The notes under the pieces: generated by a model
Databases searched by the model: none
What the model was told of the DNA's origin: nothing
What the model saw: the letters and a program-made list of their open reading frames with translations, nothing else
From: Tannockella kyphosi
GTDB lineage: Bacteria; Bacillota_I; Bacilli_A; Erysipelotrichales; Coprobacillaceae
Length of the DNA stretch: 32,000 bases
NCBI RefSeq assembly: GCF_021054785.1
Contig: NZ_CP088239.1
Coordinates: 1,140,001-1,172,000 of the forward strand
Direction of reading: 5' to 3'
In this document: in pieces, positions 1 through 32,000 of the stretch
Layout: the number at the start of each line of letters is the position of its first letter
Position numbering within the stretch: the stretch's first letter is position 1
Position numbers and translations under genes: made by a program

Positions 1-37
1 AACCGTCTTGCGTTAACAGTACTTTTTCGTGTTCCAT
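1..37 (-). CDS. greA: Transcription elongation factor GreA, first 12 codons only (gene runs off the window)
   Basis: A minus-strand ATG (rc of 35-37) is preceded by a GAGGTG RBS (rc of about 42-48). The translation MEHEKVLLTQDG resembles GreA N-termini. A position just downstream of udk matches the Bacillus udk-greA arrangement. The fragment is too short to be certain. Confidence 0.4.
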   Translation of the reverse strand, partial: MEHEKVLLTQDG

Positions 38-89
38 AATTTCACCTCGTAATTAGTAATATATCATATTTTAGTAAAAAATACTAGTA

Positions 90-710
90 TTAATCAACAA
101 TACTAGATATTTTTGTAATTAATAAATCAATTGCAACATGATTACTTCCACCTTCAGGAATAATCACATGTGCAAACTTCTTTGTTGGTTCAATAAATTG
201 TTCATGCATTGGTCGAACAGTATCTAAATATTGATTACAAACTGAATCCAAACTACGTCCTCTATCTTCTACATCTCTTCTTAAACGACGAATAAAGCGA
301 ATATCTGAATCAGTATCTACATAAATCAAAATATCGCATAAATCACGTATTTTTTGTTCTCCTAGAACAAATAACCCTTCAATAATAAAAACCTCTCTAG
401 GCTCAATTATTTCCGTTATAGAGCTACGATTATGTTCTACAAAATCATAAGTAGGTTTTTCAATCGAATTACCTGCTTTCAAGCTTTCTAAATGACTCAC
501 TAAAAGCTCACTATCAAATGCAAAAGGATGATCATAATTTGTTTTTACTCTTTCTTCCATTGACAGATGACTTTGATCTTTATAATAATCGTCATACTTA
601 ATTATTTTAGTTGTATGACGTCCTTTAAAATAATCATACATCTTAGTTGCAATCGAAGTTTTCCCAGAAGCACTACCTCCAGCAATACCAATAAAAACTA
701 CTTTTTTCAT
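90..710 (-). CDS. udk: Uridine kinase
   Basis: 206 aa. It has the P-loop GIAGGSASGKTS at the N-terminus and uridine kinase motifs (YDHPxAFD, RRLxRD). Its start overlaps the stop of the upstream gene (TAATG). Confidence 0.93.
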   Translation of the reverse strand: MKKVVFIGIAGGSASGKTSIATKMYDYFKGRHTTKIIKYDDYYKDQSHLSMEERVKTNYDHPFAFDSELLVSHLESLKAGNSIEKPTYDFVEHNRSSITEIIEPREVFIIEGLFVLGEQKIRDLCDILIYVDTDSDIRFIRRLRRDVEDRGRSLDSVCNQYLDTVRPMHEQFIEPTKKFAHVIIPEGGSNHVAIDLLITKISSIVD

Positions 711-1951
711 TACACTACCTTCCTTCCCATATCATTGAACATAACCTCATGATCCATATCAATATACAATAACTCCATTGGATGATTTGCAACATCCACT
801 TCCTCTTGTAATTCATTATATATTTTTGTCACTACAAATTCAATATTATCATGTCTAGGAGAGAATATTTCTATTCTTTCACCCACCTTAAAATAATTCC
901 TTTGTTCAATTAATGCTCGTTTCGTTGTTTTATCATAATCCAAAACACGCATCACAAATTCTTGAGTAGGATGCTCTTGACGAGAAGAAAACAATTGACT
1001 ATCTTGATCCATCTTATCATAATAAAAGCCATCACAAACAGCACGATTTGCTGCCTTTAATAATTCTTTTTTATAAAAATCACTATTTATAAATCCATCA
1101 GGATCCTGACAATATGTATCAATTAGTTTACGATACGTTGAAACTACTGTTGCAACATAATGTAAAGACTTCATTCTTCCTTCTATTTTAAAAGAATCAA
1201 TTCCTAATTCAATTAAACTAGTAATATTTAACCCTAATGCCATATCTTTAGAAGACATACTAAACTTATTTTCTTTGTCATTGACTAATTGACTATCTTG
1301 ATATAAATCATAATCCCAACGACAAGATTGCGAACAACCGCCTCTATTTGCATCACGATGTGAGAAATAATTAGATAACATGCACCTTCCTGAATAATGC
1401 ACACACATTGCTCCGTGAATAAAATACTCTATATCCACCGCATTATTATTACGAATCACTACCAAGTCTTCATAACTAACTTCTCTACCTAATACAACAC
1501 GATCCATCCCCATTGCTACAAAAAAATCAATAGCTTCACTATTTAATGAGGAAAGTTGTGTAGAAACATGAACTTCTAATTTTAAATGTAAACTTTTTGC
1601 AACATGCATAATATATGGATCAGCAACAATAATTGCCTTTACTCCAATATTATCTAAAGCACATAAATATTCTTCAATTCCTTCTAAATTATCATCATGC
1701 AAAATAATATTACAAGTAACATGAATATCAGCCCCATGTTTTCTAGCAAACTCAACACCCTCTCGAATATCTTCTAATGAAAAATTAGATGCATTTGATC
1801 GCAAAGAAAACTCTTTTCCTCCAACAAATACTGCATCTGCTCCATAAAGAATCGCTACCTTCAGTTTTTCAAGATTCCCAGCTGGAGCTAATAATTCTGG
1901 TTTCTTCACGATAACACGACGATTATTTTGATATTTTGATATTTTTCTCAT
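710..1951 (-). CDS. Peptidase U32 family protein, YrrO/TrhP-like (tRNA 5-hydroxyuridine formation)
   Basis: 413 aa. It shows the U32 hallmarks KPELLAPAGNLEKLKxAxxxGADAVFxGG and a Cys-rich central motif (CSQSCRW). It is the second of a tandem U32 pair next to the yrrM-like methyltransferase, as in B. subtilis yrrM-yrrN-yrrO-udk. Confidence 0.85.
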   Translation of the reverse strand: MRKISKYQNNRRVIVKKPELLAPAGNLEKLKVAILYGADAVFVGGKEFSLRSNASNFSLEDIREGVEFARKHGADIHVTCNIILHDDNLEGIEEYLCALDNIGVKAIIVADPYIMHVAKSLHLKLEVHVSTQLSSLNSEAIDFFVAMGMDRVVLGREVSYEDLVVIRNNNAVDIEYFIHGAMCVHYSGRCMLSNYFSHRDANRGGCSQSCRWDYDLYQDSQLVNDKENKFSMSSKDMALGLNITSLIELGIDSFKIEGRMKSLHYVATVVSTYRKLIDTYCQDPDGFINSDFYKKELLKAANRAVCDGFYYDKMDQDSQLFSSRQEHPTQEFVMRVLDYDKTTKRALIEQRNYFKVGERIEIFSPRHDNIEFVVTKIYNELQEEVDVANHPMELLYIDMDHEVMFNDMGRKVV

Positions 1952-2822
1952 CTGCTTCTCGCTTTCTTACATCTTCCATTTTATATACCGTCTCATCAAA
2001 TAAAAAACTATGATAATACGCTACATTTGGATATTTTTCTTGCAACCAATTTTTAGCTTGTAACTTATCTTCTTGAAAATAACTTGTCACTACATCCACT
2101 AATTCATTATCACTCAAATACATTGATTCAATATAACCATAAGGAATATCTTTCACTTGTTCAAAAATACTCAAACATTCCATTTGTTTTTCACTTAAAA
2201 TATGAGTACCATTCCTATCTTCATAGATATGACAACGATAATCTACCCCTGTTGCTTGAATAAAGTTATTCCCTTTATCCTCTATTTTATGATGTTCATA
2301 ATAATTCGTCAGTAAATGACGTTTCGAATATGCCATATATTCCACTCCATGAACTTGCATCATTAAAGGCATCTTACTATGTGCCACTATTTCTAACTTC
2401 TGTTCTAACGATATTTCACGTGCTAAAAAAGCCATCGTAACACCTTGATAAAGCAATACATTTAAAGTAGCATAATTTGTATTTAATGTATCAGGAGCAT
2501 AAATCATTTGTCCTTGAAATTGTAATTTTTTACAAATATTCAAAACTCCAAAATCTTGAAAAAAGATACCCTCAATACCACATTCTATTATTTTTTTTAA
2601 ATGTAATCGTAAATCATCAAGATATTTTTCTTCAATTAAAGCATTCACCAAAACATATACTTTTTCCTTACAATCACGAACAAAACAATCCAACTGTTGA
2701 TAATCAAAAGATATTGATTGTCGACATGAAAATTGTTGCATTCCACACACAAAATGCTTTACACCAATTTTTTCTAATTGTTCTCTTGTATTTACATTAT
2801 TTATTGAAACAAAATATTCCAT
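1923..2822 (-). CDS. Peptidase U32 family protein, YrrN-like (partner of the downstream U32 protein)
   Basis: 299 aa and more divergent. Its size and its position between the O-methyltransferase and the larger U32 gene match B. subtilis yrrN. It overlaps the next gene by 29 nt. Confidence 0.7.
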   Translation of the reverse strand: MEYFVSINNVNTREQLEKIGVKHFVCGMQQFSCRQSISFDYQQLDCFVRDCKEKVYVLVNALIEEKYLDDLRLHLKKIIECGIEGIFFQDFGVLNICKKLQFQGQMIYAPDTLNTNYATLNVLLYQGVTMAFLAREISLEQKLEIVAHSKMPLMMQVHGVEYMAYSKRHLLTNYYEHHKIEDKGNNFIQATGVDYRCHIYEDRNGTHILSEKQMECLSIFEQVKDIPYGYIESMYLSDNELVDVVTSYFQEDKLQAKNWLQEKYPNVAYYHSFLFDETVYKMEDVRKREADEKNIKISK

Positions 2823-2825
2823 ACT

Positions 2826-3428
2826 TTACCTTCTTTTTATTACACAAATCCCATCACCAATAGGATAGTATTCTACACTATAAGCATCATGATCAAAAAT
2901 CCAATCCTTAAATCGTTTAATTTTTTTCACTAATTGTTTTGTGTTTCTATTCTTAATATTATCAATATCATATATCATCCCATGAAAATCTAAATTATCA
3001 ACAATACATATCCCATCTTCTTTTAAAAAAGGGATGTATTTTTCAAAAAACTTTTGATACTGCGCTTTTGCAGCATCAATAAATAAACAATCATAAGATT
3101 TAAAAACTCTATTATTACAATCAAATTCCAAAGCATCATCTAAATGAATAAAAATTTTATCTTCTAACTGATAATCCTTAATATTCTTTTGTGCTTCCTG
3201 ATAACGTGCTTCATCAATTTCAATAGTCTCTACAACAAAAGAATCAATATTACTTACCATCATCATCGATGAATAACCAATAGCACTACCAATCTCTAAA
3301 CAACTTTTACATTGATGTTGCTGAAATGTATCAATTAAAAATTCAATTCCTTCTTTTTGCATAACCGGAATATTACGATCCAAAGCATGTTTTTCAATAG
3401 CATCAAAACAAACTAATCCTCCAACCAT
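2826..3428 (-). CDS. trmR: SAM-dependent O-methyltransferase, YrrM/TrmR-like (tRNA 5-hydroxyuridine methyltransferase)
   Basis: 200 aa. It has the class I MTase motif LEIGSAIGYSS and the family-3 O-methyltransferase layout (DxIFIDAAK-like FIDAAKAQY). It shows synteny with the U32 pair and mltG. Confidence 0.8.
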   Translation of the reverse strand: MVGGLVCFDAIEKHALDRNIPVMQKEGIEFLIDTFQQHQCKSCLEIGSAIGYSSMMMVSNIDSFVVETIEIDEARYQEAQKNIKDYQLEDKIFIHLDDALEFDCNNRVFKSYDCLFIDAAKAQYQKFFEKYIPFLKEDGICIVDNLDFHGMIYDIDNIKNRNTKQLVKKIKRFKDWIFDHDAYSVEYYPIGDGICVIKRR

Positions 3429-4492
3429 AAACCATCCGCCTTTGCTTCACTAATACCTTCTAAATGTTCACTATATGTCACACTATAAATTACTTCTCCT
3501 GAAGAAATAGCAAAGAAATAAAACTCATCCATCTCTACATAATTCAAACAAGACTCTATAATAATCTCACTCACTGAACTTACTGGCCCTACTGGTAATC
3601 CTGCATATAAATAAGTATTATATCCTGAATCAACTGCTAAATCAGAATAAGTAACAGCAACCTTCTTTACTTGATTTGCATAATTAACAGTAACATCACT
3701 TTGTAACAAACAATAAGTACCTGCACTTGTATGATCTTCTAAACGATTAATAAACACTCCCGCTATTTTACTATGATCTTCCTCATACAAAGACTCACTT
3801 TCAACAATAGAAGCAAAAGTTAAAAACTGATGAACAGACCAAACTTCTCCATCTACTTCAAAAGACTCTATTTCACTTTGATATTGACTTAATACTACAT
3901 CCATTTGATCTAACATTAGTTTTGTAATAGATTCTATAGTAGGATCACTCTCTGTTATATAATAGGTATTTGGTGCCAAATACCCTTCTAAAGGAAAATA
4001 TAATTCTTCTGATAAGATTTCATCACTAATAAACCAATATTCCTCAATTAAACTTTCTAAATAATCTTGATCTGCCCATTTCGTTATTACATCATTTTGA
4101 GTAATACCTAATTTACTAGCTACTTCTGTTGCAAAATCTGCAACTGAAGTTCCTTCAATTACTGTCAAAGTATCTTTTAATAAATATTCAAAAGATCCTT
4201 CATTTAAAATAGCACAAATCTCTTCGAAATCCATACTTGTATTTAAAACATATGTATTTGCTTGAAACGCATGGTCTGTGATTTTTAGATAAACTTGTGC
4301 TGATAGTTTGTTACTTAATAAACCAGCTTCCTCTAACTGTGTTAAAACACTACTGTCACCACCTTCAATAGTAACAATAACATCCTCATCACTACCTACT
4401 GCTTCTAAACCACTACTATACATATAAGTTGTAGTCGCAATTGTTGTCAATAACAAAACAAATAGAATACCTACTATTATTTTTAATTTCAT
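3413..4492 (-). CDS. mltG: Endolytic murein transglycosylase MltG (YceG family)
   Basis: 359 aa. It has an N-terminal TM helix (IIVGILFVLLLTTIATT) and a C-terminal YceG motif (NTYLYAGLPVGPVSS...FYFFA). It sits at the yrrL position in the conserved block. Confidence 0.88.
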   Translation of the reverse strand: MKLKIIVGILFVLLLTTIATTTYMYSSGLEAVGSDEDVIVTIEGGDSSVLTQLEEAGLLSNKLSAQVYLKITDHAFQANTYVLNTSMDFEEICAILNEGSFEYLLKDTLTVIEGTSVADFATEVASKLGITQNDVITKWADQDYLESLIEEYWFISDEILSEELYFPLEGYLAPNTYYITESDPTIESITKLMLDQMDVVLSQYQSEIESFEVDGEVWSVHQFLTFASIVESESLYEEDHSKIAGVFINRLEDHTSAGTYCLLQSDVTVNYANQVKKVAVTYSDLAVDSGYNTYLYAGLPVGPVSSVSEIIIESCLNYVEMDEFYFFAISSGEVIYSVTYSEHLEGISEAKADGLWLED

Positions 4493-4539
4493 GAAAATTC
4501 CTCCTTTTTACATTATAAATGAATTTACTTATTCTTTCA

Positions 4540-4567
4540 AATAAAAAGAAGGTCAATAGCCTTCTTT
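4540..4567 (-). terminator. Rho-independent terminator downstream of the lactonase gene
   Basis: On the minus strand the sequence reads AAGAAGG-CTATTGA-CCTTCTT followed by TTTTATTT. Confidence 0.6.
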
Positions 4568-4575
4568 ACTAGTAC

Positions 4576-4613
4576 AAGATAACTTAGGCTTTGATAAAGC
4601 CTCAAGTTATCTT
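4576..4613. repeat. Long inverted repeat (17-bp stem, 3-nt loop, one bulged C)
   Basis: AAGATAACTTAGGCTTT-GAT-AAAGCCT(C)AAGTTATCTT. It lies between the lactonase stop and the terminator above, and no U-run follows it on either strand. Confidence 0.6.
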
Positions 4614-4627
4614 ACACTAAATTAGTA

Positions 4628-5758
4628 TTATACTCCAGAATTATTTGTAGTACCTTTTCTTTCTAAAATATCAAAGAATTCATTAATACAAACTGGTTCA
4701 GCAATCAAGTATGAATAATCTCTTTCAAACAATAATCCATTTTTCTCACGTGAAATTTCTACAACTTCGATAATTCCACCTTTTTGACAACCAACCACAA
4801 TCCAACGATCTCTAAAAATCTCTAAACAACGAGGATTTGCAGAAGTATCCACAAAATCTTGATAAGTTAAACTTCCATCTTCATTTATTGAAAACAAAGT
4901 AACACTATCATGCCCTCTATTTAAAACAACTGCTAATAAACCATCCTCTGTAAGTTTAAACTCAGAAACTAAGTTATCTTCTTCAGGGAATTTTTCTTTA
5001 TCATAAGAATCTATTTCTTGCATAAAAGTAAATGTTTTATTTTCATAACGATAGACACAAATCGTATTTACTAATTCATTTACAACATATGCAATTGTAC
5101 CTTCTTTATTAAAAGTCATTTGACGAGGACCATATCCTGGTGTTACATCAAAACTAACATCAACATCTTCTACCAATGTACCATCCTCTTGAACATCAAA
5201 TACTATAACACGATCAAGTCCCAAATCTACGACATATAATTGATTATCAGGTGTAAATCCAACATAATGTGGATGTGATTGAGTTTGACGTATTGGATCC
5301 ACTCCCACACCTTCTAATTTATGTACATAGATTACTTTATTTAATTTTTTCTTAACAATTCGAGCTACCATAATTTCCCCATTATAGTAATCTACTCCAA
5401 AGAACTTATCCGCACTTACATCATCACCATTCACACAGCCATGCATATAAGTTTTTCCCTCATCCGTAACTCGTGACACTAGTGATAATGTTTGAGCTGT
5501 TGATGTATAACTACATACCCCACCATCAGAAAGTGCTCCAGTTCTATTTTTATAAGTTGTACAAACAAATCTCCCATAATTAAAACTATAAATAGGATTT
5601 GTAGGCGTTTTGAAATGTGATTTGAAAAAGATTTCTCCAGTTTCAACATCAATCGTAAATGTATAAACTCCTCTTGTTTGTGCATTTCCATATGAATTTA
5701 CAAAAAACGAATCTAACTCTCTTCTTTTTGTAAAAATACCACCTTTAAATATTGCCAT
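4628..5758 (-). CDS. Lactonase, 7-bladed beta-propeller family (6-phosphogluconolactonase-like)
   Basis: 376 aa. It has family-typical segments (HPHYVGFTPDNQLYVVDLGLDRVIVFDV; GPRQMTFNKEGTIAYVVNEL; repeated blade-like units). The RBS is AAGGAGAAGG. Confidence 0.78.
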   Translation of the reverse strand: MAIFKGGIFTKRRELDSFFVNSYGNAQTRGVYTFTIDVETGEIFFKSHFKTPTNPIYSFNYGRFVCTTYKNRTGALSDGGVCSYTSTAQTLSLVSRVTDEGKTYMHGCVNGDDVSADKFFGVDYYNGEIMVARIVKKKLNKVIYVHKLEGVGVDPIRQTQSHPHYVGFTPDNQLYVVDLGLDRVIVFDVQEDGTLVEDVDVSFDVTPGYGPRQMTFNKEGTIAYVVNELVNTICVYRYENKTFTFMQEIDSYDKEKFPEEDNLVSEFKLTEDGLLAVVLNRGHDSVTLFSINEDGSLTYQDFVDTSANPRCLEIFRDRWIVVGCQKGGIIEVVEISREKNGLLFERDYSYLIAEPVCINEFFDILERKGTTNNSGV

Positions 5759-5774
5759 TTTCCTTCTCCTTATA

Positions 5775-5800
5775 GAAAAAAGCTAAGTAATCTTAGCTTT
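5775..5800 (-). terminator. Rho-independent terminator after the DUF1292 gene
   Basis: On the minus strand the sequence reads AAGCTAAG-ATTA-CTTAGCTT followed by TTTTC. It is immediately upstream of the lactonase RBS. Confidence 0.62.
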
Positions 5801-5807
5801 GTTTCGA

Positions 5808-6317
5808 TTATTTTGAACATTTACATTCGTGTTCTTCATCTTCTTTGTGTCCACCACAACATTCATGATCTTCATCATGTCCGTGTCCACCACAACATTC
5901 ATGTCCTTCTTCATGATGTCCGTGTCCACCACAACATTCATGACCTTCTTCGTGATGTCCGTGCCCACCACAACATTCATGACCTTCTTCGTGATGTCCG
6001 TGCCCACCACAACATTCATGATCTTCATCATGATGATGTCCGTGCCCACCACAACATTCATGTCCTTCTTTTGACTCTTGTTCAGCTACAAATGTATTAA
6101 AAATTTCTTCAATCATTTCCCACTCTTCAGGAGTTTCAACTTCAAATAAATTTCCTTCATCATCATATCCTGATGCAAAGATTTCCATTTCATCTAATTC
6201 TGGATTAAAATATAAAACATATTTTTTCCCTGATTCAGGATCATCGAAAGTAAATAATACTTCCATTTGAATTTCTTTACCGCTTTCGTCAATTACAATA
6301 ATTTTGTTTGCTTCCAT
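5808..6317 (-). CDS. DUF1292 (YrzB-like) protein fused to a tandem-repeat His/Cys-rich C-terminal tail
   Basis: 169 aa. Residues 1-80 look like DUF1292 (short acidic domain, FxFDDPESGKKYVLYxxxE...FEVETPEEWEMIEEIFNTF). The gene sits at the yrzB position after ruvX. Residues 86-169 consist of 6 HECCGGHGH-type units plus a terminal HECKCSK. Confidence 0.85.
   Translation of the reverse strand: MEANKIIVIDESGKEIQMEVLFTFDDPESGKKYVLYFNPELDEMEIFASGYDDEGNLFEVETPEEWEMIEEIFNTFVAEQESKEGHECCGGHGHHHDEDHECCGGHGHHEEGHECCGGHGHHEEGHECCGGHGHHEEGHECCGGHGHDEDHECCGGHKEDEEHECKCSK
5851..6064. repeat. In-frame tandem repeat array (periods of 36, 39, 39, 39 and 42 nt) encoding the HECCGGHGHH units
   Basis: Units start at 5851, 5887, 5926, 5965, 6004 and 6046, each beginning ccaccacaacattcatg. 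Units 5926-5964 and 5965-6003 are identical 39-mers. Confidence 0.92.
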
Positions 6318-6332
6318 GTTACATTCCTTTCT

Positions 6333-6752
6333 CTAGTGACTATCTAAATAACCTTGTAAAATTGTCACTGCTGCCATTTTATCAATGACTTTCTTTCTTT
6401 TTTTTCTTGAAACATCTGCAAAGATAAGTGCATTTTGAGCAACCTTGGTAGTAAGTCGTTCATCAATTAAGATAACCTCTACTCCAGGAATTGCTGCTTC
6501 TAGTTTCGCTTTAAAATCAATTGAAATTTGAGCACGTTCTCCAATGTCTCCATTCATATGTTTAGGTAAACCTAAACATATTTTTTTAACGTTATTTTCT
6601 TTAGCAAGTTCGCTAACTCGTACTACTGCCGCTTCATCTTGATCTTTTTCAAAATGAAATGTTTCAACACCGTGAGCTATCATTCCTAAGACATCAGACA
6701 TCGCAATTCCGCATGTGACTGATCCCAAGTCTAAACCAATTATTTTTTCCAT
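6333..6752 (-). CDS. ruvX: Holliday-junction-resolvase-like pre-16S rRNA nuclease YqgF/RuvX
   Basis: 139 aa. It has IIGLDLGSVTCGIA at the N-terminus and a DERLTT motif. It sits at the yrrK position. Confidence 0.9.
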   Translation of the reverse strand: MEKIIGLDLGSVTCGIAMSDVLGMIAHGVETFHFEKDQDEAAVVRVSELAKENNVKKICLGLPKHMNGDIGERAQISIDFKAKLEAAIPGVEVILIDERLTTKVAQNALIFADVSRKKRKKVIDKMAAVTILQGYLDSH

Positions 6753-7004
6753 TTATTTCTCCAAATATGATTTCACTAATTCTTCTATGATTTCATCACG
6801 ATCAATTTGTTGAATAATACTTCTAGCATTTTTATAACTAGAAATATAAGCAGGATCATTTGATACTAGGTATCCGGATATTTGATGCACTGCATTATAT
6901 CCTCTTTCTTCCAAAGCACCAATAACAGTTTGAAGATTATTTTTAATCATTTCATGACGCATTTCTTCAGAGCTAAAAACTTTTGTTTTGGATAAATCTT
7001 TCAT
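6753..7004 (-). CDS. ireB: IreB family regulatory phosphoprotein (UPF0297/YrzL)
   Basis: The conserved core is LxxVxxALEERGYNAVxQIxGYLxSxDPAYISS. I place the start at the internal ATG (MKDLSK) because a GGGGGT RBS lies 5-6 nt upstream of it. The ORF-track start at 7022 would contain that RBS. Confidence 0.85.
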   Translation of the reverse strand: MKDLSKTKVFSSEEMRHEMIKNNLQTVIGALEERGYNAVHQISGYLVSNDPAYISSYKNARSIIQQIDRDEIIEELVKSYLEK

Positions 7005-7053
7005 AATCCTACCCCCTTTCATACTACAATATTTTACACCATTTAATAGGAAA

Positions 7054-9663
7054 TTACAAAATGTTTTTCAAAGCTTGCAAAATTACATTTTTTGTATCGT
7101 TATAAACACAACCACCTTGTGCTAAATCTGGCTTTCCACCACCTCGTCCATCTACCAAAGCATTTATATTTTTCACAATATCACCAGCTTTTTTACCTGT
7201 TGCAACAATATCTTTGGTAACAGCAACAAAATAAGAACATTTATCTTCTTGTTTTGCTACTAAAATTACAACACCACTTTCTAATTGATCACGATAATCA
7301 AACGCTAATTGTTTTGCTTTCCCAGCTTCCATTTCTTCTTCTACCAATAATACCTTTAGTCCATTGATATCTAAAACATCATTTGCTTTACTTGCAGCAA
7401 CTAAACTATTCATTTTAGAAGTAAGTGCTTCTAATTCTTTTTTCGTATCATGTAATTCTTTTACAATAGATTCTACTTTTGTAACTACATCATTTTGATT
7501 TTTTAATTTTAACGTATCCGCAATCATTAATACTGTATTCTTCTTAGCAATCAATGCATCATATGCTTTTTTACCAGTAACTGCTTCAATACGTCTTGTA
7601 CCACTACCAATACTTTCTTCTGTTTCAATTTTAAATAATCCAATACTAGCACTATTCGTTACATGGCAACCACCACATAATTCCACAGAATAATCACCAA
7701 CACTAACTACACGAACAACATCTCCATACTTCTCACCAAATAAAGCCATCGCACCTTTTTCAATTGCTTCCTCTTGACTCATTGATTCAATAGTAACTAA
7801 TTCTCCTTTGAAAATTTCTTCATTCACTTTTTCTTCAATCATTGTTAATTGTTCATCACTTATTTTTTCAAAATGTGTAAAGTCAAAACGTAAACGCTCA
7901 TCATCCACATAAGAACCCGCTTGGTGAACATGTGTTCCTAATGTAACTTGTAATGCTTTTTGTAAAATATGCGTAGCTGTATGATTTGCAGTAATGCGAC
8001 TACGTCTAGCTACATCTACTTCTAATGTGAATTCATCTCCTAATTGCACTGTTCCAGATTCAACTGTTACACAATGTAAATGTTGTTTATTTGGAGCACT
8101 CAATACATTTACTACTGTTAGTTTTGTTTGTTCATTATACATTACACCAGTATCATTACATTGACCACCCATCGTTGCATAGAAAGTAGTAGCATCTAAA
8201 ATAACTTGTCCTTCTCCTTCTAATACTTCTACATTTTGGCCTTCTTTAAATAAACCAATAACTTTACCAGTACTAATCTTAGGATCATAATCAAAACTTG
8301 AACATTCCATAAATTCCATTAAATCAATATTTTGACTAGCCATTGATTCTACATCACTTCTTGAACTACGAGAACGAACTTGTTGAATTTTCAATTCTTC
8401 TCTAAATCCTTTTTCATCCACTTCTTTATTTGATTCTTCTGCAATTTCTAACGTTAATTCAAAAGGAAAACCATAAGTATCATATAACTTAAATACATCT
8501 TTCCCTTCAATTATACCACTTGTGTTTTTAGCAATAATATCACCTAATAACTTTTCTCCATTACTTAATGTTTTATGGAAAGCTTCTTCTTCTCTTTTTA
8601 CTAATTTAGTTACTAAATCAACTTGTTCCGGTAAATTTGTATAATAGTCCTTCATAATATCACATACTACTTGTACTAACTCATACATAAATGCTTGTTC
8701 AATTCCAATTTGTTTTCCAAAACGAACAGCACGACGTAAAATTCGACGTAACACATATCCTCTACCGGCATTATCAAATAATGCTCCATCACTTAAAGCA
8801 AAGGTAACTGTACGAATATGATCTGCAATAACACGATAAGCCATCTTATTATCACTATATGCACAATTTGCTTTTGCTTCTACTGCATGAATAATTGGTA
8901 AAAAGAAATCAGTATCAAAATTAGTTTCCCCTTGTTGAATAATACTTACTAAACGTTCTAATCCCATTCCAGTATCTATATTCTTTTGTGGTAATTCTTG
9001 ATATTCTTCTCTAGCAACACCATCTTTAGAATTATATTGAGAAAATACTAAATTCCATATTTCTACATAACGATCATTTTCTAACTCTTCATAAAATAAC
9101 TTTGTACCTAGTCCTTCCAAATCATAGAAATCTCCACGATCATAGAATATTTCAGAATCAGGTCCACAAGGTCCTTCTCCAATTTCCCAAAAGTTTCCAG
9201 GAGTTTTTAACATATGTGTTGGATCGATTCCTTTTTTATTAACCCAATAATCATATGCAAAATCATCTCCATCATGGACTGTAATATATAATTTATCTTT
9301 TTCAAAACCAATCCATTTTTCATCTGTTAAAAATTCCCAAGCAAAATCAATTGCTTCTTCTTTAAAATAATCTCCTATTGAAAAGTTTCCTAACATTTCA
9401 AAAAAAGTATGATGTCTTGCCGTTTTACCAACATTTTCAATATCATTTGTACGTATTGATTTTTGAGCATTGGTAATTCTAGGATTTTCAGGTGTAATTG
9501 AACCATCAAAATATTTTTTAATTGCTGCTACTCCTGCATTAATCCATAATAAAGTAGGATCATCATTTGGTATTAAAGAATGACTAGGCTCTACTTTATG
9601 TCCTTTACTTTCAAAGTAATCTAAGAACATTTGTCTTACTTGATTTCCACTTAACTGTTTCAT
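7054..9663 (-). CDS. alaS: Alanine--tRNA ligase
   Basis: 869 aa. It has class II aaRS AlaRS motifs (FFEMLGNFSIGDYFK, editing-domain HTATHILQ, CGGCHV) and a C-terminal DHHA1-like domain. The RBS is AGGAGG. Confidence 0.98.
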   Translation of the reverse strand: MKQLSGNQVRQMFLDYFESKGHKVEPSHSLIPNDDPTLLWINAGVAAIKKYFDGSITPENPRITNAQKSIRTNDIENVGKTARHHTFFEMLGNFSIGDYFKEEAIDFAWEFLTDEKWIGFEKDKLYITVHDGDDFAYDYWVNKKGIDPTHMLKTPGNFWEIGEGPCGPDSEIFYDRGDFYDLEGLGTKLFYEELENDRYVEIWNLVFSQYNSKDGVAREEYQELPQKNIDTGMGLERLVSIIQQGETNFDTDFFLPIIHAVEAKANCAYSDNKMAYRVIADHIRTVTFALSDGALFDNAGRGYVLRRILRRAVRFGKQIGIEQAFMYELVQVVCDIMKDYYTNLPEQVDLVTKLVKREEEAFHKTLSNGEKLLGDIIAKNTSGIIEGKDVFKLYDTYGFPFELTLEIAEESNKEVDEKGFREELKIQQVRSRSSRSDVESMASQNIDLMEFMECSSFDYDPKISTGKVIGLFKEGQNVEVLEGEGQVILDATTFYATMGGQCNDTGVMYNEQTKLTVVNVLSAPNKQHLHCVTVESGTVQLGDEFTLEVDVARRSRITANHTATHILQKALQVTLGTHVHQAGSYVDDERLRFDFTHFEKISDEQLTMIEEKVNEEIFKGELVTIESMSQEEAIEKGAMALFGEKYGDVVRVVSVGDYSVELCGGCHVTNSASIGLFKIETEESIGSGTRRIEAVTGKKAYDALIAKKNTVLMIADTLKLKNQNDVVTKVESIVKELHDTKKELEALTSKMNSLVAASKANDVLDINGLKVLLVEEEMEAGKAKQLAFDYRDQLESGVVILVAKQEDKCSYFVAVTKDIVATGKKAGDIVKNINALVDGRGGGKPDLAQGGCVYNDTKNVILQALKNIL

Positions 9664-9678
9664 TTTTTCCTCCTAAAA

Positions 9679-9850
9679 TATAAAAAGTCGTCCTATTTCT
9701 AGGAACGACTAATCGCGGTACCATCCTAGTTCATGTATAAATACATGCCCCTCAATTCACAATAACGGTGTGTCACCGGTAAGTTTTACTTACACTCGAA
9801 AGTAGCTTTCTCTATTCTATCATAAACATTCCCACCAACCATGTTCTCTC
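9679..9850 (-). promoter_or_regulatory. T-box riboswitch leader (Ala specifier GCU) with terminator/antiterminator
   Basis: On the minus strand the elements are an AGAGAG box, then a specifier loop GAAA-GCU-A (GCU is the rc of 9804-9806). Next comes the T-box motif GGAUGGUACCGCG (rc of about 9714-9726). The terminator is AGTCGTTCCTAGAAATAGGACGACT plus TTTTTAT (9679-9710), directly upstream of the alaS RBS. Confidence 0.85.
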
Positions 9851-9856
9851 TAAAAA

Positions 9857-9884
9857 AATATAAATAGATACTTATCTTTGTCAA
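9857..9884 (-). promoter_or_regulatory. Sigma-A type promoter for the T-box-alaS transcript
   Basis: On the minus strand there is TTGACA (rc of 9879-9884), a 16-17 nt spacer and then TATATT/ATATTT. It lies just upstream of the T-box stem I. Confidence 0.5.
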
Positions 9885-9941
9885 CGATTTAAAGAAATTA
9901 TACACAAAAACCATGTATATTACAATAACAATACTAAAAAA

Positions 9942-10049
9942 TTATATTCTTTCTCGAACATCATGCATCATATCGCAAACACAGTCGCAACTACACATAG
10001 CTACTAAAAAAGTAGCCATACTTAAAATAAGAATTGCATTGTTTTTCAT
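9942..10049 (-). CDS. Unannotated 35-aa hydrophobic, Cys-rich small protein (hypothetical)
   Basis: It is below the ORF-track cutoff. The translation is MKNNAILILSMATFLVAMCSCDCVCDMMHDVRERI, with ATG at 10047-10049. A strong RBS (AGAGGTGAT) lies 5 nt upstream, and the ORF starts 26 nt after the recD2 stop. There is no homology evidence. Confidence 0.35.
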   Translation of the reverse strand: MKNNAILILSMATFLVAMCSCDCVCDMMHDVRERI

Positions 10050-10075
10050 TATATCACCTCTTGTTTAGGATAACC

Positions 10076-12262
10076 TTAATCCATAAAATCATACGGTGAA
10101 GAAGAACAACTTACTTCAAACTGTTCTTTTAATGTAGTTACTCTAGCATTATCATGAATATTATGAATTGCTCTTATATATGACTTTTCTTCACCTAATA
10201 AAAATAAGTGATTTTTTGCTCTTGAAATTGCCGTATATACAATATTTCTTTTCAACATTATATAATGATTCGATAATAAAACTAAAATAACAATTTTAAA
10301 TTCAGACCCTTGTGATTTATGAATAGACATACAATAAGCATGTGAAATAGTAGCAAAATCATTACTCGTATAAGTTACAAGTCTTCCTTCAAAATCAACA
10401 ACCAACGTATCTTGCTTAACCTCATACTCCCCTTTTTTCATTATTTGCGTTAATATTCCAATATCACCATTATATACATCATCATCTGGTCTATTTTTTA
10501 ATTGTAAAATTTTATCGCCTACACGATATGTTCTAGAACCTACCTGATAACTAGCAGACCAATCATCGCAAGGATTCATTACATCTTGTAATACTTTATT
10601 TAACTCATTAATTCCTCCATCACCTTGATACATTGGTGATAAGACTTGAATTTCATGCATAGAGTAACCTTGTTCCATCGCCTTTTCAACTAAAAAAGAC
10701 ACATTATGCACAACATCACTACCAATACAAGGATAAAAATGAACATCTTTATATTCCTTAGTAAAAGATAAATCTCTAATATCTTGATGAATTATTTGAT
10801 CACACAAATCAACAATCCCTGATCCTGATTCTTGTCTAAATATTTCCTCTAAATAAACCGTAGGAACAATCCCATCCATTAAATCATGTAAGACATTACC
10901 AGGACTTACCGAAGGTAACTGATGGAAATCACCTATAAATAATATTTTAATAACATGTTTACTAGCTTTTAAAAGATTAGCTAACAATAAACAATCCACC
11001 ATACTTGCTTCATCAATAATTAAAACATGTTGACTAATCGGATTCTTTTGATTCATACCAAATTTATTCGCATCTAAATCCCATTTTAATAAACGATGAA
11101 TTGTTTGAGCTTCTATATTCGTTAATTCACTTAATCTTTTAGCAGCCTTCCCTGTTGGTGCTAATAATGCAACACTATGATTTGGATATAACTTCTTGTA
11201 TATTTCAATAATTGCTTTTACAATCGTTGATTTTCCTGTTCCTGGACCACCAGTTAAAATCATTGCAGGTGATTGTAAAAAAGCATAGATTGCTTCTTTT
11301 TGTTTCACAGCATATTCAATTTCATTTTGTTTTTCCAACATTTCTAAATATTCTGGTGCTTCATCATTATAATATAAATCATTTCTTGATACTAAATCTC
11401 CAATAAACTTTGCGATTGTACATTCTGCATCATATAATGCATATTCATAATATTTTCCTTGTTTTTCAACAATTTTACCATTTTCTATTAATTCTAATAA
11501 ATATTCATCCATTAATTGAAAATCAAAAGCTGTTAAGAATCGAACAAGTTCCTTTTGAATCATACTTAATGTTACATAAGTACTGCCTGTTTTAAAACAT
11601 AACTCTTTAATAACATGAACAATCAAAGCCTTCACTCTTCTTTGATCATCAAAAGCAATACCTACTTTATAAGCTAATTGATCAATTGTTTTAAAACCAA
11701 TTCCTTCAATATCATCAATTAATTGATAAGGATTATTTTCTAGTATTTGTAATGTCTTTTCTTTATAAAAAGATTGTATTACACCAATATTTTTAACACT
11801 AACTCCACTTTTCATAAAAAAACGCATTACTTCATAATCATTTTGTTGTTCCAATAAAACCTTTTGAATCATTTGTGCTTTTAGATCATTCATCGAATCA
11901 ACACTATCTAGTACTTTTATATCTTCTTTTATTAATTCAACACAATTTTCACCTAACGTATCAACAATTGCTTGTCCCATTATTTTCCCTATTCCTGGAA
12001 ATAGAGAACTAGAAAAGAAGTGAACTAAATCTTCCTTTTCACTAGTTGCTAGTACTTCATATTCACTAAAAGCAAATTGTTGGCCATACTTTGGATGAGT
12101 TGTATATTCGCCTCTAAAAACATAAGTATCATAATCTGTATAGTTTGCGATATTACCTGTCATTATAATTTCTTTATCTTCCACCTTCACTACACATACA
12201 ATATAACAAGTTGCTTCACTATAAAAACGAACTGATTGAATTTTACCAGTAAATTCAATCAT
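10076..12262 (-). CDS. recD2: ATP-dependent RecD-like DNA helicase (RecD2/YrrC)
   Basis: 728 aa. It has Walker A (TGGPGTGKST), Walker B (IIDEASMVD), an SF1B C-terminal motif (YAMSIHKSQGSEF; AISRAK), and N-terminal OB and HhH regions. It sits at the yrrC position next to mnmA. Confidence 0.92.
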   Translation of the reverse strand: MIEFTGKIQSVRFYSEATCYIVCVVKVEDKEIIMTGNIANYTDYDTYVFRGEYTTHPKYGQQFAFSEYEVLATSEKEDLVHFFSSSLFPGIGKIMGQAIVDTLGENCVELIKEDIKVLDSVDSMNDLKAQMIQKVLLEQQNDYEVMRFFMKSGVSVKNIGVIQSFYKEKTLQILENNPYQLIDDIEGIGFKTIDQLAYKVGIAFDDQRRVKALIVHVIKELCFKTGSTYVTLSMIQKELVRFLTAFDFQLMDEYLLELIENGKIVEKQGKYYEYALYDAECTIAKFIGDLVSRNDLYYNDEAPEYLEMLEKQNEIEYAVKQKEAIYAFLQSPAMILTGGPGTGKSTIVKAIIEIYKKLYPNHSVALLAPTGKAAKRLSELTNIEAQTIHRLLKWDLDANKFGMNQKNPISQHVLIIDEASMVDCLLLANLLKASKHVIKILFIGDFHQLPSVSPGNVLHDLMDGIVPTVYLEEIFRQESGSGIVDLCDQIIHQDIRDLSFTKEYKDVHFYPCIGSDVVHNVSFLVEKAMEQGYSMHEIQVLSPMYQGDGGINELNKVLQDVMNPCDDWSASYQVGSRTYRVGDKILQLKNRPDDDVYNGDIGILTQIMKKGEYEVKQDTLVVDFEGRLVTYTSNDFATISHAYCMSIHKSQGSEFKIVILVLLSNHYIMLKRNIVYTAISRAKNHLFLLGEEKSYIRAIHNIHDNARVTTLKEQFEVSCSSSPYDFMD

Positions 12263-13395
12263 TATAAGTATTCCAATTCTTTTCCATCATTATAGACTTT
12301 TTCAATAGTTCCACCACCTAAACATATTTGTCCATCATAAAAGACAGCAGCTTGTCCAGGAGTTACGGCTTTGACAGGTTTATCAAAAGTCAAATAAACA
12401 GTATTCTCATCTAAGAATTTCAATTGAATTGGGTTATCAGCTTGTCGATATCTAAATTTAGCATGACAACTAATAGTACCTTCTGGTTTTTTCGAACCTA
12501 CCCAGTTTACATCACTAATCAATGCTCCTGATGAAAGAAGCCAATCATTTTGATCACCTTGACTAATATATAAAACATTTTTATCATAATCTTTTCCAAC
12601 TACAAACCACGCTTCTCCAGGTCCACCAACACCTAAACCTTTTCTTTGACCAATTGTATAATACATAATACCAATATGTTCTCCAATTACTTTACCAGAT
12701 TCAATGTCTACCATTTTTCCATTTTTAGCAGGAATATAATTTTGTAAAAATTCTTTAAAATTTCTTTCTCCAATAAAACAAATACCAGTACTATCTTTTT
12801 TATTAGCAACCGGTAAATCTATTTCTTTGGCAATTTTACGAACCTCTGATTTATCAATTTCACCCAAAGGAAACAGTGTTGTTTGTAATTGTTTTTGATT
12901 TAATTGACATAAAAAATAAGTTTGATCTTTATTATTATCATGTCCCTTATACATAATAGAATCCAATCCTTCAAAATGTTCAACACGAGCATAATGTCCA
13001 GTAGCAATATAATCTGCTCCTAGCTCTTTTGCATAATCTAAAAAAGCTTTAAATTTAATATGTTTATTACATAAAATATCAGGATTAGGAGTTCTTCCTT
13101 TTTTATATTCTTCAATAAAATAAGTAAAAACATGATCCCAATATTCTCCAATAAAATCAACTCTCTTAATTTCAATTCCTAAATGTTTAGCAACTGCCTT
13201 TGCATCATTATAATCTTCTTCTTGAGGACAAATACTATTTTCATTCGTTGGGTTACCTAAAATATCATTATTTAGTTGGCTATCCCAGTTTCTCATAAAT
13301 ACCCCGATAACGTGATATCCTTGTTCTTTTAATAAATAAGCAGCTACTGCTGAATCAACTCCACCACTTAGTCCTAACACTACTTTTTTTGCCAT
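12262..13395 (-). CDS. mnmA: tRNA 2-thiouridine(34) synthase MnmA
   Basis: 377 aa. It has the PP-loop LSGGVDSAVAA, a GRTPNPDILCN motif, and KDQTYFL. Confidence 0.95.
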   Translation of the reverse strand: MAKKVVLGLSGGVDSAVAAYLLKEQGYHVIGVFMRNWDSQLNNDILGNPTNENSICPQEEDYNDAKAVAKHLGIEIKRVDFIGEYWDHVFTYFIEEYKKGRTPNPDILCNKHIKFKAFLDYAKELGADYIATGHYARVEHFEGLDSIMYKGHDNNKDQTYFLCQLNQKQLQTTLFPLGEIDKSEVRKIAKEIDLPVANKKDSTGICFIGERNFKEFLQNYIPAKNGKMVDIESGKVIGEHIGIMYYTIGQRKGLGVGGPGEAWFVVGKDYDKNVLYISQGDQNDWLLSSGALISDVNWVGSKKPEGTISCHAKFRYRQADNPIQLKFLDENTVYLTFDKPVKAVTPGQAAVFYDGQICLGGGTIEKVYNDGKELEYL

Positions 13396-13587
13396 ATATT
13401 TGCCTCCTTATTTAAGTATTTTAGCATTTTTCATAACAAAACACTAGTAAAATAAAATCATCAAAGAAACTAAAAATAACATAAAAAAGTTTACTTGTTA
13501 TTTTTCATAAATCAATAAGAATGGTGCATACCATAATATTCTAATAGCTTTTGCCACCACTCACTTTTACATCCAAGCAAATAAACA

Positions 13588-13618
13588 GTTATCACTAAAA
13601 AAGAACAAACTATCCTGT
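13588..13618 (-). terminator. Rho-independent terminator after the glucokinase gene
   Basis: On the minus strand the sequence reads AAGAACA-GACAGGATAGTT-TGTTCTT followed by TTTTAG. Confidence 0.5.
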
Positions 13619-13636
13619 CTGTTCTTTTCAAATTTA

Positions 13637-14554
13637 TTATTTTAAACGTGACATTGGTAACATTGCTGCTCCAATAGCACCACAATCAACAAGTTCAGTT
13701 TCCAATAAAGGAATATGTCCTCGCATTCCTACATGAATAGAATTATTAAATCTAGCAAGTAATTCTTCATAGAAATACTCTTTAGACTTCATAACTCCTC
13801 CACCAATTACAAAACAATGAGGATCAATTGTATGAGCAATATCAGCAAAAGTTAACGCTAATTCATCAATACATTCTTCTACAATATTTTTAGCTACTTC
13901 ATTTCCTTCACTAGCTAATCGAAACACATCACCAGCATGGATAACTTGATCACCTAATTCCTCTTGTCCTTTACGAACAATAGCAGTACCACTAGTTTCA
14001 CCCTCTGCTGCACCTGCATTTAAACCACCATGTTTATAACCATTATTTTTAACTACGATATTTCCAATTTCACCAGCATGACCACGTCCACCAGATACTA
14101 ATTTACCATCTACAATAAATGCTCCACCAATTCCAGTAGAAATAGTTACATAATAAACAGTAGCATAATCTTTACCAGCACCTAAAATTGCTTCTGCAAG
14201 ACCAGCAACATTTGCATCATTATCAATAAAGCATGGTAATCCAAATTTAGCAGTTAATTTATCACAAATTGGATAATCTTCAAAACCAGGTAAATTGGTT
14301 GCCATAATCATAACACCATTTTTTGTATCTACAGGACCTGGAACACCAATCCCAATTCCTTCTACATTTTCTATTCCACCACAAGCAGTAGTATCTAATG
14401 CTTCTATTTGACCAATAATTTTATCACATACAAAATCTGGTCCGTTTTCTCTATCAGTGCTATCTTTTACTTCACTATAAGTTTTTCCTAATTCATCAAC
14501 TAATAAAGTACGAACATTAGTTCCACCTAAATCAATTCCAATATAAAATTTCAT
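13637..14554 (-). CDS. glcK: ROK family glucokinase
   Basis: 305 aa. It has GIDLGGTN at the N-terminus, the ROK signature region (DNDANVAGLAE) and GHAGEIG. The RBS is AGGAGG. Confidence 0.85.
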   Translation of the reverse strand: MKFYIGIDLGGTNVRTLLVDELGKTYSEVKDSTDRENGPDFVCDKIIGQIEALDTTACGGIENVEGIGIGVPGPVDTKNGVMIMATNLPGFEDYPICDKLTAKFGLPCFIDNDANVAGLAEAILGAGKDYATVYYVTISTGIGGAFIVDGKLVSGGRGHAGEIGNIVVKNNGYKHGGLNAGAAEGETSGTAIVRKGQEELGDQVIHAGDVFRLASEGNEVAKNIVEECIDELALTFADIAHTIDPHCFVIGGGVMKSKEYFYEELLARFNNSIHVGMRGHIPLLETELVDCGAIGAAMLPMSRLK

Positions 14555-14666
14555 TCTAATTCCTCCTAGGTATATATTTAAATTATACTATAAAGAACAT
14601 TTCTTGAAAAGAAAAAACAACTGCTTTAGAAAGCGTTTTCTAATATTTACATGTTCTTAAAGTATA

Positions 14667-15929
14667 TTAGTTACAATCAGTCATAATACGAATGATTTCT
14701 TCATCCGTTGACTTCATTCCTTGACAAGATAAACGTCCAATATTAGAAATAGTATTTTCAACACCTTTACTAACTAGTCCGTCTCCTCCTAAGAATTGTT
14801 GTCCATTTTGATACATTTGATAACCAAATATCCCTGCATCTACACTAGCTGCAATTTTTGCTGCACAACTAGGTTTAGCCCCATCACATACCATACCTGA
14901 TAATATTGCCAATGCATTTACTATTGTATGTTTGATAGCTTTTAAATCACCACCTTGTAAAAAGCTAATACCAGTTCCTGCTCCAACTCCCGCACTAATG
15001 GCTCCACAATATGCCGACAACGCTCCTATCCCCGTCTTTTGATGAATCGCAACTAAATTTGCAAGGACAAGTGCACGATATAACTTTTCTTGATTATGAC
15101 CTTCTTCACTAGCATAAACAATGACTGGTATTGATACCGTCATTCCTTGATTTCCACTACCTGAATTAATAATTACCGGCAGTTCACAACCACCCATACG
15201 GGCATCACTTCCAGCAGCACTATATGCTTTTGAACGATTAAAAACCCCATCTCCATGTATTTTTATTAATGTCTTACCAATGTTTGCACCATAATCATTT
15301 TTCATTCCTTCATTTGCTATTGCCATATTATAATCAATCTGTCTTTGAATAACATCTTTAATATCTTCTATCTTTACATTCGTTGCAAATTCATAAATAT
15401 CATTAATATTTATCCAATCACGCTTCTTATCATTTGTTTTATTTTCTATCAAATTATTTTCTAAAACATCCCCATTCTTTTCAATATACTGAATAAAATT
15501 ATGACGATCTAAAATTCGCACTTTCACAACATCCTCTTGATAAAATACAGTTAATAAAATATCTAATACATGTTTTGTTTCCTTCGGTAAAACTTGAATA
15601 TCAATATTAGAATGTCGTAATTCTTCCTTTTTAGCTTGTGAAACATTACTAATAACCTCTAATTTTTTACTAGCATCTCCAGCTATAATTCCAACTAAAA
15701 CTGCATTATCAATCCCTTTTAATCCATTTGTATTAGGAACTATCACACTTTTTACATTTTTAACAATATTACCACTAACTTCAACAATAACCTTTTCAGG
15801 AATATTCCCTAAAATATCTCTAGCCTTTGCACCAGCATAAGCTAATGCAATTGGTTCTGTACAACCCATTGCTGGAATTAATTCTTCTTTTAATACTTGT
15901 ATGTATTGTTTATACTTGATTTCTTCCAT
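14667..15929 (-). CDS. UPF0597 / YhaM(CyuA)-like L-cysteine desulfidase family protein (serine dehydratase alpha-like)
   Basis: 420 aa. It has the family-typical AMGCTEPIALAYAGA near the N-terminus, glycine-rich central segments (NSGSGNQG) and a C-terminal CDGAKxSCA motif. Confidence 0.78.
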   Translation of the reverse strand: MEEIKYKQYIQVLKEELIPAMGCTEPIALAYAGAKARDILGNIPEKVIVEVSGNIVKNVKSVIVPNTNGLKGIDNAVLVGIIAGDASKKLEVISNVSQAKKEELRHSNIDIQVLPKETKHVLDILLTVFYQEDVVKVRILDRHNFIQYIEKNGDVLENNLIENKTNDKKRDWININDIYEFATNVKIEDIKDVIQRQIDYNMAIANEGMKNDYGANIGKTLIKIHGDGVFNRSKAYSAAGSDARMGGCELPVIINSGSGNQGMTVSIPVIVYASEEGHNQEKLYRALVLANLVAIHQKTGIGALSAYCGAISAGVGAGTGISFLQGGDLKAIKHTIVNALAILSGMVCDGAKPSCAAKIAASVDAGIFGYQMYQNGQQFLGGDGLVSKGVENTISNIGRLSCQGMKSTDEEIIRIMTDCN

Positions 15930-16017
15930 AAAACAGCCCTCTCATTATTAACTACATTCTAGCATAATCCACCATTTTCTAAAACAACAAATATTGTATT
16001 TCATATTTTAAACAAAC

Positions 16018-16044
16018 GAAAAAACGGAATTAAAATTCCGTTTT
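16018..16044 (-). terminator. Rho-independent (palindromic, potentially bidirectional) terminator after the ubiquitin-domain gene
   Basis: On the minus strand the sequence reads AACGGAAT-TTTA-ATTCCGTT followed by TTTTTCG. It begins about 12 nt after the stop codon. Confidence 0.7.
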
Positions 16045-16055
16045 CAATAATAAGG

Positions 16056-17288
16056 TTATACTCTTTGTCTTCTTTTTATATCAAAACATACATAAATAAC
16101 ACTAATAGTACCTAATGTCATATAGATTAATAAAGAACTATGATCACCAGTATCAACAGTACCCTCTACATCTACTTCATCACTAGCTATAAGTTCTTCC
16201 ACCATAAAAGTAGTGGATGCCTCACCAGTAGTAGAAACAATAGCTAACGTATGTTCACCTAATGATAGATTAAGAATATACTCATTACTAAGAGTAACTA
16301 TAGTACTCCCTTGTTCTAATGATAGATATTGTTCATCTACGATTTGTCCATCTACTAATGTATGTAAATAACTACTAAAAGAAGCATCACTAGTAAATGA
16401 AATCGTATCACTCTTCATTACAGTTTGATTATTTCCTAAAATAATAGAATGATTACCTTCTTCATTTACTACCACAGAAATAGTAACTAAATCTTCAAAT
16501 ATACTACTTGTATATTCTAGAACACCATCTTGATTATCATCGATACCTATTATACTAGCATCAATGACAACTTCTTCTATTTGATCACTTGCATAAAAGA
16601 TACTTCCATCTATTTCTCCTTGTCCAGAAGCAATCGTAAAAACAATATTCTCATAATCAAAATAATCATTTAAATCGATACTTTCCCCTGCACTTACCAT
16701 TAATTCTTGATATTCTAATAAAGAAGAATCGATTGGTAAAATAGAAAAATCTGTTAACACCTCACAACTAGATATTACCGTTCCTTGATAATACTCATCA
16801 GCAACACTTAGAAGTGTATAATCCCCAACATAGTTTGGTACACCTTGAACATAGCAACTATCATCTTGCCCTTGTAACTTATAAGAATATTCTATTTTAA
16901 TAGTTACATCATCACCTATATAATTTTCTTCTTCATAAAAGACAGTAGGTTCTACTGTTTGACCATAATACGTATCCTCTTGTATTACTTCTATATCCAT
17001 TTTACACAAGATATGCAAAGTAGAATCTTTTTGAATACTATAATCTTGTAAAGTATTTCCATCTTCTAATAATTTTCCAGCAAAATATAAAAGCTGATTT
17101 TCTGGTAATATACCTTCTTTATCTTCTATTTTTGCTTTCACATCTTCAATACGATCTGTTGCTTCTACTTCTAATGTAACATGTTTTCCACTGAGTGTTT
17201 TTACAAATATTTGCATTGCATAAGAATCAATGCTAGTACTTACCATCATCATGGCAAATACACTTATTATAATTATTATTTTTTTCAT
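16056..17288 (-). CDS. Secreted, C-terminally anchored surface protein with an N-terminal eukaryotic-type ubiquitin domain
   Basis: - Signal peptide: [24 protein letters not shown].
- Ubiquitin domain: [72 protein letters not shown] follows directly. It aligns without gaps to ubiquitin, with 50 of the first 68 residues identical by hand count.
- Body: about 280 aa of acidic, beta-rich, adhesin-like sequence.
- C-terminus: TVDTGD, a 20-aa hydrophobic stretch, then KRRQRV.
- Start: the ORF-track start at 17306 is a TTG. I prefer the ATG at 17288 (MKK...). Confidence 0.85.
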
Positions 17289-17304
17289 TTCATTTACCTT
17301 TACC

Positions 17305-17333
17305 AAAAAGCCCTTTTCTAAGAAAAGAGCTTT
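17305..17333 (-). terminator. Rho-independent terminator after purB (end of the pur operon)
   Basis: On the minus strand the sequence reads GCTCTTTTC-TTA-GAAAAGGGC followed by TTTTTGG. It lies in the 49-nt gap between the purB stop and the ubiquitin-domain gene start. Confidence 0.6.
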
Positions 17334-17337
17334 CTAT

Positions 17338-18717
17338 TTATAATTTTATTTTTGCTAATGCAACTGCATCACCAATATAACTAGCTGGTGACATGTGAAT
17401 TAATACGTCACGATCTTCTGGTGATAATACATCTAATGTTTCAACAAAAGCTAAAATATCTTCTTTTGAAATACTTTTCCCTCTTGTTAATTCCTTTAAT
17501 GTATCATAAGCATCAGAAATACCATATTTACGTAATACTGTTTGAATAGGTTCTGCTAATACTTCCCATTTCCCATCTAAATCACTTGCTACTTTATCAA
17601 CATTTACAACACACTTCGCTAAACCATTTAAAGTTTCACTAATTGCTTGTAAAGAATAACCAAACGCTAATCCTAAATTTCTTTGACTAGAAGAATCAGA
17701 AAGATCACGTTGCATTCTTGATTTAGGTAATTTATTTGATAAAGATACACATAATGAGTTTGATAAATCTACATTTGCTTCACTATTTTCAAAACGAATA
17801 GGATTTACTTTATGAGGCATTGTACTACTTCCTACTTCTCCTTTAACAGGAATTTGTTTGAAGTATTCCATTGAAATATATAACCACATATCTACATCTA
17901 AATCTACTAAAATATTATTAAAATGACGTACACCATCTAAGATATGACAAGTATAATCATGACTTTCAATTTGTGTTGTTAAAGGATTAAATGTTAATCC
18001 TAAATATTCTTCTACAAATTTCTTTGCCATTACTTGCCAATCTACTTGACTAAAACAACTTAAAATAGCACTATAGTTTCCTGTTGCACCATTAAATTTT
18101 GCTTTCATTTCAATAGCTTCTATTTTTTTAATACTTTCTAACATACGATAAGCATATACTTTAAACTCTTTCCCTATTGTAGTAGGTGTTGCCGGTTGCC
18201 CATGAGTATGAGCAAGCATTGCTACACTAGCATGCTCAAAAGCTAACTCATCTAAATGAGTCATCATCTCTTTTGCTTTTGGTAACCAAACTTTATTTAG
18301 CCCATCACGTAACATACATGCATAAGAAGTATTATTAATATCTTCTGAAGTACACCCAATATGTACAAAACTTTGTAAATAATCAAAACCTAATTCTACT
18401 AATTGTTCATCAATAAAGTATTCTACTGCTTTTACATCATGTCTAGTAACTCCTTCAATTTCTTTGATTCTTGCAAAAGAATCATAATTGAAATTATCAC
18501 TAATTGCTTCAATAGAAGCCATCTTACTTTTATCAAATTGTTTTAAAACATCTGATTCCATATTTTCTAATAAAAACTTTAACCATTGAATTTCTACATA
18601 CACACGATATTTAACCAATGCATACTCAGAGAAATAATCTCCTAAAGCTTCTTTTACAAACCCATATCTTCCATCAAGAGGACATAAAGTCATACTTTCA
18701 AATTGTTGTTTATCCAT
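17338..18717 (-). CDS. purB: Adenylosuccinate lyase
   Basis: 459 aa. It belongs to the fumarate-lyase superfamily, with the signature GSSTMPHKVNP, and has a PurB-type C-terminal domain. Confidence 0.95.
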   Translation of the reverse strand: MDKQQFESMTLCPLDGRYGFVKEALGDYFSEYALVKYRVYVEIQWLKFLLENMESDVLKQFDKSKMASIEAISDNFNYDSFARIKEIEGVTRHDVKAVEYFIDEQLVELGFDYLQSFVHIGCTSEDINNTSYACMLRDGLNKVWLPKAKEMMTHLDELAFEHASVAMLAHTHGQPATPTTIGKEFKVYAYRMLESIKKIEAIEMKAKFNGATGNYSAILSCFSQVDWQVMAKKFVEEYLGLTFNPLTTQIESHDYTCHILDGVRHFNNILVDLDVDMWLYISMEYFKQIPVKGEVGSSTMPHKVNPIRFENSEANVDLSNSLCVSLSNKLPKSRMQRDLSDSSSQRNLGLAFGYSLQAISETLNGLAKCVVNVDKVASDLDGKWEVLAEPIQTVLRKYGISDAYDTLKELTRGKSISKEDILAFVETLDVLSPEDRDVLIHMSPASYIGDAVALAKIKL

Positions 18718-18718
18718 T

Positions 18719-21700
18719 TTATTTCGCCCCTTTAAAATAATTTACACCGGCTTCAAATAATTTTTGATCCATTTGTCCATAAATATTTTTAAATCTATTT
18801 TCACCAACACGTTCACTATGTCCCATTTTTCCTAACACACGTCCATTTGTTGATACAATACCTTCAATAGCATACATTGAACCATTTGGATTATAAGGAG
18901 ATACCATCGTTGGTTTTCCATTATTATCAACATATTGGCTAAATACTTGTCCATTTTCAAATAATTGTTCCAATACTTCTTTTGGTGCTACAAAACGTCC
19001 TTCCCCATGACTAATAGCAATAGTATGGATATCACCAACATTAACATTTGTTAACCAAGGTGACTTAACACTACCAATACGTGTATCTACCATTTGTGAT
19101 AAATGACGACCAATCGTATTAAATGTAAGCGTTGGATCTTCACTAGTCATTGTACGAATTTTACCATCAGGTAATAATCCCATTTTTACCAATGCTTGGA
19201 ATCCATTACAAATACCAATCATTAAACCATCACGATTATCTAATAAATCATCAATCGCTGCTTTTAATTTAGGATTACGTAAAACAGTAGCAATAAACTT
19301 ACCAGATCCTTCTGGTTCATCTCCAGCACTAAAACCACCAGGTAACATAACAATATTTGCTTGTTTAATAAGTGTTTCTAATTCATCAATAGAATCATTT
19401 AACATTTGTGATGTTTTATTACGAATTAATACTAACTCTACTTTCGCACCTGCACGTTCAAAAGCACGTTTCGAATCATACTCACAGTTTGTTCCTGGGA
19501 ATACAGGAATTACTACTAGAGGTGTTTCTACTATTACTTTTGCTTGTAAAGGATTCTTTTCCATACAGTTAGCCACTTTACTTTCTTTAGTAGGAGCTAC
19601 TTGTGTAGTTGGATAGATTTCTTCTAATGTATTTGTATGGCAAGCATATAAATCAGTTAAGCTAATTGATTGTCCTGCATAAGATACAAAACTTTCATCA
19701 CTTGATGTACCAACAATACGATAATCACAAATAGTAGTTAAATCACGAATATTTTTAACTTCAACAACTATATTTCCATAATCTTTTTGTAAGAAACTTT
19801 CTAAAGTCTCTTCACTATTTAAAACTACTCCAATATCATTACCAAAAGCCATTTTACTTACAGCTTCTAATACTCCACCAGATTTTACAGTATAAGCACT
19901 ATATATTTTACCTGCACTCATTAAATCTTTTATTTCATTATATTGATGCTTCACTTGATCAAAATCAAAAGCAAAGAAATCATCTTTCTTTAACTGAATT
20001 TCAGCTAAAATATGTCCAGATTCTTTTAATTCAGGTGAAATAATATGATCTACTTCACTAGGAGCAATAGCAAAAGAAACTAATGTAGGTGGAACATTTA
20101 ATTCTTCAAAAGTTCCAGACATACTGTCTTTACCACCAATAGATGCTAAACACATTTCTTTTTGAACACGATATGCACCTAACAAAGAAGCCATTGGTTT
20201 TCCCCATTTTGTAGGACAATCTAATAACTTTTCAAAATATTCTTGGAAAGAGAAACGGATTTTTGTATAATCTCCACCCATTGCAACTATTTTACTCATT
20301 GATTCTACGATTGCATACATAGCCCCATGATATGGTGACCATGATGAAATGATAGGATCATATCCATGAGCAAATAAAGATGCAGTCGTTGTTTCTTTTC
20401 CTAAAACAGGAATTAATGCTGCCATTCCTTCTGTTTCTGTTCTTAATGTTTTTCCTCCAAATGGAGATAAAACAGTACCATTTCCAATAGAAGAATCAAA
20501 ACGTTCTACTAATCCTTTTTGACTAGCAATATTCAAACTACTCATTGTATCTTTTATTGTTGTAACAAAGTCTTTTGAAGCACTAGCAACAAATGGATGA
20601 TTATCAAAATCTGGTAATTCAATTTTAATATCTTGATAACGACTAGCTCCCGCTGCATCCACAAAATCCCTAGAAATATTAACAATATCTTTTCCTAAGT
20701 GTTTCATTATTAAACGTTTTTCTTCTGTTACAGTCGCAACACGTACAACCTCTAAGTTTTCTTTATGACATTCTTCCATGATAAAAGCTTCATCGCTTTC
20801 TTCAATAACAATAGCCATACGTTCTTGAGATTCACTAATCGCTAATTCCGATCCAGTTAAACCATCATATTTCTTTAATACAGCATCTAAATTAATAACT
20901 AGTCCATCTGCTAATTCACCAACTGCAACACATACTCCACCTGCTCCAAAGTCATTACAACGAACAATTTTATTAGAAACTTCTGCATTTCTAAATAAAC
21001 GTTGAATTTTTCTTTCTTCAACAGGATTTCCTTTTTGAACTTCAGCACCTGCAGTTTCAATCGATTTTAAATCATGTGATTTAGAAGAACCTGTCGCTCC
21101 TCCAACACCATCACGACCAGTACGACCACCTAATAATAAGACAATATGACCATCTAATGGTTCTAATCTTTTTACTTGATGTTTTGGAGCAGCTGCTACA
21201 ACAGCCCCTAACTCCATACGTTTTGCAACATAACCTTCATCATAAATCTCTTTTACATAACCAGTAGTTAAACCAATTTGATTTCCATAAGATGAGAATC
21301 CATGAGCTGATTCTTGGCAAATTTTACGTTGTGGCAACTTCCCTGAAATAGTGTTTTCATAACTATTACGTGGATCTCCTGCACCAGTAATACGCATTGA
21401 TTGATATACATAAGCACGTCCAGATAATGGATCACGAATTGCTCCACCTAAACATGTTGCAGCTCCACCAAATGGTTCTATTTCGGTAGGATGATTATGA
21501 GTTTCGTTTTTGAACATTAATAACCATTGTTCTTCACCCATATTTGTTTTTACAGTAATTTCAATAGAACAAGCATTAATTTCTTTCGATACTTCTAAAT
21601 CATCTAAATATCCTGTTTTACGTAATTCTTTCATTGAAATAGTAGCTAAATCCATTAAAGTAAGCGGTCTTGTTGTTTCTAGACCATAAACCATATGTCT

Positions 21701-22468
21701 ACTTGTTTTATATGCTTCTATATCTTTTTCTAAAACTTCTTTAAAAGCACCATTTTCTACTTCTAAATTAGTAATAATTGTCGCAAACGTAGTATGACGA
21801 CAATGATCAGACCAATAAGTATCTAATACTTTTAATTCAGTTTCTGTTGGATCTCTTTTTTCTTCATTTTTAAAGTAATCTTGTGTAACTTTTAAATCTT
21901 CATAAGACATAGCCATTCCATTATCTTTTAAGAAACTCATTAATTGTTCTTCTTTAAAACAAACAAATCCTGTAATTGTTGGTACAGGTAAAACAACTGG
22001 AGATTCAGTTTCTAATGTATTTGGTTTTTCTAAAGAAGCTAATCTTTGATCAACTGGATTAATGATATATTTTTGAATACGATCAATAGCATCTTGAGAT
22101 ACTTTTAAAGCAAATACACGAGCACATTTTACTTTTGTTTCTTCATTTCCTGTTAAGATTTGGAAGCATTGTTCACATGAATCCGCTCTTTGATCATATT
22201 GACCAGGTAAGTATTCAATTGCAAATACAACATAACCTTCTAAATCAATTACTTCATCATAAACATTATCTACCATTGGCTCTGCTAAAATAGTTTCAAT
22301 TCCTTGTGTTAATAACTCCTCACTAACCCCAGAAACATCATAACGATGAATAATTCGTAATGCATCTAATTCAACATTTAAATGTTGAATTAGTGTGTGT
22401 TGTAATTCTTTTGCTTCAGTAGCATATTGTGTTTTCTTTTCTACATAAATACGTCGTACTTGTACCAT
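18719..22468 (-). CDS. purL: Phosphoribosylformylglycinamidine synthase, single-chain (PurS-PurL-PurQ fused) type
   Basis: 1249 aa. The N-terminus is PurS-like. The FGAM synthetase core carries ETHNHPTEIEPFGGAATxxGGxIRD. The C-terminal glutaminase carries GICNGFQ and HGEGRF. Confidence 0.95.
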   Translation of the reverse strand: MVQVRRIYVEKKTQYATEAKELQHTLIQHLNVELDALRIIHRYDVSGVSEELLTQGIETILAEPMVDNVYDEVIDLEGYVVFAIEYLPGQYDQRADSCEQCFQILTGNEETKVKCARVFALKVSQDAIDRIQKYIINPVDQRLASLEKPNTLETESPVVLPVPTITGFVCFKEEQLMSFLKDNGMAMSYEDLKVTQDYFKNEEKRDPTETELKVLDTYWSDHCRHTTFATIITNLEVENGAFKEVLEKDIEAYKTSRHMVYGLETTRPLTLMDLATISMKELRKTGYLDDLEVSKEINACSIEITVKTNMGEEQWLLMFKNETHNHPTEIEPFGGAATCLGGAIRDPLSGRAYVYQSMRITGAGDPRNSYENTISGKLPQRKICQESAHGFSSYGNQIGLTTGYVKEIYDEGYVAKRMELGAVVAAAPKHQVKRLEPLDGHIVLLLGGRTGRDGVGGATGSSKSHDLKSIETAGAEVQKGNPVEERKIQRLFRNAEVSNKIVRCNDFGAGGVCVAVGELADGLVINLDAVLKKYDGLTGSELAISESQERMAIVIEESDEAFIMEECHKENLEVVRVATVTEEKRLIMKHLGKDIVNISRDFVDAAGASRYQDIKIELPDFDNHPFVASASKDFVTTIKDTMSSLNIASQKGLVERFDSSIGNGTVLSPFGGKTLRTETEGMAALIPVLGKETTTASLFAHGYDPIISSWSPYHGAMYAIVESMSKIVAMGGDYTKIRFSFQEYFEKLLDCPTKWGKPMASLLGAYRVQKEMCLASIGGKDSMSGTFEELNVPPTLVSFAIAPSEVDHIISPELKESGHILAEIQLKKDDFFAFDFDQVKHQYNEIKDLMSAGKIYSAYTVKSGGVLEAVSKMAFGNDIGVVLNSEETLESFLQKDYGNIVVEVKNIRDLTTICDYRIVGTSSDESFVSYAGQSISLTDLYACHTNTLEEIYPTTQVAPTKESKVANCMEKNPLQAKVIVETPLVVIPVFPGTNCEYDSKRAFERAGAKVELVLIRNKTSQMLNDSIDELETLIKQANIVMLPGGFSAGDEPEGSGKFIATVLRNPKLKAAIDDLLDNRDGLMIGICNGFQALVKMGLLPDGKIRTMTSEDPTLTFNTIGRHLSQMVDTRIGSVKSPWLTNVNVGDIHTIAISHGEGRFVAPKEVLEQLFENGQVFSQYVDNNGKPTMVSPYNPNGSMYAIEGIVSTNGRVLGKMGHSERVGENRFKNIYGQMDQKLFEAGVNYFKGAK

Positions 22469-22478
22469 AATTGCCTCC

Positions 22479-23729
22479 TTATATTAATCCAATATCATGA
22501 CGGTAATATTTGCCAACAAAATCAATAGTTTCTGCTTTTTTATAAACTTTCTCACGAACTTCTTCTAATGAAGAACCAGTTGCTAAAATATTTAAAACAC
22601 GGCCTCCATTTGTTACTAATTTACCATTATCCATATTTGTTCCAGCATGGAATATAATTGTATCTTGGTCATCTTGGTAATTTGTGATTTCAATACCTTT
22701 TTGATAATCACCAGGATATCCTCCACTTGATAATACTAAACAAGCAACATGTTCATTTGACCATTTCACTTCTACTTCATCTAATGTTTTGTTTGCACAC
22801 GCAACCATTATATCATATAAATCACTTTCTAAACGCATTAAAATTGATTGTGTTTCAGGATCTCCAAAACGAACATTAAATTCTAATACTTTTGCTTCAT
22901 TATTTTCAATCATTAACCCTATAAAAATAACTCCACGATAATCCATATTATCATCCACTAATCCTTGCATAAAAGGATCTAACACAGTTTCTTTAATAAC
23001 TTCATCCATACTATCTGGTAAAAAAGGATTAGGAGAAACAGTCCCCATACCTCCTGTATTTGGACCCATATTTCCATCAAAAATTTGTTTATGATCTTTT
23101 GAACTTACCATTGGTACAATTGTTTTTCCATCAACAAAACATAATAAAGAACACTCAAAACCAGTTAAAAACTCTTCTAATACTACTTTTGAACCTGCTC
23201 CATCTAAAATACCATCTATTAACATCTCTTTTAATGTTACAATAGCGTCTTCTTTGTTTTCAACAATAACTACCCCTTTACCAGCAGCTAAACCATCTGC
23301 TTTAATAACTAATGGATAACTATAGTTATCTAATGCTTTGATAGCATGATCATAATCAGTTACTTCATCATACTTAGCAGTAGGAATATGGTGACGAATC
23401 ATAAAATCTTTTGAAAAAGCTTTACTTCCTTCTAAAGTAGCAGCATGTTGTGTTGGTCCAAAAGCAACTAAGTTATTTGCTTCTAATAAATCTGCTAACC
23501 CATTACATAATGGTACCTCTGGTCCAATTACTGTTAAATCAATTTTATGTTTTAAAGCAAAATCTAGAATAAATTGATTATCTTCTACTGATCCTGGTAC
23601 ACATGTTCCCATACTACTAATCCCAGGGTTACCTGGAATAGCATATATTTCATTTACTTTTTGACTTTGGTTTAATTTATAAGCAATCGCATGTTCACGA
23701 CCACCACTTCCAATTATTAATACTTTCAT
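22479..23729 (-). CDS. purD: Phosphoribosylamine--glycine ligase
   Basis: The true start is MKVLIIGSGGREHAIAYK (ATG at 23727-23729) with a GGAG RBS 6 nt upstream. The 45-codon N-terminal extension in the ORF track overlaps purH and has no similarity. An ATP-grasp domain is present. Confidence 0.93.
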   Translation of the reverse strand: MKVLIIGSGGREHAIAYKLNQSQKVNEIYAIPGNPGISSMGTCVPGSVEDNQFILDFALKHKIDLTVIGPEVPLCNGLADLLEANNLVAFGPTQHAATLEGSKAFSKDFMIRHHIPTAKYDEVTDYDHAIKALDNYSYPLVIKADGLAAGKGVVIVENKEDAIVTLKEMLIDGILDGAGSKVVLEEFLTGFECSLLCFVDGKTIVPMVSSKDHKQIFDGNMGPNTGGMGTVSPNPFLPDSMDEVIKETVLDPFMQGLVDDNMDYRGVIFIGLMIENNEAKVLEFNVRFGDPETQSILMRLESDLYDIMVACANKTLDEVEVKWSNEHVACLVLSSGGYPGDYQKGIEITNYQDDQDTIIFHAGTNMDNGKLVTNGGRVLNILATGSSLEEVREKVYKKAETIDFVGKYYRHDIGLI

Positions 23730-23739
23730 CGTTTTTCTC

Positions 23740-25263
23740 CTAATGTCTAAAATGACGATATCCTGTAAACACCATTGGTAAATCATGTTCATTACAATAA
23801 TCAATAGAATCTTGATCACGAACAGAACCACCTGGTTGAATAATAGCACTAACTCCTGCTTCATGTGCTACTTTAGCACAATCATTGAATGGGAAGAAGG
23901 CATCACTTGCAAGTACTGAATTTGTAAAGTCTTTATCTGGATTGTTATGGATTGCATTTTCTAAAGCCCAAATACGTGATGTTTGACCACCACCAATCGC
24001 TAATGTTACACCATCTTTTACAATACAAATAGCATTTGATTTAACAAATTTAACAACACGCATACCAAATTCCATATCACTTAATTGTGCTTCATTTGGT
24101 TCTTTATTTGTTACAACATTCATTTCTTGAATCATTTGATCATTAATATCTTGAACTAATACTTTTCCTTCTAAATACTTAATATCATATTTTGCTTCAC
24201 GTACTGATAAATCTTTTAATTTTAAAATACGTAAATTTTTCTTTTTCTTTAATACTTCTAACCCTGCTTCACTAAAGCTAGGTGCTGCAACGATTTCTAA
24301 GAATGTTTTATTCATTTCGATTGCTGTTGCTTCGTCTATTTCATAATTTACAGCTACAATACCACCAAAGATAGATTGAGGATCTGCATTATACGCTTTC
24401 ATATAAGAATCATAACCTGTTTTATCAATAGCTACACCACAAGGTGTAGAATGTTTAATTGCTGCTGTTACTACTTGTCCATCAAACTCACGAACCAAAG
24501 CAACTGCCCCATATAAATCATTTACATTATTAAAAGAAATTTCTTTTCCATGTAATTGATCATAATCTAATAAAGTATGTTGTACAAAAGGATCTACATA
24601 ATTACTAGCATTTTGATGAGAGTTTTCACCATAACGCAAAGAGTCTGTTTTCTTTAATGTTAAGTTTAATGTTTCAGGATAGCTATCTCCTACAACACCT
24701 GCAAAATAACGAGAAATAATAGCATCATAACTACCAGTAGCACTAAATGCTTTATAAGCTAAATTTAAACGGAATTCATAAGTATCTTTACTATCTTTTA
24801 GAACTTCTATTACATCATTGTAATCACTTGGATCCGTTACAATTAATACATCTTTAAAGTTTTTTGCAGCCGAACGAATCATTGAAGGTCCACCAATATC
24901 AATATTTTCAATCATATCTTCCATCGGTTTACCAGCTTTTAAAGCTTTTTCAAACTCATATAAATTAACACACACTAAATCAATTGCTTCAATCCCATGT
25001 TCTTTCACCGTTTCAACATGACTAGCAAGATCACGACGATACAACAATCCCCCATGAATTAATGGGTGTAATGTTTTTACACGACCATCTAACATTTCTG
25101 GAAAATTGGTTACTTCATCAATTGATTTACAAGCAATCCCATGTTCTACTAATTGAGCCATAGTTCCTCCAGTAGAAATAATTTCAAAATCTAAAGCAAC
25201 TAACTCCTTAGCAAACTCAACAATTCCTGCTTTATTAGTAACACTAATTAACGCTCTTTTCAT
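23740..25263 (-). CDS. purH: Bifunctional AICAR transformylase / IMP cyclohydrolase
   Basis: 507 aa. The N-terminus is MGS-like (ALISVTNKAGIVEFAKEL, STGGT). The C-terminal AICARFT domain ends in RHFRH. Confidence 0.97.
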   Translation of the reverse strand: MKRALISVTNKAGIVEFAKELVALDFEIISTGGTMAQLVEHGIACKSIDEVTNFPEMLDGRVKTLHPLIHGGLLYRRDLASHVETVKEHGIEAIDLVCVNLYEFEKALKAGKPMEDMIENIDIGGPSMIRSAAKNFKDVLIVTDPSDYNDVIEVLKDSKDTYEFRLNLAYKAFSATGSYDAIISRYFAGVVGDSYPETLNLTLKKTDSLRYGENSHQNASNYVDPFVQHTLLDYDQLHGKEISFNNVNDLYGAVALVREFDGQVVTAAIKHSTPCGVAIDKTGYDSYMKAYNADPQSIFGGIVAVNYEIDEATAIEMNKTFLEIVAAPSFSEAGLEVLKKKKNLRILKLKDLSVREAKYDIKYLEGKVLVQDINDQMIQEMNVVTNKEPNEAQLSDMEFGMRVVKFVKSNAICIVKDGVTLAIGGGQTSRIWALENAIHNNPDKDFTNSVLASDAFFPFNDCAKVAHEAGVSAIIQPGGSVRDQDSIDYCNEHDLPMVFTGYRHFRH

Positions 25264-25850
25264 AAAATAGTTACCCTTTCTTGATGCACTTTTAATTTAT
25301 CTTCACAAAATAACTTAATTGCTTTTGGCAAAATACGATGTTCTATTTCTAATACTCTTTCTTGAATATCACTAGCATATTTTAAATCACCTATTTGACA
25401 TACTTCTTGGATAATAATTGGTCCCCCATCCACTACTTCACTAACAAAATGAACAGTAGCTCCAGTTACCTTCACACCTCTTTGTAAAGCCATTTCATGA
25501 ACATGGATTCCATAAGCCCCATGTCCACAAAAACTAGGTATTAAAGAAGGATGAATATTAATAATACGATTAGGAAAAGCACTAATAAACTCATCACTTA
25601 AAATAGCTAAATAACCAGCCAAAACCACTAAATCAATTTCTCTTTCTTGCAATAATGCAATTAATGCTTGATCATCTTTACTAATATGTACTGCTTCAAT
25701 ATTGGCATCCATCGCTCTTTGTAAGCCATATGCATTTTTACGGTTAGAAACAACTAACGTCACTTCTCCATTCATAGTATCCATATTATCAATGATAGAT
25801 TGTAAATTACTTCCACCACCTGATACTAAAACCGCAATTTTTTTTACCAT
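25260..25850 (-). CDS. purN: Phosphoribosylglycinamide formyltransferase
   Basis: 196 aa. It has [13 protein letters not shown], the NIHPSLIP motif and GATVHFV. It overlaps purH by 4 nt and purM by 7 nt. Confidence 0.93.
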
Positions 25851-26875
25851 TTTAATACAACCTCACCACTATCACTAACATTACCAATAACATAAGCTGC
25901 TTCATCAATATCTTTTAATAAAGATAGTACGGTATCAACATCTTCAGGTTCCACGGCTAACACAAATCCCATCCCCATATTAAATACGTTATACATTTCT
26001 TTTGCTTCAATATTTCCTTTTTCTTGAATTAAATCAAAAATAGCAGGTCTTGGGAAACTAGTTACATCAATTTCTACTCCTAAACCTTCTTTTAACATTC
26101 TTGGAAGATTTTCATAGAAACCACCACCTGTAATATGAGACATTCCTTTAATAGCAACATTATTAGTAAGTAAATGTTTAATCGCTTTTACATATATTTT
26201 TGTAGGAGTTAATAGTTCTTCTCCTAATGTTTTATTAAATTGAGGATAAAATTCTTTTGTATCCAATTTAGCATCTTTTAATAATACTTTACGAATTAAA
26301 GAAAATCCATTAGAATGACATCCACTAGAAGGTAACCCTACTAACACTTGTCCACTAGCAATAGCTTGTCCATCTAATAATTTACTTTTTTCAACAGCAC
26401 CAACACAGAATCCAGCAATATCATAATGATTTTCACTATACATATCTGGCATTTCTGCAGTTTCACCACCAATTAAAGCACATTCACTTTGAACACATCC
26501 ATCAGCAACACCTTTTACTAATTGTTCGATCTTTTCTGGATGATTTTTACCTACTGCTAAATAATCTAAGAAATAAATTGGCATTGCTCCTTGTACTAAA
26601 ACATCATTCACACACATAGCAACTGCATCAATACCAATTGTATCATGTTTATCTACATCAAATGCCAGCATTAATTTAGTACCAACACCATCTGTTCCTG
26701 AAACCAATACTGGTTCTTTTAAACCTAATACACTTAAATCAAACATTCCTCCAAAAGCACCAATTGAATCTACTGCTCCTTTGATCTTTGTTCTTGCAAC
26801 ATGTGATTTAATTAATCTTACTGATTCATATCCTGCTTCTAAATCTACACCGGCTTCTCTATATTTATCACTCAT
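25844..26875 (-). CDS. purM: Phosphoribosylformylglycinamidine cyclo-ligase (AIR synthetase)
   Basis: 343 aa. It has [20 protein letters not shown], and [12 protein letters not shown] motifs. Confidence 0.95.
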
Positions 26876-26885
26876 TATTTTTCTC

Positions 26886-27587
26886 CTATTTTTGCATTCT
26901 AGCTAATACTGCTTTATAAGTTTCAATTAAATCTCCAATATCTTGTCTAAATACATCTTTGTCATATTTTTGGTTTGTTTCTACATCCCATAAACGACAT
27001 GAATCTGGTGAAATTTCATCAGCTAATAGAATTTCTCCATCTTCTGTTTTTCCAAATTCAATTTTAAAATCTACTAATTTTAAATTTAATTCTAAGAAGA
27101 ATGCTTTTAATAATTCATTGATTTTTAATGTTTCTTGACGAATAAATGCGATTTCTTCACGACTAGCAAGACCCATTGCAATAGCATGATCATCATTGAT
27201 TAATGGATCACCATAATCATCATTTTTATAACTCATTTCAAAAATTGGTTGTTCTAATACAACCCCTTCAGGAGCACCTAATCTTTTACAAAAAGAACCT
27301 GTAGTAATGTTACGAATAATTACTTCTAATGCAAAGATTTCTACTTTTTTAACTAAAACATCTCTTTCATTTATTTTTTCAATTAAATGTGTTTTGACAC
27401 CAGCTTCTTCTAACATATCAAAGATAATACAAGAAATAGTATTATTTAAAACACCTTTTCCTTGAAATTGATCATGTTTTACACCATTTCCAGCAGTAGC
27501 ATCATCTTTATTATGAATAATATATTCATCTGCTTTATCTGTTGCATAAACTTGTTTTGCTTTTCCTTCGTATAATAATTCTGCCAT
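26886..27587 (-). CDS. purC: Phosphoribosylaminoimidazole-succinocarboxamide synthase
   Basis: 233 aa. It has LYEGKAKxVY at the N-terminus and [14 protein letters not shown]. Confidence 0.95.
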
Positions 27588-27603
27588 TTTTCCGTCCTCT
27601 TTC

Positions 27604-28092
27604 TTATTTATATTCTTCCATTAATTTTTCATTTGCTGCTAAACAACTATTTGTCATCGCTGTTTTATAATCTATTAGGGCTGCTTTTAAATTATCATGT
27701 TTTATTGCCATCATTTGCATTGCTAAAATTCCAGCATTCATACTTCCATCAATAGCTACTGTAGCAACAGGGATTCCTGCCGGCATTTGTACGATTGATA
27801 ATAATGCATCCATTCCATCTAACGCTGATCCTTTAATAGGAACACCAATTACTGGAGAGGTAGTCATAGCTGCAATGACACCTGGTAAATGTGCTGCTTT
27901 TCCGGCTGCTGCAATAATTACTTCTGTACCATTTGTTTTTGTATCTTCAATAAAACTAGCTAATGCATCATGAGCACGGTGTGCTGATAATGCTCTCACA
28001 TCTACTTGAATATCATATTTCTTTAAAAAGTCAATCATATCTACTAATTTTACTAAATCACTTGTTGATCCCATTACTACTGCTACTCTCAT
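27604..28092 (-). CDS. purE: 5-(carboxyamino)imidazole ribonucleotide mutase (PurE)
   Basis: 162 aa. It has VVMGSTSD, SAHR, AAGKAAHLPGVIAA and PVIGVP motifs. Confidence 0.93.
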   Translation of the reverse strand: MRVAVVMGSTSDLVKLVDMIDFLKKYDIQVDVRALSAHRAHDALASFIEDTKTNGTEVIIAAAGKAAHLPGVIAAMTTSPVIGVPIKGSALDGMDALLSIVQMPAGIPVATVAIDGSMNAGILAMQMMAIKHDNLKAALIDYKTAMTNSCLAANEKLMEEYK

Positions 28093-28111
28093 TTATTTAT
28101 CCGTCCTTTTC

Positions 28112-29782
28112 TTAAAATAATCCTGTAATTTTTCCATTTTTATCAATATCCATATGATTTGCTGCTGGTACTTTTGGTAATCCTGGCATACGCATAATGC
28201 TTCCAGAAATAGCTACTAAGAATCCCGCTCCAGCACTTGGTAATAAATCATTAATATGGATTGTAAAGTCTGTTGGTCGACCTAATAATGTAGGTTGATC
28301 TGACAAGGAATATTGTGTTTTAGCAACACAGATAGGTAATTCTCCTAATCCTTGTTCACTATATTGTTTCATCTTATTGATTACTTTTCTTTCAAAAGTA
28401 ACACCACTAGCACCATAAATTTCTTTTGCTATTGTTTCTATCTTTGATTGAATAGAAGTATTTAATTCATATAATGGTTTGAAGTTAGGTTCTTTTGTTT
28501 CTAAAATAGCTAATAATTTTTCAGCTAAATCAATTCCCCCATCAGCTCCTTGTGCCCAAACATTTGAAATTGCTACTTCCACATTTAGTTTCTTACAAAT
28601 ATCAAATAATAATTGTAATTCTGCTTGACTATCAGTAGGAAAAGCATTGATAGCTACAATACTTGGTAAACCAAATTTTGTAATATTTTCAATATGTTTT
28701 TCTAAATTTTCTATTCCTTTTTCCAAAGCTTCTAGGTTTTCTACTGCTAAATCAGCTTTCGCAACCCCACCATGCATTTTTAAAGCACGAACAGTTGCAA
28801 CAACAACTACTGCATCTGGATTTAAACCAGCTTGACGACATTTAATATCTAAGAACTTTTCTGCTCCTAAATCTGCTCCAAACCCGGCTTCTGTAATTGC
28901 ATAATCACCTAATTTTAAAGCTAGTTTTGTAGCCATTACTGAGTTACATCCATGGGCAATATTTGCGAATGGTCCCCCATGCACAAATACGGGAGCATTA
29001 TCTAAGGTTTGAACAATATTAGGTTTAATCGCATCCTTTAATAACATCGTTACTGCACCTGTTGCATGAATATCTTCTACAGTTACTGGCTGTCCACTTG
29101 TATTATAAGCAACAATCATTCTTGCTGCTCTTTCTTTTAAATCTTCCATATCACTAGCAAGACATAAAATAGCCATTACTTCACTTGCTACTGTAATATC
29201 AAATCCATCTTCTCTAGGAACACCATTTAATCTTCCTCCTAGTCCAATTGTAATTTGACGTAAAGCACGGTCATTTAAGTCTACTACACGTTTCCATGTA
29301 ATGTTACGAACATCAATTTGTAATAGATTTCCTTGTTGAATAGAGTTATCTAACATGGCAGCAATTAAATTATTAGCTGCACTAATTGCATGGATATCTC
29401 CTGTAAAGTGTAAATTTATATCTTCCATCGGTACAACTTGAGCATATCCACCACCGGCAGCACCACCCTTTATTCCAAAACATGGTCCTAGTGATGGTTC
29501 ACGCATTGCTGCAATGGAGTTTTTACCCATCTTACATAATGCTTGGTGTAAACCAATCATGGTTGTTGTTTTCCCTTCACCTGCTGGAGTTGGGTTAATA
29601 GCTGTTACTAAAATAAGCTTTCCATCTGGATTACCCTCTACTCTTTGTAACGTGTCTAATGAAATCTTTGCTTTATATTTACCATATAACTCAAGATCAT
29701 CAAATTCTAAACCGATTCTTTTTGCAACATCACTAATTGGTTGCATTGCTGCACTTTGTGCAATTTCTACATCTGTTAACAT
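28112..29782 (-). CDS. fhs: Formate--tetrahydrofolate ligase
   Basis: 556 aa. It has DVEIAQ at the N-terminus and [10 protein letters not shown], plus the FTGDIHA and [10 protein letters not shown] motifs. Confidence 0.97.
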
Positions 29783-29880
29783 AAATTCATCCTTTCTCTT
29801 ATTCTTTTTAACTAAGAAAATACACTATATTTATACCATATATAATCGATATTTTCATTAGATTAAAAAGTAATCTTATC

Positions 29881-29986
29881 AAAAAAACAAAAAAGAGCCT
29901 GATCATCCGGACTCTTGCCCAGACGGTCGGCTCACTATGATTATACTCCCTGTGGTCAATTCCACTTCCGTCAGTTGTATAACTAC
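29881..29986 (-). promoter_or_regulatory. ZTP (pfl-motif) riboswitch with expression-platform terminator, leader of the fhs-pur operon
   Basis: - P1: UUAUAC pairs with GUAUAA.
- J1/2: ACUGACGGAA.
- P2: GUGG-AAUUGA-CCAC, followed by GGGAG.
- 3' subdomain: after a linker comes GCCGACCGUCUGGGCA.
- Pseudoknot: GACGG pairs with CCGUC. The G-to-A change relative to the consensus GGCGG:CCGCC is compensated.
- Terminator: AAGAGUC...GGCUCUU plus UUUUUGUUUUUUU follows, and its 5' arm abuts the pseudoknot strand. Confidence 0.8.
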
Positions 29987-29990
29987 AAAG

Positions 29991-30019
29991 ATAATACCAT
30001 TTCCCCTATATTTTGACAA
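29991..30019 (-). promoter_or_regulatory. Sigma-A type promoter of the ZTP-fhs-pur transcript
   Basis: On the minus strand there is TTGTCA (rc of 30014-30019), a 17-nt spacer, and TATTAT (rc of 29991-29996). It lies about 5-10 nt upstream of riboswitch P1. Confidence 0.55.
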
Positions 30020-30183
30020 CCTTTTTTCATCAAGTACTGTCTGTTTTTTAGATGAAAGCGGATACCCAATTCAATAGCATAAAAAGAACATATTTTAAAA
30101 CAAATCAATTTTTCAACATTCAAAAAGAAAAGATTAGCCTTTCCTAATTAGCTATGTTATTATTTAAAAACGGAGGAATAACT

Positions 30184-30732
30184 ATGAAAAAAACAATCGT
30201 TATTTATCAATCAAAATATGGTTATACAAAAAAATATGCTTATATGTTAGGCGAACTACTAGACTGTCCTGTATATAACCGAAAAAGAATTCAAAGTGAT
30301 GAATTATTAGAATATGATTGTATCATTTATGGTGGTCCTATTTATGTAGGTGGTGTTAGTGGAATTGATGTCATTGATCGATACCCTGATATTTTCAAAA
30401 AGAAACAAACCATTGTTTTTACTTGTGGACTTACAGACCCTAGCTTACCCGAAACAGTTGCCCATCGCAACGATCACATGAAACAACAGTTAACTAAAGA
30501 ATCTTATCAAGCTATTAAAATATTTCATCTTCATGGCGGTATTAACCACAAAAAATTACCATTAGCACATCGTCTCGTATTATTATTAATTCATCATTTA
30601 CACATTAAAGATGATATTTCATCTTTAGATATTGGTGAAAAAGAAATTATGAACGCTTATGGTAAAATAGTTGATTTTACATCCAAAGAAGCATTATATC
30701 CAATTGTAGAGTATATAAAAAAGGACGTTTAA
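30184..30732 (+). CDS. Flavodoxin-domain protein (HemG/flavodoxin_5-like)
   Basis: The start is set at MKKTIVIYQSKYGYTKKYA because a GGAGG RBS lies 7 nt upstream. The ORF-track start at 30154 would contain that RBS. The IVIYxSxxGxT phosphate-binding loop is typical of flavodoxin-like folds. This is the only plus-strand gene in the window. Confidence 0.75.
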   Translation: MKKTIVIYQSKYGYTKKYAYMLGELLDCPVYNRKRIQSDELLEYDCIIYGGPIYVGGVSGIDVIDRYPDIFKKKQTIVFTCGLTDPSLPETVAHRNDHMKQQLTKESYQAIKIFHLHGGINHKKLPLAHRLVLLLIHHLHIKDDISSLDIGEKEIMNAYGKIVDFTSKEALYPIVEYIKKDV

Positions 30733-30742
30733 ACGTCCTTTT
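30719..30742. terminator. Perfect 24-bp palindrome spanning the overlapping stop codons of two convergent genes; candidate bidirectional terminator
   Basis: The sequence is AAAAGGACGTTTAAACGTCCTTTT. The stem is AAGGACG/CGTCCTT with loop TTTAAA. A T-run follows on both strands (TTTTGC on plus, TTTTTTATATAC on minus). Confidence 0.5.
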
Positions 30743-31103
30743 GCATTGCTTTTAAAAACTCTTTAATACCCATTAATGTTTCATCACTAACAATATGTTC
30801 CATCTTACAAGCATCTTCTTCAGCAATCTCAGCTGTTACTTTCGCTGTAGCAATCAAGAACTGAGTTAATATATAATGCTTTTCCAAAATATTATTAGCC
30901 TTATTATAACCTTTTTCACTTAGTGAAATATGACCACTTTCATCTATTAAAATATATCCTTCTTTTTTTAAAATACCTACTCCACGACTTACACTTGGTT
31001 TACTGAATTCTAAATGACGTGCTATATCAATAGAGCGAACATATTCGTTCTTTTTTTGCAATAATAATATTGTTTCTAAATACATTTCCCCTGATTCGTA
31101 CAT
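30729..31103 (-). CDS. DtxR/MntR family metal-dependent transcriptional repressor (short form, no SH3-like domain)
   Basis: 124 aa. It has a winged-helix N-terminus (VRSIDIARHLEFSKPSVSRGVGILKKEGYI), a dimerisation helix with HYILTQFL, and the metal-site motif EEDACKMEHIVS. Confidence 0.85.
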   Translation of the reverse strand: MYESGEMYLETILLLQKKNEYVRSIDIARHLEFSKPSVSRGVGILKKEGYILIDESGHISLSEKGYNKANNILEKHYILTQFLIATAKVTAEIAEEDACKMEHIVSDETLMGIKEFLKAMQKDV

Positions 31104-31172
31104 AAGCCACCTCCACTTCTTATATAATAACTTATTTTTTTATTTTTTTCCATGAATATGATGAAAATAAAT

Positions 31173-31200
31173 AAAAAAAAGATAGCAAGCTATCCTTTTT
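31173..31200 (-). terminator. Rho-independent terminator after eno
   Basis: On the minus strand the sequence reads AAGGATAG-CTTG-CTATCTTT followed by TTTTTATTT. Confidence 0.6.
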
Positions 31201-31205
31201 AAAAA

Positions 31206-32000
<795 letters not shown>

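Follow-up and report, generated by a model that had tools for sequence, protein, structure and literature searches.

Ubiquitin counts as a eukaryotic hallmark; in eukaryotes, polyubiquitin, ubiquitin-eL40 and ubiquitin-eS31 carry it at the N-terminus of longer cytosolic polypeptides, which deubiquitinases cleave after Gly76. The prokaryotic ubiquitin-like proteins (Ubls) are cytoplasmic, very distant from it in sequence and encoded beside E1/E2/JAB-type enzymes; ThiS, MoaD and the Bil/CBASS-associated Ubls share its β-grasp fold, Pup does not. Near-canonical ubiquitin is also found outside cellular eukaryotes in entomopoxviruses, baculoviruses and giant viruses, which captured it horizontally. 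The closest described bacterial systems are BfUbb of Bacteroides fragilis and BoUbb of B. ovatus, eukaryote-derived ubiquitins of gut bacteria that directly follow a Sec signal peptide, lack the Gly-Gly and are ~61–63% identical to human ubiquitin (PMC3352274, PMC11467351). BfUbb is a free protein of ~76 aa that is released in vesicles or supernatant, its C-terminal disulfide is essential for toxicity, and its closest reported DNA match is an entomopoxvirus ubiquitin gene (PMC3352274, PMC11467351). Killing of related strains by both proteins proceeds by import through the SusCD transporter ButCD and inhibition of a PPIase (PMC11467351).

Here we describe a gene of Tannockella kyphosi, a member of the Erysipelotrichales from the hindgut of fish, that lies in a 32 kb stretch of DNA (the window). 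Its product resembles BfUbb and BoUbb in origin, signal peptide, missing Gly-Gly and gut habitat. It differs in that the ubiquitin lies at the N-terminus of a Gram-positive protein that has 386 aa when mature and carries an anchor, is of the parabasalid type and has no conserved cysteine; Cys71 is present in the window allele only and has no counterpart in P0002 and P0102, homologues with 91% and 51% identity. As in the eukaryotic precursors, ubiquitin is N-terminal in a longer polypeptide, but this polypeptide is predicted to be exported and lacks the Gly-Gly. In contrast to the prokaryotic Ubls, the domain is 66–76% identical to ubiquitin, is preceded by an export signal and lies among purine-synthesis and housekeeping genes, so that it does not fit the Bil, CBASS-linked, ThiS/MoaD or Pup systems, in which a cytoplasmic Ubl is encoded by E1/E2/JAB or ligase genes. 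The initial annotation had called such a configuration undescribed. This stands insofar as the literature searched contained no ubiquitin-tipped anchored bacterial surface protein, with or without a sortase signal, and yielded only the free BfUbb and BoUbb; it does not stand as a one-off, since the protein belongs to a large class distributed over many phyla.

Table 1 Features of the gene for the putative ubiquitin-tipped surface protein, with positions in the window
Feature	Position	Strand	Details
Gene for ubiquitin-tipped surface protein (putative)	16056..17288	(-)	410 aa from ATG at 17288; 100% identical to NCBI 'ubiquitin-like protein [Tannockella kyphosi]'
Signal peptide (Sec), 24 aa	17217..17288	(-)	MKK..SYA; predicted signal-peptidase I cut between SYA and MQ (cleavage inferred)
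Ubiquitin domain, 76 aa, parabasalid type	16989..17216	(-)	PF00240, identity to human ubiquitin, diagnostic residues, AlphaFold2 model
Strain-variable mosaic patch	16869..17084	(-)	Codons 69-140: ubiquitin residues 45-76 and first 40 stalk residues
MBG-like adhesin repeat domain, residues 104-187	16728..16979	(-)	Matches repeats of giant surface proteins
Middle β-rich stalk, residues 188-280	16449..16727	(-)	β strands predicted by AlphaFold2, pLDDT <55
X2 / Shr-HID-like Ig-type module, residues 281-365	16194..16448	(-)	Relatives match CBM_X2 and Shr-like_HID (Pfam)
Acidic spacer and sortase-type sorting signal	16059..16193	(-)	VDTGD 16143-16157; hydrophobic 17-aa helix 16083-16133; basic tail KRRQRV 16059-16076
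Intrinsic terminator	16020..16045	(-)	11-bp stem followed by T-run, just past the stop codon

The mechanically called open reading frame (16056..17306, minus strand; 416 aa) begins with a TTG at 17306. The downstream ATG is most likely the true start, as the product read from it is the one that matches the NCBI protein of T. kyphosi. From the N- to the C-terminus, a signal peptide is followed by ubiquitin, an MBG-like and Ig-like stalk, an X2-like module and a sortase-type signal, with 310 residues lying beyond the ubiquitin domain. Since the predicted cut falls directly after S-Y-A, the mature N-terminus would be Met1 of ubiquitin. The ubiquitin sequence quoted in the initial annotation (residues 31–106 in TTG numbering) was exact, but its domain boundary at 16998 cut off the last three residues of the full 76-residue domain (16989–17216). 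All neighbouring genes (purB, purL, purD, purH, purN, SDH_alpha, ROK, mnmA, recD2 and alaS) are housekeeping genes, and the purine operon is under ZTP-riboswitch control.

The match to ubiquitin is far beyond chance. Pfam PF00240 hit the window protein with E = 1e-23 and 83.3 bits (cut-off 25.4) over profile positions 1–71 of 72, and BLASTP with human ubiquitin gave 50 identities in 73 positions (E = 6e-37). By sequence, the domain matched 387 PDB chains (E ≤ 0.01), and the 60 listed were all ubiquitin or ubiquitin-derived. An AlphaFold2 model of the mature N-terminus, reliable for the ubiquitin domain only, reached pLDDT values of 80–96 across residues 1–73, and Foldseek superposed it on solved ubiquitins with an RMSD of 0.4–0.8 Å over 72–74 columns (target-normalised TM 0.93–0.99). 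The initial annotation had counted by hand 50 identities in the first 68 positions and 50/76 overall, figures that proved exact, and two of the checks it had proposed, the PF00240 profile search and a structural superposition, came out in favour of ubiquitin.

The features needed for conjugation are missing. The domain ends in LCKMDIE instead of a Leu-Arg-Gly-Gly tail, the residues C-K-M-D-I-E running on into the stalk, and the substitutions R42L, I44Y, V70L and R72K include both arginines that contact E1. With G75 and G76 absent and R42 and R72 replaced, the domain should be incapable of activation or conjugation, and the lack of Gly-Gly in an exported protein would make the fusion permanent. 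Met1 and all seven lysines (K6, 11, 27, 29, 33, 48 and 63) are present. By descent and fold the domain is ubiquitin without being a conjugatable modifier.

The remainder of the protein has the appearance of a Gram-positive surface fibre. Although the non-ubiquitin 310 residues retrieved nothing from Pfam or NCBIfam even at E ≤ 10, and a word-indexed search found just two near-identical proteins, an exhaustive search returned 3011 representatives at E ≤ 0.001. Residues 104–187 match repeats of three giant proteins (nine stretches in P0122, 11 in P0123 with E = 1.8e-20, and nine in P0144). Repeats of those giant proteins belong to Pfam MBG_3 (11 and 10 stretches, E = 1.6e-21 and 3.2e-19); the MBG assignment is indirect, since Pfam, MBG_3 and MBG_2 included, gave no direct match on the stalk of the window protein. 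The X2-like stretch was matched by most of the 150 listed relatives, usually at their C-termini, and thousands of Firmicutes surface proteins have such a module in front of their anchor. A full-length AlphaFold2 model built from three sequences had a pLDDT of 45 and was left out of the fold searches.

The window protein combines an N-terminal signal peptide with a C-terminal hydrophobic helix and positively charged tail, as sortase substrates do. The motif before the helix is a variant, VDTGD, and the anchor models of Pfam and NCBIfam gave no direct match. The tails of ~130 relatives consist of xPxTGD, a hydrophobic stretch and a K/R tail, xDTGD variants among them; SPQTGD, VPDTGD or IDTGD is found in relatives that share the module, some of which match Gram_pos_anchor/LPXTG models. 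Within the 32 kb window we found no sortase gene. A sortase gene adjoins that of a full-length relative from the human gut (L236; PF04203, E = 1.7e-9), the Pfam-confirmed case among only five loci in which sortase-like ORFs with a TLxTC motif are no more than a few kb away from the ubiquitin gene. The protein thus resembles sortase-anchored Gram-positive proteins with MBG/Ig stalks in its signal peptide, adhesin-type β stalk, X2-like module and xPxTGD-type signal with helix and basic tail, but the tips of those proteins are bacterial adhesin, enzyme or binding modules, and the motif seen here is a variant. These features bear out the view of the initial annotation that ubiquitin is fused to a secreted surface protein, and display through a sortase-type anchor seems likely.

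Eight residues distinguish parabasalid ubiquitin (references from Tritrichomonas foetus and termite-gut protists) from the canonical form, namely H12, T20, R22, D25, N54, Q57, S60 and D64 in place of T, S, T, N, R, S, N and E. All eight are present in the window domain, in P0002 and in P0102, in line with the eukaryote-to-bacterium transfer initially suspected. The window domain shares 58/72 residues with parabasalid and 50/72 with human ubiquitin, and the homologue of a related species 64/72 and 56/72, respectively. Among the best database matches, only 4/429 eukaryote-like ubiquitin units had at least six of these states; those with all eight belonged to Tritrichomonas foetus, to one termite (Coptotermes) record and to two metagenome records from JGI. 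Native genes for polyubiquitin and ubiquitin-eL40 with the identical ubiquitin occur on metagenome contigs of 62–310 kb, which we take to be derived from termite guts. The best eL40-fusion match of the ubiquitin-eL40 on these contigs was PDB chain 5xy3_m (270 bits vs ~200), a chain of the Trichomonas vaginalis ribosome. The best 80 viral-contig matches, mostly giant-virus contigs by name (GVMAG), were 64–70% identical to the window domain and had no more than two of the eight states, a ceiling that applied to all giant-virus ubiquitins among the matches listed. We consider it highly probable that the domain is ubiquitin of parabasalid ancestry, and Tannockella may have received it directly from another bacterium and not from a protist. 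The recency of the transfer is not readable from synonymous sites, at which parabasalid ubiquitin genes are saturated against one another.

Carriage of the gut-type ubiquitin by phages or viruses was considered and rejected, the viral contigs having given only the canonical type at no more than 70% identity. On plasmids, the sole copy was canonical and lay on a plasmid of Ruminococcus albus 7. When donors of the rumen-type bacterial ubiquitin were sought, generic di-ubiquitin fragments dominated the protein matches.

A scan of bacteria yielded at least 600 ubiquitin stretches, of which 387 were confirmed, and at least 117 distinct proteins of other bacteria showed the design of signal peptide, ubiquitin and surface anchor. 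At 63 of the best 80 loci from species-representative genomes, the signal peptide abuts Met1, with a small-x-small motif directly before MQIF. The anchors comprise autotransporter, sortase, SLH and IPTL-CTERM (exosortase-type) domains, and further C-termini resemble T9SS tails; ubiquitin is always at the extreme N-terminus, ahead of otherwise unrelated C-terminal domains. Many of the autotransporter members consist of a signal peptide, ubiquitin as the only passenger and a β-barrel of ~290 aa (PF03797 matched in 10/63 proteins). Free secreted ubiquitins also belong to the class, for instance at the Dyella loci L072 and L083, and one family (L012/L172) retains RLRGG with more protein after it. 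Some bacterial copies are 76/76 identical to the protist protein.

The ubiquitin type followed the habitat. Parabasalid-type copies come from gut bacteria of fish, mammals and birds, and canonical ones mostly from environmental bacteria; the same architecture occurs in soil and water in Pseudomonas danubii, Dyella and Burkholderiales, and members are also found on many human-gut contigs. Cultured carriers include T. kyphosi, Frisingicoccus caecimuris DSM 28559, which was isolated from a mouse, Ruminococcus albus 7, Pseudomonas danubii and Dyella humi. When 1192 neighbouring ORFs from 126 loci were clustered, no partner (E1/E2, deubiquitinase, immunity protein or PPIase) was shared across taxa. 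The largest neighbour cluster (30 loci) looks like an antisense ORF of ubiquitin itself.

Within the window protein, constraint is strongest on ubiquitin. Compared with the related species, dN/dS was 0.14 for ubiquitin, 0.21 for the X2 module, 0.41 for the first stalk domain and 0.89 for the middle stalk, the fastest-evolving part. Across 40 bacterial parabasalid-type ubiquitins, the median pN was 0.14 and the median pS 0.89 (saturated), giving a dN/dS of ~0.08. Almost all solvent-exposed residues are retained in these copies, and Met1 and the seven lysines are 85–100% conserved (n = 40); exposed positions with 90–100% conservation include K6, E16, E18, T20, D21, K27, K33, E34, N54, Q57, D58, S60, K63, D64, T66 and H68. 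Variation is concentrated at positions 31, 37–42, 49 and 70–76, the face round the tail that is used by E1, and V70 is kept in just 53% of sequences across the class. Apart from its conjugation features, the ubiquitin surface is subject to strong purifying selection.

Between strains, one patch departs from the rest of the gene (Table 1). Between the window and a metagenome allele (L001), it shows a dS of 0.49 and a dN of 0.36, compared with a dS of 0.012 for the remaining gene and ~99–100% nucleotide identity over 5 kb of flanking sequence. The substitutions show no adenine specificity, an indel is among the differences and dS is elevated too, which argues for recombination with a divergent allele; a diversity-generating retroelement was rejected on the same grounds.

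Taken as a whole, it is on balance probable that a parabasalid-type ubiquitin is displayed by a surface anchor as a non-covalent mimic. Judging from the sequence and its relatives, signal peptidase would cut exactly ahead of ubiquitin Met1 and a sortase would join the C-terminus to the cell wall, which would put ubiquitin at the far end of a surface fibre, its native N-terminus free. As the domain is not conjugatable, this tip would act as a displayed ligand, whose likely targets would be ubiquitin-recognising proteins of the protists or host sharing the gut. In a further reading, possible though doubtful, the tip would serve as an acceptor or as bait for readers in the ubiquitin machinery of eukaryotes, for example during grazing, protist attachment or host-cell contact; the free Met1 N-terminus and the seven conserved lysines, together with the loss of the donor-side features (R42, R72 and Gly-Gly), fit such a role. 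That ubiquitin is a functional cargo is supported by its role as sole passenger in many autotransporters and by the agreement of type and habitat. Known ubiquitin readers are cytosolic, however, while the window protein is predicted to be extracellular. Moreover, the commonest ubiquitin-binding surface is altered here (I44Y, V70L), and BfUbb, the sole characterised bacterial ubiquitin in this respect, targets bacteria and not eukaryotes (PMC11467351). Eukaryote-directed mimicry as the function is therefore proposed only tentatively.

The latter precedent could also mean that the ubiquitin is an interbacterial weapon or Trojan horse, which after display or proteolytic release would be taken up by an import system of a competitor and poison, for instance, a periplasmic PPIase. 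BfUbb and BoUbb, the only characterised bacterial ubiquitins, have the same signal-peptide-ubiquitin start without Gly-Gly and kill related strains (PMC11467351; PMC5705921), the class includes the free secreted Dyella ubiquitins, and the strain-variable patch at the C-terminus of ubiquitin is what an arms race might give. The window protein, however, is fused and anchored rather than a free 76 aa, the cysteine that BfUbb requires for its disulfide is not conserved, no immunity-like or toxin gene was found adjoining, and the known import route is Bacteroides-specific, all of which makes a weapon unlikely.

We assign a similarly low probability to a structural role, in which ubiquitin, well known for its stability, would serve as a fast-folding, protease-resistant N-terminal cap that protects the fibre or helps its export and has no signalling meaning. 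Its invariable position at the extreme N-terminus and the adhesin-stalk type of the following MBG domain agree with such a cap. A mere scaffold, on the other hand, should let its surface drift, whereas exposed residues are conserved although synonymous sites are saturated; nor would a cap be expected as the sole passenger of many autotransporters, as a free protein or as a copy still identical to the protist protein over its entire length.

Modulation or camouflage towards a vertebrate host, by engagement of extracellular-ubiquitin receptors or by exploitation of the tolerance to self-like antigen, is quite improbable. BfUbb does show antigenic cross-reaction with ubiquitin, and a role as molecular mimic has been discussed for it (PMC6194340; PMC3352274), and parabasalid-type copies do occur in gut bacteria of three vertebrate groups. 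The gut copies nevertheless retain protist-specific and not host residues, and the soil and water carriers of the same architecture have no vertebrate host.

An artefact through eukaryotic contamination or chimeric assembly is effectively refuted: some isolate assemblies do contain polyubiquitin on short contigs that is clear contamination (e.g., L060, L064, L074, L079, L084), but here six independent metagenome contigs and a second species have both junctions in identical form, signal peptide and stalk are in frame with ubiquitin, the domain has the GC3 of the host and a cultured isolate carries the gene on a contig of 2.26 Mb. The order purB–gene–SDH_alpha is common to those six contigs (near-identical strains) and to the related species, where SDH_alpha is 76% and the C-terminus of PurB 95% identical. 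GC3 is 0.105 in the ubiquitin domain, compared with 0.116–0.118 for purB and the gene outside the domain, in keeping with the AT-rich, host-like codon usage that the initial annotation had noted; its argument against contamination is upheld by the shared synteny, this GC3 and the in-frame signal peptide. The gene is real and long resident, its GC3 having ameliorated to host values.

The accepted picture of ubiquitin as a eukaryotic property thus appears too narrow, as a captured ubiquitin has become the permanent tip domain of what is probably a Gram-positive surface protein. The T. kyphosi protein would be one of a large class (at least 63 of the best 80 species-representative loci) that displays the ubiquitin of local eukaryotes through whatever anchors are available, with a clean gut-protist donor signature and strong purifying selection. 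It is possible, though doubtful, that capture of ubiquitin from local eukaryotes has occurred repeatedly in bacteria of many phyla, which would have kept it nearly unchanged and displayed it by any anchor (sortase, autotransporter, SLH, IPTL-CTERM/exosortase and, probably, T9SS tails) as an undescribed general device of inter-kingdom mimicry. Since cultured strains are among its members, the class is open to testing at present. Should protists or the host be its targets, the displayed ubiquitin would constitute an unrecognised channel of interaction between bacteria and eukaryotes in guts; if it acts on bacteria, the BfUbb paradigm would be greatly widened.

The open reading frame in which the initial annotation had recognised ubiquitin exists as described, and the ATG at 17288 is its likelier start, giving 410 aa. 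This product was 100% identical to the NCBI entry "ubiquitin-like protein [Tannockella kyphosi]", on a 2.26 Mb contig of this member of the Erysipelotrichales. Its ubiquitin domain matched Pfam PF00240 (E = 1e-23) and aligned to human ubiquitin with 50/73 identities (BLASTP, E = 6e-37); the identities previously counted by hand (50/68 and 50/76) proved exact on recount. An AlphaFold2 model (pLDDT 80–96 across the domain) superposed on solved ubiquitin chains at 0.4–0.8 Å. The finding is thus real, and its first reading was right in substance. Substitutions in the domain include R42L, I44Y, V70L and R72K.

We found a 91%-identical allele in six independent metagenome contigs, in the same gene order (purB, the ubiquitin gene, SDH_alpha, ROK) and with flanks 99–100% identical to the window at the DNA level. 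A 51%-identical orthologue lay between the same two genes in a more distant organism, whose SDH_alpha and PurB C-terminus were 76% and 95% identical to those of the window. GC3 was 0.105 in the ubiquitin domain, 0.116 in the remainder of the gene and 0.118 in purB, in agreement with the host-like, AT-rich codon usage claimed earlier. The ubiquitin gene is therefore a resident bacterial gene and not an artefact, as the initial annotation had argued. Overall GC was uniform over the window (~0.31), and nothing in it suggested an island near the gene.

The neighbours are housekeeping genes, all on one strand: a ZTP riboswitch is followed by fhs, the purine operon down to purB, the ubiquitin gene and a terminator, beyond which lie SDH_alpha, ROK, mnmA, recD2 and a T-box leader with alaS. 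No genes for E1, E2, a deubiquitinase or mobile elements were found among the surroundings in the window. Because the riboswitch-headed operon ends at purB, directly upstream on the same strand, the ubiquitin gene may be transcribed by read-through from an operon controlled by purine or folate stress. The intervening hairpin (–15.7 kcal/mol, z = –3.8), absent from the list of a consensus terminator scan, might be either a partial terminator or a structure in the 5′ UTR. GC skew was strongly negative throughout (–0.15 to –0.42 across 1–32000) and nearly all genes are encoded on the minus strand; apparently the window belongs to a single replichore and its genes run in the direction of replication. 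The mechanical purD frame and the end of purH share 125 nt, and since the GARS_N domain of purD starts only at residue 46, purD probably begins further downstream than this frame.

Features of the window and of the 410-aa ubiquitin-tipped protein
Feature	Position	Strand	Remark
Mechanical ORF	16056..17306	minus	416 aa, TTG start
Ubiquitin domain	16989-17216	minus	76 residues
Mosaic patch	16869-17084	minus	~215 bp; ubiquitin residues 45-76 and first 40 stalk residues (codons 69-140); compared with L001 (metagenome allele) 700-950
LPENQLL motif	17088-17108		ubiquitin positions 37-43
15-bp hairpin and U-run	17296-17336	minus	between purB stop and ubiquitin gene start, ~18 nt before ATG
ZMP/ZTP riboswitch	29910-29988	minus	56 bits; upstream of formate-tetrahydrofolate ligase and purine operon
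T-box leader	9698-9893	minus	126 bits; upstream of alanyl-tRNA synthetase (7054-9663)
purD, mechanical ORF	22479-23864	minus
purH	23740-25263	minus
Signal peptide	residues 1-24		classical Sec type: MKK, hydrophobic core, S-Y-A
MBG-like domain	residues 104-187		similar to repeats (Pfam MBG_3) in giant surface proteins
X2-like module	residues 281-365		matched by most relatives listed, usually at their own C-termini

Signal peptidase is predicted to cut immediately before the ubiquitin Met1. At the junction with the stalk there is no Gly-Gly, and the chain runs on as …[12 protein letters not shown]…. When the 310 residues outside ubiquitin served as query in an exhaustive profile-free search, 3011 representatives matched at E ≤ 0.001. 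In most of the relatives listed, the stretch matching the X2-like module corresponded to CBM_X2 or Shr-like_HID, followed by an LPXTG-type anchor; the tails of ~150 relatives were uniform, with xPxTGD (or variants such as VPDTGD and IDTGD), a hydrophobic helix and a K/R tail. The window protein ends in TVDTGD, then [17 protein letters not shown], then KRRQRV, and a sortase gene (PF04203, E = 1.7e-9) directly adjoins a full-length human-gut relative (L236). In our best reading, the protein is a surface fibre anchored by a sortase and carrying ubiquitin at its far, N-terminal end; the anchoring itself we infer, since the motif is a variant to which none of the anchor models searched gave a direct match.

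We scanned a single genome for each bacterial and archaeal species with a ubiquitin alignment and obtained at least 600 stretches, at least 387 of them confirmed. In 63 of the 80 best loci, a signal peptide with a small-x-small site abutted MQIFVKTL; most others, frequently located on very short contigs, encoded polyubiquitin or ubiquitin lacking a signal peptide and resemble contamination from eukaryotes. Two loci (L026 and L028) carried internal ubiquitin behind a signal peptide and ~100 more residues. Among 63 proteins (62 from species genomes plus the window protein), Pfam domains comprised the autotransporter beta-domain (10/63), InlB-type repeats (Flg_new_2; 6/63), CBM_X2 (5/63), GLUG (4/63), and SLH, IPTL-CTERM and MBG_2 (3/63 each). 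With metagenome contigs added, at least 117 distinct proteins shared this design, many from the human gut: 36 had a C-terminal helix and basic tail, 21 had barrel-like ends and seven were free ubiquitins; further proteins had tails that, judged by sequence only, resemble those of T9SS, SLH or cell-wall-binding repeats. Ubiquitin was the sole passenger in many autotransporters. Cultured, publicly available carriers include Frisingicoccus caecimuris DSM 28559 (L028), which has the X2 module of the window protein and a VPQTGD signal, Ruminococcus albus 7 (pRUMAL01, L248), Pseudomonas danubii (L076), Paracidovorax valerianellae (L062) and Dyella humi (L083), whose free secreted ubiquitin ends at Leu73.

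The eukaryotic origin proposed in the initial annotation could be narrowed further. In a collection of 5.8 billion proteins, the closest ubiquitins were polyubiquitins of Tritrichomonas foetus and termite-gut symbionts. Parabasalid ubiquitin differs from the canonical form within residues 1–72 by T12H, S20T, T22R, N25D, R54N, S57Q, N60S and E64D, and all eight parabasalid residues were present in the window domain and in its 91%- and 51%-identical homologues (P0002 and P0102). Over this stretch the window domain shared 58 residues with parabasalid and 50 with human ubiquitin, and P0102 shared 64 and 56. Among the top matches, only 4/429 eukaryote-like ubiquitin units had at least six of the eight states, and no giant-virus ubiquitin had more than two. 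Native polyubiquitin and ubiquitin-eL40 genes with identical ubiquitin occurred on metagenome contigs of 62–310 kb, presumably from termite guts; among eL40 fusions, their ubiquitin-eL40 best matched PDB chain 5xy3_m, from the Trichomonas vaginalis ribosome. Best matches, shared residues and native genes together place the origin of the domain in parabasalids or a lineage close to them. Tannockella and its kin may have acquired it directly from another bacterium. The derived motif LPENQLL is common to the Tannockella protein and two proteobacterial autotransporters (L031, L168), with LPENQRL in L034; its presence on unrelated anchors in other phyla hints that the ubiquitin module was exchanged between bacteria.

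The parabasalid type was found in gut bacteria of several phyla (Firmicutes, gut Alphaproteobacteria, Bacteroidales, Mycoplasmatota), whereas the canonical type was mostly environmental (the Pseudomonas danubii chromosome, Dyella, Burkholderiales, Verrucomicrobia), with rumen R. albus 7 also carrying it. In six loci from human-gut Proteobacteria of the CAG:495 type (L012, L172, L175, L179, L183, L186), a signal peptide and an autotransporter barrel enclose a ubiquitin identical to the parabasalid one (76/76, RLRGG kept), with synonymous sites saturated against the presumed termite-gut genes. These copies resemble cleavable ubiquitin precursors; because Gly-Gly is kept, deubiquitinases could cut native ubiquitin free from the surface of these bacteria. 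Rumen Clostridia MAGs (L063, L068, L075) encode GLUG/MBG surface proteins of 1000–1700 aa with a third kind of ubiquitin (SIDAVK...GHTLADY) at the N-terminus, which may derive from a rumen eukaryote; searching a database for its donor proved uninformative.

Across 40 distinct bacterial parabasalid-type domains, pS was saturated (median 0.89), median pN was 0.14, dN/dS was ~0.08 and domain GC followed that of the host locus (r = 0.91), which indicates that these genes are old, ameliorated and constrained. Between Tannockella and the related species, dN/dS rose from 0.14 in ubiquitin, the most constrained region, to 0.21 in the X2 module, 0.41 in the first stalk domain and 0.89 in the middle stalk. 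The mosaic patch differed from the metagenome allele by dS 0.49, dN 0.36 and a two-codon indel, against dS 0.012 outside codons 69–140 in otherwise near-identical strains, a pattern that suggests exchange with a divergent allele by recombination.

The window protein is thus an exported protein of ubiquitin descent, devoid of Gly-Gly and constrained in sequence, with homologues that bear proven anchor domains. Signal peptidase would expose the ubiquitin Met1 and a sortase would link the C-terminus to the wall, so that ubiquitin would project from the cell. Since the ubiquitin type matches the habitat and protist-specific residues are kept, we tentatively suggest that the displayed domain might mimic a ligand of ubiquitin-recognising proteins in eukaryotes that live alongside the bacterium, a possibility we rate as less likely than not. 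Its main rivals are a role against other bacteria, like that of the free B. fragilis ubiquitin BfUbb, and modulation of host immunity; no conserved neighbouring gene favours any of these readings. The third, a structural cap, fits poorly with the conservation of nearly all surface positions, including 7/7 lysines, L8, H68, the helix face and the D58 region, while variable positions cluster at 31, 37–42, 49 and 70–76, in the tail and E1-contact face. This pattern favours a non-conjugating mechanism in which the domain is recognised as ubiquitin.

In the literature searched, which may lack subscription-only papers, we found no description of a fused or surface-anchored bacterial ubiquitin, in keeping with the novelty first claimed for this configuration. 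Bacterial capture of eukaryotic ubiquitin was known there only as the free secreted Bacteroides toxins BfUbb and BoUbb (B. ovatus), whereas the window protein fuses ubiquitin to a stalk and an anchor signal. The finding also opens onto a large class that we did not find described in that literature.

Follow-up and report, generated by a model that had tools for sequence, protein, structure and literature searches.

Bacteroides fragilis was called 'the only bacterium known' with a eukaryote-type ubiquitin in a 2018 paper (PMC6194340), with B. ovatus following in 2024; the ubiquitin of both species acts as a diffusible toxin (PMC11467351). BfUbb, the B. fragilis protein, occurs free and has about 76 aa; it is released to the medium, is imported by SusCD and inhibits a periplasmic PPIase (PMC5705921, PMC11467351). 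In the published view, eukaryote-type ubiquitin in bacteria is a curiosity of Bacteroides. The gene described here, from the Gram-positive fish-gut bacterium Tannockella kyphosi, would represent a different use, in which ubiquitin is fixed on the outside of a Gram-positive cell. A surface-anchored bacterial ubiquitin was not found described in the literature searched, which is not proof of absence. The T. kyphosi protein resembles BfUbb and its B. ovatus counterpart BoUbb (PMC3352274, PMC5705921, PMC11467351) in having a horizontally acquired ubiquitin more than 60% identical to the eukaryotic one, a Sec signal peptide directly before Met1, a lost GG and a gut habitat. However, BfUbb is a small free protein with a C-terminal Cys, whereas the mature T. 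kyphosi protein would be 386 aa long, with its stalk of three modules and its C-terminal anchor; it has no conserved C-terminal Cys, and its host is Gram-positive. It is likely that this is a surface protein which carries ubiquitin on the outer end of an anchored stalk, where it would act as a binding or mimicry module. Surface-exposed display of ubiquitin had been proposed in a preliminary description of this DNA, and each of its architectural claims held up, with the corrections given below.

The window, that is the whole stretch of DNA analysed, is 32 kb (32,000 nucleotides) long. The preliminary description had placed an open reading frame at 16056-17306 with no strand. The frame is present and lies on the minus strand; a plus-strand reading was rejected, as its translation gives stops only. 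This frame of 416 aa begins with TTG, and the product started from the ATG is identical to the NCBI entry named 'ubiquitin-like protein [Tannockella kyphosi]' (Table 1). All the peptides quoted earlier were found in the translation: the 24-residue leader directly before MQIFVK, the segment beginning TYYGQTV, the module ending in TTFMV, TVDTGD and KRRQRV. The gene is flanked by purB on one side and an SDH_alpha-family gene on the other, and purL and a ROK kinase gene are further neighbours. The window contains housekeeping genes only; the contig to which this region belongs is 2.26 Mb long. Synteny of the locus is the same in independent metagenome assemblies, the reading frame is intact and the GC content of the gene (30%) equals that of the surroundings.

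Table 1. Positions in the window of the features of the T. kyphosi ubiquitin gene
Feature	Position	Strand	Remarks
Complete gene, 410-aa ubiquitin-tipped surface protein (putative)	16056..17288	minus	ATG at 17288, stop codon 16056-16058; identical to WP_249028494.1
Signal peptide, residues 1-24	17217..17288	minus	MKK, 13 residues, STSIDSYA; signal peptidase I site predicted behind Ala24
Ubiquitin domain, residues 25-97 (ubiquitin positions 1-73)	16998..17216	minus	Pfam match, identities, AF2 pattern
Strain-variable mosaic segment, codons 66-141	16866..17093	minus	Comparison with allele P0002/L003
MBG-like module, residues 102-187	16728..16985	minus	phmmer matches to MBG-repeat proteins P0122, P0123, P0208
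Middle beta-rich acidic domain, residues 188-279	16452..16727	minus	Aligns with P0215 and P0119; no K/R; AF2 confidence low
Ig-like pre-anchor module, residues 280-365	16194..16451	minus	AF2, Foldseek, relatives; widespread directly upstream of Firmicutes sorting signals
Sorting-signal-like tail	16059..16160	minus	TVDTGD 377-382, hydrophobic segment 383-404, KRRQRV 405-410
Intrinsic-terminator-like hairpin	16020..16045	minus	Shortly after stop codon
15-bp hairpin	17304..17336	minus	Between purB stop and gene start; -15.7 kcal/mol, z -3.67

Bacterial genomes were scanned for ubiquitin genes and at least 387 loci were confirmed, of which the best 80 were taken into the detailed comparison. Among these 80, 67 are of bacterial type and about 13 are short polyubiquitin contigs in bacterial assemblies (L044, L058, L062, L072 and others) that are clearly contamination. 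It could be argued from such contigs that the T. kyphosi gene does not encode a functional surface protein either, and that it is contamination from a eukaryote, a pseudogene, or the gene for a cytoplasmic ubiquitin-like modifier which belongs to a conjugation system of bacteria. There is hardly any chance of this. The intact frame on a long contig, the bacterial flanking genes, the GC content, the synteny in independent assemblies and the purifying selection described below stand against a contaminant or a pseudogene, and eukaryotic contamination was rejected for this gene. Ubiquitin-like proteins (Ubls) of the Bil and type II CBASS systems (10.1101/2023.09.26.559546) likewise show a beta-grasp ubiquitin-like fold in a bacterium, but they are cytoplasmic, encoded with E1, E2 and JAB, end in Gly and are only distantly ubiquitin-like, and none of this is true of the T. 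kyphosi protein. No E1, E2 or JAB gene was found among the neighbours in the 32-kb window, a signal peptide is present and there is no terminal Gly; a conjugation or defence-type Ubl was therefore rejected as well.

The N-terminus has the features of a signal peptide: MKK as n-region, then a hydrophobic core of 13 residues, with S-Y-A at positions -3 to -1. It had been suggested that this signal peptide ends in SYA directly before Met1 of ubiquitin. These features agree with the suggestion and so does the same layout in 63 of the 67 bacterial-type relatives, where a signal-peptide-like segment ends in Ala, Gly or Ser directly before ubiquitin Met1. The signal peptides of the relatives are unrelated to each other in sequence. 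The relative P0119 has the same arrangement of signal peptide and ubiquitin when it is read from its upstream TTG, and the ubiquitin of Frisingicoccus caecimuris has no signal peptide directly before it. From the sequence and the comparison, the precursor would be exported by Sec and cut by signal peptidase I after Ala24, which would make Met1 of ubiquitin the free N-terminus of the mature protein. It has to be weighed against this reading that an N-terminal placement of ubiquitin is partly expected, because bacterial surface anchors are mostly C-terminal.

The ubiquitin domain matches Pfam PF00240 with E=1e-23 (83.3 bits against a gathering score of 25.4), and residues 27-97 cover model positions 1-71 of 72. 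AF2 gives the beta-grasp pattern beta-beta-alpha-beta-beta (E25-30, E36-41, H47-58, E65-69, E90-95) with pLDDT 60-85. The domain is identical to human ubiquitin at 50 of 73 positions (68%) and to the ubiquitin of Tritrichomonas and termite-gut parabasalids at 58 of 73 (79%), and it shares all 8 parabasalid-specific substitutions. P0119 is closer still to parabasalid ubiquitin, with 64/73 identical. In a PDB search, in which all sequence matches fall on the ubiquitin domain, the best single-ubiquitin chain was 5xy3_m with 113.6 bits, as compared to about 96 for canonical ubiquitin; 5xy3 is presumably the Trichomonas vaginalis ribosome. On this basis the domain is evidently of eukaryotic origin with parabasalid (trichomonad) ubiquitin as its closest match, and the source would most likely be the copy of a gut protist. 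The reported closest relative of BfUbb, on the other hand, is entomopoxvirus ubiquitin, and this difference in type points to a separate acquisition.

All 7 lysines of ubiquitin are kept, and I44Y, R42L and R72K are substituted. The LRLRGG tail is absent; the sequence at its place runs on into the stalk, and 313 more residues follow the ubiquitin domain. An exposed C-terminal Gly-Gly and the Arg42 and Arg72 used for E1 recognition are all missing. The ubiquitin cannot be conjugated, since a permanent link to the stalk stands in place of LRLRGG.

The stalk (residues 98-376) was described earlier as about 280 acidic residues. It measures 279 residues with 19.7% D+E, 1.1% K+R and a pI of about 4.05. 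The MBG-like module comes first, followed by a middle domain and then an Ig-like module. The resemblance of one segment to adhesin MBG-type modules could be confirmed by transitive homology: residues 102-187 align repeatedly with units of about 80 aa in giant proteins which Pfam assigns to MBG_3/MBG_2 (phmmer E=2.8e-23 and 1.1e-19), and the aligned units overlap the Pfam MBG_3 stretches. The module of this protein itself has no Pfam match even at E<=10, so that its homology to MBG is transitive only. Firmicutes adhesins with MBG_2 / MBG_3 repeats share a repeat unit homologous to this part of the stalk, but they carry 9-18 tandem repeats whereas the T. kyphosi protein has one copy, below Pfam significance. 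No family reached the threshold on stalk and tail in Pfam or NCBIfam.

The C-terminal module (about 280-365) had been likened to modules common in Firmicutes wall proteins, and 2996 matches at E<=1e-3 bear this out. Among 154 relatives that share this pre-anchor module, 129 continue with x-P-x-T-G-D, a membrane segment and a K/R tail. The isolated module was modelled by AF2 as an Ig-like sandwich with a pLDDT of 87.8, and the structure search, made with this isolated module, gave matches in Foldseek to Ig / Fn3-like modules with a TM of about 0.5-0.65. Relatives show weak CBM_X2 / Shr-like_HID matches in it, which are above threshold in the Bacilli MAG L034. The full-length AlphaFold model was built from a 9-sequence alignment; its mean pLDDT is 46 and it is unusable for residues 95-279. 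Two of the three modules are assigned by homology, and the very acidic stalk, almost free of K/R, would hold the ubiquitin away from the cell.

Ubiquitin is exceptionally stable. It could therefore be thought that it serves the stalk as a soluble cap or an aid to folding which is very stable and resists proteases, with no specific ligand, and the near absence of K/R from the stalk, which suggests gut-protease pressure, would fit with this. The pattern of conservation makes such a role quite improbable. Of 703 pairs of bacterial ubiquitins, 610 have saturated synonymous sites, and where dN/dS is defined its median is 0.075. Purifying selection on the ubiquitin is strong, apart from the residues that conjugation requires. 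Positions 1-21 and 50-69 are mostly 85-100% conserved, and the variable positions are 37, 39, 40, 42, 49, 70 and 72-76, the last five being only 2-29% conserved across 41 relatives. In spite of the saturated synonymous sites, the exposed positions 12, 20, 54, 57, 60 and 64, which differ among eukaryotic lineages, are kept at 93-100%. In addition, many bacterial beta-grasp or Ig domains would do for a cap without repeated capture of eukaryotic ubiquitin. The favoured reading of ubiquitin as a binding or mimicry module would make use of a putative face other than that formed by Ile44 and the C-terminal tail, because that face has decayed; the parts retained are the beta1-beta2 hairpin and residues 50-69. 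Folding constraints could in part account for the surface conservation of ubiquitin.

Strain variation is concentrated in one segment of the gene, which takes in the latter half of ubiquitin, the linker and the MBG module up to about its middle. As compared to the allele P0002/L003, this mosaic segment shows 58-73% nucleotide identity with dN 0.34 and dS 0.44, while dN is 0.004 and dS 0.010 in the remainder of the gene, and identity in the flanks amounts to 99.4-99.8%. A diversity-generating retroelement was considered for the hypervariable segment and rejected, as the substitutions have no adenine bias and there are only housekeeping genes in the window.

The tail had been described as TVDTGD, 20 hydrophobic residues and KRRQRV. 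The three parts are all present, but 22 residues with a 17-residue hydrophobic core separate the two motifs. The motif had also been judged closer to the clostridial xPxTGD variants, which is in line with TIGR03063 srtB_target being the only NCBIfam match of the tail, even though its score is below threshold (12.2 against 18.15). The clostridial class B sortase substrates CD2831, CD3392 and CbpA of C. difficile (PMC4155245, PMC5569036) have a comparable build, with signal peptide, Ig-like spacers, x-x-x-T-G-D, a hydrophobic segment and a basic tail, and the same pre-anchor module family. They differ in their (S/P)PXTG(D) motif, where the T. kyphosi protein has TVDTGD with its sub-threshold HMM score. 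The tail would retain the protein in the membrane, and a sortase would then most likely cut between Thr380 and Gly381 and link it to peptidoglycan. We know of no sortase substrate with a ubiquitin domain.

If there is no sortase cut, the topology would be the same: the protein would remain membrane-anchored, with the hydrophobic segment and KRRQRV as a plain stop-transfer anchor and the acidic stalk spanning the wall, and ubiquitin would be most distal either way. Several observations go along with such an anchor. The tail does not reach the threshold for srtB_target and has no match to TIGR01167 (LPXTG_anchor), it has Val at the Pro position, and C. difficile SrtB does not cleave NVQTG in vitro (PMC4155245). 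No sortase was found within the 32-kb window, and a database search seeded with the SrtB of L034 returned no Tannockella protein among the best 120. Nevertheless, a plain anchor is unlikely, since V-x-T-[GS]-D is kept in three divergent Erysipelotrichaceae ubiquitin proteins and in one unrelated Erysipelotrichaceae enzyme, which is unexpected for a mere spacer. The position of TVDTGD is moreover homologous to the bona fide signals of the 129 relatives mentioned above; their Pro position is Pro in 106 (82%) and Val in 7, and the next position is Asp in 14. Erysipelotrichaceae relatives with V/I at the Pro position read IVDTSD, LVQTSD and PIDTGD. Canonical tails pass both TIGR03063 and TIGR01167, and so do some V/I variants. 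Loose motif scans of related loci found three true sortases, confirmed by NCBIfam. In L034 a ubiquitin-tipped relative and a class B sortase are encoded tail-to-tail; the sortase scores 168.8 with TIGR03064 (cut-off 153.75).

Anchoring differs widely between the relatives. Their C-terminal parts include sortase-type tails, three SLH repeats, an Autotransporter domain (Pseudomonas danubii), IPTL-CTERM and Por_Secre_tail (T9SS). This bears on the question whether the T. kyphosi protein could be the precursor of a diffusible antibacterial toxin like BfUbb, in which ubiquitin is clipped off the stalk and kills competitors. BfUbb and BoUbb, the sole characterised bacterial eukaryote-type ubiquitins, are both secreted toxins (PMC5705921, PMC11467351), free ubiquitins of 73 aa occur among the relatives (Dyella, L070 and L084), and variability within the protein is highest where ubiquitin joins the stalk. 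Yet BfUbb acts in the Gram-negative periplasm after SusCD import, which has no evident link to a Gram-positive wall-tethered protein. No processing site is conserved at the junction, GG is lost, and P0002 and P0119 do not share the Cys found here at ubiquitin position 71. A 279-residue stalk plus anchor, an outlay that recurs in many lineages with anchors of five types, speaks for the protein being kept on the cell, and a released toxin is improbable.

For a ubiquitin displayed on the cell as we favour, the putative target would preferably be a eukaryotic partner, a gut protist or the host; the main alternative is a bacterial ubiquitin receptor of the kind exploited by BfUbb. Lineages with a putative capture of eukaryotic ubiquitin include Clostridia, Bacilli, Erysipelotrichaceae, gut Alphaproteobacteria, Pseudomonas, Burkholderiales, Bacteroidota, Verrucomicrobiota and KSB1. 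Carriage on mobile elements gave no phage match and only one strong plasmid match, the megaplasmid of Ruminococcus albus 7. A wider view, which we put forward tentatively and which may well prove wrong, is that ubiquitin display is a widespread and convergently assembled bacterial strategy, in which captured eukaryotic ubiquitin, uncleavable and with its Met1 free, forms the outermost part of surface proteins that are anchored in at least five ways, and engages a partner among eukaryotes, such as the host or a protist that preys on the bacteria or lives beside them. If this were true, the type of ubiquitin would track the local eukaryotes, with parabasalid-type ubiquitin in gut bacteria and canonical ubiquitin in soil and water bacteria.

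According to the conservation pattern, the function would be neither conjugation nor classical recognition through the Ile44 patch, which points to another ubiquitin surface and another receptor. Cultured carriers exist (Tannockella kyphosi, Frisingicoccus caecimuris DSM 28559, Ruminococcus albus 7 and Pseudomonas danubii), which makes direct testing possible. That dozens of lineages share this layout while their anchoring machineries differ points to a general, so far unstudied way by which bacteria may present a core eukaryotic signalling protein.

The preliminary description had placed a ubiquitin-encoding open reading frame at 16056-17306. This was borne out on the minus strand, the plus strand of the same interval being full of stops. 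Translation from the ATG at 17288 gives 410 residues identical to WP_249028494.1, annotated by NCBI as 'ubiquitin-like protein [Tannockella kyphosi]', on a contig of 2.26 Mb. T. kyphosi belongs to the Erysipelotrichaceae, and the literature on hindgut microbes of the herbivorous fish Kyphosus mentions it. The window has about 30% GC and consists of housekeeping DNA, with long ORFs lying nearly all on the minus strand; judged by their translations, these comprise, among others, alaS, mnmA, a ROK kinase and a pur operon. The ubiquitin gene has purB on one side and an SDH_alpha-family gene on the other. The same SDH_alpha-family gene comes next in metagenome assemblies carrying an allele of the gene (P0002, 91% identical) and in those carrying a relative (P0119, 51% identical). 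The housekeeping context and the neighbour common to the metagenome relatives therefore indicate a genuine, stably integrated bacterial gene. No convincing promoter was found upstream of it, a hairpin fills most of the intergenic gap, and a terminator stands at its far end; the gene may therefore close the pur transcription unit or rely on read-through.

Features of the ubiquitin gene, its product and the surrounding DNA
Feature	Position	Strand	Remarks
T-box leader	9698-9893	(-)	126.4 bits; upstream of alaS
Terminator, clear	16020-16045	(-)	directly 3' of ubiquitin gene
Mosaic segment, sharply bounded	16866-17093, codons 66-141	(-)	58-73% nucleotide identity to the L003-L007 allele
15-bp hairpin	17304-17336	(-)	-15.7 kcal/mol; occupies most of the 49-nt gap from purB stop to ubiquitin gene start
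ZMP/ZTP riboswitch	29910-29988	(-)	56.3 bits; upstream of formate-THF ligase / pur operon
Signal peptide (predicted)	residues 1-24		MKK, 13 residues, STSIDSYA; Ser at -3, Ala at -1
Ubiquitin domain	residues 25-97		Pfam PF00240, E=1e-23
Stalk	16161-16997, residues 98-376		279 residues; D+E 19.7%; K/R only three
MBG-like module	residues 102-187		aligns repeatedly to ~80-residue units of giant proteins, Pfam label MBG_3/MBG_2
Second beta-rich domain	residues 188-279		common to P0119 and P0215
Pre-anchor module	residues 280-365		2996 database matches at E<=1e-3
C-terminal end	TVDTGD at 377-382		followed by 22 mostly hydrophobic residues and KRRQRV

The preliminary description had also read a signal peptide ending in SYA right before Met1 of ubiquitin, an acidic stalk of about 280 residues with a segment resembling MBG-type modules and a module like those common in Firmicutes wall proteins, and a tail whose non-LPXTG motif is closer to the clostridial xPxTGD variants. 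These observations are confirmed and the architectural reading is supported. Residues 1-24 are, by their sequence, a classical signal peptide. The MBG-like module of the window protein did not itself reach significance in Pfam. The pre-anchor module, when modelled alone, forms an Ig-like sandwich (pLDDT 87.8) resembling titin-type Ig domains and the X1/Fn3-like modules of Clostridium thermocellum. It was observed that stalk residues 188-279 lack K/R altogether and that the ubiquitin domain retains all seven canonical lysines; this may reflect adaptation of the protein to proteases in the gut. A related NCBI protein (P0215, 437 aa) has the MBG-like module, the middle domain, the Ig-like module and an ETGD tail, with no ubiquitin in the part available, which suggests that the surface-protein scaffold existed first and had the ubiquitin added to it.

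For 154 proteins having the pre-anchor module in common the C-termini were read, and 129 of these finish with x-P-x-T-G-D followed by a membrane segment and then a basic tail, in register with TVDTGD. Pro occupies the motif position in 106 of the 129 and Val in seven. Tails of the canonical relatives pass NCBIfam TIGR03063 (srtB_target) and TIGR01167 (LPXTG_anchor), and the latter is also passed by some tails with Val or Ile replacing Pro. Such residues recur in Erysipelotrichaceae proteins (IVDTSD in P0119, LVQTSD in the Erysipelotrichaceae MAG ubiquitin protein of L050, and PIDTGD in an enzyme of the family that is otherwise unrelated), which suggests a lineage-specific motif. A close analogue in a Bacilli MAG (L034, 2926-5075) combines signal peptide, ubiquitin, X2-like module and NPETSD tail, and its gene has a class B sortase as tail-to-tail neighbour (TIGR03064, 168.8 vs cut-off 153.75). 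The alternative is that the tail simply holds the protein in the membrane without any sortase, which would leave the orientation unchanged. It is favoured by the score of the window protein's tail against the NCBIfam sorting-signal HMM (12.2 vs cut-off 18.15), by Val where most relatives have Pro, and by the specificity of Clostridium difficile SrtB, which cleaves (S/P)PXTG between T and G and leaves NVQTG uncut (PMC4155245). In addition, no T. kyphosi sortase was found in the 32-kb window or among the best 120 matches of a search seeded with a related SrtB. When the evidence on both sides is weighed, anchoring by sortase is likely.

The closest unit among the eukaryotic matches is a polyubiquitin repeat found in Tritrichomonas foetus and in a termite-gut sequence (P0047, P0114). 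Identity to the parabasalid repeat is 58/73 for the window protein and 64/73 for P0119, and identity to human ubiquitin is 50/73 and 56/73, respectively. The window protein carries the parabasalid residue at all eight positions that separate the two types (12, 20, 22, 25, 54, 57, 60, 64). Its best single-ubiquitin match in the PDB is chain 5xy3_m (113.6 bits; canonical ubiquitin about 96 bits), from the Trichomonas vaginalis ribosome. On these identities, diagnostic residues and structural match, the source is judged to be a parabasalid-type ubiquitin. Transfer could have been direct or via other gut bacteria, the latter being more likely because of the ubiquitin's spread.

Parabasalid-type bacterial ubiquitin genes range from 26 to 64% GC, and in 610 of 703 pairs synonymous change has reached saturation; for the pairs that allow the calculation, dN/dS over residues 1-69 of ubiquitin has a median of 0.075. 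Conservation is mostly 85-100% at positions 1-21 and 50-69, surface-exposed lineage-specific residues included. It is only 29-56% at positions 37, 39, 40, 42, 49 and 70 and only 2-29% at 72-76. The decayed set contains Arg42, Val70, Arg72, Leu73 and Gly75-Gly76, residues established as necessary for charging by E1, for conjugation and for much of the recognition by deubiquitinases and through the Ile44 patch. The window ubiquitin has R42L, I44Y and V70L and a replaced tail. The substitution pattern therefore indicates a domain retained for something other than conjugation, and its conserved face is the one away from the stalk attachment point.

The design recurs widely. When one genome was scanned for each species of bacteria and archaea, at least 387 loci encoding ubiquitin were confirmed, and the best 80 were examined closely. 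Thirteen were clearly contaminants from eukaryotes, for the most part short contigs of polyubiquitin, and 67 were bacterial-type genes. A signal-peptide-like segment ending in Ala, Gly or Ser directly precedes Met1 in 63 of the 67, and the sequences of these segments are unrelated to one another. Sortase-type tails were found in 19 loci (Clostridia, Bacilli, Erysipelotrichaceae and Mycoplasmatota MAGs). One of these belongs to the isolate Frisingicoccus caecimuris, in which no signal peptide directly precedes ubiquitin. A class F-like sortase was observed just upstream of a short ubiquitin gene in one locus (L015), and in another (L068) the distance upstream to a class C sortase is 2.4 kb. Elsewhere ubiquitin is followed by three SLH repeats (L022), by an autotransporter beta-domain on the complete chromosome of Pseudomonas danubii (PF03797, 55.2 vs 26), by IPTL-CTERM (36.8 vs 20.8) or by a T9SS sorting tail (32.7 vs 27), and a few loci (Dyella) encode free 73-aa ubiquitins. 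In the cultured rumen bacterium Ruminococcus albus 7, a canonical-type ubiquitin follows immediately on a signal peptide, and the protein has no obvious anchor (L088, 5923-6663; WP_013483628.1, 246 aa, 'ubiquitin family protein'); its gene lies on pRUMAL01, a mobilizable megaplasmid of 420 kb, with genes for a dockerin protein and for a DDE transposase close by. Parabasalid-type ubiquitin accounts for 38 of the 67, mostly in gut MAGs, and canonical-type for 19, mostly in soil, water or rumen organisms. Five loci (L011, L047, L052, L074, L087) keep LRLRGG or LRLKGG intact before a long C-terminal region; in principle a eukaryotic deubiquitinase could free authentic ubiquitin from these, not from the window protein. 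A tight group of ENA metagenome proteins (P0005-P0026, 670-698 aa, contigs of 3-15 kb) has about nine degenerate ubiquitin repeats, many without GG junctions, and may stem from a protist, a virus or a bacterium.

Comparison of the isolate with the P0002-type allele (L003-L007) revealed 99.4-100% nucleotide identity across the gene and flanks outside codons 66-141, which run through the C-terminal half of ubiquitin and the linker and take in half of the MBG module. Within this segment dN is 0.34 and dS 0.44, and elsewhere in the gene 0.004 and 0.010; P0119 carries a third allele type. The substitutions have no adenine bias, which argues against retroelement mutagenesis, and the segment looks like one imported by recombination. 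Exposed surface proteins on which diversifying pressure acts typically show mosaicism of this kind.

It is proposed that the precursor would be exported by Sec and cut after Ala24, that the C-terminal signal would retain it, with transfer to peptidoglycan by sortase probable, and that the acidic, protease-poor stalk would project a ubiquitin that cannot be conjugated and that would serve for binding or mimicry. Surface display of the ubiquitin can be held with fairly good confidence. A eukaryotic partner, protist or host, is favoured because the ubiquitin type appears linked to habitat and diverse free-living bacteria share the design. A serious alternative is a ButCD-like receptor on bacteria, as used by BfUbb, the secreted eukaryote-like ubiquitin of Bacteroides fragilis; a ligand-free cap is the least likely reading. 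A full-text literature search found no description of a surface-anchored bacterial ubiquitin, only BfUbb and BoUbb (its B. ovatus counterpart) being known there. The window protein belongs with these already known secreted bacterial ubiquitins as a new form, and it opens onto a broad, apparently undescribed class.

Follow-up and report, generated by a model that had tools for sequence, protein, structure and literature searches.

How does a domain that closely resembles eukaryotic ubiquitin come to stand at the front of an exported bacterial protein, and what could it do there? The question is raised by a gene in the window, that is, the stretch of 32,000 nucleotides from Tannockella kyphosi that was analyzed here; the organism is Gram-positive, lives in the gut and belongs to the order Erysipelotrichales. 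A first-pass annotation had pointed out that the domain keeps all seven ubiquitin lysines and has lost the conjugation tail and the arginines that contact E1, and had read this pattern as that of a decoy, an acceptor or a binding mimic rather than of a functional modifier.

The gene encodes a precursor in which a signal peptide is followed by the ubiquitin domain, a beta-rich stalk and a sorting signal (Table 1), and the mature protein is predicted to comprise 386 residues. The domain matches PF00240 with 83.3 bits (cut-off 25.4, E = 1e-23) and aligns without gaps to human ubiquitin 1-72. AF2 predicts the beta-beta-alpha-beta-beta secondary structure of the beta-grasp fold with pLDDT values of 64-85. 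Over 76 residues the domain is 66% identical to human ubiquitin and 76% identical to a polyubiquitin unit of Tritrichomonas foetus. Translation and alignment bear out the residues that the first-pass annotation listed as kept (K6, K11, K27, K29, K33, K48, K63, L8, D58, Y59 and H68) and as lost (R42L, I44Y, V70L, R72K and R74D), and reveal L71C, L73M, G75I and G76E as further changes in the tail. Residues 71-76 read CKMDIE, and the chain runs on for 310 more residues. The range of 16998-17216 given in that annotation corresponds to Ub 1-73.

Table 1. Coordinates of the features of the ubiquitin-capped protein gene in the window (Ub, ubiquitin numbering)
Feature	Positions	Strand	Basis
Whole gene, 410-aa precursor; stop codon 16056-16058	16056..17288	-	ORF list and translation
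Sec signal peptide, residues 1-24 (MKK, hydrophobic run, SYA)	17217..17288	-	Read from sequence
Ubiquitin domain, residues 25-100 (Ub 1-76), parabasalid type	16989..17216	-	PF00240, alignment, AF2
Strain-variable mosaic patch, codons 70-140 (Ub 46-76 and next 40 residues)	16869..17081	-	Window compared with L102
Beta-rich acidic stalk, residues 101-376	16161..16988	-	Sequence and AF2
Membrane-proximal beta-sandwich-like stalk domain, residues ~279-364	16197..16454	-	AF2 and conservation
Sortase-type C-terminal sorting signal (T-V-D-T-G-D, hydrophobic span, KRRQRV tail)	16059..16160	-	Sequence and recurrence in genome
Intrinsic terminator of the gene	16020..16045	-	11-bp stem, then T run, 11 nt past stop codon

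With the Gly-Gly absent, R42, R72 and R74 gone and the chain continuing into the stalk, the domain would be neither activated nor conjugated as a donor, and it would not be released by cleavage at a Gly-Gly, as had been proposed. Judged by these residues and by its predicted place outside the cell, the domain is dead as a modifier. The same losses recur among 70 unique bacterial relatives, of which just one retains the Gly-Gly and only four jointly retain R42, I44, V70 and R72.

The predicted signal-peptidase cut directly precedes Met1 of ubiquitin (junction SYA/MQIF, with the cut at the slash). Signal peptides were called from sequence features, namely a hydrophobic run and the residues at -3 and -1. 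A region of this kind lies immediately upstream of ubiquitin in 67 of the 70 unique related domains, and the -3/-1 rule is satisfied in 65 of these 67, with position -1 occupied by A in 61 and by G in four, and position -3 by A in 49 and by V in ten. At the other end of the protein the sorting motif is of the x-T-G-D type and differs from canonical LPXTG. The C-terminus of at least nine ORFs in the genome is made up of x-T-G-D or x-T-S-D, a hydrophobic span and a basic tail, with VDTGD present in four of them, and the genome holds four sortase matches to PF04203 (best E = 9.9e-24). From these features we infer covalent anchoring to the cell wall, and localization outside the cell is predicted. 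The protein shares with LPXTG adhesins a signal peptide, a distal N-terminal module, a beta-rich stalk and the succession of motif, hydrophobic span and basic tail; it differs from them in its motif (x-V-D-T-G-D), in a tip that consists of eukaryotic ubiquitin and in a stalk without any domain at the Pfam threshold.

A Pfam scan of three stalk segments at E <= 10 matched no family. Weak MBG_3 and Big_3 matches were found in a homologue (G022) at places equivalent to the stalk of the window protein, and 'MBG-like' or 'Big-like' stalk domains are impressions gained solely from these matches. Residues ~263-405 are similar to parts of numerous large surface proteins encoded by related genomes; when residues 100-410 served as query in a word-based search of 5.8 billion proteins, only the two same-locus homologues were found. 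The AF2 model of the mature protein, built on a 4-sequence alignment, has a mean pLDDT of 46.5 and a pTM of 0.27. Confidence is low for residues 96-294, and the usable parts are the ubiquitin domain and one membrane-proximal domain. The latter, predicted as all beta, is the sole part of the stalk for which AF2 confidence is moderate (pLDDT 55-76) and also the best conserved part in comparison with P0119 (57% identity, dN/dS 0.21); it recurs in further surface proteins of relatives. The position of ubiquitin at the 'tip of a stalk' follows from the topology, the stalk model being poor, and should be taken as provisional.

The source of the module is very probably a parabasalid polyubiquitin gene, that of a trichomonad protist living in the gut. 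The parabasalid signature is complete, with 8/8 residues present (H12, T20, R22, D25, N54, Q57, S60 and D64), and the best eukaryotic match is T. foetus polyubiquitin with 78% identity over the aligned stretch. Identity reaches 83% over residues 1-70, and residues 50-68 are identical. The T. foetus protein is a cytosolic head-to-tail polyprotein that is cleaved to free ubiquitin ending in LRLRGG, whereas in the bacterium the domain occurs singly, is exported, cannot be cleaved at its C-terminus and has lost R42, I44, Q49, V70, R72 and R74. An autotransporter of gut alphaproteobacteria (L026/L106) contains a unit that is 76/76 identical to T. foetus ubiquitin, LRLRGG included. Recent transfer was considered and rejected, as no sampled genome carries a ubiquitin module that exceeds 75% identity in DNA to the one described here.

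At least 532 bacterial or archaeal genome loci encode a relative of the ubiquitin query, and in nearly all of the best 80 of these ubiquitin stands directly after the signal peptide. Isolates of Frisingicoccus caecimuris, Clostridium tertium and Thomasclavelia spiroformis are among the members. Counted by genome, relatives occur in 11 of 401 from the same order, in 5-7 of 400 in a family sample of Lachnospiraceae and in 16 of 283 from a gut alphaproteobacterial order. The caps sit on unrelated bodies, including sortase-anchored stalks, autotransporters and proteins with SLH-type ends, they are present in free-living as well as in gut bacteria, and eukaryotic ubiquitin has been captured repeatedly from different donors. 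In the literature no paper describing ubiquitin-capped bacterial surface proteins was found, so that the set is apparently both large and undescribed.

Until now, the only bacterial copies of eukaryotic ubiquitin to have been studied were BfUbb and BoUbb of Bacteroides. BfUbb, released by a Gram-negative cell, is a free protein of 76 residues whose C-terminal cysteine or disulfide is needed for activity; it enters related strains by SusCD-type import and acts there as an antibacterial toxin on a periplasmic PPIase (PMC3352274, PMC11467351). Its identity to human ubiquitin is 63%, and a different source was proposed by its authors (PMC3352274, PMC5705921, PMC11467351). The best 60 PDB matches to the window's domain are all eukaryotic ubiquitin. 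Compared by published descriptions, BfUbb and BoUbb (from B. fragilis and B. ovatus) resemble the present domain in being derived from a eukaryote, in their occurrence in gut bacteria, in a Sec signal peptide directly before ubiquitin and in the loss of the Gly-Gly, and also in belonging to strain- or species-specific, horizontally acquired genes. A toxin of the BfUbb kind, secreted to kill bacterial competitors, would fit the position straight after the signal peptide, the loss of the Gly-Gly and the life in the gut (PMC3352274, PMC11467351), as well as a cysteine at position 71. For the window protein such a toxin is nevertheless scarcely credible. Its ubiquitin, of parabasalid type and from a Gram-positive host, is a domain on a stalk with a sortase-type wall anchor rather than a free protein of 76 residues, and it has neither a C-terminal cysteine or disulfide nor any conserved cysteine; C71, the sole cysteine in the domain, is found in one of 70 relatives and is replaced by S in the nearest allele. 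Moreover, the SusCD-type importer of Bacteroides, by which BfUbb enters, has no counterpart in Gram-positive targets. The set described here is much larger than the Bacteroides cases, with protist ubiquitin capping surface proteins of many gut bacteria, and its new element is the pattern of selection.

Against the syntenic orthologue, Ub 1-70 has a dN/dS of 0.11, compared with 0.12 for the neighbouring enzyme gene. Stalk segments give 0.44, 1.05 and 0.21 against the same-locus orthologue, the middle of the stalk thus lying at about 1. The proposal that conservation exceeds simple drift is supported by these values, since Ub 1-70 is as constrained as the neighbouring enzyme and the stalk is looser (0.2-1.0). 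In 22 independent pairs whose downstream bodies are homologous, dN/dS amounts to 0.057 in the core, 0.055 on the other surface, 0.26 on the Ile44 face, 0.43 in loop 37-40 and 0.49 in the tail; the corresponding values in the 14 closest pairs are 0.138, 0.146, 0.50, 0.85 and 0.64. Several of the pairs show saturation of dS. Which residues count as buried core was taken from textbook knowledge of 1UBQ. Most comparison sequences were found by patterns covering Ub 1-8 and 57-64, and the results hold when these segments are excluded and also in a small sample of 23 HMM-ascertained domains. The pattern is face-based: constraint is equally strong in the core and on the surface opposite the Ile44 patch (0.06-0.15), whereas little of it is left on the Ile44 face, in loop 37-40, at the arginines and in the tail (0.26-0.85). 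The variable positions (8/9, 37-40, 42, 44, 48/49, 68 and 70-76) form one contiguous face on which substitutions are chemically unsystematic, and the Ile44 patch shows less conservation than any other part of the domain. The description of a domain with most of its surface kept and a remodelled Ile44 patch, first given for the window sequence, is true across the family.

The lysines do not stand out within this pattern, and the view that their retention is selective had to be given up. With parabasalid ubiquitin taken as the ancestor (18 differences), all seven would be kept by chance with a probability of 0.14, or of 0.25 without the tail. In the orthologous allele of another strain (P0002) the changes K48E and N54K occur. 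All seven lysines are intact in 45 of the 70 unique relatives, compared with 56% expected from independent sites, and lysine retention is no better than that of random positions (P = 0.12-0.30) or of surface sites off the Ile44 face (P = 0.27). The lysine that varies most is K48 on the released face, with a retention of 0.81. Over the 22 independent pairs K63 and K27 show zero changes and the lysines a mean of 1.7, compared with 17 changes at R42 and 16 each at R72 and R74; losing the arginines and the tail is a systematic feature of the whole family. In the 14 closest pairs the dN/dS of the seven lysines is 0.145. The per-site conservation and dN/dS of relatives, suggested with the first-pass annotation as a check, show that the lysines behave like other conserved surface residues. 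They persist because they belong to the conserved face and not because they serve as acceptor sites, and the lysine pattern is a by-product that provides no evidence for an acceptor or decoy role.

A decoy, acceptor or mimic for ubiquitin-binding domains that engages host ubiquitination via its lysines could draw on the full set of lysines here and in most relatives and on the invariance of K63 and K27. It is very improbable all the same, because lysines are no more conserved than other conserved surface residues, K48 is E in the nearest allele, and the patch that UBA and UIM domains bind is the very region that is least conserved. The location of the protein also speaks against such a role: exported and predicted to be tethered by sortase outside a Gram-positive cell, it has no evident route to the host cytosol and hence no evident access to E1, E2 and E3 or to cytosolic UBA and UIM modules.

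In yeast ubiquitin the pattern of mutational sensitivity is the inverse of the bacterial one, and the face opposite the Ile44 patch tolerates almost any substitution. Since ubiquitin must still fold in yeast, foldability alone does not account for what the bacteria conserve. This bears on the reading of the domain as a purely structural cap, in which a fast-folding, extremely stable and protease-resistant ubiquitin would shield the free N-terminus where proteases abound, as in the gut lumen or a phagosome, without being recognized. Such a cap would suit the occurrence on unrelated bodies and in free-living and gut bacteria alike, the exact coincidence of the varying residues with those whose sole use in eukaryotes is to bind partners, and the unsystematic chemistry of their substitutions. 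However, the 38 surface residues off the Ile44 face match the core in constraint (0.055 vs 0.057; 0.146 vs 0.138), although they belong to the face that is tolerant in yeast, and eukaryotic ubiquitin was captured time and again from different donors even though bacterial beta-grasp domains are plentiful. We therefore consider a structural cap unlikely, while giving it appreciable weight. The conserved face could also be held for extreme stability via surface salt bridges and not for recognition.

In eukaryotes, too, the face opposite the Ile44 patch is conserved without explanation. The bacteria drop the residues that eukaryotes need (R42, I44, K48 and the tail) and hold the face that yeast tolerates changing as tightly as the core, and they thus provide an independent natural experiment on the long-standing puzzle of why the 'tolerant' face of ubiquitin is conserved. 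The conserved face also offers a defined surface for seeking a partner on protist or host cells.

The opposite assignment, in which the Ile44 beta-sheet face and the tail would serve as the variable ligand surface of an adhesin tip and the rest as scaffold, has to be weighed against variation between strains. The DNA of the window and that of a second strain (L102) are 99-100% identical over 4.7 kb except inside the mosaic patch, where dS is 0.50 and dN/dS 0.74, compared with a dS of 0.012 in the rest of the gene. A second copy or template repeat of the patch was not found anywhere in the genome. This absence of a template copy and the dS of 0.5 led to the rejection of a diversity-generating retroelement as the source and point to an imported allele; on this comparison the patch is a recombined segment of a divergent allele. 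A repurposed binding face would agree with such an exchange between otherwise almost identical strains, with the contiguity of the variable positions and with the relaxed middle of the stalk. We regard it as improbable, given that dN/dS on this face ranges from 0.26 to 0.85 and never exceeds 1, that the high dS of the patch reflects import of an allele and not positive selection in place, and that no ligand is known. In addition, the variable positions lie around the point where the C-terminal tail leaves the domain and may simply adapt to the next fused domain.

In engineered ubiquitin the beta-sheet face is commonly randomized, and this face overlaps with the positions that vary naturally here. 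Engineered ubiquitin variants and Affilin (e.g. PDB 8pf0 and 8peq, which are among the PDB matches) likewise keep the fold and diversify a surface patch; they are laboratory constructs selected for a chosen target, whereas the variable face of the window's domain is known from sequence alone.

The anatomy of the protein, its origin and the pattern of selection are jointly held with very high confidence. As the best explanation overall we favour, with somewhat better than even confidence, an exported, wall-anchored protein that is capped by a captured, conjugation-dead ubiquitin and would display it to eukaryotic cells. Removal of the signal peptide would turn Met1 of ubiquitin into the first residue of the mature protein, and the domain would be placed on the cell exterior at the distal tip of ~280 beta-rich residues that are followed by the x-T-G-D sortase signal. 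There it would form a very stable ubiquitin look-alike that eukaryotic cells, be they protist grazers or the host, meet from outside, and it would serve the ubiquitination machinery neither as substrate nor as decoy. Display towards eukaryotes as the function of the capped protein is a tentative proposal, to which we assign a little less than an even chance. A 'binding mimic', as suggested in the first-pass annotation, might conceivably act via the opposite face.

The occurrence of ubiquitin caps in free-living bacteria argues against a mammal-specific role, and the persistence of parabasalid-specific residues without drift toward host residues argues against mimicry of host ubiquitin. Mimicry of mammalian ubiquitin was accordingly rejected as unlikely: the parabasalid positions are retained at 0.84-0.99 and have almost never changed to the mammalian residue. 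A more specific form of eukaryote-facing display would be a surface ubiquitin aimed at the donor lineage, with bacteria that are grazed or colonized by trichomonads showing the protist's own ubiquitin, its face opposite the Ile44 patch intact and its parabasalid-specific residues in place, on the tips of their fibres. We put this forward as a speculative idea with a low probability. If it were true, recognition of the display by the protist would lead to attachment or to altered uptake or digestion after phagocytosis, and free-living bacteria would do likewise with the ubiquitin of their grazers, which would amount to a general, convergent molecular mimicry between prey and predator.

ThiS/MoaD, Pup, SAMPs and YukD, most of which have the beta-grasp fold, represent ancient prokaryotic lineages. 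To our knowledge they show no significant sequence similarity to eukaryotic ubiquitin. YukD of type VIIb secretion is, like the window's domain, a non-conjugated ubiquitin-like protein in an envelope system of Firmicutes. The window's domain differs from these prokaryotic proteins in its origin by a comparatively recent eukaryote-to-bacterium transfer and in being 66-76% identical to ubiquitin.

The gene is present as a single copy in the genome, and same-locus homologues elsewhere in other strains or species comprise an allele with 91% identity and an orthologue with 51% identity. It is absent from the two other species of the genus, in each of which the DNA downstream of purB differs and a clean empty site is missing. 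In the 49-nt gap after purB no clear promoter was found. Shuffled sequence yields 0.1 terminator-like sites, compared with the one located 3' of the gene for the ubiquitin protein.

The open reading frame that carries the ubiquitin domain begins with 24 residues, followed directly by the 76 residues of the domain, and the chain runs on past it. The domain matches the Pfam ubiquitin family (PF00240) with 83.3 bits (cut-off 25.4), aligns without gaps to residues 1-72 of human ubiquitin and is 66% identical to the human protein over 76 residues. Translation and alignment bear out every residue call of the first-pass annotation. K6, K11, K27, K29, K33, K48, K63, L8, D58, Y59 and H68 are kept, whereas R42L, I44Y, V70L, R72K and R74D are substituted and the Gly-Gly is absent. 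The domain has lost all features needed for conjugation.

Coordinates of the ubiquitin gene, its parts and two pilus-like clusters
Feature	Position	Strand	Remarks
Open reading frame	window 16056-17288	-	410 codons; ORF list and translation
Ubiquitin domain	window 16989-17216	-	residues 25-100; PF00240 match at residues 27-97
K63 codon	window 17028-17030	-	
Recombined tip segment	window 16869-17081	-	213 bp; codons 70-140 (ubiquitin 46-76 and the next 40 residues)
Pilus-like cluster	G000:C1 366-373 kb		outside the window
Pilus-like cluster	G000:C1 2179-2181 kb		outside the window

The hydrophobic N-terminus closes with S-Y-A, a signal-peptidase-type site, and the predicted cleavage after this motif would leave Met1 of ubiquitin at the start of the mature protein. 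The C-terminus consists of TVDTGD, a 19-residue hydrophobic span and DIKRRQRV. In a scan of the genome (2.26 Mb, 30.7% G+C), at least nine ORFs ended in x-T-G-D or x-T-S-D plus a hydrophobic stretch and basic tail; VDTGD was common to four of these ORFs, and four sortase matches were found. Based on this motif class and the sortases, the protein is read as putatively wall-anchored by a sortase, with ubiquitin displayed at its distal tip. The two pilus-like clusters harbor LPxTG/IPQTG-type substrates adjoining sortase genes, which differ from the x-T-G-D class of the ubiquitin protein. The stalk between ubiquitin and anchor comprises about 280 acidic, beta-rich residues and gave no Pfam match at E <= 10; a relative in a different genus has weak MBG_3 and Big_3 hits at equivalent places. 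AlphaFold2, run with only four sequences, gave a poor model (mean pLDDT 46.5), in which credibility is limited to the ubiquitin domain (64-85) and a single membrane-proximal beta domain (55-76). A strong terminator lies 3' of the stop codon, and the 49 nt that follow purB contain no convincing promoter.

Among eukaryotic sequences, polyubiquitins of Tritrichomonas foetus and of termite-gut samples come closest (78% across the aligned part), and no other eukaryote exceeds 73%. The parabasalid unit departs from canonical ubiquitin at H12, T20, R22, D25, N54, Q57, S60 and D64, and the window domain contains all eight residues, the parabasalid signature. It differs from the parabasalid ancestor by 18 changes (T9S, I13V, P19A, Q31E, P37L, D39E, Q40N, R42L, I44Y, Q49L, L69I, V70L and six tail residues), and residues 50-68 are identical. 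It is unlikely that the domain mimics ubiquitin of the mammalian host, as retention of the eight residues specific to parabasalids is 0.84-0.99 and changes to the mammalian state are very rare. In free-living taxa a canonical-type ubiquitin occupies the same position behind a signal peptide, which indicates that ubiquitin was captured more than once. The passenger of a 408-aa autotransporter-like ORF of Proteobacteria bacterium CAG:495 (L026/L106) opens with a ubiquitin that agrees with the T. foetus unit at 76/76 residues, with LRLRGG intact and followed by DFDS; the capture appears to be very recent. Four gut alphaproteobacterial autotransporters (L028, L060, L130, L131) have five derived states (T9S, P37L, D39E, Q40N and R42L; motif LPENQLL) in common with the window domain, at a DNA identity of only 70%. 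These shared derived states reflect either an old exchange of modules between phyla or convergence.

The first-pass annotation had taken retained lysines and lost arginines as selective conservation, pointing to a decoy, acceptor or binding mimic. The contrast is real and family-wide, but it tracks the face on which each residue lies rather than residue type. Retention of all seven lysines has a chance probability of P = 0.14 for 18 changes in 76 positions, and of 0.25 for 12 changes in 70. The same-locus allele P0002 from another strain (about 91% identical) carries K48E and N54K, though its DNA is otherwise 99-100% identical to the window over 4.7 kb. Among 70 unique bacterial domains the lysines were retained no better than seven random positions (P = 0.12-0.30), and the outcome was unchanged in 23 domains found by profile instead of pattern. 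Ancestral residues were retained at 0.93 (K6), 0.91 (K11), 0.91 (K27), 0.94 (K29), 0.94 (K33), 0.81 (K48) and 1.00 (K63) in these 70 domains; the variable positions were R42 (0.33), Q49 (0.31), D39 (0.43), V70 (0.47), Q40 (0.49), P37 (0.53), I44 (0.64), R72 (0.24) and 73-76 (about 0.05). Over 22 independent pairs, lysines changed in 1.7 pairs on average, Asp/Glu in 2.3 and arginines in 14.0 (R22 7, R42 17, R72 16, R74 16), and lysines did not differ from the surface outside the Ile44 face (P = 0.27). The most variable lysine, K48, is the one on this face. An acceptor or decoy role is thus highly improbable. The exposed K63 is kept in 70/70 parabasalid-type domains, part of which were ascertained with a pattern containing K63, in 23/23 profile-ascertained ones and in several very divergent ones; it is the only lysine whose conservation cannot be ascribed to structure.

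Selection was assessed by Nei-Gojobori dN/dS in residue classes fixed beforehand. The core class comprises 20 buried residues as given in textbook descriptions of 1UBQ; L8, R42, I44, G47, K48, Q49, H68 and V70 make up the Ile44 face.

dN/dS of ubiquitin residue classes in bacterial pairs
Class	14 closest independent pairs	22 pairs with homologous downstream body
Core	0.138	0.057
Other surface	0.146	0.055
Ile44 face	0.50	0.26
Loop 37-40	0.85	0.43
Tail	0.64	0.49
Seven lysines	0.145	not calculable (synonymous sites saturated)

A low dN alongside a high dS might stem from the history of the donor. The set of 22 pairs addresses this point, because homologous downstream bodies mean that these genes diverged as bacterial fusions. 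Ubiquitin is under purifying selection in bacteria, split between two faces, as measured with a crude estimator on few pairs, several with saturated dS, from loci mostly ascertained by patterns at ubiquitin 1-8 and 57-64. This pattern is the inverse of ubiquitin's mutational sensitivity in yeast. That the domain acts through a re-purposed variable binding face is improbable. Between the window and its 51%-identical syntenic orthologue P0119, dN/dS is 0.11 for ubiquitin 1-70 and 0.12 for the neighbouring enzyme gene, compared with 0.44, 1.05 and 0.21 in stalk segments and 0.81 in the anchor region; ubiquitin is therefore the best-kept part of the protein. That it serves as a purely structural, protease-resistant cap is rather doubtful. 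Tentatively favored is a eukaryote-facing function, in which eukaryotic cells would encounter, from outside, a conjugation-dead ubiquitin look-alike exposed at the bacterial surface. The secreted ubiquitin homologues BfUbb and BoUbb of Bacteroides fragilis and B. ovatus likewise have a signal peptide, a lost Gly-Gly and a gut habitat. However, they are free 76-residue toxins with a C-terminal cysteine/disulfide and import by a SusCD-type transporter, and the window protein lacks both the free-standing form and the C-terminal cysteine. A BfUbb-like toxin is hence barely credible.

Pfam-profile searches found ubiquitin in 11/401 genomes from this bacterium's order; both other species of the genus lacked it, and it occurred in 0/398 other genomes sampled across the phylum. 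It was present in 5-7/400 genomes of the family of Frisingicoccus and in 16/283 of a gut alphaproteobacterial order. Pattern scanning with each prokaryotic species represented by one genome confirmed at least 532 loci, including those of the cultured isolates Frisingicoccus caecimuris DSM 28559, Clostridium tertium and Thomasclavelia spiroformis. Among the best 80, nearly all have a signal peptide ending right before MQIFVKTL and a replaced tail, and the bodies behind ubiquitin vary: Clostridia, Bacilli, Negativicutes and Eggerthellaceae have sortase-type ends, gut Alphaproteobacteria autotransporter-like ones and Bacteroidota other types. A signal-peptide-like region lies directly upstream in 67/70 unique parabasalid-type domains, with A (61) or G (4) at residue -1 and A (49) or V (10) at -3. 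Four clostridial proteins (L048, L054, L057, L063) have their parabasalid-type ubiquitin inside the chain, 115-270 residues after the N-terminus and away from the signal-peptidase site, and a 627-aa ORF (L016, G338:C6) contains two divergent domains, at the mature N-terminus and around residue 304. Five loci (L015, L017, L111, L114, L115) from Erysipelotrichales, a Bacteroidaceae MAG and a Lachnospiraceae-family sample form a second, more divergent signal-peptide-plus-ubiquitin lineage, with ubiquitin at about residue 50, a beta1-beta2 hairpin lengthened by two inserted residues (I-F-I-D-L-K-I-I-G-E...) and R54, A57, N60 and E64 of canonical type. It seems to stem from a separate capture or from an older one. 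Polyubiquitin or ubiquitin-ribosomal-protein fusions with intact LRLRGG and no signal peptide, on very short contigs of 'bacterial' assemblies (L087, 2.4 kb; L096, 0.7 kb) or on contigs of 9-24 kb in a Rickettsiales MAG and an archaeal MAG (L089, L101), are probably eukaryotic contamination. A full-text search of literature outside subscription journals found no paper on ubiquitin-capped Firmicutes surface proteins or a trichomonad origin; the present analysis adds the selection pattern by site and by face and the mosaic between strains.

The alleles P0002 and P0119 share the window's locus between purB and an SDH_alpha-family gene. The window allele and P0002 (locus L102), otherwise nearly identical, differ by a recombined segment at the protein's tip, with a 2-codon indel and 43 changed codons. 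Its dS is 0.50 and its dN/dS 0.74, against a dS of 0.012 elsewhere in the gene. The genome holds no template copy of the segment, which indicates an imported allele and rules out a diversity-generating retroelement as its source. The region downstream of the pur operon is a variable spot, with the ubiquitin gene present only in the window's species group. The DNA there differs in each of the genus's three species: the other two have nanE-like, CAP-domain and RmuC genes (G001, L143) and a symporter with an alpha-galactosidase (G002, L144).
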